NCBI GenBank assembly: GCA_035406965.1
Contig: DAONZU010000001.1
Span: 1 to 61,100 of the forward strand
Direction: 5' to 3'
Source: Bacteroidales bacterium
GTDB taxonomy: Bacteria > Bacteroidota > Bacteroidia > Bacteroidales > ML635J-15
Length of the DNA stretch: 61,100 nt
The notes beneath the pieces are model-generated. The model was not told where the DNA came from and searched no databases. It saw nothing but the letters and a program-made list of their open reading frames with translations. This document shows positions 1 through 61,100 of the stretch, one piece after another; position 1 is the stretch's first letter; each line of letters begins with the position of its first letter. The position numbers and the translations under genes are program-made.

Positions 1-740
1 ACAGCAGACGGAACTTTTAACCCTGAAAATGCAGGAGTTGGAAATCACACAATCACTTATACTGCAGGTACTAGCGCATGTGAAGATACTGACCAAATTA
101 TAATAACAGTAAATCCAACACCTGTTGTAAGCATTACTAATCAAGAAGATTTATGTTCAACTGATGCAGAGGTAACTTTATCTGCTACTCCAACAGGTGG
201 AACTTGGTCAGGAACAGGAGTTACAGCAGATGGAACTTTTAACCCTGTAAATGCAGGAGCTGGAGAACATACAATTACATATACAGTTACTCAAAATGGA
301 TGTGATGGAGAAGGAAGCATTATTATAAATGTAATAGAAACTCCTGATGCAACTATTACATCAACTGTTACAAATATATGTTCTGGAGAATCAGCAATTA
401 TACTAGAAGCAACTCCAGCAGGTGGAACTTGGTCGGGAACAGGAGTTACAGCAGACGGAACTTTTAACCCTGAAAATGCAGGAATTGGAAATCACACGAT
501 CACTTATACTGTAGGTCCTAGCGCATGTGAAGGTTCTGACCAAATTATAATAACAGTAATCCCAACGCCTGACATAAATATTACAAACCAAGAGGATTTA
601 TGTTTATCTGATTCTGAAGTAACTTTATCTGCTACTCCAACAGGTGGAACTTGGTCAGGAACAGGAGTTACAGCAGATGGAACTTTCGACCCTGAAATTG
701 CAGGACCTGGAGATCATACAATTACTTATACTATTGAAAG
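1..740 (+). repeat. In-frame tandem duplication, period 447 bp (149 aa, two Ig-like units), inside the adhesin gene
   Basis: nt 1-140 is nearly identical to 448-587 (acagcagacggaacttttaaccctgaaaatgcagga...). nt 181-240 is nearly identical to 628-687 (tctgctactccaacaggtggaacttggtcaggaacaggagttacagcagatgg). Similarity decays after about 290/737. Confidence 0.8.
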
Positions 741-1518
741 TCCATGTTTCAGTACTGCAACAACAGCAATTACGGTATCTAATCCAACACAAATAACTAT
801 TATTAATTATGTATGCTCCGACACTTTACCAATATTTTTCAATGCAAATATTGACGGTGGCACATGGTCGGGCAATGGAATTATAGATGCCAACACAGGT
901 GAATTTGACCCTGAAATTGCAGGAGCCGGAGAACACACAATTACTTATACTGTTGACAACCCATGTGGAAGTACTGTTACAACTGTAATTCAAGTTTATC
1001 AAAGAGCAAATGCAGAGATTTTACCTGTTGATACCTTATTTGTAAGTGATTTGCCAATTTTTGTTAAAACTGTTGAAACAGGAGGCATTTGGAGTGGTAC
1101 AGCAATAGATGAAACTACTGGATTATTTACTCCAAATATAGCAGGAATTGGCGACCATCAAGTATTTTATACTATTAAAGCCCCATGTGGAGATATTGAT
1201 AGTATAATTGTTACAGTTATTCCTGATATAATTCCTGATTTAATTATTCCTAATGTATTAACACCTAACAATGATGGCTACAATGACACATGGAGAATCC
1301 AAGGTATTCAAGCTTTCGAAATAATTGAAATTTATATCTTCAATCGTTGGGGTGATGAAGTTTTTACTTATCAGGGTTCTGGATTTGACTACAACGACCC
1401 CGCAAAACAATGGGATGGAACATTTAAAGGAAAGCTCCTACCTTTTGGAACATATGTGTATATTCTGATTTTAGACAATGAAACTTCATATAAAGGTACT
1501 GTAACAATAATTCGTTAA
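1..1518 (+). CDS. Large cell-surface adhesin, 5'-truncated by the window edge; tandem Ig-like repeats ending in a T9SS type B (gliding motility-associated, CHU_C-type) C-terminal sorting domain
   Basis: Frame 1 is open from nt 1 to the stop at 1516-1518, so the ORF-track entry 1051..1518 is only the tail. Repeating ~75-aa units TGGTWSGTGVTADGTFNP..AG.G.HTITYT. The C-terminus IPNVLTPNNDGYNDTWRI..IFNRWGDEVF..WDGTFKGKLLPFGTYVYIL..GTVTIIR fits the type B sorting domain signature. Confidence 0.85.
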   Translation, partial: TADGTFNPENAGVGNHTITYTAGTSACEDTDQIIITVNPTPVVSITNQEDLCSTDAEVTLSATPTGGTWSGTGVTADGTFNPVNAGAGEHTITYTVTQNGCDGEGSIIINVIETPDATITSTVTNICSGESAIILEATPAGGTWSGTGVTADGTFNPENAGIGNHTITYTVGPSACEGSDQIIITVIPTPDINITNQEDLCLSDSEVTLSATPTGGTWSGTGVTADGTFDPEIAGPGDHTITYTIESPCFSTATTAITVSNPTQITIINYVCSDTLPIFFNANIDGGTWSGNGIIDANTGEFDPEIAGAGEHTITYTVDNPCGSTVTTVIQVYQRANAEILPVDTLFVSDLPIFVKTVETGGIWSGTAIDETTGLFTPNIAGIGDHQVFYTIKAPCGDIDSIIVTVIPDIIPDLIIPNVLTPNNDGYNDTWRIQGIQAFEIIEIYIFNRWGDEVFTYQGSGFDYNDPAKQWDGTFKGKLLPFGTYVYILILDNETSYKGTVTIIR

Positions 1519-1529
1519 AATTTAATATC

Positions 1530-2456
1530 ATGAAAAAAATATATTTAATAATTATAGTTTTAATATTTGCTTCTGCAAGTAAATTGTCAACACAACAATT
1601 GCCACTATATAGCCAATATATGTTTAATCGAATGTTGTTAAATCCTGCAGTAACAGGAAGCACAGATGCTATAGATTTAAGACTAACTGCTAGACAACAA
1701 TGGGTAGGAATTGATAAAGGACCTTCTACTCAATTAATCAGCGGACATTTATCACTAGTAAACGGAACTATGGGAGTTGGTGGAATTATTTTTGCTGATA
1801 GATTTGGACCAGAAACTAAAATAGGTTTGCAAGCGAACTATGCATACATTTTACCAGTATTTAAAGAATCTGCTAAATTAGCATTTGGACTTTCTTTACA
1901 AGTTTTTCAATATCAAATGAATTATGCAAACCTAACATATTTAGATGCCGGTGATCCAGAATTGAATTTTAACAAAGAAAATGCATGGCTACCAGAAAGC
2001 GATTTCGGAATTTATTTATATTCAACAAAATATTTCGCTGGAATTTCAGGAAATCAATTATTAGAATTACCTGTAAAAATTGGTACTAGCTATATAGATA
2101 GAAGTAATACAAGTACACTTTCACGACATTATCATCTATTAGGTGGATATATGTTTAATCTAAATACCAATTTCGCTTTAGAACCATCTGTATTATTGAA
2201 AACAACTTTTAAATCGCCTTTCCAAGCTGATATAAATTTAAGAGGAATTTATAAAAAAGATTACTGGTTAGGATTTTCGTATCGTACTGACGGAGCTATA
2301 GTTTCACTATTAGGAATGTCGTACAAAGATTTTATTTTCGGATTTGCTTTCGATTACGCAACCTCTAAAATTTCAAACTTTCAAGCAGGAACGTTTGAAG
2401 TAATGTTAGGATATAATATACATAGAAGTGAATATTCTGGAAGAAGTATGTTTTAA
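1530..2456 (+). CDS. sprF: PorP/SprF family type IX secretion system membrane protein
   Basis: Signal peptide followed by the family-typical QQLPLYSQYMFNRMLLNPA start; ~300-aa beta-barrel-like protein ending in F. Lies 12 nt downstream of a type B-CTD adhesin, like sprB-sprF in Flavobacterium johnsoniae. Confidence 0.85.
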   Translation: MKKIYLIIIVLIFASASKLSTQQLPLYSQYMFNRMLLNPAVTGSTDAIDLRLTARQQWVGIDKGPSTQLISGHLSLVNGTMGVGGIIFADRFGPETKIGLQANYAYILPVFKESAKLAFGLSLQVFQYQMNYANLTYLDAGDPELNFNKENAWLPESDFGIYLYSTKYFAGISGNQLLELPVKIGTSYIDRSNTSTLSRHYHLLGGYMFNLNTNFALEPSVLLKTTFKSPFQADINLRGIYKKDYWLGFSYRTDGAIVSLLGMSYKDFIFGFAFDYATSKISNFQAGTFEVMLGYNIHRSEYSGRSMF

Positions 2457-2490
2457 ATTTTTAAATAATAAAACTTAACTAAAAATATAA

Positions 2491-2518
2491 AAACGGAGTT
2501 AAAAGCTCCGTTTTTTTT
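2491..2518 (+). terminator. Rho-independent terminator after sprF
   Basis: AAACGGAG-ttaaaag-CTCCGTTT followed by a T8 run. Confidence 0.75.
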
Positions 2519-2531
2519 GCAATTTTGTAAA

Positions 2532-3398
2532 ATGATTAAAAAAATTAAAACATATCTATCTCTAGTAAAATTTTCTCATACAATTTTTGCTATGCCATTT
2601 GCACTAATTGGATTATTTATTGCAATTCAAGAACTTGGGCATTTCCCAAAATGGCATATTTTTGTATTAATCATTTTATGCATGATCCTGGCTCGTAATG
2701 CAGCAATGGCTTTTAATCGCTACACTGACCATAAAATAGATAAAGCTAATCCTCGTACTGCAATGAGAGAAATTCCAACAAATAAAGTTTCGCCAAAAAA
2801 TGCACTAATTTTCACTATAATTAATTCAATACTTTTTATTACTGCTACTTTTTTTATCAATAAAACTGTTTTTTACTTATCGCCTTTGGCTTTATTTATT
2901 GTTTTATCATATAGTTATACAAAAAGATTTACTTTTTTATCACATTTTATTCTTGGATTAGCATTATCAATAGCCCCTGCAGGAGCTTTTCTTGCAATAA
3001 ATTCACACCTAACTACTCAAATTATTATGCTATCAGCTGCTGTGCTCTTCTGGACTGCTGGCTTTGACATTTTATATTCATTACAAGATGAAGAATTTGA
3101 CCGCAAAAATGGTTTATTCTCAATTCCTGCTAAATATGGAAGAAAAAAATCATTAATACTATCAAGTTTAATTCACTTAGTCGCAGCATGTTTTATTATT
3201 TTATTTAGCTTAAGCTTAAATCAAAATTTTTTAACAATTATTGGAACTTGCATATTTTTGATTTTACTTTTTTTTCAACACTTAATTATAAAAAAAGATG
3301 ATATTTCAAAAATAAACATTGCTTTTGCATCTACAAATGGAATTGCATCACTATTATTTGCTATTTTTATTATTGCTTCGCTCTACTACAAAGTTTAA
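2532..3398 (+). CDS. UbiA family polyprenyltransferase (4-hydroxybenzoate polyprenyltransferase-like / menaquinone-pathway prenyltransferase)
   Basis: Polytopic membrane protein with the NRYTDHKIDKANPRT (NxxxDxxxD) and YSLQDEEFDRKNG Asp-rich motifs. The ORF-track start at 2517 is a TTG inside the terminator T-run, so I use the ATG at 2532. Confidence 0.8.
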   Translation: MIKKIKTYLSLVKFSHTIFAMPFALIGLFIAIQELGHFPKWHIFVLIILCMILARNAAMAFNRYTDHKIDKANPRTAMREIPTNKVSPKNALIFTIINSILFITATFFINKTVFYLSPLALFIVLSYSYTKRFTFLSHFILGLALSIAPAGAFLAINSHLTTQIIMLSAAVLFWTAGFDILYSLQDEEFDRKNGLFSIPAKYGRKKSLILSSLIHLVAACFIILFSLSLNQNFLTIIGTCIFLILLFFQHLIIKKDDISKINIAFASTNGIASLLFAIFIIASLYYKV

Positions 3399-3524
3399 AA
3401 AAAAATTAAAACACTTACTTCTTTAAAAACCTCAATAATTTATTTTGGAATTATGCTAATATGGAATATTATTTGCTAACAATATAATTTTAATAATATT
3501 ATTTCGTTTTAATTATTAAAAATG

Positions 3525-3544
3525 GATATTTTAAAATATCTTTG
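3525..3544 (+). promoter_or_regulatory. Perfect 16-bp palindrome GATATTTTAAAATATC overlapping a TAnnTTTG -7 box (TATCTTTG, 3537-3544)
   Basis: Read directly. The -7 box ends 17 nt before the ATG at 3562 and matches the Bacteroidetes sigma-A -7 consensus. Confidence 0.35.
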
Positions 3545-3561
3545 TTGTAAACAGTTTTTTA

Positions 3562-5586
3562 ATGAAAATAAGAAGGCAAATATTGTTATTATCGCTATTG
3601 CTATTATGCAGTTCTTATTTATTTTCACAATCATTTCAAGATTTTTGTAACGAAATAGATGATAAAAAACTTATTAAAAATTTTAATAAATCAATTGAAT
3701 ATATTAATTCAGGAAAACTTGACCAAGCCGAATTACTTTTATCAAAAATTGTGGACGAGGAACCCGAGTTTACAGAAGCCTGGATTGGAGTGGCAGAAAT
3801 TAATTATATTAAATATAAAAAATCAACAGACATTAAATCTCAAAATAAGTTTTACGCAAATTATGCAAGAAGTTTAGAAAAAGTAGCTAATACCTGTCCT
3901 CATTACAACAATTGGTCTGTAAATTTTACTCTTGGCAAAATGTTTTACGAAAAAGAAGATTATGTAAATGCAAAAAAATATCTTAATTTATACACTAAAA
4001 ATACCACAGAAGAAAGCAAAAACATAAAAGACGCAGAACTTATTTTAGATTATATTGATACGTATCTTGAATTAATATCTAATCCAGTACCTTTTAAACC
4101 TGTTATTGTTGAAGGCATTTCAACAGTTAATGATGATTTTTTACCACTAATTTCTCCTGATGGAAGTTTAGCATTTTTTACACATGCTTACATGAAAAAA
4201 GATATTAACAGCATAACTAGCGAAAAATATACAGAAGAATTTTCAGTTGCAAGAGCTTTAGATGAGTCAGGCACAAGGTTTTCGAAAGGAGAGCCTCTTC
4301 CCTACCCTTTTAACACTGGAAAAAACCAAGGAGCTTCTGCTTTAACAATTGATAACTCAACACTTTACGTTACTATTTGCGAATTTGTTTCTAGAACTTA
4401 TGATAACTGCGACATTTATTATTCTGTTAGAAAAGCAAATGGTTGGTCTGAATTAATTAATCTCGGACCTAATATAAACGGGCTAAACACATGGGAATCG
4501 CAACCTTCAATATCTGCTGATGGTAAAACTCTATATTTTTCAAGCATTAGAGAAGGTAATATCGGTTTCGACCCAAATAATCCAACATGTGATATTTGGT
4601 ATTCTACTAAAAATGCTGACGGAACATGGAATAAAGCTAAAAATCTCGGACCAACAATAAATACACCAGGAAACGAAAAATCTCCATTTATTCACTCCGA
4701 TAGTCAAACCTTATATTTTTCTTCAGACGGACACAAAGGCTTGGGCGGATATGATATTTTCTTCTCAAAATATAGAGATAATAAATGGAGTATTCCAATA
4801 AATCTCGGATATCCAATAAATACACAAGCACATGATTTAGGATTTGTAGTAAATACTCAAGGAACAAAAGCTTATTTTGCTAGTAATAAATTCAAAGGAA
4901 AAGGTGGCTGGGATATTTATTCATTTGATTTATATCCAGAAGCTAGACCAGAAAAAGTATTCCTAGTTAAAGGTAAACTTGTTGATGAAGTTGGTGAAAT
5001 TATTACAGAAGCTAAACTAGAAGTGAGAAATACAAGAACCAAAGAAATCTCAGAAGGATTATTGGACTCTGAAACAGGGCATTATGCAGTAGCTGTTACA
5101 AACGAAAAAGAAAAAGAAGACGATTTTGTAATGGTGGTAAAAAAAGAAGACTACAGCTTTACCTCTGCACTCATTGAAGTTGATGAAGAAATTTTCGAAG
5201 CTCCTTTAGTTATTGATTTTGAAATAAAACCAATAGAGAAAGGAAAATCTGTAGAGCTTCGTGATATAAACTATGCAACTGCTTCGTATCAAATAGATAA
5301 AAAGTCACTCCTTGTTCTTGATGAATTTATGATTTTTTTGAACGACAATCCTAATTTAAAAATTGAAATTCGAGGACATACTGATAACATAGGAAGTATG
5401 CAAACAAACATAACTCTATCTAACAATAGAGCCAAAGCCGTTTACGATTATTTAGTAAAGCATGGAGTAAATCCAGATAGATTGCAACATAAAGGTTATG
5501 GACCAAACTTGCCTATTGCTACTAACGAAACCGAAGCAGGAAGAGCAAAAAATCGCAGAACGGAGTTTTATATTTTAGAGAACTAA
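3562..5586 (+). CDS. OmpA family protein with N-terminal TPR region, PD40/TolB-like beta-propeller repeats and C-terminal OmpA peptidoglycan-binding domain
   Basis: Signal peptide. Repeated ..PNINGLNTWESQPSISADGKTLYFSS / GPTINTPGNEKSPFIHSDSQTLYFSS PD40-like units. C-terminus NIGSMQTNITLSNNRAKAVYDYLV..GRAKNRRTEFYIL is an OmpA_C signature. Confidence 0.85.
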   Translation: MKIRRQILLLSLLLLCSSYLFSQSFQDFCNEIDDKKLIKNFNKSIEYINSGKLDQAELLLSKIVDEEPEFTEAWIGVAEINYIKYKKSTDIKSQNKFYANYARSLEKVANTCPHYNNWSVNFTLGKMFYEKEDYVNAKKYLNLYTKNTTEESKNIKDAELILDYIDTYLELISNPVPFKPVIVEGISTVNDDFLPLISPDGSLAFFTHAYMKKDINSITSEKYTEEFSVARALDESGTRFSKGEPLPYPFNTGKNQGASALTIDNSTLYVTICEFVSRTYDNCDIYYSVRKANGWSELINLGPNINGLNTWESQPSISADGKTLYFSSIREGNIGFDPNNPTCDIWYSTKNADGTWNKAKNLGPTINTPGNEKSPFIHSDSQTLYFSSDGHKGLGGYDIFFSKYRDNKWSIPINLGYPINTQAHDLGFVVNTQGTKAYFASNKFKGKGGWDIYSFDLYPEARPEKVFLVKGKLVDEVGEIITEAKLEVRNTRTKEISEGLLDSETGHYAVAVTNEKEKEDDFVMVVKKEDYSFTSALIEVDEEIFEAPLVIDFEIKPIEKGKSVELRDINYATASYQIDKKSLLVLDEFMIFLNDNPNLKIEIRGHTDNIGSMQTNITLSNNRAKAVYDYLVKHGVNPDRLQHKGYGPNLPIATNETEAGRAKNRRTEFYILEN

Positions 5587-5610
5587 TAGTCGAAATAATA
5601 ATAATTTTTT

Positions 5611-5653
5611 GCAAAAAAAGACTGCCCAAAACAAATTGAGCAGTCTCGCTTTT
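5611..5653. terminator. Bidirectional intrinsic terminator between convergent OmpA-family gene and rplS
   Basis: Stem GACTGC (5620-5625) / GCAGTC (5640-5645), with an A7 run on the left and CTTTT on the right. This gives T-runs on both strands. Confidence 0.55.
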
Positions 5654-5678
5654 ATGAGCAATATAAACTAAACTAATC

Positions 5679-6026
5679 TTAAAATCTTCTTTCTTTAATT
5701 CTAGCTTTTTTACCTGTACGTCCACGTAAATAAAATATTCTTGCGCGACGAACTCGTCCATATTTATTAACAGTTATAGCATCAATAAAAGGCGACGCAA
5801 ATGGAAAAATTCTTTCAACACCAAAAGCTCCTGACATTTTACGAACAGTAAAAGTAGCAGTGCGACCTTCACCATTGATCTGTAAAACAACACCTCTAAA
5901 CTCCTGAATACGTTCTTTATTTCCTTCACGAATTTTATAACTTACAGTTATTGTATCTCCAGCTTTGAACTTAGGAAATTCCTTCTCAATAGCCATTTTT
6001 TGATTTACGATATTCATTAATTCCAT
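5679..6026 (-). CDS. rplS: 50S ribosomal protein L19
   Basis: [55 protein letters not shown]...G.VRRA.. is unmistakable L19. Start set at MELMNIV (6026) to give a normal ~115-aa length; the ORF-track start at 6068 is probably too long. Confidence 0.95.
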
Positions 6027-6320
6027 TACAAAAAACTTTAAATATTCCGTACAATTTTTGGATTGCAATATTAGCCATTTTTTTTGAATTACACTCTTTT
6101 TTTTATAAATATTTTATTTTTTTTATCCAAACATAATTTTAGACAACAAAAGCAAAACACAAACATCTGCAAATCAATAGCTTAACAAACAAACACTCCT
6201 TATTTTAATTTTGAAAAAAATAAAATTCATCAACAAAATATTTGTTTTTCTAAAAAAATACTGCCAAAACATAAAATAAAATTTTAATTTTACAGTTAAA
6301 TAAATAACAAATTTAAAAAT

Positions 6321-7214
6321 ATGTCGCTTAAAAGTATTGTTTTTTTAATTGCAATTTGCTTTATAAGTTTTGGAATAAAAGCCCAAGATTCTGAAAGTTT
6401 TTATATTTATTTTGATATAAATAGTTATAAGATTGAAAACAACTATAAGCATGAGTTTGATAAAATTGATTTTTCTAAAATTGAAAAAGTTGAGATATAT
6501 GCTTATACAGATTTCTTAGGAAGCAAAGAACACAACGATAAACTTTCTCAAAGAAGAGCAAATGCAACTAAAACATTTTTAACAAATTTAGGAATAAAGT
6601 CTGCTAAAATAACCACTTGTCAAGGAAATTCCATACATAAAAATAGTAGTTTTGAAAATCGTACAGATGAAAGCGACAGAGGAATTAAAGAACATAGAAA
6701 ATCTGAAATTATTATTACTTTTATAATTGAAGAACAAACTAAAACATACACTTATCAAGACACTATAAGTTTCGAGAACAAGTTTGACAATAAAAAAGGA
6801 CATACAGACTTGGCAAATATTACGTCAAAAGATTTAGTAAAAGGGAATAAATTTAATATCAAAAACATAAATTTTAAAGGAGGAACGCCATTCTTTTTAC
6901 CTTCAGCCGAAGCGCCTTTAATGGAGCTATTACAACTAATGCGTGAAAATCCAAATTTAAAAATAGAAATTATTGGACACATATGTTGCCAAGATGAATC
7001 TGAAGCAGATGGTTATGATTACTCAAATGATACTTACACTTTAAGCCTAAATAGAGCTGAAGCAGTTTACATTTTTTTAAGAAAGGGTGGAATTGAGGCT
7101 TCGAGAATGACTTATAAAGGTGTTGCAGCAACTCAAAAACTATATCCGCTTGAACGAGATAGTTGGGAACAAGGTCAAAATAGAAGAGTTGAAATTCATG
7201 TTTTAGAAAATTAG
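6321..7214 (+). CDS. OmpA family protein with two OmpA-like domains
   Basis: Signal peptide. First domain ..YAYTDFLGSKEHNDKLSQRRANATKTFL. Second domain ..LKIEIIGHICC..YTLSLNRAEAVYIFL..GQNRRVEIHVL. Confidence 0.75.
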   Translation: MSLKSIVFLIAICFISFGIKAQDSESFYIYFDINSYKIENNYKHEFDKIDFSKIEKVEIYAYTDFLGSKEHNDKLSQRRANATKTFLTNLGIKSAKITTCQGNSIHKNSSFENRTDESDRGIKEHRKSEIIITFIIEEQTKTYTYQDTISFENKFDNKKGHTDLANITSKDLVKGNKFNIKNINFKGGTPFFLPSAEAPLMELLQLMRENPNLKIEIIGHICCQDESEADGYDYSNDTYTLSLNRAEAVYIFLRKGGIEASRMTYKGVAATQKLYPLERDSWEQGQNRRVEIHVLEN

Positions 7215-8314
7215 TTAATTCTAAATCCTAAACCAAATTCAATATAATCGGCGGTTGTTGTATGCGTTTTTAAAACTATATTTGCAAAATATCTTTCAGC
7301 AAAAGTATATCTAATACCTATCTTTGAATAAACCAATATTTTTTTTCCTTCCTTATATTTATTAAAAGCATAGCTTCCCAAGTGCATAATCATACTCAAA
7401 TCATCAGTCAAATAAACTTCTTGCATAGCATGAATTCCAACTCTAAGCAAATTATGAGCACCATTATAATCATCTTCCAATAAAGGTTTTATTGAAGGGT
7501 CGAAAATTAAATTCAACCCAACACCTAAACTTCTTTGATTATTTAAGCGAGAAGCAAAATCACAAATTAAAGAATTAATAAAATACTTTTTGTTTTCATA
7601 AGTAGAATTTTCTTTAACTGAAACGGCATAATATGCAGAAAACTCAAAATCTTTATCATACTGATACGGCACAGTTCGTTTAGGCAAAGAATAATTATAC
7701 CTAGAATACATATATTTGATTCCAAAATTGCCAGTAACTTGATTTAAACCTAAATTTGGTGTTTCAATTGCTCCACTCGAAAAATGATTATATGCAAATC
7801 CTGCTGTTAGATACAATGGTAAATCAGGAAATTTATAATCTACTAAAAGTGAAAAATGCAAATGTGCATTCAAATAAGAACCAAAAGCAACATTATAATA
7901 ATTAGCTCTAGCATCGAACTTTTCGCTAATATAAGACAAGCCACAACCAAAACGATATTTAAAAATAAAATTTTCGGTTTCGACAATAGGCACGCCATAA
8001 AAAGCATACAAAGATTGTGAAAATCCAAATACGTTGATATTACCAAGACTACCCATTAAATATCCAAGCCCTAATTCTGGGAAACGCCATACATGTTGCC
8101 AAGGCTCCGAACCATCAGTTTTTATAGAATAAGTAATTTCACCTATACAAATATTTTTTTCTATTAAATATTTTAAACAAGTATGGTGAGGAATTGATAG
8201 TCCATAATGTGCACGCATCTCAAATTGATGAAAATAAGAATTGTAGCTTTGAGAATAACCAATATTCCAAACAAAACATAAAATAAATATTACTAACAAT
8301 CTTTTCATCAACAT
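7211..8314 (-). CDS. Outer-membrane acyloxyacyl hydrolase / lipid A deacylase (PagL-like) family protein
   Basis: Signal peptide, beta-barrel-like alternating pattern, HFSSG motif (FAYNHFSSGAIETPNLGLN) resembling the PagL H-x-S-N-G catalytic region, terminal F/N-rich strand. Its stop overlaps the convergent OmpA gene stop (7211-7214). Confidence 0.5.
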   Translation of the reverse strand: MLMKRLLVIFILCFVWNIGYSQSYNSYFHQFEMRAHYGLSIPHHTCLKYLIEKNICIGEITYSIKTDGSEPWQHVWRFPELGLGYLMGSLGNINVFGFSQSLYAFYGVPIVETENFIFKYRFGCGLSYISEKFDARANYYNVAFGSYLNAHLHFSLLVDYKFPDLPLYLTAGFAYNHFSSGAIETPNLGLNQVTGNFGIKYMYSRYNYSLPKRTVPYQYDKDFEFSAYYAVSVKENSTYENKKYFINSLICDFASRLNNQRSLGVGLNLIFDPSIKPLLEDDYNGAHNLLRVGIHAMQEVYLTDDLSMIMHLGSYAFNKYKEGKKILVYSKIGIRYTFAERYFANIVLKTHTTTADYIEFGLGFRIN

Positions 8315-8422
8315 AAGAATAATCTACAAAAATAAAAATTAGAATTAATAATCGAAATTGATAAAAATATTTTATTCAACAAGTTAAGTTTAATAAAATC
8401 ATAACTAAAAAGTAAAAAATAA

Positions 8423-8463
8423 CCTTTTAATTAAAAGGAATATGAGAAATTTATTTATTTTTG
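8423..8463 (+). promoter_or_regulatory. Perfect 16-bp palindrome CCTTTTAATTAAAAGG (8423-8438) followed by a -7 box TATTTTTG (8456-8463) upstream of wza
   Basis: Read directly. The -7 box ends 23 nt before the ATG at 8487. No clear -33 TTTG is present. Confidence 0.3.
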
Positions 8464-8486
8464 CAGATTGAACTTAATAAAATTGC

Positions 8487-9275
8487 ATGAAAATAAAGAT
8501 TTTACTTATATCAAACCTAATTTTAACGATATTTATTTGTAATTCTTGCCGTGTCCTTAGACCATCAGATATGTTTAAAACAGATAAAGATTACCCAAAA
8601 TCCGAATTTGAAATTTCAAAAAATGAATATATTATACAAGCTTACGATAAAATAGGTCTAAGAGTTGTTAGTAATACTGGCGAATCTTTTTTTGGTACAG
8701 GTAGCATGGAAAGCGCTAGTGCAAGTGCTAATTACCAAAGAAACCAACATGGATTTGAATTTCTTGTAGAATTTGATGGCAAAGTAAAACTGCCAATTTT
8801 AGGAAGAATTGATATCGCTGGCAAAACAATAAGAGAAGCAGAATTACTTCTTGAACAAGAATATGGCAATTATTTTATTGAACCTTTTGTTTTGGTAAAA
8901 GTTATTAATAGAAAAGTTATGATTTTTATGAATAGTGGAACCAAAGCAAGTGTGGTTGAAATGCCAAATGACAACTTTACTTTAATTGAAGCAATAGCAC
9001 AAGTTGGAGGAGTTACAGATATTAGTCGTTCATATAGAATAAAATTAATTCGTGGAGATTTAACTCAAAATCCCGAAGTTTTTTATTGGAATGTTTCAAA
9101 TATCAAAGAACTTAAAAACTCAAATATTTTGCTAGAAGCTAACGATATTATTTACATTGATAGTAAACCACAATACTTCACAAGGGCATTAAGAGAAGTT
9201 TCACCATATTTAACACTAATTACAACATTAGTTACAATTTATGGAGTATTTTTTAAACTTAAGCAAGCACAATAA
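8487..9275 (+). CDS. wza: Polysaccharide export outer-membrane protein (Wza-like, Poly_export + SLBB)
   Basis: 262 aa with a lipoprotein-like N-terminus (ICNSC). YIIQAYDKIGLRV.. and ..VKLPILGRIDIAGKTIREAE fit the Poly_export pattern. Lies directly upstream of wzc. Confidence 0.75.
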   Translation: MKIKILLISNLILTIFICNSCRVLRPSDMFKTDKDYPKSEFEISKNEYIIQAYDKIGLRVVSNTGESFFGTGSMESASASANYQRNQHGFEFLVEFDGKVKLPILGRIDIAGKTIREAELLLEQEYGNYFIEPFVLVKVINRKVMIFMNSGTKASVVEMPNDNFTLIEAIAQVGGVTDISRSYRIKLIRGDLTQNPEVFYWNVSNIKELKNSNILLEANDIIYIDSKPQYFTRALREVSPYLTLITTLVTIYGVFFKLKQAQ

Positions 9276-9277
9276 AA

Positions 9278-11728
9278 ATGGACGAAAATAAAACATCTAT
9301 ATTTAACCAACAGTTCGACACAAGAACATTTTTAATTATAGTTAAAAAAAACATTTTGGTAGTTATTCTATTGATTTTAATGTCATTAGGAGCTGGTTTT
9401 GCATATCATAGGTATTCAACCCCAAGATTCAAGACATCAACAATTATTCAAGTAAAAAATGAAAACCAAACAAATAAAATTTTAGGTATCTCCTCTAATT
9501 TAATGGACAAAGACCTAGCACCAGTAATAGAACTAATACGCTCCAACGAATTTTTAAAAACCGTAATTGAGGTACTTCCACTTGATATCAGTTATTATAG
9601 AAAAGGAACATTTTTATCAACAGAACTATATGGCTCAACACCTTTTGAAATTAAATATAATATTACAAACACTGCAATATTTGACCAAATTATTGATTTA
9701 GAGTTTAAAGATTATAAATGCCTGATTACCTACACTATAGGAGATGAAAAATATGAATATACTATCCATCCAGAAGAATGGCAAACTATTTATGGAATGG
9801 AAATTTATGTACATTTTCCATCAAAAAAAGATTTAGAACAAGAACTTAGCCCACAAAACAAATCTCAATATTTTTTCACTATAAACAATCCCGGCACAAT
9901 ACTAAAAAATTTATCGAAACGACTTAATGTTCAAACTCTTAGTGAAACTGCTGGAACTATTAAAGTAACTTACTATGACTTTAATGCTAGAAAATCAGCT
10001 GAAATTACCAATACAATAGCCGAAAAATTTATTGAATTTGATGAAATCAAAAAGAAAGAATCTGCAACCAATATTATAAAATACATTGACCAACAAATGG
10101 AAAATGTATTTACCCAACTTAATGCTACAGAAAAAGATTTACATAACTTTAGAGAACAAAATAATATTTTAAACATAAATGATGAGTATCTTTTTAATAA
10201 AACAAATATTTATTCATCACAAATGTCCGACATAGAATCTAAACTTTTGAATGTTGACTTCGAGATTATGACTTTAGAAAAAATGTTGGACAAATTAAAG
10301 TCAAATCCAGATATTAATACTTATGAGCTTTTGGCGATGCTTTCAGGACAAAAATCTGAAGCATTTTTATCTGCAATGATCAAATCTTTGCAAGAATTAT
10401 TAAATAAAAAAGAAATTCTTTTATTTGACCTAACATCTAATAGCCACAAAATTCAAACTTTAGACGAACAAATTAAATCTAAAAAAGAAACAATCATTGA
10501 TTTTACTAACTCAACAATAAAACGTCTAAATACAGAAAAAATTGAACTTGAGAAAAAAAATAAAGAAATAGAAAAAGTTGCTTTCAAAGAGACTAAATAT
10601 GACGAAATTGAATATGCACGTTTACAAAGGCTATATGCTATTAACGAAGATTTTTACGCACAACTAATTAAATCAAAAGCAGAAACACTAATATCACAAG
10701 CTGGCTATGTTTCAAATAATATAATTTTAGAAAAAGCAAATATCCCTTCATCGCCTGATTTTCCTATCTTTTCAACAATAATGACAATTGCTTTTTTGAT
10801 TTCTTTAGTTTTATCTTTTCTATATTTAGCAATTAGGTATTTACTTTTTAATAAAATTATATCAATTGATGATATAACAAATCGCACAAACATCCCTGTA
10901 GTTGGTGGAATTTCTTTAAATAAAACAAACTTTGAAGTTTCCCAAATGATAGTTCATTTACGCCCAAAATCAATGCTAAGTGAAGCTTTTAGAAACATAA
11001 GAACTAACTTAGAATTTTATCCCATCAAAGACAAAACAAGAATAATAACAATATCATCAACCATTGCAGGAGAAGGAAAAACATTTTTAGCACTAAATAT
11101 AGGAGCTATTTATGCAATGTCGGAAAAAAAAGTTCTTATTATAGACTTAGATTTAAGGAGACCAAGAATTCACGAATGTTTTGAGGTTGATAATTTAAAA
11201 GGAGTTACAAATATTCTTCTTGGCAAAAACAACTTTCAAGAATGTATTACAAACAGCTCTTTGGAAGGTTTAGATTTTGTTACGTCAGGACCTCTGCCAC
11301 CGAACCCAGGCGAATTTATTCTTACTAACAAATTAAATGAACTAATTGAGCAGGCAAAACAATCTTATGATATTATTATTCTTGACACTCCTCCTATTGG
11401 AATAGTTAATGATGCACTTACTTCATTTCGCTTAGCTGATAACCAACTTTATGTTATGAGAGCTGGATATAGTCCAAGATCTTTTGTAAATAATTTAAAC
11501 TACTTCTCAAAATCAAGTCAATTAAAAAACTTAGCTGTAGTGCTTAATGGTATAGAAAAAAGTATTGCAAGCTACGGATATGGATATAAAGCAGGTTACG
11601 GTTATACCAAAAGAACAGCTTACTATGGAATTAACTATTTTAGCCACACGCACAATTCATACTATGGCGAAGATGATGTAGCTAAACCCAAATTTTTTAA
11701 TAAGTTTAGAAAAAAAACTAAAAAATGA
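9278..11728 (+). CDS. wzc: Polysaccharide co-polymerase / tyrosine autokinase (Wzc/GumC-like)
   Basis: Wzz-type N-terminal TM, long coiled-coil periplasmic region, second TM. Then the P-loop kinase ISSTIAGEGKTFLALNIG, IIDLDLRRP, IIILDTPP. Ends with a C-terminal Tyr cluster SYGYGYKAGYGYTKRTAYYGINYF..SYYG. Confidence 0.9.
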   Translation: MDENKTSIFNQQFDTRTFLIIVKKNILVVILLILMSLGAGFAYHRYSTPRFKTSTIIQVKNENQTNKILGISSNLMDKDLAPVIELIRSNEFLKTVIEVLPLDISYYRKGTFLSTELYGSTPFEIKYNITNTAIFDQIIDLEFKDYKCLITYTIGDEKYEYTIHPEEWQTIYGMEIYVHFPSKKDLEQELSPQNKSQYFFTINNPGTILKNLSKRLNVQTLSETAGTIKVTYYDFNARKSAEITNTIAEKFIEFDEIKKKESATNIIKYIDQQMENVFTQLNATEKDLHNFREQNNILNINDEYLFNKTNIYSSQMSDIESKLLNVDFEIMTLEKMLDKLKSNPDINTYELLAMLSGQKSEAFLSAMIKSLQELLNKKEILLFDLTSNSHKIQTLDEQIKSKKETIIDFTNSTIKRLNTEKIELEKKNKEIEKVAFKETKYDEIEYARLQRLYAINEDFYAQLIKSKAETLISQAGYVSNNIILEKANIPSSPDFPIFSTIMTIAFLISLVLSFLYLAIRYLLFNKIISIDDITNRTNIPVVGGISLNKTNFEVSQMIVHLRPKSMLSEAFRNIRTNLEFYPIKDKTRIITISSTIAGEGKTFLALNIGAIYAMSEKKVLIIDLDLRRPRIHECFEVDNLKGVTNILLGKNNFQECITNSSLEGLDFVTSGPLPPNPGEFILTNKLNELIEQAKQSYDIIILDTPPIGIVNDALTSFRLADNQLYVMRAGYSPRSFVNNLNYFSKSSQLKNLAVVLNGIEKSIASYGYGYKAGYGYTKRTAYYGINYFSHTHNSYYGEDDVAKPKFFNKFRKKTKK

Positions 11729-12786
11729 ATTATATTATATTAATAACATTTATAATCTCTTTTCTTTTTAGTCTTTATTTAAATAATTTTTTAATTAAAA
11801 GACCTCTAAAATTTTTAGTAAAAAAATCTAACAAATCTGCTATAAGATTTAGTTCACAATCAAAACCAATATTTGGTGGATTAAGTTTTTATTTTGTTTT
11901 TTTACTAACCATGATAATAGTTTTCTTCTTTTTAAAAGAAAACATATATTTTTCAAAAGAATATATTAGTCTTTTTATAATTGTAACTTTATCATTTTTA
12001 ATGGGCTTAGCCGATGATATTTTAAATACATCACCAGTATTCAAATTTATAATTCAAATTATATGTGCTTTAATATTAATTTATAATGGAATTTATATCA
12101 TAATAAGTCCAATGGATTGGATAAACTATCTTATAACCATATTTTGGGTAGTCGGAATAATGAACTCTATCAACATGTTGGATAATATGGATGGAGTATC
12201 GTCAGCATCAAGTCTTTCAATATTCATAGCAGTTGCAATCTACCTTATAACCACTGATGTTGGAGATTCACAACTTAGTTTAATTATATTGGTTTCTACA
12301 ATTGCATCTTTGCTTGGCTTTTTATTTTATAATTGGCATCCTTCAAAAATGTATATGGGAGATAATGGATCTCAATTTTTAGGAATATTATTAGCATGGG
12401 TAGGAATAAAATTTTTCTGGAATGCTATCCCTATAACTGAATTTTCATATGGATTTAACACAATGCAATTTTTAATTGTTTTTTTAGCATTTTTAGTACT
12501 AATAACTGATACTACAACAGTAACTATAAATAGATTATTAAGAAAAAAATCCCCTTTTATAGGTGGCAAAGATCATACAACACATCATTTATATTATTTA
12601 GGTCTGCCAACAAGCATAATAGCTCTTGTATTTTTTGTTTTAAACTCTATAGGCTTAGCATTAGCTTTTTGTCTTATACAAAAAAGTTCTACTATTGCAT
12701 ATTCGCAACTTTGGCTCTTTTTCTTATACCCTATCATTGTGTTTTTATTATTATACATAAACACTAAACTAAGCAAAGAAAAATAA
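11725..12786 (+). CDS. Glycosyltransferase family 4 (MraY/WecA-like undecaprenyl-phosphate sugar-1-phosphate transferase)
   Basis: Polytopic membrane protein with the NMLDNMDG and MGDNGSQFLG motifs. ATGA overlap with the wzc stop. Confidence 0.85.
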   Translation: MNYIILITFIISFLFSLYLNNFLIKRPLKFLVKKSNKSAIRFSSQSKPIFGGLSFYFVFLLTMIIVFFFLKENIYFSKEYISLFIIVTLSFLMGLADDILNTSPVFKFIIQIICALILIYNGIYIIISPMDWINYLITIFWVVGIMNSINMLDNMDGVSSASSLSIFIAVAIYLITTDVGDSQLSLIILVSTIASLLGFLFYNWHPSKMYMGDNGSQFLGILLAWVGIKFFWNAIPITEFSYGFNTMQFLIVFLAFLVLITDTTTVTINRLLRKKSPFIGGKDHTTHHLYYLGLPTSIIALVFFVLNSIGLALAFCLIQKSSTIAYSQLWLFFLYPIIVFLLLYINTKLSKEK

Positions 12787-12797
12787 CAATAAAGAAT

Positions 12798-13775
12798 ATG
12801 GATAAAAAAAAACTTATGAAAATACCTTTTTTCGTAATATTAGGACTTGGCTTAGGTCTTATTATTGCTAATAGTTTTATTTTTTCAAGCTCTGAAAATG
12901 TAAATCAAAGTAAAGAAATAGAAAATGAACAAACTACAATACCATATAAAGTTTTTCAACCATATATTCCTGACACTTTAAGTTTTTGTGGCGAAAAAGT
13001 TCCCCTGCAAAATTTTGACGTTTACGAAGCCTTAGATTACGAACTTATTGTAAATACTTATAGACATTCATCTACCTTGATTTATTTAAAACGAGCAAAT
13101 CGTTATTTTCCTGAGATTGAAAAAATATTAAAAGAAAAAGGCATTCCTGATGATATGAAATATTTATGCGTTGCCGAAAGTGGCTTAGCAAATGTTGTTA
13201 GTCCAGCTGGTGCAACAGGTTTTTGGCAATTTATGAAAACAACAGCGGGAGAATATAATATGCTCGTTGGAAGAGGTATAGATGAAAGATATAATCACAC
13301 AAAATCTGCAATTGCAGCAACAGAATATTTACACAAAGCATATAAAGTTTTTAAAAGTTGGACATTGGCAGCAGCTTCATACAATATGGGTATGGGTGGC
13401 TTACAAAAAGATATTGATTATCAAAAAGTTAATAGTTATTGGGACTTGCATTTGAATCAAGAAACTGCTAGATATGTATATAGAATTTTAGCATTAAAAT
13501 TAATAATGTCTAACCCTAAACTTTATGGTTTTGATATTGATGAAAAATATCTCTATAAAGAAATTAAAACTCAAGAAATTGTTGTTGATACTACCATTTC
13601 TGATTTAGTGGAATTTGCTTTTGAACACGGCACAAACTACAAAATGCTTAAATATTTCAATCCTTGGCTAACTGGAAAATCATTAATTAACCCAAACAAA
13701 AAGGAATACAAAATTGTTTTACCTGCAAAGAACGCACGTGAATGTATGAAACAAAGTAAAAACAATGATGAATAA
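12798..13775 (+). CDS. Lytic transglycosylase domain protein (SLT / MltD-like)
   Basis: LCVAESGL catalytic Glu motif, AGATGFWQFM, AASYNMG. Confidence 0.85.
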   Translation: MDKKKLMKIPFFVILGLGLGLIIANSFIFSSSENVNQSKEIENEQTTIPYKVFQPYIPDTLSFCGEKVPLQNFDVYEALDYELIVNTYRHSSTLIYLKRANRYFPEIEKILKEKGIPDDMKYLCVAESGLANVVSPAGATGFWQFMKTTAGEYNMLVGRGIDERYNHTKSAIAATEYLHKAYKVFKSWTLAAASYNMGMGGLQKDIDYQKVNSYWDLHLNQETARYVYRILALKLIMSNPKLYGFDIDEKYLYKEIKTQEIVVDTTISDLVEFAFEHGTNYKMLKYFNPWLTGKSLINPNKKEYKIVLPAKNARECMKQSKNNDE

Positions 13776-16593
13776 GAAAGAGAATTTTATTTCGGTTGAA
13801 GGAGCAAGAACAAATAATTTAAAAAATTTAAGCCTAGATATTCCACAACATCAACTATCAGTTATTACAGGCTTGAGCGGAAGCGGAAAATCTTCATTAG
13901 CTTTCGATACAATTTATGCCGAAGGACAACGCAGATATATGGAAACTTTTTCTGCTTATGCCAGAAGTTTCATTGGTAGCATGGAACGTCCAGATGTTGA
14001 CAGCATAACAGGACTTAGTCCGGTAATTGCTATAGAGCAAAAATCAACAATAAAAAACCCACGATCTACTGTCGGCACAATTACAGGAATATATGATTAC
14101 CTACGTCTGCTTTATGCTAGAGCCTCAACAGCATACTCGCACGTTACAGGCGAAAAAATGATTAAATACAGCGATGAACAAATCATAAATATTATTTTAA
14201 AAGATTTTAAAGACAAAGCTGTTTATATACTCGCACCTATTGTTGATGGAAGAAAAGGACACTATAAAGAAACTTTTGAAAGCCTAAGAAAAAAAGGTTT
14301 TCTAAACGCTAGAATTGACGGAGAAATTAGAGAAATTACTTATAATTTAAGACTTGACAGATATAAAACTCACTTTGTTGAATTGGTAATTGATAAATTA
14401 ATTATTAAAAATCAAGATAGAAATCGACTAAAAAAAACTATAGACTTAGCAATGAGTTTAGGCAAAAATATAATTATGGTTTTAGAAAAAGAAAGCGACA
14501 AACCTCGTTTTTTTAGTCGATTTTTAATGTGTCCTACAAGTGGAATTTCGTACAGAGAACCTGCTCCTTATACTTTTTCTTTCAACTCGCCACAAGGTGC
14601 TTGCCCAAAATGTAACGGACTTGGAGTAATTGCCGATATTGATATAAATAAAATTATACCAGACCCATCGCTTTCAATTTACAATGGCGGAATAAGCATT
14701 CTAGGAAAATATAAAAATAGTTTACCTTTTTGGATTCTAGAAGCCCTTGCCGACAAACTAAATTTTTCACTCAAAACACCTATAGATGAACTTAACGAAC
14801 AAGCAATTGATGCAGTTTTATTTGGCTATCCCGAAAGTTTACAATTAAAAAACACACCGCTGGGTCTAACTTCAAACTACTCTATAAGCTTTGACGGTAT
14901 TGTAAATCAAATTAAAGCCAAACAAGAAGACGAAGAAAAAAATCCATACTCAAATAAATCTTCATTTAGATTCAATAAGTTTATAACTTGTCCAAAATGT
15001 AATGGAACTAGACTGCAATCTGAAGCATTACAATTTAAAATTGCAGAAAAAAACATTGCCGAACTTGCAGAAATGGACATGTTAAACCTCAGTAAATTCC
15101 TAGATACTGTTTTAGACAAATTAGACAATAAAGAAAGATTAATTGCAACAGAAGTAATTAAAGAATTAAGTAGTAGAGTTAGCTTTTTACTTGATGTTGG
15201 CTTAGATTATTTATCTCTAAACCGTTCGGCAAACAGTTTGTCGGGAGGAGAATCTCAAAGGATTAGATTAGCAACTCAAATAGGAAGTCGTTTAGTAAAT
15301 GTTTTATATATTTTAGACGAACCAAGTATTGGCTTGCACCAACGCGATAATAAAAGACTAATAAATTCACTCAAACAACTCAGAGATAGAGGCAATTCCA
15401 TAATAGTTGTGGAACACGATAAAGAAATGATTACTGAAGCTGATTTTGTTGCAGACATCGGTCCTGGCGCTGGACGCAAAGGTGGACATTTAGTCTTTGC
15501 AGGAAAACCAAGCGACATGCTAAAATCAGATTCTCTTACTTCTCAATATATAAATGGAAAACTTAAAATCGAATTGCCTAAATCTAGAAGAGAAATTTCT
15601 GATAAAAAAATAATAATTCGTGGTGCTAAAGGTCATAATCTCAAAAATATTGATCTTGAAATCCCGCTTGGCGTAATGATTTGCATGACAGGCGTTTCGG
15701 GGAGTGGAAAATCAAGTATTTTAAACAAAACCCTTGTCCCTGCACTTTCGCGACATTTTTATAACTCAAACGCATTTCCATTAGACTACGACAAAATAGA
15801 AGGAATTGAAAACATAGATAAATTTATCGAAGTTGACCAATCGCCTATTGGAAGAACACCACGCTCAAACCCTGCAACATACACAGGACTGTTTACAGAT
15901 ATTCGTGAACTATTTGCAAGTTTGCCAGAAGCAAAAATCCGAGCTTACAAAGCAGGTAGATTTTCATTTAATATTAAAGGTGGCAGATGCGAAACTTGCA
16001 AAGGTGCTGGTGTAAAAACCATAGAAATGAATTTTCTACCCGATGTTTATGTACAATGCGAAACCTGTCGTGGCAAAAGATATAATAGAGAAACTTTAGA
16101 AGTAAAGTTTAAAGGAAAATCTATTTCTGATGTGCTTGAACTAACAATAAATGCAGCTGTTGAATTTTTTGAAAACATTCCACATATTTATAAAAAACTA
16201 ATTGTACTACAACAAGTTGGCTTGGGATATATTAATTTAGGACAATCAAGCACTACTCTCTCAGGTGGAGAAGCACAAAGAGTAAAACTTGCAACAGAAC
16301 TGATGAAACGAGAAACAGGCAATACTCTTTATATTTTAGACGAGCCTACAACAGGTTTGCATTTTGAAGATATAAAAGTGCTTCTTAAAGTTTTAAACTC
16401 TTTAGTTGACAGAGGCAATAGCATGATAATAATCGAACATAATTTAGATATAATTAAATCTGCCGACTGGATTATAGATATGGGACCAGAAGGTGGCGAA
16501 AGAGGCGGGACTGTTGTTGCTCAAGGAAAACCTGAAGATATTATCAAAAATAAAAATAGCTATACAGCTAAATATTTGAAAGATGAGTTGTAG
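13765..16593 (+). CDS. uvrA: Excinuclease ABC subunit A
   Basis: 942 aa. GARTNNLKN, two GLSGSGKSS/GVSGSGKSS Walker A sites, LSGGE(S/A)QR signatures, CPKCNG and CETCKGAG zinc modules. Confidence 0.97.
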   Translation: MMNKKENFISVEGARTNNLKNLSLDIPQHQLSVITGLSGSGKSSLAFDTIYAEGQRRYMETFSAYARSFIGSMERPDVDSITGLSPVIAIEQKSTIKNPRSTVGTITGIYDYLRLLYARASTAYSHVTGEKMIKYSDEQIINIILKDFKDKAVYILAPIVDGRKGHYKETFESLRKKGFLNARIDGEIREITYNLRLDRYKTHFVELVIDKLIIKNQDRNRLKKTIDLAMSLGKNIIMVLEKESDKPRFFSRFLMCPTSGISYREPAPYTFSFNSPQGACPKCNGLGVIADIDINKIIPDPSLSIYNGGISILGKYKNSLPFWILEALADKLNFSLKTPIDELNEQAIDAVLFGYPESLQLKNTPLGLTSNYSISFDGIVNQIKAKQEDEEKNPYSNKSSFRFNKFITCPKCNGTRLQSEALQFKIAEKNIAELAEMDMLNLSKFLDTVLDKLDNKERLIATEVIKELSSRVSFLLDVGLDYLSLNRSANSLSGGESQRIRLATQIGSRLVNVLYILDEPSIGLHQRDNKRLINSLKQLRDRGNSIIVVEHDKEMITEADFVADIGPGAGRKGGHLVFAGKPSDMLKSDSLTSQYINGKLKIELPKSRREISDKKIIIRGAKGHNLKNIDLEIPLGVMICMTGVSGSGKSSILNKTLVPALSRHFYNSNAFPLDYDKIEGIENIDKFIEVDQSPIGRTPRSNPATYTGLFTDIRELFASLPEAKIRAYKAGRFSFNIKGGRCETCKGAGVKTIEMNFLPDVYVQCETCRGKRYNRETLEVKFKGKSISDVLELTINAAVEFFENIPHIYKKLIVLQQVGLGYINLGQSSTTLSGGEAQRVKLATELMKRETGNTLYILDEPTTGLHFEDIKVLLKVLNSLVDRGNSMIIIEHNLDIIKSADWIIDMGPEGGERGGTVVAQGKPEDIIKNKNSYTAKYLKDEL

Positions 16594-16640
16594 TCAAGTT
16601 TAATTTCAACAAAATTGATACTTTCAAACAAAAAAATTAG

Positions 16641-16648
16641 TATATTTG
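16641..16648 (+). promoter_or_regulatory. Candidate -7 box TATATTTG upstream of the methyltransferase gene
   Basis: Matches TAnnTTTG and ends 31 nt before the ATG at 16680. A TTG at 16615-16617 is a weak -33 candidate. Confidence 0.35.
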
Positions 16649-16679
16649 TAGTCTATATTTTAATTTACAGAGTGTAAAA

Positions 16680-17981
16680 ATGATAAATAAAACTATTCAT
16701 ACAATTATCAATGGAGATAGCAGGCAAATGAGTGAACTTAATGACGAGAGCGTTCATTTGATTGTTACTTCTCCACCATATTGGCAACTAAAAGATTATG
16801 GAACAGATAATCAAATAGGATTTCATGATGATTATGAAACTTACATAAACCACTTGAACCTCACTTGGGCTGAATGTTTTAGAGTCTTACATAAAGGATG
16901 TCGTTTATGTATAAATATAGGTGATCAATTTGCTCGTTCTACATACTATGGACGTTATAAAATAATACCAATTCACTCAGAAATTATCAAATTTTGTGAA
17001 ATGATAGGTTTCGACTTTATGGGACAAATCATATGGCAAAAACAAACAACAATGAACACATCAGGTGGAGCAAGCATAATGGGAAGTTATCCGCATCCAA
17101 GAAATGGAATTGTAAAATTAGATTTTGAATATATTTTATTATTTAAAAAACAAGGAAATGCTCCAAAACCAACAAAAGAACAAAAAGATAATTCTGCAAT
17201 GACAAATGAAGAATGGAAAACATATTTTAATGGTCATTGGTATTTTACTGGAGCTAAGCAAGACAAGCATTTAGCTATGTTTCCCGAAGAATTACCTCAT
17301 CGCTTAATCAAAATGTTTTCATTTCCAGAAGAAACCGTCTTAGACCCATTTATGGGAAGTGGCACAACGGCTCTAGCTGCAAGAAAATTAAATAGAAATT
17401 CTGTTGGTTATGAAATTAACCCCGATTTTATTTCAATTATAAAAGAAAAAATAGGTGGTGATGACGCTTTTATGAAAGTTGAAACTAAAATTATTAAACA
17501 ACAAGAAATTGAAATAGATTTTGCAGAAAAAATAAAAAAACTACCCTATCAATTTATTGACACACATAAGTTAGATAAAAAAGTTGATGTTAAAAAAATT
17601 CAATACGGCTCAAAAATCGATGCAAATAGTACAGGAAAACGAGAAGAGTATTTTTCTGTAAAAGAAATCATTACCCCTGAACTTATACGCCTGCATAACA
17701 ATCTGATTATCCGCTTAATAGGAATAAAACAAAATCCTAAAGCAAACGGAGAAGCAATTGAGTTTTTAACTGAAAAACTTCAAGGGAAAAAAGTATTTTT
17801 AAAATATGATAAAGTAAAACACGACAAAGAAAATAATTTAATGGTTTACCTATATCTTGAAAATAAAACTTTTATAAATGCACATTTATTAAAAGAAAAA
17901 TTAGCTATAGTGGATAATTCTATTGATTTTAAATATAAAACAAAATTTTCAAAATTATATAAAGAAGCGTATGGCAAATAA
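16680..17981 (+). CDS. Beta-class DNA methyltransferase (N4-cytosine/N6-adenine family, SPPY type) fused to a degenerate SNase-like C-terminal domain
   Basis: Motif IV LIVTSPPYW at aa 28-36 precedes motif I LDPFMGSGTT at aa 221-230. That order is the beta permutation of PF01555-type enzymes. Residues ~320-415 (nt ~17637-17924) align by eye to staphylococcal nuclease. Confidence 0.85.
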   Translation: MINKTIHTIINGDSRQMSELNDESVHLIVTSPPYWQLKDYGTDNQIGFHDDYETYINHLNLTWAECFRVLHKGCRLCINIGDQFARSTYYGRYKIIPIHSEIIKFCEMIGFDFMGQIIWQKQTTMNTSGGASIMGSYPHPRNGIVKLDFEYILLFKKQGNAPKPTKEQKDNSAMTNEEWKTYFNGHWYFTGAKQDKHLAMFPEELPHRLIKMFSFPEETVLDPFMGSGTTALAARKLNRNSVGYEINPDFISIIKEKIGGDDAFMKVETKIIKQQEIEIDFAEKIKKLPYQFIDTHKLDKKVDVKKIQYGSKIDANSTGKREEYFSVKEIITPELIRLHNNLIIRLIGIKQNPKANGEAIEFLTEKLQGKKVFLKYDKVKHDKENNLMVYLYLENKTFINAHLLKEKLAIVDNSIDFKYKTKFSKLYKEAYGK

Positions 17982-18057
17982 TTATTATTGGTTAGAACAA
18001 GAAAGAAAATAAATTACTTAGACTCTGTTCCTATAATTCTGAAAGATAAAAATAGCT

Positions 18058-18759
18058 ATGAAGAAAAAAGAAGTCAAAAGATACTCATTAGAATTTGGAA
18101 AGAAAGAAAAAGTGTTGAATTATGCTACTCAAACTTATCAACTTTCAAGACCAAATAAAGTTGGAGCTGTAATGGCTCTTATTAGAGAATGCCAGCCAAA
18201 CACTATTGAAGAATGGGAAAAATGGTACTTTGAGAATGCTAAAACAGCTGACAAAAATAATTTTAAAATTACTCGCGAAAGTTTAAAAGAACTTGGCGAA
18301 CGACTTTATGAGAAAATCACTGAAGTTGTTATTCCCGAATGGAAAGAAGCATTTAACGCATTAACTAAAGAAGATTGTTATAATTACATCTATAATTTAA
18401 CAATTAACCGAACTTATGATGGTTACTTGCGAGAAAAGTCAGTAGTAAATCATGGATTAGCAAAAGAATTTCCTGATGTGAGGTTTGAAGAAAGTCCACC
18501 CGAGCTAGACCACGCAGGAGATATAGATTATTTGGGATATGTAACTGCAAACAAAGCATTTGGCATACAAATAAAACCTATAACAGCTCAATCAAATTTT
18601 GGAAATTATTCTATTTCTGAAAGAATGAAAGCTAGCTTTGAAAATTTTAAAGATGATTTTGGAGGCAATGTATTTATTGTTTTCAGTTTAGATGGTGAAA
18701 TCGCTAACAAAGAAATAATTAAACAAATTAAAACAGAAATTGAAAGACTAAATAAATAA
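18058..18759 (+). CDS. Putative type II restriction endonuclease partner (PD-(D/E)xK-like); family not assignable by eye
   Basis: 233 aa, 76 nt downstream of the MTase on the same strand. Candidate nuclease signature GDIDYLG-x11-IQIKP (D155/D157 ... Q171-x-K173). No other recognisable domain. Confidence 0.45.
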   Translation: MKKKEVKRYSLEFGKKEKVLNYATQTYQLSRPNKVGAVMALIRECQPNTIEEWEKWYFENAKTADKNNFKITRESLKELGERLYEKITEVVIPEWKEAFNALTKEDCYNYIYNLTINRTYDGYLREKSVVNHGLAKEFPDVRFEESPPELDHAGDIDYLGYVTANKAFGIQIKPITAQSNFGNYSISERMKASFENFKDDFGGNVFIVFSLDGEIANKEIIKQIKTEIERLNK

Positions 18760-18778
18760 AAATTCCAAGTTTTAAAAC

Positions 18779-20227
18779 TTAAGCTTTCCTCCTATTCAAA
18801 TACCAATTATACACCAACATTGCCATAACAGTTCCAACACCGATTGCTGCGAAAATTATCCCTATATTATAAGGTTGATAATTTGTCCACAAATACTCCG
18901 TTAATTGACCTTGACTCATATTCAATTGTTGACAAGCCGCACTTATATAATCTGTTTGCGAAAAATTTTCTGAAATTTCTGGAATATTCAAACCTCTGCT
19001 GCTAACTTCCATTTTTAGTAAACTAATTTTATCGGAATATTTTTGATAAACCGAACCCGACAAAATTCCTGCAAGATAATTTCCACCAGCCATTGGTAAA
19101 AAACTATAACCCATATACAAAGCCGTTTTGTTTGGAGGAGCAATTTTTCCAATATATTCAGTAATTTTTGGAGAACCTGCCATTTCGCCTAAACCAAAAA
19201 TCAAAATGCTTACAAATAAAAACATTGGATTATTTGTAGAAAAAGTAAGAAACAAACCAATTGTTGCAACTAAAAACCCACTAATAATTGAATGAATAGG
19301 TTTAAGCCTCATCACAAAATAAGAAACAGCTATTTGAAAAATAATAATATACATTGCATCAAGATTTGTGAGCATTTCTGCCGCTATAGTTTTTTCGGGA
19401 GTACCAATTGTTTCTGCCAACCAGGGCCAAACAGAATGCAATTTATTATAAACTATTGAAGTGTCCATCCATTGGTCGATAAAAACTGGCAAAGTATAAA
19501 ATAGCTGATTGTACATTGTCCAAAAACCAACTATTATCAATAAGAACACTACAAATTTCATGTCTTTTAATGCTTCAAAAATATTTTTAAAAATAATTTT
19601 TAATTCTTCGGTAAACTTATTTTGCTTGATTTCTCGTTCTGGTTCTTTAAAAAATAGAATTACTAAAACTAAATTTATTAAAATTACAGCCGAAGAAATA
19701 TAAAAAACATATTTCCAATCGTGTTGTCTTGCTAAAGAAGCAACAATAGGACCTATAAATGCACCTATATTTACAATCATATAAAATATTCCAAAACCCA
19801 ATGATGAAGTTTGGTCGTTTGTGGTTTTTGCTATACAAGCTGATATTACGGGTTTAAACAAAGATGCACCTATAGCAAGAATTAAAAAAACTATAAATAC
19901 TGCATAAAAACTAGTAACCAAAGAAAGAGCAAAATATGATGCACTAAGAATTATATAAGATATTATCAGCACTTTTTTATATCCAAATCTATCTGCAATA
20001 GCACCAGTAAAAATTGGCATTAGATAAAGCAAACCAACAACTGTTCCCATCATCATTCCCTTTTGAGTTTGCGAAAAGCCTAATGCACCTACATCTGTTG
20101 AACCAGTTAAGTAAAGAGCAAGAAGCATAAACATACCATACCAAGCCCAGCGCTCAAAAAGCTCCATTAAATTTGAAATCCAATAGGTTTGAGGATATAA
20201 TTTTAAAAGTTTGAAGAATTTAGGCAT
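18779..20227 (-). CDS. Proton-dependent oligopeptide transporter (POT/PTR2 family, DtpT-like)
   Basis: MELFERWAWYGMF is the ExxERFxYYG POT motif. 12+ TM MFS-like protein. Start set at MPKFFKLL (20227) rather than the upstream ORF-track start at 20305. Confidence 0.88.
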   Translation of the reverse strand: MPKFFKLLKLYPQTYWISNLMELFERWAWYGMFMLLALYLTGSTDVGALGFSQTQKGMMMGTVVGLLYLMPIFTGAIADRFGYKKVLIISYIILSASYFALSLVTSFYAVFIVFLILAIGASLFKPVISACIAKTTNDQTSSLGFGIFYMIVNIGAFIGPIVASLARQHDWKYVFYISSAVILINLVLVILFFKEPEREIKQNKFTEELKIIFKNIFEALKDMKFVVFLLIIVGFWTMYNQLFYTLPVFIDQWMDTSIVYNKLHSVWPWLAETIGTPEKTIAAEMLTNLDAMYIIIFQIAVSYFVMRLKPIHSIISGFLVATIGLFLTFSTNNPMFLFVSILIFGLGEMAGSPKITEYIGKIAPPNKTALYMGYSFLPMAGGNYLAGILSGSVYQKYSDKISLLKMEVSSRGLNIPEISENFSQTDYISAACQQLNMSQGQLTEYLWTNYQPYNIGIIFAAIGVGTVMAMLVYNWYLNRRKA

Positions 20228-20336
20228 AATTATATTTTTTTCTTGCAAAGCTAAAAAAATATTTAAAAACATTTGCTTTAAAAAACTTTTTGCCGTAACT
20301 TGCACCCATTGTTAAATTAATTGATTATTTAAAATT

Positions 20337-23300
20337 ATGAGGAAAATTTTTACATTTTTATTTAGTTTTTTGTCCGTGCTAGCATTTGGACAAGTTGAGT
20401 TTGAAACAACAGATACTTACAAGAGTGAAGACGTAAGTATCAATACCTACAAAATTATTTCACCAATTATCCAAGACAAAAATGGCGGTTACGGTTTTTG
20501 TTTAAAAACCCCTGAAGAATTTACATCTTTTGCTCTTGGCTGGGTATCAAGCACAGAAAATTATTCGGCAGGTAGTTTTGAGATTGTTTACAAAGTTCAT
20601 AAACCAAATAAAACTTGGACTAATTGGGAAATTGACGAAGGTTTTACTAAACCAAACGAAACAAAATCAAATTATTATAAATCCAACCTTATGTTTGGCT
20701 TGGACGAGTGGAAACATGATTCTATAGAATTTTATATTTACCCACCAGAAGGTGAAATTATAAGTGAAATTTATTTGATTTTATTAAATATTGGTCCAAC
20801 AACAATTACAGAAACAAAAAGTACAAAATCTGGAGCAAAAGCCTGTCCAGCATTTCCATCACCAATTATTACGCGAGCTGAGTGGTGTAGTAGCAGTGCT
20901 TCTAATTGCCTAAACCCAACATACACAGTTGTTTACAGAAACCCAACCCATACTGTAATTCATCATGGTGCAAGTCCAAATTCATATACAGACGGAGCAG
21001 CCGTAGTGAGAAGCTATTGGAACTATCATGTAAACAGCAATAATTGGAATGATATTGGCTATAATTATCTTTTCGACAAATATGGAAATTTTTTCCAAGG
21101 TCGTCATAATCCAAATTTACCCAACCAAGATGTTCATGGCGCTCATGCAGGTGCTTCAAACACTTATTCTATAGGTTTAAATTTCTTAGGAAATTCCGAT
21201 GCACCCGGCACAGCACCAACTCAGCCTCAACTAGATAAATGTGCAGAGTTTTTAGCGTGGTGGTACGACTACAGAGGTTTTGACCCAACAAGTATGGCAA
21301 GTATTATTAATCAAAATAACGACGGATATGTAAATGTTCATAGAATCTGTGGACATAGAGATGTTAACCCAGGTGGAACAACTTGCCCTGGTGATGCTTT
21401 GTATGCTCTATTGCCTTCAATAAGAACTAGCACACAACAAATTTTAGATATGTGTGCCGACACTCAAGCACCAACAACAGAAATTCAAACTCAAAGAAGA
21501 TGGTATAATTCAGATTTTGAAGTCAATTTTAACGACCAAGACAATGAAGGCGGTTCAGGTGTAAATTATAGTTTCTATCAAGTTATGGATTTTGACGGAA
21601 CTGAGTGGCGTGCCAATGGAGAGCATGGTTTTTTTAATGATAATTTTGAAACAGCCATACATGAAGAATGGACTGACTATGCTGGAGAATGGTCAATAAG
21701 TGATAATCACTTAAAACAATCAAACCAAACAAGTACCAATACAAATCTTTATGCTTATGTAAACCAAGTGCAAGGCGAGACTTATTTATATCATTGGAAA
21801 CAAAAAATTTCGGGATCAGGCGACAATCGTAGAGCTGGAATGCACTTTTTCTGTAGCGACCCAGAAGCTAGCGGAAGACAAACTTCATACATGCTTTACC
21901 TAAGAGTTGACCAAACATTAGGCTTTGGTTCAGGAACAGCTGAAATTTATCGCTATAATAACAATTCATACGACACTAGTGAAGGTGGATTTTTTCACTT
22001 TGAATCTTATGATTTACAACCCAACATTTGGTATGACGTAAAAATTATTCTTAACACAACTACAGGAACAATTTCATTATATATTGATAATGAGTTTGTT
22101 ACATCTATAACTGACCCAACACCATTTGAATCTGGTAATTCTATTTCGCTTAGAACTGGACAAAGCATATGCGAATACGATGATATAAAAATGTACAAAG
22201 CTCGTAGTGCAAGCGAAATTGTAACAACTCAACTAAATCCAAATGCAGAAATCAGATATCAAAGTCCAAACAACACTAAAGAAGCTGCAAGAATTAGAAC
22301 ACAAATTATAGATAATGCCAACAATTGGTCTGAATCAAAGTCTAAGAATATTTTTACTGATTTTGACAATCCTGAAACCGATATTGAAGTTACTGGGAAT
22401 TGGCATACCGGCAATTTCTCTGCTTATTTCTCTGATAATGACCAACTTAGCGGAGTAGAAAAAGGATTTTTCAACATTTCTGATTTTGATGGAACAAAAT
22501 GGACTGCCAATAAAAACAAAGGACATTTTTTCGATGATTTTAATAATGGATTAAGCACAGATTGGACTAATCAAGTTGGTAATTGGACAGCTAACTCAGA
22601 AGGCATTTTAATTCACAATGATGAAAGTGTAGGAAATTCAAACATATATGCTTACCTAAATCAAGAGTTATCAAATAAATATTTGTACGAATTTGATTTA
22701 AAAGTTGAAGGAAGTAATATAAATAAAAGAGCTGGGTTCCATTTCTTCTGCGACAATCCAGAATTAAGTAATAGAGGTAACGGATATTTTATTTGGTTTA
22801 GACTACAGGATACACAATCTTTAGAATTTTATAGAGTTACAAACAATGTGCTTTCATTAGATAAAACTTTTACAATTAATTTTGCAGCAGAAACTTGGTA
22901 TAATATAAAAATTCTTTACGACAGAGTTACTGGTGAATTTCTTGTGTATCAAGACAATAAACTTATTGGCGAGCATAAAGATACTAATCCATATTTCACT
23001 GGAAGTTATATTTCTTTCCGCAGTGGAAATTCTATAATGTCGGTTGATAATTTTAGGACTTTCCGCTCAAGATATTCTAATCAAGATACAGAAATTATCT
23101 GCAATGCTACAGATGGAGATTTAAGATACTCAAATCCTAATCCTGATGTAGCTGCTGCAAAAATTAGCTCTATGTGCATGGATAGTGCAAAAAACCTATC
23201 TTCAATAATCACAAAAAATTACAATATTGATTTTAGTAAACCTACAAATATTTCAAGTGTTAATGATGGAATAGCTCAAGATGTAGATAGTAGTAATGAC

Positions 23301-24905
23301 TCACAAAATTTATCAGGCAATTGGACAGAAAGTCAAGATCCAAACTCTGGAATAAGTGCTTATTTCTATGCTATTGGTACAAGTCAAGGTGGTACAGATT
23401 ACTTAAATTGGACAAATAATGGACTTGCTACAAACTTTACAATTACAAACGCAAATCTTGAAATTGGTCAAACTTATTATATTTCGGTTAAAGCTCAAAA
23501 CGGTGCAGGTTTATATTCCGACATTGCAACTTCAGATGGAGTTTTAATTCAAGCTACCATTTGCCCCAACAATCAATATTTATCAATTAATGATGAAACT
23601 TTAGAACTTAATTTAGCTACACCTCAAGGCGGACAATATTTTTACAATAATAATCTTATCACAAACTTTAATCCAAGTGAATATGGTGTAGGAAATTATT
23701 TAATCACATACATATATACTGATGAAAGTAATTATGCTACTTCTTGCACTTTCACAATTTATGTTTATAATCCTAATGTTGTAGAATGTCCCGAAAATTT
23801 TGAAATTTGTTCAAATGCAAATGAATTTACTTTAGAAGGGGCAACTCCAAATGGTGGCACATATTCTGGTGATGCAGTTGTTGATGGAGTTTTTTATCCT
23901 GAAAATGCAAGTTTGGGCAATAATACAATTACTTACTCATACGAAGGCGAAGAATGTAGTTTTGAAATTTCTGTAAAACAATCTCCAGAAGTATCCTGCC
24001 CTAACGACATTAATCTTGAAAAGAACTCATCACCATATCCTCTATCTGGAGCAGAACCCGAAGGCGGAAACTATTATTTAAACGGAACTCAAATTACATA
24101 TATCAATCCAGCAAATTACGAAATCGGAGAATATGCTATAGTTTATAGATATATTGATGAAACAACTCAATGTTCTGATTCTTGTACTTTCTCAGTTTAT
24201 ATTTATAATGCTAATGTTGTAGAATGTCCCGAAAATTTTGAAATTTGCTCAAATGCAAGTGAATTTACTTTAGAAGGAGCAACCCCAAATGGTGGCACAT
24301 ATTCTGGCGATGCTGTTGTTGATGGAGTTTTTTATCCTGAAAATGCAAATTTAGGCAATAATACAATTACTTATTCATACGAAAGCGAAGAATGTAGTTT
24401 TGAAATTTCTGTAAAACAATCTCCAGAAGTATCCTGCCCTGACAACATTAATCTTGAAGAAAACTCATCACCATATCCTCTATCTGGAGCAGAACCCGAA
24501 GGCGGAAACTACTATTTGGATGGAAGCCAAATAACAGAAATCAATACAGCAAATTACGAAATAGGAGAATATACTATAATTTATAGATATATTGATGAAA
24601 CAACTCAATGCTCTGATTCTTGCTACTTTAATTTAACAATTAGTCCTTCCACTAGCTTGAATAGTGATACAAACTTTGATTTTGACATATATCCAAATCC
24701 TAATACAGGAAAGTTTAAAGTAATTTTACAAAATAACGACGAAGAATACAATTTGCAAATATTAAATATTCACTCTCAAGTTATTGAAGAAAAACAAATA
24801 AGATCAAATGAAGAGGAAATTAATTTCAACTTGTCTTCTGGAGTTTATTTTGTTAAACTTACAAATTCTAAAGTAAATTTAGTTAAAAAAATATTTGTTG
24901 AATAA
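20337..24905 (+). CDS. 1522-aa T9SS-secreted multidomain protein: PGRP/Amidase_2-type N-acetylmuramoyl-L-alanine amidase + two LamG/concanavalin-like modules + FN3/Ig-like repeats + type A (Por) C-terminal sorting domain
   Basis: Signal peptide MRKIFTFLFSFLSVLAFGQ. Amidase motifs THTVIHHGASPN, GYNYLFDKYGNFFQGR, HAGASNTYSIGLNFLGN, ICGHRDVNPGGTTCPG (nt ~20860-21420). C-terminal DIYPNPNTGKFKV..SGVYFVKLTN..KKIFVE is a type A CTD. Confidence 0.85.
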   Translation: MRKIFTFLFSFLSVLAFGQVEFETTDTYKSEDVSINTYKIISPIIQDKNGGYGFCLKTPEEFTSFALGWVSSTENYSAGSFEIVYKVHKPNKTWTNWEIDEGFTKPNETKSNYYKSNLMFGLDEWKHDSIEFYIYPPEGEIISEIYLILLNIGPTTITETKSTKSGAKACPAFPSPIITRAEWCSSSASNCLNPTYTVVYRNPTHTVIHHGASPNSYTDGAAVVRSYWNYHVNSNNWNDIGYNYLFDKYGNFFQGRHNPNLPNQDVHGAHAGASNTYSIGLNFLGNSDAPGTAPTQPQLDKCAEFLAWWYDYRGFDPTSMASIINQNNDGYVNVHRICGHRDVNPGGTTCPGDALYALLPSIRTSTQQILDMCADTQAPTTEIQTQRRWYNSDFEVNFNDQDNEGGSGVNYSFYQVMDFDGTEWRANGEHGFFNDNFETAIHEEWTDYAGEWSISDNHLKQSNQTSTNTNLYAYVNQVQGETYLYHWKQKISGSGDNRRAGMHFFCSDPEASGRQTSYMLYLRVDQTLGFGSGTAEIYRYNNNSYDTSEGGFFHFESYDLQPNIWYDVKIILNTTTGTISLYIDNEFVTSITDPTPFESGNSISLRTGQSICEYDDIKMYKARSASEIVTTQLNPNAEIRYQSPNNTKEAARIRTQIIDNANNWSESKSKNIFTDFDNPETDIEVTGNWHTGNFSAYFSDNDQLSGVEKGFFNISDFDGTKWTANKNKGHFFDDFNNGLSTDWTNQVGNWTANSEGILIHNDESVGNSNIYAYLNQELSNKYLYEFDLKVEGSNINKRAGFHFFCDNPELSNRGNGYFIWFRLQDTQSLEFYRVTNNVLSLDKTFTINFAAETWYNIKILYDRVTGEFLVYQDNKLIGEHKDTNPYFTGSYISFRSGNSIMSVDNFRTFRSRYSNQDTEIICNATDGDLRYSNPNPDVAAAKISSMCMDSAKNLSSIITKNYNIDFSKPTNISSVNDGIAQDVDSSNDSQNLSGNWTESQDPNSGISAYFYAIGTSQGGTDYLNWTNNGLATNFTITNANLEIGQTYYISVKAQNGAGLYSDIATSDGVLIQATICPNNQYLSINDETLELNLATPQGGQYFYNNNLITNFNPSEYGVGNYLITYIYTDESNYATSCTFTIYVYNPNVVECPENFEICSNANEFTLEGATPNGGTYSGDAVVDGVFYPENASLGNNTITYSYEGEECSFEISVKQSPEVSCPNDINLEKNSSPYPLSGAEPEGGNYYLNGTQITYINPANYEIGEYAIVYRYIDETTQCSDSCTFSVYIYNANVVECPENFEICSNASEFTLEGATPNGGTYSGDAVVDGVFYPENANLGNNTITYSYESEECSFEISVKQSPEVSCPDNINLEENSSPYPLSGAEPEGGNYYLDGSQITEINTANYEIGEYTIIYRYIDETTQCSDSCYFNLTISPSTSLNSDTNFDFDIYPNPNTGKFKVILQNNDEEYNLQILNIHSQVIEEKQIRSNEEEINFNLSSGVYFVKLTNSKVNLVKKIFVE
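21456..23075 (+). repeat. Two diverged ~250-aa modules (21456-22200 and 22353-23075) within the amidase protein
   Basis: Parallel strings: FDGTEWRANGEHGFFNDNFE..NLYAYVNQ..YLYHWK..NRRAGMHFFCSDPE..WYDVKI..LYIDNEF versus FDGTKWTANKNKGHFFDDFN..NIYAYLNQ..YLYEFDL..NKRAGFHFFCDNPE..WYNIKI..VYQDNKL. Confidence 0.7.
23775..24628 (+). repeat. Near-identical in-frame tandem duplication, period 438 bp (146 aa, two Ig-like units)
   Basis: aatgttgtagaatgtcccgaaaattttgaaatttg starts at 23775 and again at 24213. caactcaatg(t/c)tctgattcttg occurs at 24163 and 24601, the same 438-nt offset. Proteins are NVVECPENFEICSNA(N/S)EFTLEGATPNGGTYSGDAVVDGVFYPENA.. in both copies. Confidence 0.9.
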
Positions 24906-24964
24906 AAAATTAAAATAAAACGTAAAATTTTTACAATTATCTTTTTTAATTCACCAAGTTTGTT

Positions 24965-24972
24965 TAGATTTG
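24965..24972 (+). promoter_or_regulatory. Candidate -7 box TAGATTTG upstream of the SprB-like operon
   Basis: Matches TAnnTTTG and ends 25 nt before the ATG at 24998. Confidence 0.3.
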
Positions 24973-24997
24973 CATTAATTATTTTAAGTGTTTTGTT

Positions 24998-25516
24998 ATG
25001 AATAAATTATTAATTGGTTTGATTTTAATTTTTAGCTCGGTGTTAGTTTTCTCACAAACCGATGAATTAGAAGTATTTGTTCAAGAACAAAATGCTAAAT
25101 TAGAATACAATCCCAATAAATTAGTTGTTGCACCAAACACAAACGTAAAAATGATACCTCCTGAATATTTCGAAGCAGACGAAAGTATAAATGGATTTGT
25201 ACATAGAGGTTCTGCTGCAACAATACAGGTTGTAGAAATCAATGGAGTATCATACAGAGATATTTCTTCTTCGATGACAAAAGAATATATTGAAGCTCAA
25301 AACTATATATTTAAAGAAAAAATAAATTTACAAACTGCTACAGGCAAAGATGCTGTAATATTTTTTGTTGAATTTACTAGTGGTGAAATGGTTTATGAAA
25401 GAGCAATGTTTTTTACTGGAGAAGAAAATACAATTTGGGTAAATTTTAATTACCCACTAAATATGAAAAAACTTTTATATCCAGCTATTGAAGCCTGTTT
25501 AATTTCAGTTGAATAA
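24998..25516 (+). CDS. Hypothetical secreted protein (172 aa), first gene of the SprB-like operon
   Basis: Signal peptide MNKLLIGLILIFSSVLVFSQ. No recognisable motif. Its stop lies 1 nt before the adhesin ATG. Confidence 0.6.
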   Translation: MNKLLIGLILIFSSVLVFSQTDELEVFVQEQNAKLEYNPNKLVVAPNTNVKMIPPEYFEADESINGFVHRGSAATIQVVEINGVSYRDISSSMTKEYIEAQNYIFKEKINLQTATGKDAVIFFVEFTSGEMVYERAMFFTGEENTIWVNFNYPLNMKKLLYPAIEACLISVE

Positions 25517-25517
25517 T

Positions 25518-28500
25518 ATGAAGCATTTTGTTAAAATATCATATTTACTTTTGTTTATACTGTTAAGTTTAAACATTTTTGGGCAAGAAAACACTTTGCA
25601 ACACGAAATGCTTTATCAATCTCACGATCAAAACATGTGGGGACCTGACGATGCCTATGGAATAGATGTTGAACACACATTTTTTGATGTTGACATCAAT
25701 GAATCTTGGGGATTTTCAGAAATTTCAGAAGCCTTTGGTCAACAGTTCGGTGTCGGAATGAATGTAGGAATTATTGCTTTATTACGTTCTACTTTTGAAG
25801 CACATGGCTTTTATACAGGAAGTTTTAGTCTAGATTATCCTATAAAAACAACTTTAGAGTTTCCCGAAGATTTCAGCTTTAATTATGGTGGACCAGCAAC
25901 AATATACACTTCTTACGAAGTTACTGATGGCTGGGCTTTAGAAACTTCTTTTCCACCTGTTGGAGTTGTTACACTTGATTTTGAATATCAGTTCGATCCA
26001 TTTATGAATATTGTAGTTTGCGTATTTTCATGCGACACAATACATTTAATTCCTGCAAGCGTCTCCTTGCCATACACCTTAGATACTTTATTTCACATAA
26101 ATGCAGAAACTGAATATTGCGTTTTCCCTTGTTACGTTGGCAACCAATTTACCTTTTGCCACGACTACGAACTTCCTATTGATATAGATTTTACAGATCT
26201 TGTGGGTTTTAATTTCGAAGCTCATGTAGATTTACCAGAAGTAGTTACTGAAGACTATATTGAACAAGGTTCAAATTGTTTAATTGCAAAAGGTGAAGAC
26301 CCATACATGTTAGTTGAACTTGATGTTTTAGGTTTTTTATATGTGATGGCTGGCTATATCCCAGCACCTGAAGGACCGCAAATACAAGAAGCTATTGCAT
26401 TTTTAAACGACACTATTCAATATCCGATAAACACACCACTAGGAGACATTATTTTTCAAATTGAGTATTCTTTATTAAGTGTTTACTTTATTATCCAAAA
26501 CACTTTACATCAAGATATTTATTTCTGTCCAACGATTTGGCTAACTTTAGATTTCCCTGTTGAAATGCCGTATATAATTACTGATCCACAAAACTCTAAT
26601 GCAGAAATTGAAAATGGCTTTAGCGACACAATTACTATGGCGGTTGGAAACGATCTTACAATAACTTACCCCTGCCACGACTGGGATTCTATGTATGTTG
26701 GAGTAAAGTATAATATTCAACCAACAATTCGAAATCACACTTGGGATAGCATTGCATTCTCGTTTGTTATAGAAGCACTTAGAGCTTCAATTTCTATAAT
26801 AACTCCGTTCAAATCTCAAATTGCTGACAATGTTATGCCTAGCTTTGAGCTACCTATTAATTCAGAAACACCTGTTATTTCTGAACAAATTGCTATGCAT
26901 GGATATTACGAAGATGAAGAATTTATACAAGGGTTAGAAAAAGATTTAGGACCTTGGGAAATTGGACCTCTCTTTGAATGGACAATAAGTTTGGGTTACG
27001 TTCCAGTTACTTGGTTTGACCAAACTTGGGAATTAATGCATTTTGAAGAAGATATTGCTTTTCCAGGAACTTATATCCGCCCCTACGACAAATCAGAAGT
27101 AAACTCTCTACTATACACAGAGCAAGCATTTTGTTATGGCGAAACTTACGGATATATTTATGCAGAAGCTCAAAATGGAATTGCTCCTTACGAATTTCAA
27201 TGGTCATCAGGACAATTAACACAAAACTCATATGCCGATACAGATAGTATTCATGGCGTTCCAGGATACTATACAATCACTGTAACTGATGCTCAAAATT
27301 GCGAAAGCTATGATTCTATTTCAGTAGCAGTAAATCCACCTATTATTCACAATCTAACAGCAAGCGATTTAGATTGCTACGGATTTTTTACAGGAAGCAT
27401 TACTACAGAAGTGACTGGAGGCACATTCCCATATTTCTTCGAATGGTCAAATGGTAGCTTTCAACAAAACCCAACTGATTTAACTTCAGGCTGGCATTAT
27501 GTAACTATTTCAGACTTTAGAGATTGTTCTGTTACAGACTCTATATACATAAATCAACCCGACTCCCCTATTACCATTGATTATACCAAAACAGATTTAC
27601 CTTGCCACGGAACAGACTATGGCTCTATTGATATTACACTTTCGGGAGCTACTCCACCATATACAGTCTTATGGAGTAGCGGTCAAACATACCAAGATTT
27701 ACATAATTTAAGTGCTGACATTTATACCATAACAGCTACCGATGCGAATAATTGCTCGTGGGCACAAAGTATTACTATTATAGAACCAGATACTTTAATT
27801 GCAAATATAAATTCATCTAACATTCCTTGTTTTGGCTTAGACAATGGAAGTTTAGTTGTACAAACAAGCGGCGGAACTCAACCTTATACTTATCATTGGT
27901 TCCACGATTCAAATCAAAGTTCGAATATTATTACAAATATGCATCCAGGATATTATTTTGTTTCAGTTGTTGATGCAAATGGATGCTCAGACACAGCAAG
28001 CGCATATATTACTCAACCTAATGAACTAATACTTACAGAACAAATTCACAATGTTAGTTGTAAAGGTGGACACGATGGCTATATCACAGTTAATGTTAGC
28101 GGTGGAACACCATACTACAATATTGAATGGAGCAATGGATATTTCACAGATTCTATTGGCAATTTGCCAATTGGTACTTACACAATTACAGTTACAGATC
28201 AACATGCTTGTAGGAATATTCAAACTTACACAATTACAGAACCAGCAAATTATTTAAGTTCTACATTTTATGAAATTAATAATGTGAGCTGTTTTGGCTA
28301 TAATGACGGAAATGCAAATGTTTTACCTACTGGCGGAACACCACCTTACACTGTTTATTGGGAAGAAGGTGTTGAACAACAAGACTTTACAGGCTTAGGC
28401 ATGCCAGCGAATACTTATTTTAACATTACAGTTGTTGATGCAAACTCTTGCCAATATTTTGATAGCATAAGATTTACTCAACCAACAATTTTGCAATTAA

Positions 28501-29429
28501 CTGGAAAAACAGATCCTGTAGAATGTGGACATAAGGCTGGAGCGGGAACTGTAACGCCAAATGGCGGAACACCACCTTATACTTATTTGTGGGCAAGCAA
28601 TGAAACAACTCAAACTGCAACAAATTTAACTTACGGCTTAACTCAAGTAATAGTTAAAGATGCTAATAATTGTACAGATACATTAAGTTTATTTGTTAAT
28701 AAAATCGGAAAAATTTACGGAAGTTTCAGCCTTATAGAACCAAATTTATGCTTTAATGATAGTATTGCTGTAGCAATTGCAAAACTTGAAGAAGGGGAAC
28801 AACCAATACAGTTTGTTTGGTCAAATGGACAAATTGGAGATACCGCAAGAAATTTACCAGCTGGAGAACATTTTGTTTTTGCAAGCGATAAATATAATTG
28901 TACTGATACAATAAGTGTCCTTATTTCTGAACCCGACTCTCTTAATCCTAATTTTAAATTTATTCCACCTACTTGCTCTGGAATATACGATGGGGAAATC
29001 GAAGCTAACCCATCTGGCGGAACACCAGAATACTCATTCCTTTGGGATAATAATTCTACAGAAAATAAAATTTCCGAGCTTAGAGAAGGCACTTATTATA
29101 TAAGTATAACTGATGCTAACAACTGTTTATATATTTATGATGTTGATTTAATGGAATTAACTTATTGCATAACTATTTATAACACAATAACTCCAAATGG
29201 AGATGGAGCAAATGACACTTGGATAATAGAAAATATTGATAAATTCCCAAGAAATAAAATATGGATATATAATAGAATTGGAAATTTAGTTTTCGAAGCA
29301 GAAAATTACCAAAACGATTGGGGTGGAACATATAAAGGCAAAGATTTACCAGAAGGAACTTATTATTATATAATAGATTTAGGCGATGGCAAATCACTAT
29401 TTAAAGGACATATTACAATAATTAGATAA
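25518..29429 (+). CDS. SprB-repeat cell-surface adhesin with T9SS type B (CHU_C-type) C-terminal sorting domain
   Basis: Signal peptide MKHFVKISYLLLFILLSLNIFGQ (ATG at 25518; the ORF-track start at 25509 is TTG). Nine C.G...G.I.....GG.PY.F.WS.G repeats. C-terminus ITPNGDGANDTWIIENI..IYNRIGNLVF..WGGTYKGKDLPEGTYYYII..GHITIIR. Confidence 0.88.
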   Translation: MKHFVKISYLLLFILLSLNIFGQENTLQHEMLYQSHDQNMWGPDDAYGIDVEHTFFDVDINESWGFSEISEAFGQQFGVGMNVGIIALLRSTFEAHGFYTGSFSLDYPIKTTLEFPEDFSFNYGGPATIYTSYEVTDGWALETSFPPVGVVTLDFEYQFDPFMNIVVCVFSCDTIHLIPASVSLPYTLDTLFHINAETEYCVFPCYVGNQFTFCHDYELPIDIDFTDLVGFNFEAHVDLPEVVTEDYIEQGSNCLIAKGEDPYMLVELDVLGFLYVMAGYIPAPEGPQIQEAIAFLNDTIQYPINTPLGDIIFQIEYSLLSVYFIIQNTLHQDIYFCPTIWLTLDFPVEMPYIITDPQNSNAEIENGFSDTITMAVGNDLTITYPCHDWDSMYVGVKYNIQPTIRNHTWDSIAFSFVIEALRASISIITPFKSQIADNVMPSFELPINSETPVISEQIAMHGYYEDEEFIQGLEKDLGPWEIGPLFEWTISLGYVPVTWFDQTWELMHFEEDIAFPGTYIRPYDKSEVNSLLYTEQAFCYGETYGYIYAEAQNGIAPYEFQWSSGQLTQNSYADTDSIHGVPGYYTITVTDAQNCESYDSISVAVNPPIIHNLTASDLDCYGFFTGSITTEVTGGTFPYFFEWSNGSFQQNPTDLTSGWHYVTISDFRDCSVTDSIYINQPDSPITIDYTKTDLPCHGTDYGSIDITLSGATPPYTVLWSSGQTYQDLHNLSADIYTITATDANNCSWAQSITIIEPDTLIANINSSNIPCFGLDNGSLVVQTSGGTQPYTYHWFHDSNQSSNIITNMHPGYYFVSVVDANGCSDTASAYITQPNELILTEQIHNVSCKGGHDGYITVNVSGGTPYYNIEWSNGYFTDSIGNLPIGTYTITVTDQHACRNIQTYTITEPANYLSSTFYEINNVSCFGYNDGNANVLPTGGTPPYTVYWEEGVEQQDFTGLGMPANTYFNITVVDANSCQYFDSIRFTQPTILQLTGKTDPVECGHKAGAGTVTPNGGTPPYTYLWASNETTQTATNLTYGLTQVIVKDANNCTDTLSLFVNKIGKIYGSFSLIEPNLCFNDSIAVAIAKLEEGEQPIQFVWSNGQIGDTARNLPAGEHFVFASDKYNCTDTISVLISEPDSLNPNFKFIPPTCSGIYDGEIEANPSGGTPEYSFLWDNNSTENKISELREGTYYISITDANNCLYIYDVDLMELTYCITIYNTITPNGDGANDTWIIENIDKFPRNKIWIYNRIGNLVFEAENYQNDWGGTYKGKDLPEGTYYYIIDLGDGKSLFKGHITIIR
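27130..29150 (+). repeat. Array of ~9 SprB-type protein repeats (~75-80 aa each), diverged at DNA level
   Basis: CYGETYGYIYAEAQNGIAPYEFQWSSG, CYGFFTGSITTEVTGGTFPYFFEWSNG, CHGTDYGSIDITLSGATPPYTVLWSSG, CFGLDNGSLVVQTSGGTQPYTYHW, CKGGHDGYITVNVSGGTPYYNIEWSNG, and others. Confidence 0.8.
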
Positions 29430-29431
29430 AA

Positions 29432-30364
29432 ATGAAACTAAAAATTTTTACATATATATTTATTTTGCTTCTAATAAGTAGTTTCAAATTATCTGCTCAA
29501 CAAATTGGTAATCATAGAAACTATGTATTTAATATTGCCAACCAAAATCCTGCAGCAATTTCAATGCAAGAAATTCCAGAGGTGCTTTTAAATAGTAGAA
29601 TACAATGGACAGGTTTTTCTGGTGCTCCTAGAATTTACTCTATTTATGGAAAATATTTATTCAGAAGTGATATGGGAGCATCTGCCGCTTTAATCCATGA
29701 CAAAATTGGAATTAATCAAAGACTTGGCTTTAGTCTTGGTTATGCCTATATAATTCGCACCGAAAACTTTAATATTAGTTTTGGTTTAGATGCCAATTTT
29801 TCTCAATTAAAACTATTGTCATCACAAATTAAAGTTTACGAAACAAACGACCAAGTTTTGAACTTAGAAATTGACGAAAAAATTTGGCGACCAGACGCAA
29901 ATGCAGGAATTATGTTACATGCAAACAATTATTTTGTGGGATTTTCGATTTTACAATTATTCAAATCAAATTATTTTTTCTCTGGTTCTAACGCAGACAT
30001 TTCTGGATTAATAAAAAATGCTAGACACTTTTTTATTACTGGTGCTTATAATTTTAAACTAGAAGATTCAAAACATAGTTTTACACCTATATTAAATATG
30101 TATTTTGCAAAATCAAGCCCATTCAAATTTGATTTAATTGCAAACTACAACTATAGCAATACTTTTAGCACATCACTAAGTTTAAGCAGAGCTGATGCAA
30201 TAGTATTTTCCTTAGGCTATAAATATGATAGATTTACCATAAACTATGCGTTTGATTTTGTGATTTCAAGAATTAAAAATGTAAGTAGCGGAGCTCACGA
30301 AATTACACTTGGAGTATTTCTATTTTCAAAAAAATCAAGCGATATTTCTAGTCCAATGTTTTAA
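29432..30364 (+). CDS. sprF: PorP/SprF family type IX secretion system membrane protein
   Basis: 310 aa. Signal peptide then QQIGNHRNYVFNIANQNPAA; ends ..SSPMF. Starts 2 nt after the adhesin stop. Confidence 0.8.
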   Translation: MKLKIFTYIFILLLISSFKLSAQQIGNHRNYVFNIANQNPAAISMQEIPEVLLNSRIQWTGFSGAPRIYSIYGKYLFRSDMGASAALIHDKIGINQRLGFSLGYAYIIRTENFNISFGLDANFSQLKLLSSQIKVYETNDQVLNLEIDEKIWRPDANAGIMLHANNYFVGFSILQLFKSNYFFSGSNADISGLIKNARHFFITGAYNFKLEDSKHSFTPILNMYFAKSSPFKFDLIANYNYSNTFSTSLSLSRADAIVFSLGYKYDRFTINYAFDFVISRIKNVSSGAHEITLGVFLFSKKSSDISSPMF

Positions 30365-30421
30365 TTTTGAAAAAATAATAATAATTTTGTAAAAAAAATG
30401 TTTTTATTTAAAAATATTGTA

Positions 30422-30429
30422 TATATTTG
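30422..30429 (+). promoter_or_regulatory. Candidate -7 box TATATTTG upstream of the third PorP/SprF gene
   Basis: Matches TAnnTTTG and ends 35 nt before the ATG at 30465. Confidence 0.35.
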
Positions 30430-30464
30430 TAAAACTGTGAATTGTTAAAATATTCAAATATTAA

Positions 30465-31391
30465 ATGTTTGATATGAAAAAGTTTTTACCTATTTTTATT
30501 GTAATATTGTTTGCAGGAGCTTCACAAGTTAATGCACAACAACTGCCATTGTATAGCCAATACATGCTAAACGATTTTTTCTATAATCCCGCCATTGCTG
30601 GATCAAAAGAATATTCTCCTATACTTTTGAGTATCCATAAACAGTGGATAGGAATTAAAGAAACGCCTTCTACACAAACATTATCAGGGCACACAATGTT
30701 GTCTAATAGCAATGTTGGTCTAGGTGCAGTTATTTTCCATGATAGTTTTGGTCCTGAAAGTCATCTTGGACTTCAAGCAATATATTCTTACCATTTTCAT
30801 ATTGATAGGCTCAATAAAATTTCTTTGGGCTTAGCAGCAGTTGCAGAACAATATAAAATGGATCAAAGGTTTTTAACCCTTACTGTTTATGATGACCCTG
30901 CAATTACATATATGATTGAAAAAACAATAGTCCCTGATGCTATATTTGGAGCTTATGCATATGGAAAAAAATATTATGCAGGTATTACAGGCTCGTACCT
31001 GTTTCAATCAAAACTAAAAATAAATAAAAATGTTGAAGAAAATAAAATGGTTCGTCACTATTTTGTAATGGGCGGTTATAAATTTGATTTTCCTAACTCT
31101 CCACAATTCGAAATAGAACCATCTGTTTTGATGAAAACTACTGAAGTTACAATGCCTCAATTTGATGTTAATGTTAAATTTTATTATGACAAAAACTACT
31201 GGTTTGGAATGTCACTTCGTCCAGGTGATTCATTTGTTGCAAGTATAGGTTTTAAACATAATCAATATTTCTTTGGCTATGCTTATGACTTCACTTTCAG
31301 CGACTTATCATCTTACACCTATGGCTCTCAAGAAATTGTTTTTGGAATGAATATTGGCGAAAATACTCGCAGAAGTAGATCTTTCTTCTAA
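30465..31391 (+). CDS. PorP/SprF family type IX secretion system membrane protein (no adjacent cargo gene)
   Basis: AQQLPLYSQYMLNDFFYNPAIAG. Closest by eye to the 1530..2456 paralog. An alternative start MKKFLPIF lies at 30474. Confidence 0.85.
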   Translation: MFDMKKFLPIFIVILFAGASQVNAQQLPLYSQYMLNDFFYNPAIAGSKEYSPILLSIHKQWIGIKETPSTQTLSGHTMLSNSNVGLGAVIFHDSFGPESHLGLQAIYSYHFHIDRLNKISLGLAAVAEQYKMDQRFLTLTVYDDPAITYMIEKTIVPDAIFGAYAYGKKYYAGITGSYLFQSKLKINKNVEENKMVRHYFVMGGYKFDFPNSPQFEIEPSVLMKTTEVTMPQFDVNVKFYYDKNYWFGMSLRPGDSFVASIGFKHNQYFFGYAYDFTFSDLSSYTYGSQEIVFGMNIGENTRRSRSFF

Positions 31392-31420
31392 AATACTAGA
31401 ATTAATAACATAAAAATAAA

Positions 31421-31447
31421 AAAAACGGGCTTGAACCCGTTTTTTTT
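31421..31447. terminator. Bidirectional intrinsic terminator between sprF paralog and engB
   Basis: AAAAACGGG-cttgaa-CCCGTTTTTTTT. A-run on the left and T-run on the right. The engB stop (31446-31448) sits in the T-run. Confidence 0.8.
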
Positions 31448-32033
31448 ATAATATACTTTCAATATAATCTAACAATTCTTCTTTTCCTCTTTTTGTTGTT
31501 GAACTAGTAATGAAATAATCAGGTAAATTTTCCCAATATTTTTCCAAACTTAATTTATAATCCTCAATATTCTTTTTTAAAGCGTTCACTCCCAACTTAT
31601 CTGTTTTTGTAAAAACAATTTTAAATGGAACAGAATTTAAACCCAACCAATACATATATTCTAAATCTATTTTCTGAGCAGGGATTCGACTGTCCACTAA
31701 AACAAATAAACAAACCAAATTTGGACGTTTCAAAATATAATCTTCAAGCATTTTTTTAAATTTTTCCCTAATTGTTTTTGAAACTTTAGCATAACCAAAT
31801 CCCGGTAAATCAACTAAATACCAAGATTTATTAATAAAAAAATGATTGATTAATTGAGTTTTGCCAGGTACAGAAGATGTTTTTGCTAAATTTGAGTTAT
31901 TTGTCAACATATTAATTAATGAAGACTTTCCAACATTGGATCTCCCAATAAAAGCAATTTCAGGAACATTATCTTGAGGACAATTTCTATAGTCTTGATT
32001 TGACATCAAAAATTCTGCAGTTTTTATTTGCAT
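31446..32033 (-). CDS. engB: Ribosome biogenesis GTP-binding protein YsxC/EngB
   Basis: [14 protein letters not shown] (G1), [12 protein letters not shown] (G3), FTKTDKL (G4); 195 aa. Confidence 0.93.
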
Positions 32034-32034
32034 T

Positions 32035-33384
32035 CTAATTTCTATATAATATTTTTTCTAATTCTCTAAATAATCTTTGTTCATCATAAGGTTTAGCAAC
32101 AATATTCAGCTCTTTATCAACTAGATACATTATAGGTGTAGCATAAACAGAATAATCAACCACTTGTTTTCCATCCCAAGATTTATAATCACAAGCTACA
32201 TGCCAAGGAAAAGGATTTTTAGATAAAAACTCGCTCAATTCTTTTTTATCTTTATCTAAACTAATGGCAATAATATCAACACTTGCAGCATCAAATAATT
32301 GTTGAGCTTCTGCAAAAGTAGGAATAGTCAACTGACAATGTCCACACCATGTTGCCCAAAAAAGAACCAAAGTGTAATTTGATTTCATTTTTGATAAAGT
32401 AAAAGTTTGCCCACTAAGAGTTTGAACTGTAAAATCAGGAGCTTTTTTACCAATTGTCAATTCAGTATTTGCCTTAATTCTTGCTTTAAGATTATCACTT
32501 GCATCACTACACATATCGCCAAACTCTAAACTTAACTTAGAAGATTGCTCAACAAGTCCAATTGTTTCAAAACCATTTAAAATAAATTCAAAAATTGTAT
32601 TAAAAATTACAGGTTCTCCAAAGAAGATATGGTCAAGAACATCTTTCCCTGCGACATAATACACATCTGCATCAGTTGCACGGAACAGTTTTAAATAATC
32701 TAAAACTACTTTTTGATAAGCATTAGATTTTAACATTAAAACACTGCTAAAATCATAAGATTTTAAATATTCCTTACGATAAAATTCTTGTTGCTTTTCC
32801 AAACTAAGCTTTGGCGGAGCTTTAACTTCTTTAAAATATGTTAAATATTTTCCCGCAAAACTATTTTTATCCAAATTAATTGCTTTAATCAATAAATCAT
32901 TTTTCTCTTTAACCTGTTTTTCTTTTTCTTTTTCTACTGTTTTTGTAAATGTTTCGTCAGGATAAATAGACATAAATTGTTCTAAAATTTGAATTTTATA
33001 CTTATACATAAATTCCATTTTCAAAAATTCATATAATTGAAAATTCTCATTAGACTCAATAACTTTCATATTATATACTGGATTTTCAACAAAAGTGCTT
33101 AATTGAATATTTTCATTATTAAAAATCAAATCAAAATACTCATTATTATCAAGATAAAGTCTATACAATCCAACTTCTTTTTTATCAAAAGAAAACTCAA
33201 AAGCAGAATTAATATTAGTTTGAACACTTTCTACATATTCAGCTTCATCGCCAAATAAAGTAAAAACTTTCACTTCTCTATGAGCATAGTTTTCAATTCT
33301 ACATGATAATTTATATTGAGCGACAGAATAAATACTCAACAAAATAAATAAACATAAGAATGTTATTTTTTTTAAATTTAGCAT
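32035..33384 (-). CDS. TlpA-like thioredoxin-fold protein (thiol:disulfide oxidoreductase) with a long N-terminal domain
   Basis: Signal peptide. C-terminal domain ..[30 protein letters not shown] (CxxC). Confidence 0.8.
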
Positions 33385-33404
33385 AACTTTACAATATTAA
33401 ACAA

Positions 33405-33436
33405 AAAAGCTGTAGTCCCATTGAACTACAGCTTTT
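33405..33436 (-). terminator. Intrinsic terminator downstream of the 805-aa gene
   Basis: AAAAGCTGTAGT-cccattga-ACTACAGCTTTT. A 12-bp perfect stem including the A/T flanks. Confidence 0.7.
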
Positions 33437-33452
33437 AATTAATTAACAACTT

Positions 33453-35870
33453 CTATTTTTTACATGTTTCGCAATACAACTGTTTAACTCTTGTATTTAC
33501 AAAAGTTTGCACAGATAGTTTATCGCCTTTAAACAAGTCGCATAAAAACTCAGGATCTTGTTTTCTGATTCTATCTAATACATAAACAAAATTGTTTGAA
33601 TGTACTTTATAGTCAACTTTAGAACAAAGTGTAGCATAAGTTGATAAATACACAAATGGAACACTTTCATCTTTAATCCAAGGTTCTAACAATCTTACAG
33701 CATATTCATAATCTGAGTGGTTTATAAACACGCTAGCTAATTTTAATGAATTTGCCCATGTTAGCTCATCGATATGAATAATTTCTTTCATTTTAGTCAT
33801 AGCTTTTACAACAGATGGATGGTCATATCCTAAAGAGTCTTTATAAATATCCATGATTTGATATTGCAACTCAATATTCAACAAGTCAACTAAATCAACG
33901 CGTAAAGAAGTATTATACATTTTATCAATACGATTTTGCAAAGTTTGTTGAGTACGGTCATTATCAAGATCTGTTAAAGTTACTTCACATAATACATCAT
34001 TAAAATCAACATAAATATTTGTTTGGTCTAATTTGTTTAAGTCATCTATCTTTGTCAAGTAATCTTCGTCAAGTACATCCATATAAATAAATTGAGTTAA
34101 CCAAATTTTATTCATATTCAATCCTACATACTCTCTGCCCGATGGAATTTTCATATCGTTAACAACATTTTCGCTATATCTTCCTTCAACAACTCTTTTT
34201 AAAATATATTTTTGAATTGCGAGTGCAGTATTTATTTGTCCTGCTTCAACAGCTCTATTAAATTGTGTAACAACATATTTTTGTTCTTTATCTCCATCAA
34301 TATCATAAGTAATCCAAATAGTAACATTTGCATATCTATGACTTTCTAAGAACATTTCCATTTCTTTTGCTTTTGAGTTTACATATTTAACTGCTTGTTC
34401 AAGATCCATATCACAAACATCTTCGTAAATAGTTCCTTTGCAATCGTTTTGTAAATCTTTTAAGTTTGGTGCAGTAATTACAGAATCCACAATACTTGCA
34501 TTTTGATTTTCTTCTAAAGCTTTAACAATACTATTTGCTCTTTTCTTTTGTAAAGCTGCATTTTCAGCTATAGATCCTTCTAAAGAAGAATATGCTTCAA
34601 TAAAAATTTTATTAATAATAAAATCTGGCTCATTTAAAGCTGCCAACACAGGCTTCATATCGTCAGGTTGGTAAGTAAATTTTCCTTGTTCAAATGGAAT
34701 TCTAAAATTCAACTCTGTTGAAGTTGCTGTTGGTGCATATTCGCTAACACCTGCAGGAAGTATAGTATCGGGCATTAAAGCAATTTTAGGAACAAAATCA
34801 TAAATTTTTGTATCAACCCATGATTGAGGAATATTATGACACACATGTTTTTCTTTAATAACCATTAAGTTTAGCTCAATGTTTTGAGTATCAAAACCTA
34901 CAGGTAATTGACCTAAAACAACTTCTAATTTTGTTACTTTTTTTCTTCGACCTTCACCTTCGGCTATATTCTTTTTATAGATTTTTTTGGAAAACATTTT
35001 TTTAGTCATAAATCCAACATTCACTTTAGAATAGTCAACAATATTTTCAGATTTACAACGATTAAATTGGTCTTTTTGAACAATATCTACTGCCAAACCA
35101 TCTTTTGAAGCTCTGATAAAACGTCTAAATTTTCTTAAATCATTATATTTAAAAACAATTTCGCCGTTGTCATTAATCGAAAGTCCTTCTTGTAAATCAA
35201 CAACATCGGGCATTTTCCTAGTTGTTTTCTTACATATTTTTTCATCATAAACTTTTAAACCCTGTGATTTCACAGAAATTGGAGCTGCTAACTCTAACAC
35301 ATTACCAGCACCTGAGATAAAGGAAGCATAATTACCCATATACACAGCAACAAAAACTCTTTTTTGCGATGCGTCAACTTTACCACTAGCTCCTACAAAA
35401 AAGTATTTTTGTGACAACAAATCTTTTGAATATTTGCCAGTTTTCCACTTATCCAATGTTTGATTTGCTAATTCATCATAACTAATATATTCATTAGCTG
35501 TCCTTATATTAGCTCTTGCAACCACTTCTGCTCCTACGCCTGTACCGCCGGCATAAACCAACCTATCTCTAACTGTTCCGGCACGTCCAGAACCTGTGAG
35601 GTTTGCTTCACCAGTTTCTGCCATATAAGTAGCATGATCCCTAGCTGGATTTATAAAAAAATCATGAATCTCAAAGCCTTCGAGTCCTAAAGAATCCATA
35701 TATGTATTAATTTTATAAACTAATACATCTTGAAACAATTTATCATTAAAATTTTCTGGATTAATTGGCTCACTACTCAAAATATCGCCTTCCATAAAGG
35801 TTTTTTGAGCTTGAACATTAACACTAAAAACAAGTGCTAAACAGACGATACTTGTAAAAAACTTCCTCAT
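33453..35870 (-). CDS. Hypothetical secreted 805-aa protein with N-terminal CAP/SCP (YkwD-like) region
   Basis: Signal peptide MRKFFTSIVCLALVFSVNVQAQ. ..HDFFINPARDHATYMAETGEANLTGSGRAGTVRDRLVYAGG..GAEVVA resembles CAP-domain proteins. Mid-protein SSLEGSIAENAALQKKRANSIVKAL is OmpA-like. The remainder is unassigned. Confidence 0.6.
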   Translation of the reverse strand: MRKFFTSIVCLALVFSVNVQAQKTFMEGDILSSEPINPENFNDKLFQDVLVYKINTYMDSLGLEGFEIHDFFINPARDHATYMAETGEANLTGSGRAGTVRDRLVYAGGTGVGAEVVARANIRTANEYISYDELANQTLDKWKTGKYSKDLLSQKYFFVGASGKVDASQKRVFVAVYMGNYASFISGAGNVLELAAPISVKSQGLKVYDEKICKKTTRKMPDVVDLQEGLSINDNGEIVFKYNDLRKFRRFIRASKDGLAVDIVQKDQFNRCKSENIVDYSKVNVGFMTKKMFSKKIYKKNIAEGEGRRKKVTKLEVVLGQLPVGFDTQNIELNLMVIKEKHVCHNIPQSWVDTKIYDFVPKIALMPDTILPAGVSEYAPTATSTELNFRIPFEQGKFTYQPDDMKPVLAALNEPDFIINKIFIEAYSSLEGSIAENAALQKKRANSIVKALEENQNASIVDSVITAPNLKDLQNDCKGTIYEDVCDMDLEQAVKYVNSKAKEMEMFLESHRYANVTIWITYDIDGDKEQKYVVTQFNRAVEAGQINTALAIQKYILKRVVEGRYSENVVNDMKIPSGREYVGLNMNKIWLTQFIYMDVLDEDYLTKIDDLNKLDQTNIYVDFNDVLCEVTLTDLDNDRTQQTLQNRIDKMYNTSLRVDLVDLLNIELQYQIMDIYKDSLGYDHPSVVKAMTKMKEIIHIDELTWANSLKLASVFINHSDYEYAVRLLEPWIKDESVPFVYLSTYATLCSKVDYKVHSNNFVYVLDRIRKQDPEFLCDLFKGDKLSVQTFVNTRVKQLYCETCKK

Positions 35871-36328
35871 TTAAGTATTATATTTAGTTAATATTATTTT
35901 TGCATAAAAATAAGTAATAATATTCAATAAAAAAATATTTTAGCATGAATTAACTTCAAAAATTCAATAAATAAACACTAAAATCTCAGCTACAAAGTTA
36001 TAAAATATATTTTTAGGATTATCAAAATTTAATTTTTTTCTCATTTTTTATTTAACAATTTCGTATCTTGATGATTATCAAAATATTACAATTGTTAAGA
36101 TTTGATTTTTGAGAACACAATACCTCTAAACAACAAAATTCAAAATTTTTAAAACAAGTCCTAACAACTTGTTACACAGTAACCTATAGGTTTAATCATA
36201 GAAAAAAATCAAAAATAAAGATTGTGTCTTTTTATCAATACCTCTTTTTTTAATATCTTTGTATTTTGACTAAATATTCACATTTTTAAACTTATATTTA
36301 TCAATCTAAATGACACTTTTTTGAATAG

Positions 36329-36709
36329 ATGGAAGAAAATTTAAGAATAGATAAGTTTTTATGGGCAGTTAGATTATTCAAAACTCGCAACTTAGCTCAA
36401 GAAAAATGCAATAAAGGGCATGTCTTAATCAATGACAATGCAGTTAAGCCTTCAAAAAACGTTAAGATTGGAGATATTATTTTTATAAAAAATCCACCTA
36501 TAATTAGATCATACAAAATTTTAAAACTTATTGACAAGCGAGTATCTGCTAAACTTGTTCCAGAAATGATTGTTGAAACTACTCCTCAATCAGAATTAGA
36601 TAAACTAAAAAATATTGAAACAGCATTTGTAATCAGAGACAAAGGAAGTGGAAGACCAACAAAAAAAGAAAGAAGATTAATTAATAAAATACAAGAAAAC
36701 AATTTATGA
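36329..36709 (+). CDS. hslR: RNA-binding S4 domain protein (heat shock protein 15-like)
   Basis: LRIDKFLWAVRLFKTRNLAQEKCNKGHVLIND S4 motif; 126 aa; basic tail. Confidence 0.85.
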   Translation: MEENLRIDKFLWAVRLFKTRNLAQEKCNKGHVLINDNAVKPSKNVKIGDIIFIKNPPIIRSYKILKLIDKRVSAKLVPEMIVETTPQSELDKLKNIETAFVIRDKGSGRPTKKERRLINKIQENNL

Positions 36710-37233
36710 TAATTGCAGAACAAAAATATAAAGAAAACATTGTTGAGTACATAATTTATATCAGACAAGTTCTAGATATTATAAGACTTGCAAATTGCGA
36801 CATAGAAGAAATAAACAAACTTATCATAGACCAATATAAAACAAGTGAAAAAATAAAAATTAAAATCAGAGACTGGTATTTGGATTTAATAAATTTAATT
36901 AAAACCGAGAAAATTGATAAGCAAGGTGATTTCGGTTTTATAAAAAATATAATTGACGAACTTGAGGAATTAAATCAAAAATTATTAAACCAAGGAAACT
37001 CATATAAACACCAAGAACTGTATAGGTGGGCAAAACCTAATATTGAAGAATTTAAAAAACTATCAAATAATACAAATGAGGGCGATGTGAAAACTTGTAT
37101 TGATGCACTTCATTCTTTATTATTATTAAGAATAAAAAATCAAATGATTTCTAGCGAGACAATGCAAGCAATGCAAACTTTCAGTAATTTAATGGCAAAC
37201 TTAGCATTTGAGTACAAAAAACTCAAATCTTGA
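36706..37233 (+). CDS. Hypothetical alpha-helical protein (possibly DUF4924 family)
   Basis: 175 aa, ATGA overlap with the hslR stop. No motif I can name with confidence. Confidence 0.55.
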   Translation: MIIAEQKYKENIVEYIIYIRQVLDIIRLANCDIEEINKLIIDQYKTSEKIKIKIRDWYLDLINLIKTEKIDKQGDFGFIKNIIDELEELNQKLLNQGNSYKHQELYRWAKPNIEEFKKLSNNTNEGDVKTCIDALHSLLLLRIKNQMISSETMQAMQTFSNLMANLAFEYKKLKS

Positions 37234-38268
37234 TTATTTATATTTTGGATTATATTTTGACAAATTCAAAATCTTCTGATAATCAACCTCTTCCATCAAT
37301 TCTTCAAGACTTACATCTTCATTCTTCATATATGAGCATACTATTTTAAAACCCAACCAATTGCCTGTTCTTGGTGGGCTATCTGGACCAAATTGATATG
37401 TAAAAGGAGCTGAACCAACGAACTTTTTAATTGTTAAAGCGTCTGTAGAAAACAATAATTTATTTTCAACTATTGTAGTCCACATTTCGCGTTCAAATTT
37501 TTCACAAAAATCCAATTGTTCCTTTGTATATTTATTAATTCTTTCAGGTTTAAAATTTGGAAACATAGAATGCAAGAAATACAACTTCCTACCATTATAA
37601 ATCATATTTTCCAATAAATTTTCGGAATCGCTAGAAAAAGGATATTCAGCTTCTGCCCAAGCCGACAAAACATCAATTGCAATTTGCTCTCTCGTCATTT
37701 CAGATTTTGAAAACTCTGGAATTTGTAACATATCGTACAATTCGCAATCTTTACCTAAATATTTATCTAAACCTATTCCTATATAATCTTCGGTTAATAC
37801 AACAGACTGATTAAATCCAGCAATAAAAGACACAAAGCGAGGAATAGCAACATTAGGATAATAATATTTTAAGTGTTTAAAACCATAAGTCAAATCTTCA
37901 TTAACATCATCGAGCTTAGCAAATTCTTTATCAACGTTTTTTCTTGCTTGAACAACAGAAAAATCATTTAAAAATGTATTCACATAAGACAAGTAAGCCG
38001 AATTATCTGCACCTCCAATCGCTATTATTTCATAATTATATACTTCAAAAAACTCTTGATACTTATTTTCCATAAACGCAACTTGAGCATAAAAGTCTCC
38101 GCCTGAAAGTTTTTCAAAATCCTTGTCAAACCGCTCTATTTCAATGTTTAGCTCAATTTTTGAAATATCAACTTCAAACTCTGTTTTCTTTTTAGAAAAC
38201 ACAAAAAACATTAAAATTCCAAGCAATAAAATAAATACTAAAATTAAAATATAATATTTCTTCTTCAT
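37234..38268 (-). CDS. gldB: GldB-like gliding motility protein
   Basis: N-terminal anchor then ..IEIERFDKDF.. C-terminal ..RTGNWLGFKIVCSYMKNEDVSLEELM..LSKYNPKYK resembles my recollection of F. johnsoniae GldB. Sits near nadE, as in flavobacteria. There is no lipobox Cys here, so it is a signal-anchor rather than a lipoprotein. Confidence 0.6.
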   Translation of the reverse strand: MKKKYYILILVFILLLGILMFFVFSKKKTEFEVDISKIELNIEIERFDKDFEKLSGGDFYAQVAFMENKYQEFFEVYNYEIIAIGGADNSAYLSYVNTFLNDFSVVQARKNVDKEFAKLDDVNEDLTYGFKHLKYYYPNVAIPRFVSFIAGFNQSVVLTEDYIGIGLDKYLGKDCELYDMLQIPEFSKSEMTREQIAIDVLSAWAEAEYPFSSDSENLLENMIYNGRKLYFLHSMFPNFKPERINKYTKEQLDFCEKFEREMWTTIVENKLLFSTDALTIKKFVGSAPFTYQFGPDSPPRTGNWLGFKIVCSYMKNEDVSLEELMEEVDYQKILNLSKYNPKYK

Positions 38269-38294
38269 AATAACTTTATTTTAAAAAATAATAT

Positions 38295-38302
38295 TATTTT
38301 TG
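38295..38302 (+). promoter_or_regulatory. Candidate -7 box TATTTTTG
   Basis: Matches TAnnTTTG and ends 38 nt before the ATG at 38341. Confidence 0.35.
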
Positions 38303-38340
38303 TAGTACAAAATTAAACTAAATTTAAAAATCTTAAAAAT

Positions 38341-39015
38341 ATGAAAAAAATTATTCTTATTCTAATCAGTTTGTTTTTCTTCGGAAACATATTTGCTCAG
38401 CAAGCTATTTCTGGAGGATTATATGTGGGTCCAACAATGTCGTGGATGAGCACCGACAGTAAAGTGGCAGATACTAAAGGCATGAAATTCGGCTATAATT
38501 TTGGAGCTTTAGTTGACTTTAATTTAATTGAGCATTTCGCAATCTCTACAGGTCTTCAATTTAATAGTTTAGGTGGCAATATTACTTACGATGGGCTTAC
38601 CATATTAACACCAAAAGAAGGTCAAACTAAAGACACATTAAATGCTGGCTCTAAACTAAACTATAGACTCAATTACATTGGAATACCTGTTAGCTTTAAA
38701 GGAAAAACTAATGAAATTGGCTATATCACATATTTCTTAAAAGCTGGAGTTACACCATTAATTAATATTAAAACATTAGGTTCTTATGGTGAAAACGAAA
38801 AAATAATGCTAAAAGAAATAAATCTATTTAATATTGGATGGCATATTGGAGGCGGAATCGAATATTCCTTGTCTGGGAATACCAGAATTTTAGTTGAATT
38901 ACTTTATACAGGAGGTTTGATTGATGTAGATAAAACTAAAATTGTATATCCTCAAGAAAGCAACCCAAGAATTTCATTAAATGATATTCATTTAAAAGTT
39001 GGAATTTTATTTTAA
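38341..39015 (+). CDS. Outer-membrane beta-barrel protein (porin family, OMP_b-brl_2-like)
   Basis: Signal peptide, alternating beta-strand pattern, ends ..LKVGILF. Confidence 0.75.
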   Translation: MKKIILILISLFFFGNIFAQQAISGGLYVGPTMSWMSTDSKVADTKGMKFGYNFGALVDFNLIEHFAISTGLQFNSLGGNITYDGLTILTPKEGQTKDTLNAGSKLNYRLNYIGIPVSFKGKTNEIGYITYFLKAGVTPLINIKTLGSYGENEKIMLKEINLFNIGWHIGGGIEYSLSGNTRILVELLYTGGLIDVDKTKIVYPQESNPRISLNDIHLKVGILF

Positions 39016-39052
39016 CAACAACAAATAAACTTTAAAACCAAAAAATCAAGTT

Positions 39053-39110
39053 GTCTTAGAAATGTTCTAATGCAAATTAATAATTAGACATTTCTAAGAC
39101 ATACTTTTTT
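39053..39110 (+). terminator. Long-stem intrinsic terminator
   Basis: GTCTTAGAAATGT(T)CTAAT ... ATTAGACATTTCTAAGAC. An 18-bp stem with one bulged T, then ATACTTTTTT. Confidence 0.75.
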
Positions 39111-39124
39111 AATAAATCATTGAT

Positions 39125-40786
39125 ATGAAAATTGCAATAGCTCAATTAAATTATCAAGTTGGAAATTTAGATTTCAATACTCAAAAAATCACAAATGCAA
39201 TTTTAACTGCAAAAAATCAAGAAGTAGATTTAATAATTTTTTCAGAACTTTCGATTTGCGGATACATACCATACGATTTGTTAAATTACAAGTATTTTAT
39301 TGATGATTGCTACAAAAAACTTGAAGAAATAAAATTACATTGCAAAGATATTGCTGCAATTGTAGGTTTGCCAACTAAAAACAACAAAAATACTAGAAAA
39401 AAACTATATAATTCTGCTGCTTTTCTTTATGATGGAGAAATTCAAAAATTAATTCATAAAACTCTGATACCAAGTTTTGATGTCATCAACGAAGACAGAT
39501 ATTTTGAAGAAAATCAATACTTTAGCATTATTAATTTCAAAAATAAAAAAATAGCTCTAACCATTGCCGAAGATTTATGGGACGAAGAAAAAATTTACGG
39601 CTCTTTTGAAGACAAAATAATGTTTAAAAATGCTCCTATGGAATATTTACATAATTTTAATCCTGACTTTATAGTAAATATTGCTGCTCAACCATTTGCC
39701 CACAATCAAACTGATTGTAAAAAAGATTTTATTTATAAAAATGCAAAAAAATATTCTATACCTATTATTAATATAAATCAAGTTGGAGCAAACACTGAAT
39801 TAATTTACGAAGGTGCTAGCATTGTTGTTGACAAAACTGGAAATACAGTTATTTCTGTCAATAGCTTTAAAGAAGATTTGAAAATTTTTGACCTTGATAA
39901 AATTACAAACACCTCACAAACAGACAATTACAATAAAAATTCAGATAACAAATACGAATCTATTTATTCTGCTCTAATACTTGGAATTAAAGATTTTTTT
40001 GAAAAATCAAATCTTAAAAAAGCTGTAGTTGGTTTATCTGGCGGATTAGATTCTGCTGTGGTTGTAGCACTTTTAGTTAATGCTATTGGAAAAGAAAATG
40101 TTGATGTTTTATTATTGCCAACAAAATATTCAAGTCAACATTCTATAGACGACTCGCTAAAAATGGTTAAAAGATGTGGAATAAAGCACCATATTGTTGA
40201 TATTGAAGAACTTAGGAAAATGTATTCGAAAACAATGAAAAAAGTTTTTGAAAATACAAAAGAAGATATTACTGAAGAAAATATTCAAGCTCGCATCAGA
40301 GGCAGTGTTTTGATGGCTTATTCAAATAAATTTGGAAATATTTTGCTCAACACTTCAAACAAAAGCGAGGCAGCAGTTGGCTATTCAACTATGTATGGCG
40401 ATATGAATGGCGCTCTTGCTGTTATTGGCGACTTATACAAAAGCGAAGTTTACGAACTAGCAGATTATATAAATCAAAAATTCAACAATATGATTCCTCA
40501 AAATATAATTGATAAAATCCCATCAGCAGAACTAAGACCAAATCAAAAAGATAGTGACTCTCTTCCTGACTATGAAATATTAGACAAAATTTTATTTTTG
40601 TACATAGAACAAAATTTTTCTGAAGAAGAAATTATAAAACAAGGACTTCCGCAAGAAATAGTTCACAAAATTATAAGACTAGTAAACAGTAGCGAGTTTA
40701 AAAGATTTCAAATGCCTCCTGTCTTAAAAGTTAGTCAAAAATGCTTTGGCTATGGAAGAAAAATGCCTTTGGTGGGAAGATATTAA
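39125..40786 (+). CDS. nadE: Glutamine-dependent NAD+ synthetase
   Basis: N-terminal CN-hydrolase domain (MKIAIAQLN..FSELSICGY) plus synthetase domain VVGLSGGLDSAVV, ..GYSTMYGDMNG..; 553 aa. Confidence 0.93.
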   Translation: MKIAIAQLNYQVGNLDFNTQKITNAILTAKNQEVDLIIFSELSICGYIPYDLLNYKYFIDDCYKKLEEIKLHCKDIAAIVGLPTKNNKNTRKKLYNSAAFLYDGEIQKLIHKTLIPSFDVINEDRYFEENQYFSIINFKNKKIALTIAEDLWDEEKIYGSFEDKIMFKNAPMEYLHNFNPDFIVNIAAQPFAHNQTDCKKDFIYKNAKKYSIPIININQVGANTELIYEGASIVVDKTGNTVISVNSFKEDLKIFDLDKITNTSQTDNYNKNSDNKYESIYSALILGIKDFFEKSNLKKAVVGLSGGLDSAVVVALLVNAIGKENVDVLLLPTKYSSQHSIDDSLKMVKRCGIKHHIVDIEELRKMYSKTMKKVFENTKEDITEENIQARIRGSVLMAYSNKFGNILLNTSNKSEAAVGYSTMYGDMNGALAVIGDLYKSEVYELADYINQKFNNMIPQNIIDKIPSAELRPNQKDSDSLPDYEILDKILFLYIEQNFSEEEIIKQGLPQEIVHKIIRLVNSSEFKRFQMPPVLKVSQKCFGYGRKMPLVGRY

Positions 40787-40789
40787 GAA

Positions 40790-40837
40790 TTACTCATTCT
40801 CCAAAAAATATTGTTTTTCTACATCATATTCAGTAAC
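40790..40837 (-). pseudogene. Orphan 3'-terminal gene fragment, left copy of a 48-bp direct repeat
   Basis: The minus strand reads VTEYDVEKQYFLENE*. It is 45/48 nt identical to the true 3' end of the 121-aa ORF at 43375-43422 (VTEYDVEKQYFLEND*). Upstream the frame holds only an A/T-run-derived K/F-rich stretch, with no Met before a stop at 40874-40876. Confidence 0.75.
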
Positions 40838-40851
40838 TTTTTTTCTTTTTA

Positions 40852-40882
40852 TTTGCTTATTAAAAAAAAATGTTTATATTTG
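40852..40882 (+). promoter_or_regulatory. Consensus Bacteroidetes promoter: -33 TTTG (40852-40855), 19-nt spacer, -7 TATATTTG (40875-40882)
   Basis: Read directly. It points rightward into the cassette, about 500 nt upstream of the first cassette gene. Confidence 0.5.
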
Positions 40883-40994
40883 TACAAGAAATAGTATAAA
40901 AAACATTTTAGCGTGCAAAACAACTTTAAATATAGACAAAAAAAATTGTTTTTATTAAACATGCTGTTTTTTAATTTATTTTACATAGCACTTA

Positions 40995-41006
40995 CCCCCC
41001 CCCCCC
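40995..41006 (+). repeat. C12 homopolymer tract
   Basis: cttaCCCCCCCCCCCCgcac. I saw no comparable G/C homopolymer elsewhere in this AT-rich window. Confidence 0.95.
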
Positions 41007-41182
41007 GCACCTCCTAAACACCTTGCCACACAATGACTATGAGAATCTTCGCCATTTTGAAAGCAGACATGAAAACACATTACCATATAAAAAAATTGAC
41101 AAAAATAGTTGCAATACAAATAAAAATACCTATGTAAAAAAATTAACAAAACAATTAAAAGAAAAACATGGGACTTAACATA

Positions 41183-41220
41183 GGCGACTTGTCTTTAAAA
41201 CTTTAAAGAGACCAGTCGCC
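41183..41220 (+). other. Interrupted stem-loop in the cassette leader
   Basis: GGCGACTTGTCTT..loop..AGAGACCAGTCGCC. 7 bp, one mismatch, then ~6 bp including a G-U pair. No adjacent T-run; the nearest TTTTT is 14 nt downstream. Confidence 0.5.
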
Positions 41221-41384
41221 GTTATACTAATAGTTTTTACGAGCAATATTTAAGCAACGACAGAGTCCAAAAATAGCTATTACAGTAAACTCTGTTGTAA
41301 GGTAAGATAAAAGTAATAGCTATATTATAAAATTTATGCTTGATTTTATAATGAATATTAAATAAGCAAAAAAAAATAAAAATT

Positions 41385-42080
41385 ATGAAAAAAGTTTTTT
41401 TAAATTCAATAATAATCCTAGTTATTTTAGGAGTTAGTGTATTATCTTGTGAAAAAGCTGAAGAAATAAAAAAAGCTGAAAAAGAAAATGTTAAAGAATC
41501 AGAAATAATGTCAACAAAAAGTATGAAAAATTATCTAGAAATAGATTTTGCTTACAATAATTTCTCACATAAATTTATTGGAGAAAAACCTAATGACATG
41601 CTAATATGGCAAGAAAAAATCGGAACTGATCAAGAAAGGAAAAGCAAGTTTAATTTTGATTATAAAAGCATGCCTGACATTAACGTTAAGCACGTATCTG
41701 ATAAAGTTTTAATTTTAAATATTAATAAAGTTGACTATATATTTGACTATGGTATGACAAAAAATTATTGGGACGCTACAGTGAGCACCAGAACCAGTAG
41801 TAATATTGCAAAAATAAGCATGTACACAGATGCTCATGATTTTAATGAAATGATGGATTTTTACAAAAAAAACCCTGTCATTTCATTTAATTCAAGAGGT
41901 CCTATCACATGGATACTTGCATATCAAGCTGCAAAAATAGCCATTATTGTATGGGCAGCGGATAGATATTGTGATGCGAAAGTCGAAAATCAAAAAAACG
42001 AATGTATTGAAAAAGGTCTATGCTACACAGTTAAATTTTGTGGTGCTGAATGTCGTGAATGTGCTAATAACAACAATTAA
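41385..42080 (+). CDS. Hypothetical lipoprotein with hydrophobic helix and cysteine-rich C-terminal tail
   Basis: Lipobox VLSC followed by an acidic EKAEE. Near-C-terminal hydrophobic segment ITWILAYQAAKIAIIVWAA. The tail RYCDAKVENQKNECIEKGLCYTVKFCGAECRECANNNN has 7 Cys in the last 38 residues. Confidence 0.7.
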   Translation: MKKVFLNSIIILVILGVSVLSCEKAEEIKKAEKENVKESEIMSTKSMKNYLEIDFAYNNFSHKFIGEKPNDMLIWQEKIGTDQERKSKFNFDYKSMPDINVKHVSDKVLILNINKVDYIFDYGMTKNYWDATVSTRTSSNIAKISMYTDAHDFNEMMDFYKKNPVISFNSRGPITWILAYQAAKIAIIVWAADRYCDAKVENQKNECIEKGLCYTVKFCGAECRECANNNN

Positions 42081-42107
42081 ATAAAAATTTTATTATATAA
42101 AAAACAA

Positions 42108-42156
42108 GTCGCCAGAAATTTATTAACTTAAATTTCTGGCGACATAATTTTTTTAC
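42108..42156 (+). terminator. Strong intrinsic terminator between the two cassette genes
   Basis: GTCGCCAGAAATTT-attaactt-AAATTTCTGGCGAC. A 14-bp perfect stem followed by ATAATTTTTTT. Confidence 0.8.
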
Positions 42157-42164
42157 TATAATAT

Positions 42165-43352
42165 ATGAAATTTAAACTAAAATTAAAACACTACACGCTA
42201 TATTTAGGACTTATAACCTACATTATAGGAATTGCTTTAAATATTTTTTATTCTCTGTATTCAAATCAACCAGGTCCGCAACAGTCGCAATCTCCATTGT
42301 TTGAACTTTTGTCATTGTTTCCACCTATAATTATACTAGCCTTAACATTAGTAAGTGCATCAATTTTTGAAGAATTGGCATTTCGAGGATGGACTATTAA
42401 ACATAAGTTTTCAAAATATATCTCAATCATAGGTATTTTGTTTTATTGTTTTTTAGCAACAAACAGTTTCATAATTTGTGTCATTGTATTAGCTCTACTA
42501 ATTTTTGTTTTTTTCTACAAAAATGATGAATTGAGCCAATTCTTAAAAGTTATTGTTACAAGTCTAATTTTTGCATTCATCCACTTTGATAACTTTAGCG
42601 ACAATATGCGATATATCAGCATCTTGCAACTATTCGGATTATCTCTGATTATAAGTTACTTTGCACTTAGATTTGGATTTGTTTACGGAATATTAATACA
42701 TTTCGCAAATAATCTTTTAGCAACAATTATAATATTTACAACATCTGTTAATTACAGCACAAGTATTGTAAAAGAAAATTATGTTGCAAATATTGAAAAA
42801 ATCGAATTTTTAGAAAACTCATCTTCAATACTAAAAGGTAGTTTTCAAGATTCTATTGTTCATGTTGGAAATATTACACAAATTGCTGTAGAATTAGCCC
42901 CTTTTAATAATGAAGTAATTTACAAAGCAAAATTAAGTAGTTTAGACTCATATCATTATGTCGCTAAATGTAAAAACAAGGGAACTTGTACACTTGACAG
43001 ACAAGAATTATTAAAAGACTTTTTAAATCACACTAATTTAAAAACAGACACAATATTAGTTGATGCATTTATTTTAAAAATTACAGATATTGATAAATTG
43101 CAAAAGCATAGAGCAGATGGACAAACAACATTTATTAAATATTTGGTTGAAATTTTAAGAAATGATTTTGATATACCTATTATAATAAATGAAGATATTG
43201 CAGATATTAGTTTTATTATGCCTGATAATTTTTATAGAATATTTCACAAATTATCTACTGAAGACAAAATCAAAAAACTGGAAACTGACTATGGCATTCT
43301 TTTAGAAAAGACAATTGATAAAACTGTTTCAGTGATTTACTTTTTTGAATAA
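42165..43352 (+). CDS. CPBP family intramembrane glutamic endopeptidase (CAAX protease / Abi) fused to an unassigned ~200-aa C-terminal domain
   Basis: All three CPBP motifs are intact: SIFEELAFRGW (EExxxR), FAFIHFDN (FxxxH), ILIHFANNL (HxxxN). About 6 TM segments in the first ~195 aa. Residues ~200-395 are soluble with no motif I recognise. Confidence 0.8.
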   Translation: MKFKLKLKHYTLYLGLITYIIGIALNIFYSLYSNQPGPQQSQSPLFELLSLFPPIIILALTLVSASIFEELAFRGWTIKHKFSKYISIIGILFYCFLATNSFIICVIVLALLIFVFFYKNDELSQFLKVIVTSLIFAFIHFDNFSDNMRYISILQLFGLSLIISYFALRFGFVYGILIHFANNLLATIIIFTTSVNYSTSIVKENYVANIEKIEFLENSSSILKGSFQDSIVHVGNITQIAVELAPFNNEVIYKAKLSSLDSYHYVAKCKNKGTCTLDRQELLKDFLNHTNLKTDTILVDAFILKITDIDKLQKHRADGQTTFIKYLVEILRNDFDIPIIINEDIADISFIMPDNFYRIFHKLSTEDKIKKLETDYGILLEKTIDKTVSVIYFFE

Positions 43353-43374
43353 AAACTCAAAGTTTTAATATTCT

Positions 43375-43422
43375 TTAATCATTCTCTAAAAAATATTGTT
43401 TTTCCACATCATATTCAGTAAC
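43375..43422 (-). repeat. Right copy of the 48-bp direct repeat (functional 3' end of the 121-aa ORF)
   Basis: See 40790..40837. The three mismatches are two synonymous changes and one E/D change in the minus-strand frame. Confidence 0.85.
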
Positions 43423-43740
43423 CTCATCAAAAGGGTCTAAAGCAACAATTTTAAACTTGAGTAAATAGCTATTATCTTTAAACACCACAGAATCTGCAAG
43501 CAAAGAATCCTTAATTTCTGCTTCGTGCTCATCAAAGATTAATATAATAGGTGCGATTTCTCTACCTTGTTGTCCTTTTTGTGCATCAACAGATTTTGGT
43601 AAATATTTTGTCAAACAAGCTTTTGTGGCTGGAAAATCATCAAGTCCACCTATACTCAAATCATAATTATAAATTGTTGCACAAGCAAAAAATGCTAATA
43701 CCAAAGAATACAAAATTGCTGGAATTATTATTTTTTTCAT
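43375..43740 (-). CDS. Hypothetical lipoprotein (121 aa)
   Basis: Signal with lipobox LAFFAC. ATGA overlap with the upstream thioredoxin-like gene. Confidence 0.65.
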   Translation of the reverse strand: MKKIIIPAILYSLVLAFFACATIYNYDLSIGGLDDFPATKACLTKYLPKSVDAQKGQQGREIAPIILIFDEHEAEIKDSLLADSVVFKDNSYLLKFKIVALDPFDEVTEYDVEKQYFLEND

Positions 43741-44468
43741 TGAGATATAATTTTAGAAGTAAATTTTGAGTTGTCATCAAAAACAAAATTTACGATATAC
43801 AAAGATTTTGAAATTAGTGAAGGAATTCTGACAAGGTTTTTTGGATATTTTTTATTTAAGAGTAAACGTCCCATATAATCGTAAATTTGAATTTCACAAA
43901 CTTTTTTATCAGATTCAAAATTCAAAAAATTACCCACAATATTAAATGTAAAATCATTATTTTTTTCTTCAAGTTTTGAAGAAGGTAAGCAATAATTTAA
44001 TGTTTCAACTATATTAAAATAAGATATTGATTCTGAAACAATATAATCACAAACCATCATTATTTGTGGAGTATAATTTATTTCATATAATCCAAACACA
44101 TCTGTTGCATGTCCTGTAGGGAAACATCTAAAAGTTATATTATGCAATTCCATAAAAGCTTCTATTTCTTCGCTATTATAATAATAGTGTACAATTCCCC
44201 AGACAATTAAATCTTGGGTTCCCGAACCATATTGCCTATGAATAGAGTCCACAATTGGAGCTACTTCAATACAAGAGCCACAATTTAGAGAGAAAAAATG
44301 TAGTAAAACCACTTTTCCTGCTGCAATGCTATCATAAAGGTTAACTTCCTCGCCTTTAGTGTCTAACAAAGAAAAATCAGGAGCTGGTTTATAGGTTTGA
44401 GCTGGTAAAAATTCAAAACTTATTATTAAAATAAATAACAAAATTAATATATACTTTACTTTTTTCAC
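43737..44468 (-). CDS. TlpA-like thioredoxin-fold protein carrying a T9SS type A C-terminal sorting domain
   Basis: Signal peptide. APDFSLLDTKGEEVNL..VVLLHFFSLNCGSC (CxxC). C-terminal ~75 aa ..CEIQIYDYMGRLLLNKKY..SLYIVNFVFDDNSKFTSKIISQ looks like a Por-type CTD. Confidence 0.7.
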   Translation of the reverse strand: MKKVKYILILLFILIISFEFLPAQTYKPAPDFSLLDTKGEEVNLYDSIAAGKVVLLHFFSLNCGSCIEVAPIVDSIHRQYGSGTQDLIVWGIVHYYYNSEEIEAFMELHNITFRCFPTGHATDVFGLYEINYTPQIMMVCDYIVSESISYFNIVETLNYCLPSSKLEEKNNDFTFNIVGNFLNFESDKKVCEIQIYDYMGRLLLNKKYPKNLVRIPSLISKSLYIVNFVFDDNSKFTSKIISQ

Positions 44469-44568
44469 ATGAAGCTATTATATAATTAAACAAAAATAAA
44501 TGTTTTTTGTTAAAAACCCCATACTGATTAAACAATATTTTATAAATTTCAAAAATAATATGACAAAT

Positions 44569-44576
44569 TAGTTTTG
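44569..44576 (+). promoter_or_regulatory. Candidate -7 box TAGTTTTG upstream of hppA
   Basis: Matches TAnnTTTG and ends 67 nt before the ATG at 44644. Confidence 0.3.
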
Positions 44577-44643
44577 TATTTCAAAAAAAAATAGGAATTT
44601 TGCAGCGCTTTTTTAATGGATAATAATAATAATTAAATAAAAT

Positions 44644-46872
44644 ATGGTTACAGAAAATATGTTTTGGTTAGTTCCTTTTGCTTCTATTTTGGCTCTAGGT
44701 TTTGCCTGGTACTTTTTTAGGAGTATGATGAAAGAAAAAGAAGGAACACACATGATGAAAAAAGTTGCTTTGTATGTCAAAAAAGGTGCTATGGCTTACT
44801 TAAGGCAACAATACAAAGTAGTTGCAATTGTTTTTATTGCTTTAACACTTTTATTTGCAATTATGGCTTACGTACTAAAAATCCAAAACCCTTGGGTTCC
44901 TTTTGCCTTTATTACAGGCGGATTTTTCTCAGGTTTAGCTGGATTTTTGGGTATGAAAACTGCTACTCATGCTTCGTCGCGAGCTGCAAATGCTGCACGA
45001 CACTCACTAAATGCGAGCTTAAAACTTGCTTTTAGATCTGGAGCAGTTATGGGTTTAGTAGTTGTTGGCTTAGGTTTATTAGACATTTCGCTTTGGTTTT
45101 ACGTTTTACAATATGTAATTGGAGCATTAGACTCTACTACCAATCCTTTAATTGCAGCCGACCCATCAATGAAATTAATTATAATTACTACCACAACTCT
45201 AACTTTTGGTATGGGAGCTTCAACACAAGCATTATTTGCGCGTGTTGGTGGAGGTATTTATACAAAAGCAGCTGATGTTGGAGCTGACTTAGTAGGTAAA
45301 TTAGAAGCCGACATTCCAGAAGATGACCCACGCAACCCAGCAACAATAGCTGATAATGTTGGAGATAATGTTGGAGACGTTGCTGGAATGGGTGCCGACT
45401 TATACGAATCATATTGTGGTGCAATACTTTCTACTGCAGCTCTAGGTGCTGTAGCATTCAAATCTAGCGGACTTGACGTTCAATTTAATGCAGTAATTGC
45501 ACCAATGCTAATTGCTGCTGTAGGAATTATTTTGTCAATTCTAGGGATTTTCTTAGTAAAAACCAAAGAAGGTGCAAACCAAAAACAACTTCTAGCTGCA
45601 TTAGGTAGAGGAGTAAACATAAGCTCAATTTTAATCGCTTTTTTCTCGTTAGGAGTATTATATTACTTAGGAATACCAAACTACCAAGGCATTTGGATTG
45701 CAATGTTAGTTGGCTTAGTAGGTGGAATAGGAATTGGAAAATCCACAGAATATTTTACCTCATCGGGCTTTAAACCTACTCAAAAAATTTCAGAGTCTGC
45801 AAAAACAGGACATGCAACAGTTATTATTCAAGGTGTTGGGATTGGTATGATTTCAACTGCAATTCCTGTTTTAATTGTAGCCACTTCAATAATTTTATCT
45901 TATTTATTTGCTTCAAAATTCGACTTTAGCAATATTGGAATGGGACTTTATGGCATTGCAATAGCAGCGGTTGGAATGCTTTCAACTTTAGGCATTACCC
46001 TAGCAACAGACGCTTACGGACCTATTGCTGACAATGCGGGCGGGAATGCTCAAATGAGTGGACTTGAACCAGAAGTTAGACAAAGAACAGATGCTTTAGA
46101 CCAACTAGGCAACACCACTGCCGCAACAGGCAAAGGCTTTGCTATAGGCTCGGCTGCTTTAACTGCTTTAGCTCTTTTAGCTTCATATATCGAAGAAATA
46201 AAAATTGCTATGGGAAGATTGCCCGAAAAAGCTAGCGAATTTTTGAGTACTACTGGTGTTGACATCCATTCTGCAACTATTCCAGATATCATGTCGTTTT
46301 TCAAAGTAAATTTAATGAATCCTCTTGTTATTGTTGGAATATTTATTGGAGCAATGACGGCTTTCTTATTTTCAGGTTTAACAATGAATGCTGTTGGGCG
46401 TGCTGCCGAAGGCATGGTTAATGAAGTAAGAAGACAATTCAGAGAAATAAAAGGAATTTTAACAGGAGAAGCTGAACCTGATTATGCTCGCTGTGTGGAA
46501 ATATCAACAAAAAGTGCACAAAGAGAAATGATTTTACCTTCCACTTTAGCTATTGCAATACCTATAATTATGGGACTTTTATTCGGCGTTCCTGGAGTAA
46601 TGGGATTGTTGCTTGGTGGTATTTCTACAGGTTTTGTTTTAGCAATATTTATGGCAAATTCTGGAGGTTCTTGGGACAATGCAAAAAAACATGTCGAAGA
46701 AGGCTGTTGTGGTGGTAAAGGATCCGAAGCTCATAAAGCTGCAATTACTGGGGATACTGTTGGTGACCCATTTAAAGACACATCTGGACCAAGCTTAAAT
46801 ATATTAATAAAACTTATGAGTATGGTTGCTATAGTAATGGCTGGACTTACTGCTGCATTTTCACTTTTATAA
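44644..46872 (+). CDS. hppA: Membrane-bound proton/sodium-translocating pyrophosphatase
   Basis: [51 protein letters not shown]; 742 aa polytopic protein. Confidence 0.96.
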
Positions 46873-46900
46873 TAAATAGAGTTTATTTTTAAATTACTAA

Positions 46901-46936
46901 AGAATTGGCTTAGGTTGTAAAACTTAAGCCAATTCT
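46901..46936. terminator. Hairpin between convergent hppA and pdxJ; the right arm is the pdxJ 3' coding end
   Basis: AGAATTGGCTTA-ggttgtaaaact-TAAGCCAATTCT, a 12-bp perfect stem. Confidence 0.55.
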
Positions 46937-47637
46937 CTTAAATATAGTTTTATAGTATTATCCAAACCGAAATAAAGAGCATCTGAAATAAGAGCATGAC
47001 CAATAGAAACTTCAGAAATTCCTTTTACATTTTGAACAAAAAATTTCAGATTTTGCAAACTTAAATCATGTCCAGCATTTAGTCCTAAACCTAGTTTTAA
47101 CGCTAACTCACCAGCTTTAACGAAAGGTGCAACTGCTTTTTCTTTGTTTTTTTCAAAACCAGCTGCATAAGGTTCTGTATATAGCTCTACCCTATCTGTT
47201 CCTGTTAATACAGCCCCTTCAATATTTTTAAATTCTGTATCTACAAAAATCGAAGTCCTAATTTTTGCAACCTTAAGTTCTGAAATAATTTCTTTTAAAA
47301 AATCTTTATGCTTAACAGTATCCCAACCAGCATTCGATGTTAAAACATCTGGTGGGTCTGGAACCAATGTTACTTGATGTGGTTTTACTTTTTTTACTAA
47401 ATCAATAAAATCTTTAGAAGGATAACCTTCAATATTAAATTCTGTTTTAATAATAGGACGAATATCATAAACATCTTGATACTTAATATGACGCTCATCA
47501 GGACGAGGATGAACAGTTATTCCATGTGCACCAAACATTTCGCATTTTATAGCAGCAAGTTTTACATCAGGAATATTACCACCACGAGCATTTCTTATAG
47601 TTGCAATTTTATTAATATTTACACTTAAATTTGTCAT
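46924..47637 (-). CDS. pdxJ: Pyridoxine 5'-phosphate synthase
   Basis: [47 protein letters not shown]; 237 aa. Confidence 0.95.
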
Positions 47638-47727
47638 ATATTAAAATTTTAAAGTTTTTATTATTGTATTTTTCTGATACAAATATATTAATTAAGTTTG
47701 CATAATCAAATATCGAAAAACATATTT

Positions 47728-48393
47728 ATGATTGCTAAAAATTTATATTCTGACACAATACCGATTCTAAAAACATCAAACACAGGCAGTGAAGCAATAG
47801 CCTTGATGGAAACACATAGAATATCGCATTTACCAATAGTAAATAACGAAGAATTTTTAGGATTAATTTCCGACTCTGACATATACGACCACAACGACTT
47901 AAATGCACCTATAGGAACGCACAACCCATCACTTATTAGACCATATGTGTTTGAAAATCAACATATTTACGAAATTGTTGACTTATTTGCAAAACTAAAA
48001 CTTACTATTGTACCTGTTTTAGATGCAAATAAAAAATATTTAGGAAGTATTACTTTGCACAATTTTGTTACTGAATTTTCTAAAATGATTAGCGTAGAAA
48101 AGGCTGGTGCTATTATCATTTTAGAAATGACTATTCACGATTATTGTTTATCTGAAATTGCTCAAATTGTAGAATCAAACAATGCAAAAATTCTTTCATT
48201 ATTTGTAAACACTATAGAAGCAAGCACTGCAATAAGCATAACAATAAAACTTGATGTTACAGATATGGCTTCAATAATTCAAACTTTTGAAAGATATGAT
48301 TACAAAATAAAAGCTTCGTTTTTAAGCGAAGATATGCTCAAAGTTTTTTACCAAGATAGATTAGATTCCTTTTTAAACTACTTAGACATTTGA
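47728..48393 (+). CDS. CBS domain-containing protein
   Basis: Tandem CBS pair pattern (..ISHLPIVNNEEFLGLISDSDI.. / ..LTIVPVLDANKKYLGSITLHNF..). The ORF-track start at 47698 is TTG, so I use the ATG at 47728. Confidence 0.8.
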   Translation: MIAKNLYSDTIPILKTSNTGSEAIALMETHRISHLPIVNNEEFLGLISDSDIYDHNDLNAPIGTHNPSLIRPYVFENQHIYEIVDLFAKLKLTIVPVLDANKKYLGSITLHNFVTEFSKMISVEKAGAIIILEMTIHDYCLSEIAQIVESNNAKILSLFVNTIEASTAISITIKLDVTDMASIIQTFERYDYKIKASFLSEDMLKVFYQDRLDSFLNYLDI

Positions 48394-49772
48394 GAAATTA
48401 TTTCATAATATTTCTGTTATTTGCTTTAGTTTTATCAAAAAACGCAAAAAATCAAAATTATATAATTTCAGAAATTTCTATTAATGGAAATAATAAAACT
48501 AAAAAAGAAATTATTCTAAAAGAATTATGCTTTAACGAAAAAGATAGCATTGATTATTTAACACTCGAAAAAGCGATAACAGAATCTAAACAAAATCTTT
48601 TAAGAACCAGCCTATTTAATTATGTCGATTTTAACTACAAAACTTCTGAAAATCAAGCATTTATCAATGTCAATGTTGAAGAAAGATGGTATTGGTGGAT
48701 TTATCCAATTTTTGAACACGGAAGCAGAAACTTATCAAGTTTTATTATCGATAAAGACTTTAGCCAAATAAATTATGGAGGAGTTGTTGAATTACACAAC
48801 ATAAAAGGGATAAATAATTACTTTAAAATAAAAGTTCGTGGAGGCTACAGGCAACATTATTCCTTAACACTATTTTTACAAAATTTTGAAAAAACAAAAA
48901 ACCACGGTTTAAAAATAAATACAGAAACTTTTATTCAAAAAAAATTTGTTTCAAATATTCTGGATAATAAAGCAGTTTACAGTTTAAGCAATTTTTTAAA
49001 TTTTAATTCACATTTAATATATTCTTACAGAATAAATTTAAACAACCTACTAGGCTTTGGAATGACTTACAAACACTATTGGTTAAAAGACAATAATCAA
49101 GAAACACCAAATCTAAATTTTATTTCAAATTATTTTAACCCAATAATTTATTATAATTTTGATAATCGTAATAACAAAGTGTATCCAACAGATGGGTTTT
49201 TAATAAATATAAATTGTGGATATTGGCATAATTTGAACAAACAATTTGCTTCGTTTATTGGAAATAATCTTGAGTTTCAACTTCACAAAACAATAAAAAA
49301 TTCACGATTTGCAATACACAATATTAGCTCGTATAAGTTTTACAAAGAAGAAAAAAAGAAAAATTCATTTTTTCAAACCCAGTTAGAATTTGGCAAAGAT
49401 TTTTGGATTAGAGGATATGAATATTTTTATTTTATGGGCAATAATACTGTTAAGGCTCAAAATACCATATCGTTTTTATTAAGTAAAACTAAAATACATA
49501 ATTTGCCAAAATTTTTACCAAACGAATTTAAAAAAGCATACACCAAAGTTTATTTAGAAGTATTTGGCGATTTAATTTACACTGATGGATACAACGAAAC
49601 TTTTAATTTTAATAATGATTTCAATAAAAATCTTAATTATACTTTTGGCATTGGAGCTTCTTTTGAAACTTACTATGACAGATTATTGCAAATTAATTTA
49701 ACATATGTGCCAAATACATCAAAAATAGGTATATTTGTAAACTATAAAACACCTCTTATAAAATTATATTAA
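48390..49772 (+). CDS. BamA/Omp85-superfamily outer membrane protein (single POTRA + beta-barrel)
   Basis: YIISEISINGNNKTKKEIILKEL POTRA start, aromatic-rich beta-barrel, terminal ..LIKLY. No in-frame ATG near the 5' end. The TTG at 48390 overlaps the CBS-gene TGA (TTGA), so the start is uncertain. Confidence 0.65.
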   Translation: MRNYFIIFLLFALVLSKNAKNQNYIISEISINGNNKTKKEIILKELCFNEKDSIDYLTLEKAITESKQNLLRTSLFNYVDFNYKTSENQAFINVNVEERWYWWIYPIFEHGSRNLSSFIIDKDFSQINYGGVVELHNIKGINNYFKIKVRGGYRQHYSLTLFLQNFEKTKNHGLKINTETFIQKKFVSNILDNKAVYSLSNFLNFNSHLIYSYRINLNNLLGFGMTYKHYWLKDNNQETPNLNFISNYFNPIIYYNFDNRNNKVYPTDGFLININCGYWHNLNKQFASFIGNNLEFQLHKTIKNSRFAIHNISSYKFYKEEKKKNSFFQTQLEFGKDFWIRGYEYFYFMGNNTVKAQNTISFLLSKTKIHNLPKFLPNEFKKAYTKVYLEVFGDLIYTDGYNETFNFNNDFNKNLNYTFGIGASFETYYDRLLQINLTYVPNTSKIGIFVNYKTPLIKLY

Positions 49773-50654
49773 ATGAACATAGCTATATTTGGTCGAAACT
49801 TTGGGAACAGCTTTAATGGCATGGCTATTCAGTTGTTTGAAGAATTAAAAAAACGTGAAGTAAATATTTACATAAACAATAAATTTTTTGATTTCATTTC
49901 TCAAAAAGTTCTTTATAAACCGCTAGCAAAAGGTATTTACCAAAATTCTTTACCTAAAAATGTGAAATTTGATTTTGTTTTTAGTTTAGGAGGAGACGGG
50001 ACATTTTTAGAAGCAGCTAGTTTAGTTGGAGATTTAGGAATTCCTATGTTAGGAATTAATACTGGAAAATTAGGATTTCTTTCTTATGTTAGTTCCAACA
50101 ATTTGTTAACAGCACTAAATCAAATTTTTGAAAAAGAATACAGCCTCGAAAAACGAATACTTATACAAATAGATGCTGATAAGGAATTTTATGGCGACAA
50201 AAATTTTTGTTTAAACGATTTTGTAATTCAAAAAAAATCAAGACTAAGCATGATAAAAACTAAAGTATATGCTGATGGAAATTTTATAAACACCTACTGG
50301 TCTGATGGACTAATTATTTCTACGCCAACAGGTTCTACTGCATATTCAATGAGCTGTGGAGGACCAATTGTCGCTCCTACTTCAAATGTTTTTGTGATAA
50401 CTCCAATAGCAAATCATAATCTAACTGTTAGACCTTTGGTAATTTCTGCCAATTCTGAGATAGAAATTTCGATTGACACAGAAGAAGGCAAAGTATTAGC
50501 ATCACTAGATCATAGAGCATATGGAATTGACAATTTTAAAAAAATTTTAATAAAACGTGCAAATTTTCATATTAATTTTGTTAATTTATTTAAAAATACT
50601 TATTTTAGCACCTTGAGAGAGAAATTAATGTGGGGGACGGACATAAGAAATTAA
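49773..50654 (+). CDS. nadK: NAD kinase
   Basis: SLGGDGTFL, GINTGKLGFL, ISTPTGSTAYSMSCGGPI. Confidence 0.95.
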   Translation: MNIAIFGRNFGNSFNGMAIQLFEELKKREVNIYINNKFFDFISQKVLYKPLAKGIYQNSLPKNVKFDFVFSLGGDGTFLEAASLVGDLGIPMLGINTGKLGFLSYVSSNNLLTALNQIFEKEYSLEKRILIQIDADKEFYGDKNFCLNDFVIQKKSRLSMIKTKVYADGNFINTYWSDGLIISTPTGSTAYSMSCGGPIVAPTSNVFVITPIANHNLTVRPLVISANSEIEISIDTEEGKVLASLDHRAYGIDNFKKILIKRANFHINFVNLFKNTYFSTLREKLMWGTDIRN

Positions 50655-50699
50655 CTGCTTGAAAATCAAGAAGTTATATGATTTTTAAAATAATAAAAG

Positions 50700-51593
50700 A
50701 TGAGAAAATTATTTGTTTTTTTGTTAATAGTTTCGTTTTCGGGAAGTTTTGTATCGGCGCAATACAATGTTCACTGGAGAAAAATACGCCACGAAGTATC
50801 TGTTGGCGGGGGAACTAATAACTTTTTAGGTGAATTAGGTGGCTCTGATGCTGTAGGTTCACATTTTGTTAAAGACTTTGATTTTTATGCCTCAAGATGG
50901 CAATTCCAAGTTGGCTATAGCTACAAACTAGCCGAATCTTGGGCAGTTTCAACAAATCTTATTTACGGGAGATTGTATGGTAGTGACGAATTGGCTGGCG
51001 AAGAAAACAGATACAATAGAAACATAAGTTTTAGATCGCCATTTATTGATTTATCTGCAAATATCCAGTTTTCTATAATGAAAGAAAAATATGGACATAG
51101 GTATGATTTAAAAAGAATTAAAGGAGCAAGTAATACACCAAACTTATACATATTTACCGGAATTTCAGGAATATACTTTAATCCAAAAGGACAATACACT
51201 GATGGTAAATGGTATGCCCTACAACCTCTTGGTACAGAAGGACAAGGAATTATTCCTACACGCGACAAATACTGCCGAATTGCTTTAGGAATCCCTCTAG
51301 GAATAGGTGTAAACTACATGTTGGATAGAAACCTTGGTATAGGTGCAGAATATTGTGTAAAATATTATTTTTCTGATTACATAGATGATGTAAGTAGCAC
51401 TTATGTTGACCCTGAGATTTTTACCGACCCAATGGCTGCGTATTTTAGTAGTGGAACAGCAAATCCTAGTTGGCAAGGAACTGGACCAGGACAACAACGC
51501 GGACAAACAAACTACAATGATGCCATAATGTATTTATCAGTAAAACTTACTTACAAACTTAGACCAGGATCACCAGGAATGCCTAAATTTTAA
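50700..51593 (+). CDS. DUF6089-like outer membrane beta-barrel protein
   Basis: Signal peptide then ..VSVGGGTNNFLGELGG... Conserved position between nadK and uppS in Bacteroidota. Confidence 0.65.
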   Translation: MRKLFVFLLIVSFSGSFVSAQYNVHWRKIRHEVSVGGGTNNFLGELGGSDAVGSHFVKDFDFYASRWQFQVGYSYKLAESWAVSTNLIYGRLYGSDELAGEENRYNRNISFRSPFIDLSANIQFSIMKEKYGHRYDLKRIKGASNTPNLYIFTGISGIYFNPKGQYTDGKWYALQPLGTEGQGIIPTRDKYCRIALGIPLGIGVNYMLDRNLGIGAEYCVKYYFSDYIDDVSSTYVDPEIFTDPMAAYFSSGTANPSWQGTGPGQQRGQTNYNDAIMYLSVKLTYKLRPGSPGMPKF

Positions 51594-51692
51594 TATCAAA
51601 CAAAATATTTGTTTTTAATTTTCGTTGATAGTAAAATGTGGGGCAGAAAAAACATATTATTAATAATTATAAGTATTATAAAAAAAACAATA

Positions 51693-52409
51693 ATGCAGAA
51701 ACAAACTGCATTATTGTTTTTTATTACAATATTGTTTTTTTTACCTTCAAAAAGTATAGCACAAAGAGGATTTGAAATTGGACCCACTGCAGGAGGTTCG
51801 TACTATATGGGCGACATAAATATGTATAAACATTTTTATTCTACAAATTTAAATCTTGGTTTTTTTATGAAATACCACATAAATCAACGTGTTGGAGTCA
51901 GATTAAGTGGCATTGCAACAAAACTTTCGGCTGCAGACAAAGATTTTAAAAGTCCTTTTCAACAAGAAAGAGACCATAGCTTCGAAACCAACTTAATCGA
52001 AATTGCTTCTATGGTTGAAGTTACTTTTTTACCATACGAAATTGGAGATATAAAAAGAAAAAGTTTCACTCCATATATTCATACTGGATTAGCAGCATAT
52101 TTAGCATCGTCTGAACAAGGATTAAATATGGCTGTACCAATAGGAATGGGAATCAAAAAAAATATAAGACCCAGATTAGTTATTGGTATAGAGTGGACAT
52201 TCAAACGAACTTTTTCAGATGGTTTAGACAATTTAATAGGAGAAGATTTAAAAATTTACGACCCCGCATATGGAACAGATATAACAGAATCAAACATGAA
52301 CAAACAAACTGGCTTTCTGTACAATAAAGATTGGTATTCATTTGCCAACCTAACAATATCTTATACTTTTAAATTAGGTGGACTAGGTTGTCCAGCTTAT
52401 TACGAATAA
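51693..52409 (+). CDS. DUF6089 / PorG-like small outer membrane beta-barrel protein
   Basis: Signal peptide MQKQTALLFFITILFFLPSKSIAQ then RGFEIGPTAGGSYYMGDIN. Immediately upstream of uppS-bamA-skp, the position I recall for porG in Porphyromonas gingivalis. Start moved from 51609 to the ATG at 51693. Confidence 0.55.
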   Translation: MQKQTALLFFITILFFLPSKSIAQRGFEIGPTAGGSYYMGDINMYKHFYSTNLNLGFFMKYHINQRVGVRLSGIATKLSAADKDFKSPFQQERDHSFETNLIEIASMVEVTFLPYEIGDIKRKSFTPYIHTGLAAYLASSEQGLNMAVPIGMGIKKNIRPRLVIGIEWTFKRTFSDGLDNLIGEDLKIYDPAYGTDITESNMNKQTGFLYNKDWYSFANLTISYTFKLGGLGCPAYYE

Positions 52410-52419
52410 AATAAAATAA

Positions 52420-53160
52420 ATGTCTTTAATAAACAAAATAAATAAAAATAATATCCCAAAACACGTAGCAATAATAATGGACGGCAACGGTAGATGGGCA
52501 AAAGCTAGAGGCAAAGATAGACTAAGTGGTCATCAAGCAGGAGCAAATTCTGTAAAAACTAGCTTAGAAGTATGTGGCGAACTTGGAATAAAATTTTTAA
52601 CCGTTTATGCTTTTTCTACAGAAAACTGGAATAGACCAAAAACCGAAGTACTGGGACTAATGAATCTTTTGGTTGGAACAATTGACAAAGAACTTGACGA
52701 AATAAAAAAGAAAAAAGTAAAAGTAACTGTAATTGGCGATATGTCAAGACTAGACACATTAGTTCAAAAAAAACTTAAACTAGCAATAGAGGAAACAAAA
52801 AATAATGACTTATTAAATTTTATAATTGCTCTCAATTATAGTGGAAGATGGGACATAGTAAATGCATGCAAAAAATTAGCTCAAGATTGTAAAGAGAACA
52901 TAATAGAACCAGAAAAGATAAATGAAAATGTTTTTAACTCATACTTGTCAACTTATAATATTCCCGACCCCGAACTTTTAATAAGAACTAGCGGTGAAGA
53001 AAGAATTAGCAACTTTTTACTTTATCAATTGGCTTATTCAGAATTATACTTTACCCAAACATTTTGGCCCGACTTCTCAAAAGAAGAATTTTACAAGGCT
53101 ATATTAAGTTATCAGAATAGAGAAAGACGTTTTGGAAAAATTAGTGAACAATTAACTTAA
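52420..53160 (+). CDS. uppS: Isoprenyl transferase (undecaprenyl diphosphate synthase)
   Basis: HVAIIMDGNGRWA, TVYAFSTENWNRP, LIRTSGEERISNFLLYQLAYSELYF. Confidence 0.96.
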   Translation: MSLINKINKNNIPKHVAIIMDGNGRWAKARGKDRLSGHQAGANSVKTSLEVCGELGIKFLTVYAFSTENWNRPKTEVLGLMNLLVGTIDKELDEIKKKKVKVTVIGDMSRLDTLVQKKLKLAIEETKNNDLLNFIIALNYSGRWDIVNACKKLAQDCKENIIEPEKINENVFNSYLSTYNIPDPELLIRTSGEERISNFLLYQLAYSELYFTQTFWPDFSKEEFYKAILSYQNRERRFGKISEQLT

Positions 53161-53161
53161 A

Positions 53162-55705
53162 ATGATGAAAAAAATTTTACAAATAATTATATTTTCTTGT
53201 ATTAGTCTTTATTTAAACGCTCAACACAGTTCAAACCAGACTGTTATTGATTATTCTAATCCTAAAGAATATGAAATTGGTGGAGTTACTATTTCAGGAA
53301 TTCAATACTTAGACCACAATGTTTTATTATATCTTACAGGTCTTGAAATTGGAAATAAAATAACAATACCAGGAGATGATATAACTAAAGCGATTAAAAT
53401 TCTATGGGAACAAGGATTGTTTTCCGATGTAAAAATCAGCATGACAAGACAAATTAACGATGTTGTATTTTTAGATATTTATTTAGAAGAAAGACCAAGA
53501 TTATCAAAATTCTCTTTTACAGGTGTTAAAAAGGGAGAAGCTGACGATATTAGAGATTTAATAAAGCTTGTGAAAGGAACTCAAATAACCGAAAATACAA
53601 TTTTATATTCTGAGAAAAAAATAAAAGATTATTTTATTGACAAAGGTTTTAGAAATGTTTCTGTAAACACCAAACAAGAAATTGACACAAGTTTAGTTAA
53701 CTCAAAAGTTCTAATTTTTGAAATAGACAAAGCTAATAGAGTTAAAATCGAAAACATTAATTTTATCGGAAATGAAAATATCGGAGAAGAAAAAAAGTTT
53801 TACGATTTTTATTTATCTCAGGAGAAACGTAGCGACTGGAAGCTTCGCAGAGCTATGAAAGACACTAAACAAAAAACATGGTATAATATTTTTAAATCTT
53901 CTAAAATGTTGCCTCAACAATTTGAAGATGACAAGAAAAACATAATCAATAAATACAACGAGTTAGGTTATAGAGATGCAAGGATAATATCCGACTCTAT
54001 AATCAACAATCCAGATGGAACTATAAGCGTAAATATACAAATTGAAGAAGGTAAAAAATATTATTTTAGAAATATTACTTGGGTTGGTAATACTAAATAT
54101 AATTCCGAACTTTTAGATAGAGTGCTTGGCATAAAAAAAGGTGATGTTTACAACCACAAACTTCTTAACGAAAGATTATTGTACGATCCTGCTGGAGTTA
54201 TGTCAATTTACCAAGATAATAGTTACCTTTTTTCAAATATAAATCCTGTTGAAATTTTGGTAGAAAACGATTCTATTGATATTGAAATGCGAATATACGA
54301 AGGCAAACAAGCTAGAATAAATAGAGTAGATATTTCAGGCAACACGAGAACTAACGACCATGTCATTGTGAGAGAAATCAGAACTCGACCAGGATCCCTA
54401 TATAAACGTTCTGAAGTTCAACGTACAATTAGAGAATTAGCACAACTTGGCTATTTCGACCCAGAAAAATTAAATGTAGATTTTCAACCAGACCCAGTAA
54501 ATGGAACAGTTGATTTAGAATACCTTGTTGAAGAAAAATCAACAGACCAAATAGAACTTTCGGGTGGATATGGTGGTGGAATTATTGTTGGTACTTTAGG
54601 ATTAACTTTCAACAATTTTTCGCTACGAAACATATTTAACGCAAAAGCATATCATCCTCTACCAAGCGGAGACGGACAAAGACTTGCACTTAGAGTACAA
54701 GCATCAGGACTTTGGTATCAAAATTATTCATTTTCATTTATAGAGCCTTGGTTTGGCGGTAAAAAGCCTAATTCATTCACAACTTCTGCTTATCATTCTG
54801 TAATGTCTAATCCTAGTTTCCAAGATACAACCACTTATTACTTTAAAGTTACAGGAGTTGGTTTTGGTTTAGGACAAAGACTAAGAGTACCTGACGACTA
54901 TTTTACTTTATACAACGAACTTTCTTTTAAACATTATAATTTAAAAGATTATCCAAATCCTGGTTTTGCACTTTACAGAACAGGTCGCTCAAATAATATT
55001 AGCTTTAAAACTGTTCTTGGACGTAGTTCATCAGGGCCAAATCCAATATTCCCAACAACTGGATCAAACTTTTCTCTTTCTGTAGAATTAACACCACCAT
55101 ATTCTTTATTTAATGGTAAAGACTACTCTGCAAATATAACTCCACAAGAAAGATACAAATGGATAGAATATCATAAGTATAAGTTTAGTGGTCAATGGTT
55201 TACAACTCTTGCTGGAAGCAGAGACGGTAGTAGCCGTGCTTTAGTTTTAATGTCTAAATTTGAATTTGGAATGTTAGCCATGTACAACAAAGAAGTTGGA
55301 CCTTCGCCATTTGAAGCCTTCCAAGTTGGAGGTGATGGACTTTACGGATACAATTTATACGGCTTAGAAACAATTGGTTTAAGAGGTTATGCAAATAATT
55401 CATTAACACCAAATAATGGTGGTAACATATATGACAAATTTACATTAGAACTTAGATATCCATTGTCATTAGCACCAACTGCAACATTATACATGATAGG
55501 ATTTGTTGAAGCAGGAAATGCATGGTTTGCTTCTGAAAACTTTGACCCATTTGACCTTAAACGTGCTGCAGGCGTTGGAGTTAGATTCTTTATGCCTATG
55601 ATTGGAATGTTAGGAGTTGACTGGGGATATGGATTTGACGAATTGTCAGGTTCAACAGGTGCAAATGGGTCACAATTTCATTTTGTAATAGGACAACAAT
55701 TTTAA
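53162..55705 (+). CDS. bamA: Outer membrane protein assembly factor BamA
   Basis: 847 aa. Five POTRA-like units (e.g. ..YEIGGVTISGIQYLD.., ..IENINFIGNENI.., ..INRVDISGNTRTNDHVIVRE..) plus a C-terminal barrel ending ..HFVIGQQF. Confidence 0.95.
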   Translation: MMKKILQIIIFSCISLYLNAQHSSNQTVIDYSNPKEYEIGGVTISGIQYLDHNVLLYLTGLEIGNKITIPGDDITKAIKILWEQGLFSDVKISMTRQINDVVFLDIYLEERPRLSKFSFTGVKKGEADDIRDLIKLVKGTQITENTILYSEKKIKDYFIDKGFRNVSVNTKQEIDTSLVNSKVLIFEIDKANRVKIENINFIGNENIGEEKKFYDFYLSQEKRSDWKLRRAMKDTKQKTWYNIFKSSKMLPQQFEDDKKNIINKYNELGYRDARIISDSIINNPDGTISVNIQIEEGKKYYFRNITWVGNTKYNSELLDRVLGIKKGDVYNHKLLNERLLYDPAGVMSIYQDNSYLFSNINPVEILVENDSIDIEMRIYEGKQARINRVDISGNTRTNDHVIVREIRTRPGSLYKRSEVQRTIRELAQLGYFDPEKLNVDFQPDPVNGTVDLEYLVEEKSTDQIELSGGYGGGIIVGTLGLTFNNFSLRNIFNAKAYHPLPSGDGQRLALRVQASGLWYQNYSFSFIEPWFGGKKPNSFTTSAYHSVMSNPSFQDTTTYYFKVTGVGFGLGQRLRVPDDYFTLYNELSFKHYNLKDYPNPGFALYRTGRSNNISFKTVLGRSSSGPNPIFPTTGSNFSLSVELTPPYSLFNGKDYSANITPQERYKWIEYHKYKFSGQWFTTLAGSRDGSSRALVLMSKFEFGMLAMYNKEVGPSPFEAFQVGGDGLYGYNLYGLETIGLRGYANNSLTPNNGGNIYDKFTLELRYPLSLAPTATLYMIGFVEAGNAWFASENFDPFDLKRAAGVGVRFFMPMIGMLGVDWGYGFDELSGSTGANGSQFHFVIGQQF

Positions 55706-55766
55706 ATTTAATTTGGAACGCATTTTGCATTTATATATATTAGTAACATAAAAAAATTTAAAAATT

Positions 55767-56279
55767 ATGAAAAAAATATTTGTTTTTATTATCGCTTTAA
55801 CATGTGCGGGACTTGCATTTTCCCAAAAAACTGCTTATGTGGATACTGAATATATTTTAAACAATATCCCAACTTACGAATCTGCAAAAACACAACTTGA
55901 TGAAATTTCTGAAGATTGGAAAAATGAAATTGACCAAATGAAAGAAAGTATTGATAAAATGTATAAAGATTATCAATCCGAAAGAATTTTGTTGACAGAA
56001 GAACTTAGAATAAAACGAGAAGAAGAAATTATGAAAAGAGAAAAAGAAATGAGAGACAAACAACAAAAATACTTCGGAAAAGATGGTTTATTGTTTAAAA
56101 AACGTGAAGAACTAATCAAGCCTATTCAAGATGATATTTTTAATGCAATCAAAGAAATTGCTCAAGAAGGTTCTTATTCAATTATTTTTGATACAGCTAA
56201 CAGTTTAAATATGTTATACACAGATCCTAAATTTGACAAAAGTGATGATGTATTAAAAAAGTTAGGTTATAAGAATTAA
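55767..56279 (+). CDS. OmpH/Skp family periplasmic chaperone
   Basis: Signal peptide, coiled-coil-rich ~170 aa, directly after bamA. Confidence 0.88.
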   Translation: MKKIFVFIIALTCAGLAFSQKTAYVDTEYILNNIPTYESAKTQLDEISEDWKNEIDQMKESIDKMYKDYQSERILLTEELRIKREEEIMKREKEMRDKQQKYFGKDGLLFKKREELIKPIQDDIFNAIKEIAQEGSYSIIFDTANSLNMLYTDPKFDKSDDVLKKLGYKN

Positions 56280-56284
56280 TTATT

Positions 56285-56292
56285 TATATTTG
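56285..56292 (+). promoter_or_regulatory. Candidate -7 box TATATTTG
   Basis: Matches TAnnTTTG and ends 21 nt before the ATG at 56314. Confidence 0.3.
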
Positions 56293-56313
56293 CCAAAATT
56301 TTAAAATAAAGAT

Positions 56314-56814
56314 ATGAAAAAGATTATCATTTTATTTGTAGTATTAGGTGCTACATTGTCAAGTTTTGCTCAAAAAACAAAATGCGGACACGTTGATACA
56401 AATAGTATTTTTGCGAGCATGCCAGAAAGAGAAACTGCTACAAAAACTGTAGAAGAATATGCCATGACTTTAGAAACTCAATTACAAGATTTATCTAAAG
56501 AACTAGAAACAAAATATACCGACTACATGGCAAATAAAGAAACCTACTCACCATCGATAGCTCAAATGAAAGAAGAAGAGATAGTTAATCTTCAACAAAG
56601 AATACAAGCGTTTCAGGTAAGAGCACAAGAAGATTTGCAAAATAAAGAAGCAGAACTTTTAGAACCTATATACACTAGAATTCAAGAAGCTATCAAAACT
56701 GTAGGTGCTGAAAAATCGCTACTCTATGTTTTTGAAATTTCTACACTTTTATATTTTTCAGAAGAAAGTGTTGACATCACTAACGATGTAAAAGCAAAAC
56801 TTGGAATAAAATAA
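56314..56814 (+). CDS. OmpH/Skp family periplasmic chaperone (second copy)
   Basis: Signal peptide, 166 aa, same architecture as the preceding gene. Confidence 0.88.
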   Translation: MKKIIILFVVLGATLSSFAQKTKCGHVDTNSIFASMPERETATKTVEEYAMTLETQLQDLSKELETKYTDYMANKETYSPSIAQMKEEEIVNLQQRIQAFQVRAQEDLQNKEAELLEPIYTRIQEAIKTVGAEKSLLYVFEISTLLYFSEESVDITNDVKAKLGIK

Positions 56815-56830
56815 AAAAAATTGTAATTTT

Positions 56831-56858
56831 AATCCCGAATAAAATCGGGATTTTTTTT
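56831..56858 (+). terminator. Rho-independent terminator
   Basis: AATCCCGA-ataaaa-TCGGGATT followed by a T-run. It ends 3 nt before the murI ATG. Confidence 0.75.
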
Positions 56859-56861
56859 ATA

Positions 56862-57659
56862 ATGAATTTACCTATAGGAGTATTAGATAGCGGTATAGGA
56901 GGACTTACAGTTCTAAAAGCACTTAGTACAAGTTTGCCCAACGAAGATTTTATTTATTATGCAGATAGCAAAAATGCACCTTACGGCACTAAAACAGTTG
57001 ACGAAATTTTTATTTTAGTTGATGAAATAATAAAATTCTTATTAGATAAAAAGTGTAAACTAATTGTAATAGCATGTAACACAGCCACAGCAGCTGTTGT
57101 TGCTGACATGAGAAAAAAATATCAAATCCCAATTGTAGGTTTAGAACCTGCTGTAAAACCTGCTTGCTTAAATACAAAAACTGGTAATATTGGAGTTTTA
57201 GCAACTGAAGGCACTTTTAGAGGACAACTTTTTATTGAAACTAGTAACAAATACAAAAACTATGTAAATATTCATTTACAAGTAGCCAAAGGATTGGTTG
57301 AAGCAGCGGAAAATGGAATTTTTGAAGGTGAAGAAATTGAGAATATCTTAAAAAAATACATTAATCCATTTATAGAACACAACGCCGATTATATAGTTTT
57401 AGGTTGTACCCACTACCCTCTTTTCGCACCTATAATTAAAAAATTAACAAACGATAAAATACAAATAATAGACTCAGCCGAAGCTGTTGCACGAAGAACC
57501 AAAGATTTATTAATGATAAATTCTAATTATAGAAAAGAATTTAAACAACAAAGCATAAAAATATATAGCACAGGAGATAAAAAAACTATCACAAATGTTG
57601 CAAACAAGTTACTAAATGTCGAAAACAATACAGTCTTAGTAGAATATTTTTTTATTTAA
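56862..57659 (+). CDS. murI: Glutamate racemase
   Basis: IGVLDSGIGGLTV, VIACNTATA, VLGCTHYP. Confidence 0.95.
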   Translation: MNLPIGVLDSGIGGLTVLKALSTSLPNEDFIYYADSKNAPYGTKTVDEIFILVDEIIKFLLDKKCKLIVIACNTATAAVVADMRKKYQIPIVGLEPAVKPACLNTKTGNIGVLATEGTFRGQLFIETSNKYKNYVNIHLQVAKGLVEAAENGIFEGEEIENILKKYINPFIEHNADYIVLGCTHYPLFAPIIKKLTNDKIQIIDSAEAVARRTKDLLMINSNYRKEFKQQSIKIYSTGDKKTITNVANKLLNVENNTVLVEYFFI

Positions 57660-57733
57660 CTTGTTTTTCATAACATACATAGGTTTTTTACGTATAAATT
57701 TACATAAATCTTGTTTTTAAATTGCACAGTTTT

Positions 57734-58438
57734 ATGAATTGTATAATTTTAGATGATGATATAGTAACACAAAAACAATTAACAAGTTTTATTCAGAAAT
57801 CTGATTTACTAGAACTTAAAGCTTGTTTTTTTAATCCCAAAGAAGTTCCTGAGTTTATTGATAAAAATCAAATAGATTTAATATTTCTAGATATTGAAAT
57901 GCCTCTTATGAGTGGGCTTGAATTTTTAGGACAAGCAAATTACAACTCATCAGTTATCATAATATCAGGAAATGGGAAATATGCTTTAAACACTTATGAA
58001 TACGAAGTCGCCGACTATCTTGTAAAACCAATAGAATATCCTCGCTTTTTAAAATCTATTTATAAAATTCTTGAAAGAGAACACGATAAAATTAAGTTGG
58101 ACAAAACTGATAGAATATTTATAAAAATTGCTGATAAATATGTAAGAGTAAAATTTTCAGACATAGTATTCATTCAAGAAATCAATGATTGCATAAGTAT
58201 AACGACTAAAAAATGTTATTATATAATAACTTGCAACAAATTTAAAATTGAAAAATTCTTGCAAAACAAGATGTTTTATAAATTAGATGATGAACATACA
58301 ATTAATTTAAAAGAAGTTACTTTTATTTCACACTACAAAGTAGAATTTTTCAATGACTTCTTTTTAGAAGATATAGATATTGATTCAACGACATTAGAAG
58401 ATATAAAAAACAAAATCAAAGAAATAAAAAATGATTAG
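57734..58438 (+). CDS. LytR/AlgR family response regulator (receiver + LytTR DNA-binding domain)
   Basis: MNCIILDDD.., ..DLIFLDIEMPLMSGLEFL.., ..DYLVKP.., then the LytTR region IFIKIADKYVRVKFSDIVFIQE. The ORF-track start at 57722 is TTG, so I use the ATG at 57734. Confidence 0.85.
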   Translation: MNCIILDDDIVTQKQLTSFIQKSDLLELKACFFNPKEVPEFIDKNQIDLIFLDIEMPLMSGLEFLGQANYNSSVIIISGNGKYALNTYEYEVADYLVKPIEYPRFLKSIYKILEREHDKIKLDKTDRIFIKIADKYVRVKFSDIVFIQEINDCISITTKKCYYIITCNKFKIEKFLQNKMFYKLDDEHTINLKEVTFISHYKVEFFNDFFLEDIDIDSTTLEDIKNKIKEIKND

Positions 58439-59615
58439 TAACAGAGAGTTATTTCTCAATTATCTCGGACAAACTTCCCAATCCCCATATTTGTTAGAAA
58501 TAGAGAGTGCGAATGGGATATATTTAATTGGTCCCGACAAAAAAAAGTATATAGATTTAATTTCTGGAGTATCTGTTAGTTGTTTAGGACATAACTTCCC
58601 ACCCATAAAAAAAGCTATAGAAGAGCAAGTGCAAAAGCATTTACATTTAATGGTATATGGAGAGTTTATTCAGTCGCCTCAAGTTAAATTAGCCGAATAT
58701 TTGGTTAAACTTTTACCTCAAGAAATAAATTCAGTTTATTTAGTAAACAGTGGTAGCGAAGCAATTGAAGGAGCGGTAAAGCTAGCAAAAAGATATACAG
58801 GAAGAACTAAAATGTGTTCTTTTGTTAATGCTTATCATGGTAGCTCTCACGCAGCATTAAGTTTATGTGGAAACGAAGATTTTAAAAAATCTTTTCGCCC
58901 ACTATTACCAGAAGTTTATATTTTACGAATTGATAATTACGAAGACTTAAACATTATTGACCAAGACACTGCCTGCGTTGTTATTGAACCCATACAAGCC
59001 GAAGCTGGCATAATTATTCCAGACAAAAAATGGTTTAAAGAATTAGAAACTAAATGCAGACAAAACGGAACTCTTTTAATTATTGACGAAGTTCAAACAG
59101 GATTTGGCAGAACTGGAAAAATGTTTGGATTTCAACATTTTGAAATTACACCAGACATTATTTGTTTTGCAAAAGCTTTAGGAGGGGGAATGCCTATAGG
59201 TGCTTTCGCTGCTCCAAAAAAAATTATGCACAGTTTTACAACAAATCCAATTTTGGGACATATAACTACTTTTGGCGGACATCCTGTGTCGGCAGCAGCA
59301 GCTTTAGCCTTTTTGCAACATTTAACACAATCACACATAATAGAAGAAGTTGAAGATAAAGAAAAACTTTTTAGAGAAAATTTAAAGCATCCAAAAATTA
59401 AAGATATTAGAGGCAAAGGCTTGCTATTAGCAGTTGAAATTGAAAATTTTGATATGGTTTTAAAATTAGTAAAACAAGGTTTGAAAGACGGATTTGTTAC
59501 AGATTGGTTTATTTTTCACGATTCTGCTTTTAGAATTGCACCACCATTAAACATAACAAAAGAAGAAATATTACTAACATCAAAACTAATTATTGAAAGC
59601 TTAAACAAAATTTAA
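58431..59615 (+). CDS. Class III pyridoxal-phosphate-dependent aminotransferase (acetylornithine/ornithine aminotransferase family)
   Basis: VNSGSEAIEGAVKLAKRY, LIIDEVQTGFGRTGKMF, FAKALGGGMPIGAF (PLP Lys). Confidence 0.9.
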   Translation: MISNRELFLNYLGQTSQSPYLLEIESANGIYLIGPDKKKYIDLISGVSVSCLGHNFPPIKKAIEEQVQKHLHLMVYGEFIQSPQVKLAEYLVKLLPQEINSVYLVNSGSEAIEGAVKLAKRYTGRTKMCSFVNAYHGSSHAALSLCGNEDFKKSFRPLLPEVYILRIDNYEDLNIIDQDTACVVIEPIQAEAGIIIPDKKWFKELETKCRQNGTLLIIDEVQTGFGRTGKMFGFQHFEITPDIICFAKALGGGMPIGAFAAPKKIMHSFTTNPILGHITTFGGHPVSAAAALAFLQHLTQSHIIEEVEDKEKLFRENLKHPKIKDIRGKGLLLAVEIENFDMVLKLVKQGLKDGFVTDWFIFHDSAFRIAPPLNITKEEILLTSKLIIESLNKI

Positions 59616-59660
59616 TTCCTTTTTAGAAAATAAAATTGCATATTTGCGTTATTAATATTG

Positions 59661-60560
59661 ATGAAAGTCGTTTTTAAAATATTATTAATTATTAGTTTTT
59701 TTTGCCAGATTAATAATCTGAACGCCAAAGAAATAACTAATACAGGAGAAGATATTGACTATATTGCTGAGCTGTTTATACAAATAGAAAACGAAAAAAC
59801 AGATACTAAAAAAATAGAAATTAATCAACATTTGATTGAATATCTAGAATCTTTTCTAGCTAAATCAGAATCTTTTTCAGCAGATTATAGTAAAATTAAA
59901 AAACTTTCGGTTTTAATGTCTGATGATAAATTATTAAAAATTTACACATGGAATTTAGCTTTTCAAAATGGTAGTTCTAAATACTTCGGATTCTTACAAT
60001 ACAAACCTTCAGGAAAAATCAATTTATTTTTCTTAAATGATAAAAATTATAATTCTGAAAATGATACTGACCCTAGATTATATCAATCTAACACAGAATG
60101 GTATGGAGTCATTTATTATGAGATTGTTACAAAAAAATGGAATTCAAAAACTTACTATACACTTTTAGGCTATGATGCTGCGGATTTTTTAATAAATAGA
60201 AAAGTGGTTGAAACCTTGTATTTTGATAGAAAAGACTTACCTATATTTGGGAAGAAAATGTTCAAAATAAATAGAACTCAAACTGGACGATTGATATTTG
60301 AATATGCAGACAGAGTAACTATGTTATTAAGATATAATAAAAAACAAGATATGATAGTGCTTGACCATTTAGTTCCACCAGAACCAAAATACAACAATAT
60401 GTATCAATTCTATGGACCCGATTTTTCATATGATGCATTAGTATTTAAAGGTGGAAAATGGATATTAGAAACAAACATAGACCCTGATATTGCTATAAAT
60501 TATAAAAAAGACCAAAAAATTAATCATATAAAACGAAAAGGTGCTTCTAAAAATTTTTAA
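59661..60560 (+). CDS. Hypothetical secreted protein (~300 aa)
   Basis: Signal peptide MKVVFKILLIISFFCQINNLNA. No motif recognised. The ORF-track start at 59658 is TTG; an ATG lies at 59661. Confidence 0.6.
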   Translation: MKVVFKILLIISFFCQINNLNAKEITNTGEDIDYIAELFIQIENEKTDTKKIEINQHLIEYLESFLAKSESFSADYSKIKKLSVLMSDDKLLKIYTWNLAFQNGSSKYFGFLQYKPSGKINLFFLNDKNYNSENDTDPRLYQSNTEWYGVIYYEIVTKKWNSKTYYTLLGYDAADFLINRKVVETLYFDRKDLPIFGKKMFKINRTQTGRLIFEYADRVTMLLRYNKKQDMIVLDHLVPPEPKYNNMYQFYGPDFSYDALVFKGGKWILETNIDPDIAINYKKDQKINHIKRKGASKNF

Positions 60561-60572
60561 CCCAACAAAAAA

Positions 60573-61097
60573 ATGAAATCCACAAAACATATAACTTTTT
60601 ACTGCGTTGATAACGACACAGACGACTTAGAATATATTAGAGAAAATTTTAAACCCAATCTAAGTTTTAATTTACTAACTTTTAGTTCTGTGCAAATGTT
60701 TATAAACAAACTAAAATCTGAAGAAAAAAACAAAAATTTTAAAATCGTTTTAATTGATAATATAATAACAAGCAGAGGAATGAATACTCGCACTGCTTTA
60801 GAACTACTGCCACCAATAAAAAGCATAGATAAAGAAATAGAAATAATAATTTTCGCTGACTCAGAAAACATTGAACTTAAAGCAACTAGTAGCAATATAA
60901 AGCCAGCAGCTTTTATCAAAAAAGACTCTCAATTTTTTATTAGGCTCTACCCTATCATTTCGCGACTTATTTCTGAATATAATCTAAAGAAAAAACAAAG
61001 AACAGTAAAATTCACAATAATATTTTTAATAAGCTTAATTGCCTTTGGTTTGACCCCCTATTATTCGGACAATTTATTAACCACAGTGCAAACATAG
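60573..61097 (+). CDS. Stand-alone receiver-like domain protein with C-terminal transmembrane helix
   Basis: FYCVDNDTDD (acidic pocket), KIVLIDNII (candidate phospho-Asp), IIIFADS, AAFIKKD (conserved Lys position). Then the hydrophobic segment FTIIFLISLIAFGL. Confidence 0.5.
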   Translation: MKSTKHITFYCVDNDTDDLEYIRENFKPNLSFNLLTFSSVQMFINKLKSEEKNKNFKIVLIDNIITSRGMNTRTALELLPPIKSIDKEIEIIIFADSENIELKATSSNIKPAAFIKKDSQFFIRLYPIISRLISEYNLKKKQRTVKFTIIFLISLIAFGLTPYYSDNLLTTVQT

Positions 61098-61100
61098 TAA

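Follow-up and report, generated by a model that had tools for sequence, protein, structure and literature searches.

The interval between nadE and a small lipoprotein gene in a Bacteroidales genome differs between close relatives, and most likely bears the scar of one past recombination rather than a working mobile element. In the window (the whole stretch of 61,100 nt, or 61.1 kb, that was analysed) the 3' end of the lipoprotein gene is present twice, once in the gene itself and once beside nadE, and an accessory module of two genes lies between the copies. The footprint is real, although evidence that it represents a mobile, att-bounded cassette is lacking. We read the second copy as the passive scar of a one-off insertion, by single crossover or another duplicative route, at the tail of the gene, later trimmed by deletion; to this reading we give slightly less than an even chance.

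The two copies lie at 40790-40837 and 43375-43422. A preliminary description of this DNA had reported a 48-nt direct repeat agreeing at 45 of 48 positions, and both a repeat finder and a pattern search recovered exactly this pair (three mismatches, 94%). On both strands of the 61.1 kb the 48-mer was found to match at these two places only, and no match was obtained in 100 dinucleotide-preserving shuffles, so the pair is not expected by chance. In a scan of the whole window, no other dispersed direct repeat outside coding repeats exceeded about 84% identity. The same description had considered that the 48-mer might be a dispersed generic repeat. This is contradicted by the window scan and by scans of JGI metagenome and viral contigs, in which the only hits to a 35-nt core of the 48-mer were real gene tails on two JGI contigs, the viral contigs giving none.

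The right copy is formed by the last 48 nt of a 121-aa lipoprotein gene (43375..43740, minus strand), the translation of which ends ...EVTEYDVEKQYFLEND. The left copy translates as VTEYDVEKQYFLENE, and an in-frame stop lies 12 codons upstream of it with no ATG, GTG or TTG between. The translations thus agree with the earlier view that the right copy is the genuine 3' end and the left copy, having no start codon, an orphan. This orphan, a dead remnant of the lipoprotein gene's 3' end, comprises the last 15 codons and the stop and cannot be translated. When relatives' alleles are compared its homology extends 2 nt further, to 40839, giving a feature at 40790..40839 (minus strand). Two of the three differences between the copies are synonymous, as had been stated (Leu TTG/TTA and Val GTA/GTG), and the third changes E to D. 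The left copy begins on the fourth nucleotide past the nadE stop, with 3 nt (GAA) intervening. Beyond the left copy the homology ends abruptly: in Smith-Waterman comparisons the leader that follows scored no better against the body of the 121-aa gene and the adjoining thioredoxin-like gene than did shuffled sequence, and the possibility that the leader is a decayed form of either gene was rejected on these scores. No terminator-like structure was detected at the orphan tail.

The left core flank is nadE (39125..40786, plus strand), encoding a glutamine-dependent NAD+ synthase of 553 aa (NCBIfam NF010588, E=8.6e-181; Pfam NAD_synthase). Homology to all relatives runs through its stop codon to 40792 (TAA GAATTA). 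On the right, a 22-nt spacer (43353..43374) separates the stop codon of the last module gene from that of the 121-aa gene and is kept in all alleles, even in relatives from which that module gene has been lost. The 121-aa gene overlaps by 4 nt the upstream thioredoxin-like gene, which encodes a 243-aa thioredoxin-fold protein with a T9SS C-terminal sorting signal (43737..44468, minus strand), and an H+-PPase gene follows at 44644-46872 (plus strand). These three genes form a block conserved in 13 Bacteroidales MAGs, and the end of the conserved block is the stop codon of the 121-aa gene.

The DNA between the repeats had been described as a self-contained unit. This was borne out by a TAnnTTTG box, a structured leader, two genes that are adjacent in distant genomes and a strong intrinsic terminator. 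The non-coding leader (547 nt, 40838..41384, plus strand) contains a single plus-strand -7 box of Bacteroidetes type, the promoter-like TATATTTG at 40875-40882 (TAnnTTTG). Downstream are a C12 tract at 40995-41006 and stable hairpins at 41183-41220 and 41230-41323, with fold z-scores of -3.2 and -3.6 respectively. The tract reads C11, C12 or C14-or-more among otherwise identical assemblies, a variation that may reflect homopolymer sequencing or assembly error. The leader has no match in Rfam; the whole window gave nothing at the gathering threshold and 40700-42250 gave nothing credible at an E-value threshold. The first gene (41385..42080, plus strand) encodes a lipoprotein of 231 aa that has a hydrophobic helix and, at its C-terminus, a six-Cys motif. 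The family of this protein is small and very divergent and matches no Pfam, NCBIfam or PADLOC model, and the AlphaFold model of the protein (pLDDT 43.5) was too low in confidence for a fold search. A search with PADLOC models gave no match to a defence system. A bidirectional intrinsic terminator hairpin of 15 pairs with T-runs on both sides (42108..42143) separates this gene from the second (42165..43352, plus strand), which encodes a 395-aa intramembrane protease of the CPBP/Rce1-like class, extended at its C-terminus by about 190 aa. The class assignment follows from Pfam PF02517 (31.5 bits against a cut-off of 22.4) and from EELAFR, FAFIH and HFANN in the translation, which correspond to the motifs EExxxR, FxxxH and HxxxN. 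A PDB sequence search with the CPBP protein returned no match. The composition of the insert does not differ from that of its flanks. A phage or plasmid origin for 40787-42164 was considered and set aside: phages gave a single hit, short and AT-rich, to a Flavobacterium phage, and plasmids gave none.

Distant homologues of the 231-aa lipoprotein (approximately 22-26% identity) have a CPBP homologue (29-31%) as the next gene downstream in all three of the contexts retrieved, and lipoprotein and CPBP are therefore a true and conserved accessory module of two genes. The pair does not have the make-up of a bacteriocin locus with Abi-type immunity: the partner is a 231-aa lipoprotein, no exporter gene lies nearby and no bacteriocin model matched. 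No flanking repeats were seen round the distant copies, which lie in unrelated contexts with short available flanks. In one of the three contexts an IS sits between the two homologues.

The interval from nadE to the 121-aa gene takes three structural forms, here called alleles, among lineages that share 92-97% identity with the window. Allele 1, that of the window and 8-9 contigs of the same strain, is the only one with the orphan tail. Allele 2 consists of nadE, an mscS pseudogene, a 140-nt spacer, CPBP and the 121-aa gene (UBA5219, here L027, and L020, L040 and L045), and allele 3 of nadE, an intact mscS gene of 284 aa, a 52-nt CPBP remnant and the 121-aa gene (L041 and 13 contigs including GCA_035395365.1). 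Given the conservation of the lipoprotein-CPBP pair in distant contexts, alleles 2 and 3 are best seen as partial losses of the module. The segments that distinguish alleles 1 and 2 share no sequence, Smith-Waterman scores being at shuffle level. The 48-mer is present once per locus in relatives, and since alleles 2 and 3 have no orphan tail it is not the case, as might have been supposed, that all relatives share both copies. Some form of recombinational exchange does occur here, since the interval varies between close relatives. In relatives the slot holds an mscS gene and not an alternative cassette flanked by the 48-mer. An empty site, with nadE followed by a single 48-mer and the 121-aa gene, had been predicted and was found in none of approximately 30 related contigs. 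The metagenome collection scanned missed even known allele-1 contigs, and the absence of further alleles from it is weak evidence. Contig L019 departs from the window sequence 9 nt inside the right repeat; its distal 440 nt match nothing else and are of higher GC, and it was treated as a possible chimera.

In relatives, homology to the window breaks on the left at 40792 and on the right either at the CPBP ATG (42165) or inside the CPBP 3' end (43300), and never at the right repeat. The nadE stop followed by GAATTA is common to all alleles, and the orphan starts with that TTA. The deletion in allele 3 lies at a 12-nt direct repeat, CTTTTAGAAAAG, found both downstream of mscS and in the CPBP 3' end. 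Microhomology at junctions, such as the TTA and the 12-nt repeat here, is typical of illegitimate recombination, and the junctions that can be read look illegitimate. Divergence across the locus is uneven. Between the window and L045, which carries the closest CPBP, identity is 98.0% for CPBP, 94.6% for nadE, 93.4% for the 121-aa gene and 90.5% for the thioredoxin-like gene (Fisher p=1e-12), and divergence climbs right at the right repeat. The CPBP codons that differ are 13 synonymous and 9 non-synonymous, a ratio that points to recent shared ancestry and not constraint as the cause of the low divergence. nadE is mosaic as well. The divergence of CPBP relative to its flanks reads as a signature of recombination.

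The tails themselves carry a trace of this history. The orphan matches the UBA5219-type tail at 48 of 50 nt and the tail of L041, the closest relative of the window genome-wide, at 46 of 48 (40792-40839), and the two tails of the window differ at 3 of 48 positions (4 of 50). At repeat position 31 the orphan has T, like L041, and the real tail has C, like L045; with one or two variable sites to go by, this suggests that the tails differ in ancestry. There are fewer private changes in the orphan than in the real tail.

These observations can be accommodated by a single insertion and a deletion. Both tails would have been generated once, when module DNA from a related lineage was joined to the chromosome within the last ~50 bp of the 121-aa gene, through a single crossover or a duplicative recombination equivalent to one. 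A single crossover within the tail remains the least complicated event that would leave a copy on either side of the module. Either a circularised fragment would have integrated in the Campbell manner, or illegitimate recombination would have been anchored by homology; in both cases general recombination, and not a dedicated integrase, would have driven the event. One tail would have been kept with the gene and the other stranded across the module. A deletion at the TTA microhomology would then have removed mscS, which is still present in relatives, and brought the stranded tail beside nadE, although insertion and mscS deletion could have come in either order. The orphan would mark the outer limit of a structural allele, specific to this lineage, of the interval from nadE to the lipoprotein gene, and the repeats would now be passive, permitting at most a rare RecA-dependent loss of the module. 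We infer the order of events and the recombination mechanism from the alleles and their junctions; a postulated intermediate, with mscS, spacer, orphan tail and leader, was present in no contig. Further points count against this account. The 48-50 bp available hardly exceed the minimum that RecA needs to recombine DNA efficiently. Both limits of the orphan are neatly placed, one at the stop codon itself and one 3 nt past nadE, for which coincidence or selection must be invoked. A site-specific recombinase acting in trans could also be encoded outside the 61 kb.

The alternative that survives best, though we consider it unlikely, is a tandem duplication of the module together with the last 48 bp of the gene in an ancestor arranged nadE, mscS, spacer, module, tail-121. 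A microhomology deletion would then have taken mscS and the first module copy and left the tail of that copy beside nadE. All the junctions needed are ordinary illegitimate ones, with the TTA at the left junction and short-repeat deletions documented at the same locus, no recombinase is required, and alleles 2 and 3 would derive from the same ancestor by single deletions. However, the difference between the two tails exceeds what would be expected if the duplication were younger than the split from L041 (~4% diverged), the tails share variants with different relatives, the low CPBP divergence suggests import rather than duplication in situ, and the tandem intermediate has not been seen.

Somewhat less probable again is an integrative cassette resembling a CIME, in which the 48-mers are attL and attR, the target is the 3' end of the 121-aa gene, which is restored on insertion, and the site-specific recombinase is encoded at another place in the genome or by a different element. 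Direct repeats of a gene 3' end do bracket exactly a complete conserved module and leave the gene intact; the module is patchy in distribution, CPBP is younger than its flanks and the transition in divergence falls at the right repeat. Against this, the boundaries in relatives avoid that repeat, CPBP persists in allele-2 relatives that have no left repeat, no empty site was encountered among the ~30 related contigs, the copies of the repeat are 6% diverged and the distant copies of the module showed no repeats in their short flanks. By Pfam, no integrase, resolvase or transposase domain is encoded in the insert or in any ORF of at least 110 aa in the 61-kb window, in agreement with the preliminary description. 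The 48-mer is confined to the locus of the 121-aa gene, and the JGI metagenome and viral scans gave no instance of the same att sequence at another element or site. No tRNA or tmRNA target was found. An apparent second gene-tail duplication at the uvrA/R-M junction (16540-16572 and 18036-18068; 26/33) is AT-rich and was judged a chance match. The insert thus shares with integrative elements and genomic islands direct repeats at both ends but not a recombinase gene or an empty target site with boundaries at the repeats. Nor does it resemble a transposon or IS: the duplication is of 48 bp, against 2-15 bp, a transposase is absent and no terminal inverted repeat was evident by eye. The proposal of att-like integration or cassette exchange therefore stands as regards the variability of the interval, but not as regards boundaries at the repeats, a recombinase or a second target. 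Doubtful to a slightly greater degree is the bolder version in which the 48-mers are working sites of a tiny recombinase-less cassette carrying the lipoprotein/CPBP module, exchanged between co-resident Bacteroidales lineages with help in trans. Such a cassette would dock at a single lipoprotein gene, at its 3' end, and might possibly be phase-variable via the poly-C tract; if true, Bacteroidales would have a small gene-cassette system bounded by att sites that belongs neither to the integrons nor to the ICE/IME families.

It is very improbable that the orphan has been retained for a function, for instance within the 3' end or terminator of nadE, or as a target, regulatory or antisense, through which the module and the 121-aa gene are connected: its few private changes and its position 3 nt after the nadE stop would fit, but it has no terminator-like structure, relatives manage without it and the sites are too few to show constraint. 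An assembly artefact (a mis-join at a shared k-mer) or a chance AT-rich match is practically discounted, for although this is a metagenome-type assembly and several assemblies break inside the leader, four contigs from different samples and assemblers (L009, L010, L011 and L014) span both copies with the same three differences, the shuffles produced no match and the left copy resembles the real tails of relatives. These four match 40700-43500 at 99.93-99.96%, the sole length difference being in the poly-C tract, and the recurrence of this layout in six contigs or more, out of six separate metagenome samples, rules out an artefact.

The locus is a worked example of accessory-gene turnover between two core genes in an uncultured Bacteroidales population. 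It combines three structural alleles with deletions at microhomologies and with a module that was imported and is younger than the DNA around it. The locus also illustrates that duplication of a gene tail is not by itself proof of a mobile element. The more useful lead may be the gene pair itself, a pair not described before that consists of a six-Cys lipoprotein and a CPBP protease with an extra domain, conserved across distant genomes and here preceded by a long structured leader with a homopolymer tract. To our knowledge few substrates of CPBP proteins have been identified. The fixed position of the partner gene beside CPBP suggests that the lipoprotein is a candidate substrate or partner.

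Among known systems, elements with att sites at gene 3' ends and CIMEs provide the most obvious comparison. CIMEs have lost integration and transfer genes and keep attL and attR (PMC6323972). As in these elements, direct repeats copying a gene 3' end here bracket an accessory unit, the target is intact, one copy is an orphan and, as in CIMEs, the unit contains no recombinase. Unlike them, the unit has no known cognate integrase, no empty site was found and it has no second occurrence, it is only 2.5 kb in length, its repeats have diverged by 6% and the indel boundaries of relatives lie off the repeats. Scars of Campbell-type integration, of homology-facilitated illegitimate recombination (HFIR; de Vries and Wackernagel, 2002, cited in PMC6382021) and of microhomology deletion offer a second comparison. 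In HFIR recipient DNA is usually deleted, whereas here there is a duplication. In common with such scars, homology anchors one side here and the second junction is abrupt, the microhomologies at junctions are of 3-12 nt, the imported tract is mosaic in divergence and there is no gene for a dedicated enzyme. For the module the comparison is with CPBP proteins and their cognate partners, which are secreted or lipid-anchored, such as bacteriocin immunity and processing proteins and the CPBP/Rce1-like (Abi) protein LnsB, a member of the S. aureus lipoprotein N-acylation system (PMC7387801). The present pair differs in that the partner is a lipoprotein of ~230 aa with a six-Cys C-terminus and not a small leader-bearing peptide, in the extra C-terminal domain of ~190 aa and in the absence of transporter and regulator genes. 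As in those systems, the CPBP gene immediately follows one that encodes an exported protein and the EExxxR, FxxxH and HxxxN motifs are present, and the pairing has been kept across distant genomes.

The preliminary description had reported a 48-nt direct repeat flanking a 2.6-kb segment, and it was recovered by a repeat finder as well as by a pattern search that tolerated mismatches; the copies, at 40790-40837 and 43375-43422, differ at three positions. Searching both strands of the 61.1-kb window gave no further match to the 48-mer, nor did 100 dinucleotide-preserving shuffles; outside coding repeats, a scan of the whole window picked out no other direct repeat that is both dispersed and of high identity. 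The right copy belongs to the minus-strand 121-aa lipoprotein gene, of which it forms the genuine 3' end, closing with EVTEYDVEKQYFLEND and the stop codon. The left copy, 3 nt past the nadE stop, reads VTEYDVEKQYFLENE followed by a stop; an in-frame stop lies 12 codons upstream with no start codon between the two. Two of the three differences between the copies are synonymous and sequence comparison gave no support for the adjacent leader being a decayed gene body. The account of an orphan gene tail at which homology ends abruptly is thus confirmed. Elsewhere in the window, uvrA and an MFS transporter gene are separated by a small restriction-modification unit (16680-18759) that encodes an N6/N4 DNA methylase-SNase fusion (16680-17981) and an MjaI-like restriction endonuclease (18058-18759); a weak uvrA-tail repeat at 18036-18068 (26/33) is probably a product of chance.

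The two tails enclose a 547-nt non-coding leader, a gene for a 231-aa lipoprotein (from 41385), a strong predicted bidirectional terminator hairpin (42108-42143) and a gene for a 395-aa CPBP/Rce1-like membrane protease (42165-43352; PF02517, 31.5 bits against a cut-off of 22.4) carrying the motifs EELAFR, FAFIH and HFANN. In base composition the insert does not stand apart from its flanks, no tRNA genes are present and, as had been claimed, no integrase or transposase domain was found anywhere in the 61-kb window. The 231-aa lipoprotein has no match in Pfam, NCBIfam or PADLOC. Among 5.8 billion proteins, a word-indexed search matched it only to itself; exhaustive phmmer searching of 1.8 billion cluster representatives identified 24 distant relatives (~22-39% identity), and the aligned full-length relatives (~165-240 aa) all have a lipoprotein signal and a hydrophobic helix, and their C-terminal cysteine pattern is invariant. 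A CPBP homologue (29-31% identity; 384 and 401 aa where complete) is encoded downstream of the lipoprotein gene in all three contexts retrieved, with an IS element splitting the two genes in one of them. On sequence comparison this is a conserved, uncharacterised gene pair (41385-43352 in the window; 3310-5183, 322-2233 and 162-2855 in the distant contigs L042, L044 and L043, respectively) of a lipoprotein of ~210-230 aa ending YCDxxIxxxVxxCTxxGxCSxVxxCxAxCVxC and a CPBP protein with a C-terminal extension of ~190 aa. Because the pairing is kept in all three distant contexts, the suggestion that the segment is a self-contained unit holds. CPBP proteins are known to act in immunity to exported peptides or in their processing. 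The CPBP protein of the module retains every catalytic motif, and its lipoprotein neighbour is fixed; the most economical guess, by analogy, is that the six-Cys lipoprotein is its substrate or partner. One CPBP protein, LnsB, belongs to a system that tailors lipoproteins (PMC7387801).

The leader contains a single plus-strand Bacteroidetes-type -7 box, TATATTTG, at 40875-40882. It is predicted to fold markedly better than shuffled sequences (z = -3.2 for 41165-41335 and -3.6 for 40885-41384), with a 7+6-pair hairpin at 41183-41220 and a nested long-range hairpin at 41230-41323, and no Rfam family matches it. The leader may be an undescribed cis-regulatory element of the module. It also carries a C12 homopolymer (40995-41006) in a genome of 27% GC. 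Assemblies often break at this tract, and otherwise identical ones carry C11 (L009, L010, L011 and L014) or at least C14 (at the ends of L012 and L013), differences that could reflect either phase variation or homopolymer sequencing noise. Homopolymers also occur in the leaders of distant module homologues, as A8G6 in L042 and as T14 then CGCACC in L043, the window counterpart of the latter being C12 then GCACC. Two AT-rich inverted-repeat pairs were noted, one (40840-40864 / 41358-41382, 22/25 complementary) spanning almost the whole leader and the other (40965-40988 / 41130-41153, 20/24) enclosing the poly-C tract. There is no evidence for an invertible segment, the orientation being identical in all assemblies. 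Logan contigs from three sequencing runs (L015, L016 and L017) each begin exactly at 41273, where a perfect 11-nt inverted repeat starts (41273-41283 / 41313-41323); this suggests a graph branch, that is, a population variant just upstream.

The 121-aa lipoprotein family is tiny. The block formed by its gene with those for an H+-PPase and a thioredoxin-like T9SS protein is kept in 13 Bacteroidales MAGs, and synteny stops at the 121-aa stop codon in all but UBA5219, the closest relative. In the close clade, whose members are 92-97% identical in nucleotide sequence, the interval from nadE to this gene occurs as three structural alleles. The window shares allele 1 with 8-9 same-strain contigs. 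Allele 2 (the UBA5219 MAG, L027, and contigs L020, L040 and L045) has nadE, an mscS pseudogene with an early stop and a frameshift, a 140-nt spacer, intact CPBP and the 121-aa gene. Allele 3 (L041 and 13 contigs including GCA_035395365.1) has nadE, an intact 284-aa mscS, the last ~52 nt of CPBP and the 121-aa gene. Thus mscS (L027 11718-12570; L020 11826-12603; L045 6504-7359; L041 9169-10023) is a pseudogene where CPBP is intact and intact where CPBP is deleted; it is absent from the window. Alleles 2 and 3 both lack the orphan tail, the leader and the 231-aa gene, and allele-1 and allele-2 segments have no detectable shared sequence. On the left, homology to the window ends at 40792 (nadE TAA GAATTA) in L020, L027, L040, L041 and the allele-3 contigs and at the nadE stop (40786) in L045; on the right its limit is the CPBP ATG (42165) for allele 2 and position 43300 for allele 3, and never the right repeat. 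The preliminary description had proposed looking for an empty site, with nadE, one 48-mer and the 121-aa gene; no contig among the relatives has nadE directly adjoining the 121-aa gene. The homology boundaries in the relatives contradict a simple 2.6-kb insertion. A JGI contig, L019, carries the thioredoxin-like gene and the 121-aa gene as far as codon E108, 9 nt into the right repeat, and beyond the junction at window position 43414 continues (1098-1538) into unrelated DNA of 32% GC with an in-frame histidine-phosphatase-like fragment; a chimeric assembly would explain it, as would a fourth rearrangement that breaks within ~10 nt of the orphan's inner boundary.

At the left junction there is a 3-nt microhomology, TTA, which opens the orphan and closes the shared GAATTA after nadE, and the allele-3 deletion falls at a 12-nt direct repeat, CTTTTAGAAAAG, found downstream of mscS and in the CPBP 3' end. 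Junctions of this kind are a hallmark of illegitimate, short-repeat recombination. Divergence along the locus is mosaic: CPBP is 98.0% identical in the window and L045, as against 94.6% for nadE, 93.4% for the 121-aa gene and 90.5% for the thioredoxin-like gene (Fisher p = 1e-12). Because the differing CPBP codons comprise 13 synonymous and 9 non-synonymous changes, this low divergence reflects recent shared ancestry and not constraint. Mismatch density climbs just at the right repeat, mscS is also less diverged than the flanks, and nadE divergence is mosaic. Recombination has carried the module, or at least its CPBP gene, from one lineage to another. Compared with five real tails, the orphan equals the relatives' consensus plus one private change. 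At the single three-state site it has T, as in L041, the window's closest genome-wide relative, and the window's real tail has C, as in L045, which has the closest CPBP; these very few sites hint that the two tails may differ in ancestry.

The arrangement is perhaps a passive scar of past recombination, a reading to which we give nearly an even chance. The lipoprotein-CPBP pairing is ancient, and alleles 2 and 3 are for that reason better read as having lost parts of the module than as alternative cassettes. The simplest route to one tail on each side of the module would be a single crossover inside the gene tail that joins the chromosome to module DNA in circularised or tandem form, or an equivalent homology-anchored duplicative event. 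Such recombination is known to use 3-10 bp microhomologies at the non-homologous end (PMC6382021). A deletion at TTA that removed mscS would then have brought the stranded tail next to nadE, or mscS may already have been lost from the recipient. It is unlikely that tandem duplication, then deletion, produced the locus instead. Somewhat less probable again is a genuine cassette bounded by att sites and lacking a recombinase of its own: the window has no recombinase, no empty site has its boundaries at the repeats, and the site was not found elsewhere, in a metagenome scan that also missed known allele-1 contigs. That the orphan tail was retained for a function is very improbable. An assembly artefact can be dismissed almost entirely, since both copies are spanned by four contigs that come from different samples and assemblers and match 40700-43500 at 99.93-99.96%. 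A small share of the probability is given to none of these readings.

The att-like insertion or cassette exchange proposed in the preliminary description is therefore partly supported: the orphan tail, the module and a recombinational footprint are real, but no evidence speaks for a mobile insert with att boundaries, and the relatives' boundaries lie off the repeats. The genomic scar is of an ordinary kind, and the polymorphic locus at which it lies is unusually well documented. Among known systems, the analogue of an att-bounded cassette lacking its own recombinase is provided by CIMEs (PMC6323972).

Follow-up and report, generated by a model that had tools for sequence, protein, structure and literature searches.

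A window of 61,100 nucleotides from a Bacteroidales bacterium (contig DAONZU010000001.1, positions 1 to 61,100 of the forward strand) contains, side by side, a gene for a lipoprotein with a Cys-rich tail and a gene for a CPBP-type intramembrane protease with a long C-terminal extension. This arrangement raises the question of whether the two genes belong together and, if so, what the protease does for its neighbour. Bacterial CPBP proteases are abundant, but to our knowledge a substrate or role is known for a handful of them only, and each new conserved pair of a CPBP and a partner is a route to test target choice and cutting. The pairing of the two families described here is far beyond chance, and a joint role of the two proteins in the cell envelope is very probable. 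The lipoprotein family, which comes from Bacteroidota, is previously undescribed, and its gene nearly always lies directly 5' of that for a long CPBP. The pair is compact, consisting of two genes without accessory factors, and heterologous reconstitution is possible; its practical reach is limited by the rarity of the family, which comprises ~24 sequence clusters.

The lipoprotein encoded by gene 1

Gene 1 (41385 to 42080, plus strand) encodes a protein of 231 amino acids and gene 2 (42165 to 43352, plus strand) one of 395 amino acids; both open reading frames had been reported in a preliminary description of this DNA and were recovered here. The gene 1 product is composed of an SPII signal with the lipobox VLSC (Cys22), a low-complexity linker, a nine-strand beta body (residues ~51 to 148) and a flexible hinge (~165 to 184), followed by a hydrophobic helix and the Cys-rich tail. 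Its AF2 model has a pLDDT of 76 overall and of 86 to 96 in the body. The description of gene 1 as an uncharacterised lipoprotein holds: no match was found in Pfam and NCBIfam, a word-index search of 5.8 billion proteins returned gene 1 itself as the sole match, and a word-index search with a profile of three gene-1 sequences yielded only gene 1 itself and one further protein (P0007). Foldseek with the gene 1 model gave no significant match, with weak FABP- or lipocalin-like barrels only (E of at least 0.009, TM of at most 0.36), and profiles of the gene-1 and CPBP families found nothing among PDB sequences. This new family was revealed only by an exhaustive profile search of 1.84 billion representative proteins, which uncovered about 23 relatives with the same architecture (24 sequence clusters). 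All of them stem from uncultured Bacteroidota, and their distribution is rare and patchy. Two relatives matched the pore-forming toxin BSAP5b (NCBIfam NF053772) with 17 to 18 bits against a cutoff of 380, and these matches are confined to the N-terminal ~100 to 130 residues, which cover the signal peptide, the linker and the start of the body; the candidate was rejected, as were GldD, TrsH and FliL, whose matches to the family are weak noise of the same kind. A literature search for "BSAP5" and "M949_0222" found nothing relevant.

The N-terminus had been likened to the surface-export signal of Bacteroidota lipoproteins (LES), which is defined as C-X-K-(D/E)2-X at positions +2 to +6 (PMC5080379). 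The lipobox part of this claim stands, and by inspection a lipobox is present in every full-length member of the family. The resemblance to LES is approximate only: the lipobox Cys is followed by EKAEE, which displaces the acidic pair by one position. By inspection, a Lys at +3 is found in ~15 of 19 family members, but few of them have K-(D/E)2 in its strict form.

The hydrophobic helix ITWILAYQAAKIAIIVWAA spans residues 174 to 192 (41904 to 41960, plus strand), starts with a conserved P-x-W and ends at the [DE]-x-Y-C-D motif. The segment is present as first described; as a membrane span it is borderline, with a Kyte-Doolittle value of 1.58 and a Lys at position 184. Across the family, the median value is 1.79, and a charged residue is found in 19 of 28 segments. 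Next comes the Cys-rich tail (residues 193 to 231; 41961 to 42077, plus strand), which consists of 39 residues with six cysteines at positions 196, 207, 213, 219, 223 and 226 (C196-x10-C207-x5-C213-x5-C219-x3-C223-x2-C226). The earlier count of seven cysteines in 38 residues has to be corrected, the seventh being the lipobox Cys22. Family tails comprise 35 to 45 residues with four to six cysteines and end in CxxC plus 0 to 10 residues. The tail is the best conserved part of the protein, with a mean identity of 34% compared to 26% for the helix and 17% for the body. C196, which lies at the helix end, and C219 are invariant across the family, while C213 and C226 are lost jointly (Fisher p=8e-4).

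AF2 places a helix at residues 179 to 209 and strands at 213 to 217 and 220 to 224, with block-mean pLDDT values of 72 to 93 over residues 191 to 230; in this prediction, the tail extends the helix and then forms a beta-hairpin. C196 and C207 are 11 residues apart along one predicted continuous helix, which fits disulfide staples better than a single Zn site. The alternative of a Zn-binding tail in the cytoplasm was rejected, since paired CxxC knuckles are missing from the invariant spacing (10, 11, 3) and C196 and C207 share one predicted helix; the paired loss of C213 and C226 and the flank of the tail, which is not positively charged (net charge of -2 to 0 over the first 15 residues after the helix), also speak against it. 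A periplasmic, disulfide-bonded tail is therefore more likely than a cytoplasmic one.

The long-form CPBP protease and its linkage to gene 1

The product of gene 2 matches the Rce1-like Pfam family PF02517 above the gathering score (31.5 versus 22.4 bits, E=2.2e-7; residues 54 to 185, profile positions 4 to 93 of 93). Pfam, the AF2 model, motif conservation and loop charges delimit a CPBP/Rce1-like membrane domain of residues 1 to 193 (42165 to 42743, plus strand), for which AF2 predicts seven helices within residues 6 to 193 (pLDDT 70 to 90). The three CPBP motifs noted at the outset are intact: EExxxR as EELAFR (residues 69 to 74; 42369 to 42386), FxxxH as FAFIH (136 to 140; 42570 to 42584) and HxxxN/D as HFANN (179 to 183; 42699 to 42713), all on the plus strand. 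EE..R, F..H and H..NN are kept in all 20 long CPBPs, and gene 2 is proposed from its sequence to encode a catalytically competent CPBP glutamic intramembrane protease. The membrane domain is followed by a C-terminal alpha/beta domain of ~200 amino acids (residues 194 to 395 and stop codon; 42744 to 43352, plus strand), which is common to all long-form CPBPs and conserved in paired and orphan proteins alike. This extension, which the preliminary description could not assign, still cannot be assigned: residues ~194 to 395 match no model in Pfam and NCBIfam, the family has no PDB sequence match, and Foldseek with the CPBP model, in which the C-terminal domain has a low-confidence pLDDT below 50, gave nothing usable. 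A comparison by hhalign found neither a relationship between gene 1 and the C-terminal domain nor an internal repeat within the latter. The K+R counts of the CPBP loops alternate in the 20 long CPBPs (3.0/0.5/3.9/0.1/2.6/0.6/1.1), from which we infer that the N-terminus lies inside and the C-terminal domain in the periplasm.

Whether the two families co-occur had been set beforehand as a refutation test; a lack of co-occurrence beyond this genome, which would have refuted the pair, is clearly contradicted by the loci gathered in a CPBP-centred locus scan. A gene-1 homolog is located directly 5' of a long CPBP gene, and in the same orientation, in 12 distinct loci, the window and 11 others, which are surrounded by unrelated flanking genes. 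The spacers range from -7 to 92 bp, and one locus (L017) carries tandem gene-1 copies followed by a single CPBP gene. Gene 1 and the long CPBP are the only families that recur in 14 neighbourhoods; no kinase, sigma factor, transducer, leader peptide, exporter, regulator or lysis gene does so. The two families also co-diverge, as their pairwise identities correlate with r=0.70 (Mantel p~2e-4). The module matched none of the PADLOC models and was not found in viral contigs and plasmids. A perfect 15-bp stem-loop with a T-run (42108 to 42143, plus strand; -28.3 kcal/mol, z=-9.0) lies between the two genes and ends 21 nt 5' of the CPBP ATG. Its sequence resembles that of an intrinsic terminator or attenuator, and a strong hairpin (z of -4 to -8.6) is present in all eight loci with a spacer of 69 to 92 bp.

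The linkage is asymmetric: long CPBPs are often found alone, and a gene-1 subclade pairs with a mini-protein. Neither a homolog nor a remnant of gene 1 lies within ~4 kb of eight long CPBPs, among them those of all six close relatives of this genome. In three loci (L012, L043 and L046), a gene-1 homolog without a nearby CPBP is followed by a gene for a mini-protein with a K-rich N-terminus, a strongly hydrophobic anchor as membrane helix and the homologous Cys tail, an order which implies that the N-terminus is inside and the tail outside.

Comparison with the close relatives defines a strain-variable segment at this locus. Homology to four of them (L001, L014, L025 and L030) ends at position 40792, and for all six it is lost precisely at the nadE stop codon and picks up exactly at the CPBP ATG; the segment that differs (40793 to 42164) comprises the leader and gene 1 only. 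In six close relatives, an MscS gene occupies the slot between the nadE stop codon and the CPBP ATG. The CPBP gene itself is syntenic and ~92% identical to those of the close relatives, and the GC content of the locus does not deviate. Of the inserted cassette that had been proposed, the leader and gene 1 thus remain as a segment that differs, and the CPBP gene has to be left out. The left edge of the segment is marked by a 48-nt direct-repeat copy (40790 to 40837), which is located immediately past the nadE stop codon in minus-strand sense and preserves, as a relic, the 3' end of a 121-aa lipoprotein gene, encoding VTEYDVEKQYFLENE and the stop. It is 94% identical to positions 43375 to 43422, the second copy, which is the genuine 3' end of this lipoprotein gene (43375 to 43740, minus strand). 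Between the relic and gene 1 lies a non-coding leader of 547 nt (40838 to 41384, plus strand) without a credible open reading frame, which is not present in the close relatives and contains a C-rich tract (~40997 to 41011) and a stem-loop (41183 to 41220, hairpin z=-3.9). The promoter is presumably located in this leader. A scan for sigma-70 promoters scored the real sequence no better than shuffles, as is expected in Bacteroidota, and an Rfam search of the leader and the intergenic spacer yielded no family.

Comparison with known CPBP systems

In the MrtJ/JDVT-CTERM system, a dedicated CPBP is encoded beside its one client, which carries a C-terminal helix signal with a Cys, and 16 of 17 pairs are adjacent (Haft 2023, bioRxiv 10.1101/2023.06.07.544157); cleavage of MYXO-CTERM by MrtX has been demonstrated in experiments (Guo, Haft and Wall 2025, PMC11980579). 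As in both systems, a CPBP/Rce1-type glutamic intramembrane protease is genetically tied here to a putative secreted client, whose conserved element is the C-terminus with a helix of borderline hydrophobicity beside an invariant Cys; as for MrtJ, there is one client per locus, adjoining its own protease. The adjacency of a client to a specific CPBP subfamily, which is a criterion for sorting signals, was found in the 12 distinct loci and is accompanied by co-divergence. In contrast to MYXO-, JDVT-, Synerg- and CGP-CTERM, in which the Cys stands immediately before the helix, the invariant cysteines (196 and 219) follow it here, and a CPWC motif ahead of the helix occurs in a few gene-1 members only. 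Instead of the terminal Arg-rich cytoplasmic cluster of Mrt clients, the proteins carry the tail of 35 to 45 residues with its predicted helix-hairpin knot; unlike those clients, they are also N-terminal lipoproteins, whose body is homologous across the family. The long CPBPs differ from Mrt proteases in their unique ~200-aa C-terminal domain, which is predicted to be periplasmic, and the lineage is Bacteroidota. Relatives of the long CPBP reach at most 19 bits with the NCBIfam models of MrtJ, MrtS and MrtX (cutoffs 75 to 130), and the window protein does not match them. Cysteines after the helix, a predicted folded knot and an extra protease domain are informative differences from known Cys-containing sorting signals.

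The nearest named CPBP model is NCBIfam NF052640 (M949_0222 family), which is the best NCBIfam match to the membrane domains of several long CPBPs (E down to 3e-9). However, these reach only 23 to 37 bits against a cutoff of 220, the window protein does not match at E<=0.01, and the model spans 213 positions without the C-terminal domain. The eukaryotic and archaeal CAAX protease Rce1 has the catalytic motifs and the Pfam family in common with gene 2, and its substrate recognition centres on a membrane-presented Cys near the C-terminus. In contrast to Rce1 systems, neither prenylation machinery nor a CaaX box is found here and the tails end in CxxC plus 0 to 10 residues; moreover, the substrate side is probably periplasmic, and the protease carries an extra soluble domain.

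A further comparison is offered by the Abi/CPBP self-immunity proteins of bacteriocin producers, such as PlnI and SkkI (Kjos et al. 2010, cited in PMC9298176). Similarities are a motif-intact CPBP gene immediately 3' of a small secreted-protein gene, orphan copies in non-producers and small membrane proteins as alternatives in the same position. In contrast, the upstream gene here encodes a 231-aa SPII lipoprotein that is not known to be toxic rather than a leader-peptide bacteriocin, the host is Gram-negative, transporter and quorum-sensing genes are absent, and the CPBP has an extra domain that is predicted to be periplasmic.

Possible roles of the pair

We tentatively favour a reading to which we would give slightly less than an even chance: by analogy with MrtJ/JDVT-CTERM, gene 1 and gene 2 may form a dedicated, co-inherited client-protease maturation pair. 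The gene 1 product would be exported by Sec and lipidated at Cys22, and the mature protein would lie wholly outside the cytoplasm: the beta body, the helix of moderate hydrophobicity and a mini-domain at the C-terminus, where two or three disulfides may staple the helix to a beta-hairpin. The protease, with seven predicted membrane helices, its N-terminus inside and the putative periplasmic domain of ~200 amino acids, might use this domain to dock the client, whose hydrophobic helix would enter the membrane-embedded cavity. Cleavage at the conserved [DE]-x-Y-C-D junction of helix and Cys knot, or close to it, could either free the lipoprotein from the inner membrane for outward trafficking or release a helix/knot peptide of ~4 to 6 kDa, and the stem-loop between the genes would hold the client in excess over the enzyme. 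Conserved adjacency, co-divergence, intact motifs in all long CPBPs, the conserved C-terminus of the client and the spacer hairpins speak for maturation. The eight orphan CPBPs speak against it, as does the mini-protein of the three CPBP-less loci, which the maturation model leaves unexplained. A C-terminus that is not tripartite, with the invariant Cys after a borderline hydrophobic helix and no Arg cluster, also counts against it.

The similarity to bacteriocin immunity suggests a different role, which we regard as unlikely. Gene 1 could encode a surface- or vesicle-displayed lipoprotein toxin with antibacterial activity, from which the CPBP protects the producer: the variable beta body would bind a receptor, the conserved helix and disulfide knot would act as a membrane-active warhead, and the inner-membrane CPBP would capture and cut the inserted helix, a task taken over by an anchored decoy knot in the mini-protein subclade. 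Gram-positive bacteria gain immunity from CPBP/Abi genes that directly follow bacteriocin genes, with small membrane proteins as an alternative type (PMC9298176); here, too, the gene after gene 1 codes for a CPBP or for a small membrane protein. The common orphan long CPBPs, including those of the closest relatives, which keep the CPBP without gene 1, are the classic pattern of a resistant non-producer or orphan immunity, and the tandem gene-1 copies ahead of one CPBP, the LES-like N-terminus as on Bacteroidota surface lipoproteins and the rare, patchy distribution (24 clusters among 1.84 billion representatives) would fit as well. The predicted Cys-stapled helix-hairpin bears what we take to be a resemblance to cysteine-stabilised alpha/beta toxin folds. 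However, gene 1 has no similarity to a known toxin or bacteriocin: it has no qualifying match among the toxin and bacteriocin families of Pfam and NCBIfam, and BSAP5b is matched in the signal-peptide region only. Moreover, the neighbourhood offers neither a leader peptide nor an exporter, regulator or lysis gene, and an immunity role of CPBPs is known for Gram-positive peptide bacteriocins only. The hairpin would set expression of the immunity gene below that of the toxin gene, and a lipid-anchored toxin would still require a release step. If this role were confirmed, the pair would extend the interbacterial weapons of Bacteroidota by a new type and would be the first case of CPBP-type immunity in a Gram-negative lineage. 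Cutting across the maturation and toxin readings is a broader claim of novelty, which we consider conceivable though rather doubtful: helix and disulfide knot might be a new C-terminal processing signal of inverted order, read by a new CPBP subfamily with its own periplasmic client-docking domain, or the module might represent a new class of Bacteroidota lipoprotein toxin, whose warhead is neutralised by an intramembrane protease or a membrane-anchored decoy knot.

It is quite unlikely that the CPBP acts without proteolysis, as a scaffold or sensor partner in an envelope complex or signalling system in the manner of SpdC or Abx1 with histidine kinases. Its C-terminal domain would then bind the lipoprotein body or the knot, and helix/knot modules, including the mini-proteins, would associate with each other. 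Tail and C-terminal domain are both predicted to be periplasmic, and knot-bearing mini-proteins can stand in for the CPBP downstream of gene 1, which suggests that the two may have binding in common and not catalysis. Matches resembling FecR_C, a module for protein interaction in the periplasm, occur at the extreme C-terminus of two of 15 C-terminal domains (E=7e-4 and 0.026); however, both are below the gathering score and concern these two sequences only. Some bacterial CPBPs are indeed receptors or regulators and not proteases (PMC9298176), but scaffolding homologs tend to lose the catalytic residues that are strictly kept in the 20 long CPBPs, and among the neighbouring genes none for a kinase, sigma factor or transducer recurs. 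Finally, the adjacency in the window could be an accident of recombination, with gene 1 sitting in a variable slot beside a housekeeping CPBP. The break in homology to the six relatives, the MscS gene in the slot and the relic repeat at the left junction would agree with such an accident, which we nevertheless hold to be very improbable, as it is largely refuted by the locus survey: the pairing recurs in 11 further loci, the two families co-diverge, and the hairpin between the genes is conserved. In addition, gene 1 and the CPBP of the window are each ~50% identical to their counterparts in the L006 pair, which fits joint inheritance.

The gene pair and its two families

The lipoprotein and the protease are encoded by neighbouring genes on the forward strand, and both reading frames lie exactly where the preliminary description had placed them. 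Gene 1 (41385-42080, +) encodes a protein of 231 amino acids with the lipobox VLSC (Cys22), which is followed by EKAEE, a body of around 150 residues, a hydrophobic stretch at residues 174-192 (ITWILAYQAAKIAIIVWAA) and a tail of 39 residues. The tail contains six cysteines (positions 196, 207, 213, 219, 223 and 226) and not seven, as originally counted; the seventh is the lipobox cysteine. The proposed likeness to the Bacteroidetes surface-export signal is approximate: the protein has C-E-K-A-E-E, against the LES optimum C-X-K-(D/E)2-X (PMC5080379). Gene 2 (42165-43352, +; 395 aa) matches the Pfam Rce1-like model PF02517 above its gathering score and contains the motifs EELAFR, FAFIH and HFANN; it is thus a CPBP protease, as had been proposed, and belongs to the CPBP/Rce1 family by every criterion that could be tested. 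Its C-terminal extension of about 200 residues, which the first reading could not assign, has no match among the Pfam or NCBIfam models (residues ~194-395).

Gene 1 is a member of a rare family. A search of a word-indexed database of 5.8 billion proteins returned only gene 1 itself, and a three-sequence profile retrieved one further relative from the same database. When 1.84 billion cluster representatives were searched exhaustively with a HMMER profile, 24 proteins were obtained at E<=1e-3, among which the repeat protein P0017 is spurious. The true relatives are mostly full-length (208-250 aa; six shorter entries of 94-175 aa are N-terminally truncated) and have one architecture in common: an SPII lipobox, then a stretch rich in Lys and acidic residues, a divergent body, a hydrophobic helix, which starts at P-x-W and ends in [DE]-x-Y-C-D, and a tail with the pattern C-x10-C-x5-C-x5-C-x3-C-x2-C. 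Mean pairwise identity is highest in the tail (34%), followed by the helix (26%) and the body (17%). Every member has Cys196 and Cys219, and almost every member has Cys207 and Cys223. In P0018, P0021, P0029 and the protein encoded at L031:1709-2416, C-P-W-C, which has a thioredoxin-like CxxC spacing, stands exactly at the helix start, where other members have P-x-W. Curated families gave no meaningful match to members of the gene-1 family; the pore-forming toxin BSAP5b was rejected, as its matches scored 17-18 bits (cutoff 380) and were confined to the first ~100-130 residues, which hold the signal peptide, the linker and the beginning of the body.

Conservation of the pairing and its genomic setting

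The genomic context was examined from both sides, using contig look-ups for gene 1 and CPBP-centred scans of genomes and metagenomes, and every open reading frame of each locus was scored with four custom HMMs, two for gene 1 (body and tail) and two for the CPBP (membrane domain and C-domain). A gene-1 homolog lies directly upstream of a CPBP gene encoding 387-425 amino acids on the same strand in 12 distinct loci (the window and L004, L006, L008, L010, L017, L018, L031, L034, L037, L041 and L042). The spacers range from -7 to 92 bp, all partner CPBPs carry the same C-terminal extension, and the surrounding genes differ in all paired loci. When 14 neighbourhoods were compared all against all, no families other than gene 1 and the CPBP gene recurred, and pairwise identities in one of the two families correlate with those in the other (Pearson 0.70, Mantel p~2e-4). 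The pairing therefore does occur outside this genome, the absence of which had been named as a ground for refutation.

The pairing is conserved, and the dependence is one-way. Long CPBPs without gene 1 are found in eight distinct loci (the L001 group, L005, L015, L016, L026, L027, L029 and L033), none of which has a homolog of gene 1, or a remnant of it, within about 4 kb. L033 encodes two long CPBPs in tandem (1087-2457 and 2663-3964). In L017, two tandem, divergent gene-1-like genes (2319-3073 and 3168-3872), one of which is split and the other of which has a non-lipobox signal, precede a single CPBP gene. Downstream of the module, L010 (6012-8684) and L008 (2714-4434) have runs of small same-strand reading frames (107-257 aa, no Pfam match); the two runs are not homologous to each other. 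Three distinct loci (L012, L043 and L046) carry a gene-1 homolog without CPBP. There, directly behind gene-1 homologs of one subclade, the CPBP gene is replaced by a gene for a mini-protein of 59-72 amino acids, in which a K-rich N-terminus is followed by a strongly hydrophobic helix and then by a gene-1-type cysteine tail (L012:4748-4951; L043:4197-4376, identical to L044:1472-1651; L046:4696-4914). L046 has no CPBP within 4 kb, and an IS transposase is located near the mini-protein locus in L043 and L044.

In the window, the module is flanked by gldB, an OMP beta-barrel gene, nadE, hppA and pdxJ. Six contigs of close relatives, Bacteroidales UBA5219 among them, share 90-92% identity with the window on either side; their homology ends at the nadE stop codon (40792) and restarts exactly at the CPBP start codon (42165), so that the CPBP gene stands in conserved synteny and only the leader and gene 1 (40793-42164) are variable. 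The interval is filled in these relatives not by gene 1 but by a gene for an MscS-type mechanosensitive channel (L001:4008-4783, L002:264-1040, also L014, L025 and L030; ~91% DNA identity), which L002 carries intact (258 aa) and L001 as a gene broken into two frames of 100 and 140 amino acids. A 48-nt direct repeat occurs right after the nadE stop codon (40790-40837) and again at 43375-43422, with 94% identity between the copies; together they bound a unit of 2585 bp (40790-43374) in which the leader, gene 1 and the CPBP gene lie. A gene at 43375-43740 (-) encodes a lipoprotein-like protein of 121 amino acids, and the left repeat copy is what is left of a copy of its 3' end. The repeats would be consistent with insertion at the end of this gene long ago and later replacement of the left part in the relatives. 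The suggestion of an inserted cassette is thus supported only in part: there are bounding repeats, but the GC content is unremarkable (~29%), the CPBP gene is syntenic in relatives, and no empty site for the 2585-bp unit was found. The 121-aa gene is convergent with the module, as is a gene (43737-44468, -) for a thioredoxin-fold, AhpC/TSA/TlpA-like protein with a sub-threshold match to a T9SS C-terminal sorting domain. A thiol-disulfide oxidoreductase as the neighbour of an exported protein rich in cysteines is suggestive, but relatives without gene 1 have both genes too, and neither recurs at another gene-1 locus.

Between the two genes of the module, a perfect 15-bp stem is followed by a T-run (42108-42143; -28.3 kcal/mol, z=-9), only 21 nt before the CPBP start codon. 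Comparably strong hairpins of unrelated sequence are present in all eight loci with a spacer of 69-92 bp (z -4 to -8.6); in the remaining three, gene 1 and the CPBP gene overlap or abut. From these hairpins we infer attenuation with read-through, by which the lipoprotein would be made in excess over the protease. The 547-nt leader of gene 1, which has no match in Rfam, contains a C-rich tract at ~40997-41011 (a run of 11 C, then GCACC), which is unusual at 29% GC, and a hairpin at 41183-41220 (13-bp stem, z=-3.9), whose GTCGCC/GGCGAC arms also occur in the intergenic hairpin.

Predicted structure and compartment

The AlphaFold2 model of gene 1, based on an alignment of 23 sequences, is usable (mean pLDDT 76). 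It shows a body of nine antiparallel strands (residues 51-148, pLDDT 86-96) and a short helix, a low-confidence hinge at ~165-184, one long helix (179-209) running from the hydrophobic segment into the tail, and a beta-hairpin in the tail (213-224, pLDDT ~84-93). A Foldseek search of the PDB returned nothing significant, the best hits being FABP/lipocalin-like barrels (E>=0.009, TM<=0.36). In the predicted tail, a single helix carries two invariant cysteines at a distance of 11 residues, and these face two strand cysteines. The third pair is jointly lost: Cys213 and Cys226 are both present in 17 members and both absent from 5, with 1 member having only the one and 1 only the other (Fisher p=8e-4, not corrected for phylogeny). 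The flank of the tail has a net charge of -2 to 0, without positive-inside bias, and the family helix is moderately hydrophobic (median Kyte-Doolittle 1.79), with a charged residue in 19 of 28 sequences. The mini-protein anchors are far more hydrophobic (~2.7) and are preceded by three to four Lys/Arg, which implies an N-in, tail-out topology for a putative anchor of this kind. Because of the cysteine geometry, the flank without positive-inside bias, the moderate hydrophobicity of the helix and the anchor topology of the mini-proteins, the gene-1 tail is more probably a mini-domain outside the cytoplasm, stapled by disulfides, than a zinc site in the cytoplasm.

In the CPBP model, seven helices make up the membrane part, which is predicted with confidence, and the C-domain has a pLDDT below 50. 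Across 20 long CPBPs, all of which retain the catalytic residues, the number of Lys and Arg per loop alternates (3.0/0.5/3.9/0.1/2.6/0.6/1.1), which predicts an N-in protein with seven spans and a periplasmic C-domain. The C-domain has no relative in the PDB or Pfam, is not related to gene 1 and contains no internal repeat. Sub-threshold matches to FecR_C (PF16344) at the extreme C-terminus of 2 of 15 C-domains (E=7e-4 and 0.026), one of them in L018:4580-5200 (C-domain residues 145-201), are at most a hint at a periplasmic interaction module.

Possible roles of the module

Gene 1 and gene 2 very probably belong together as a dedicated envelope module that is inherited jointly and acts on the periplasmic side of the inner membrane; that the two are neighbours by coincidence is hardly credible. 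The interpretation in the preliminary description is supported in part: the functional pairing stands on the 12 loci and the correlated divergence, and the protease may either process its neighbour or protect against it. We tentatively favour maturation of a client by its protease, because the catalytic motifs are strictly conserved, because the junction of helix and cysteines is the most conserved part of the client, because the hairpin suggests an abundant structural product with a catalytic partner, and because the hydrophobic segment near the C-terminus would have to be handled in a lipoprotein whose N-terminus resembles an export signal. Under this reading, the cut would fall at or near residues 192-197 (D-R-Y-C-D) and take ~4-6 kDa off the lipoprotein. 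There is also precedent: Haft described dedicated CPBPs adjoining single clients with a Cys-bearing C-terminal helix signal, with MrtJ and JDVT-CTERM adjacent in 16 of 17 cases (bioRxiv 10.1101/2023.06.07.544157), and the cleavage of MYXO-CTERM by MrtX has been shown (PMC11980579). Three points speak against maturation, however: the long CPBPs without gene 1, the subclade with mini-proteins, and an architecture outside the tripartite-signal definition.

The same exceptions can be accommodated by a toxin/immunity pair, for which Gram-positive Abi immunity provides a precedent (PMC9298176). Orphan CPBPs would naturally be read as orphan immunity genes and the small membrane protein as an alternative partner, and the loss of gene 1 at strain level with retention of the CPBP gene, as well as the tandem gene-1 copies in L017, would be in line with this role. 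Gene 1, however, has no similarity to any toxin, and accessory genes are absent; we consider the toxin/immunity reading less likely than maturation. A complex in which the CPBP acts non-proteolytically is rather improbable.

In the module, a CPBP protease is tied genetically to a partner of its own. The module is clean, compact, testable and informative on CPBP biology; it is also rare and limited to Bacteroidota that are uncultured, and the roles proposed for it are predictions. No description of the pairing was found in curated libraries or the searched literature, and the module is absent from the phage contigs, plasmids and defence-system models examined. Gene 2 is not a member of the MrtJ, MrtS, MrtX or M949_0222 families, scoring far below their cutoffs. 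The C-terminus of gene 1 does not qualify as a MYXO-/JDVT-type signal, given the position of the cysteine and the lack of the Arg cluster; the one trait of these systems that it clearly shares is adjacency to the protease gene.
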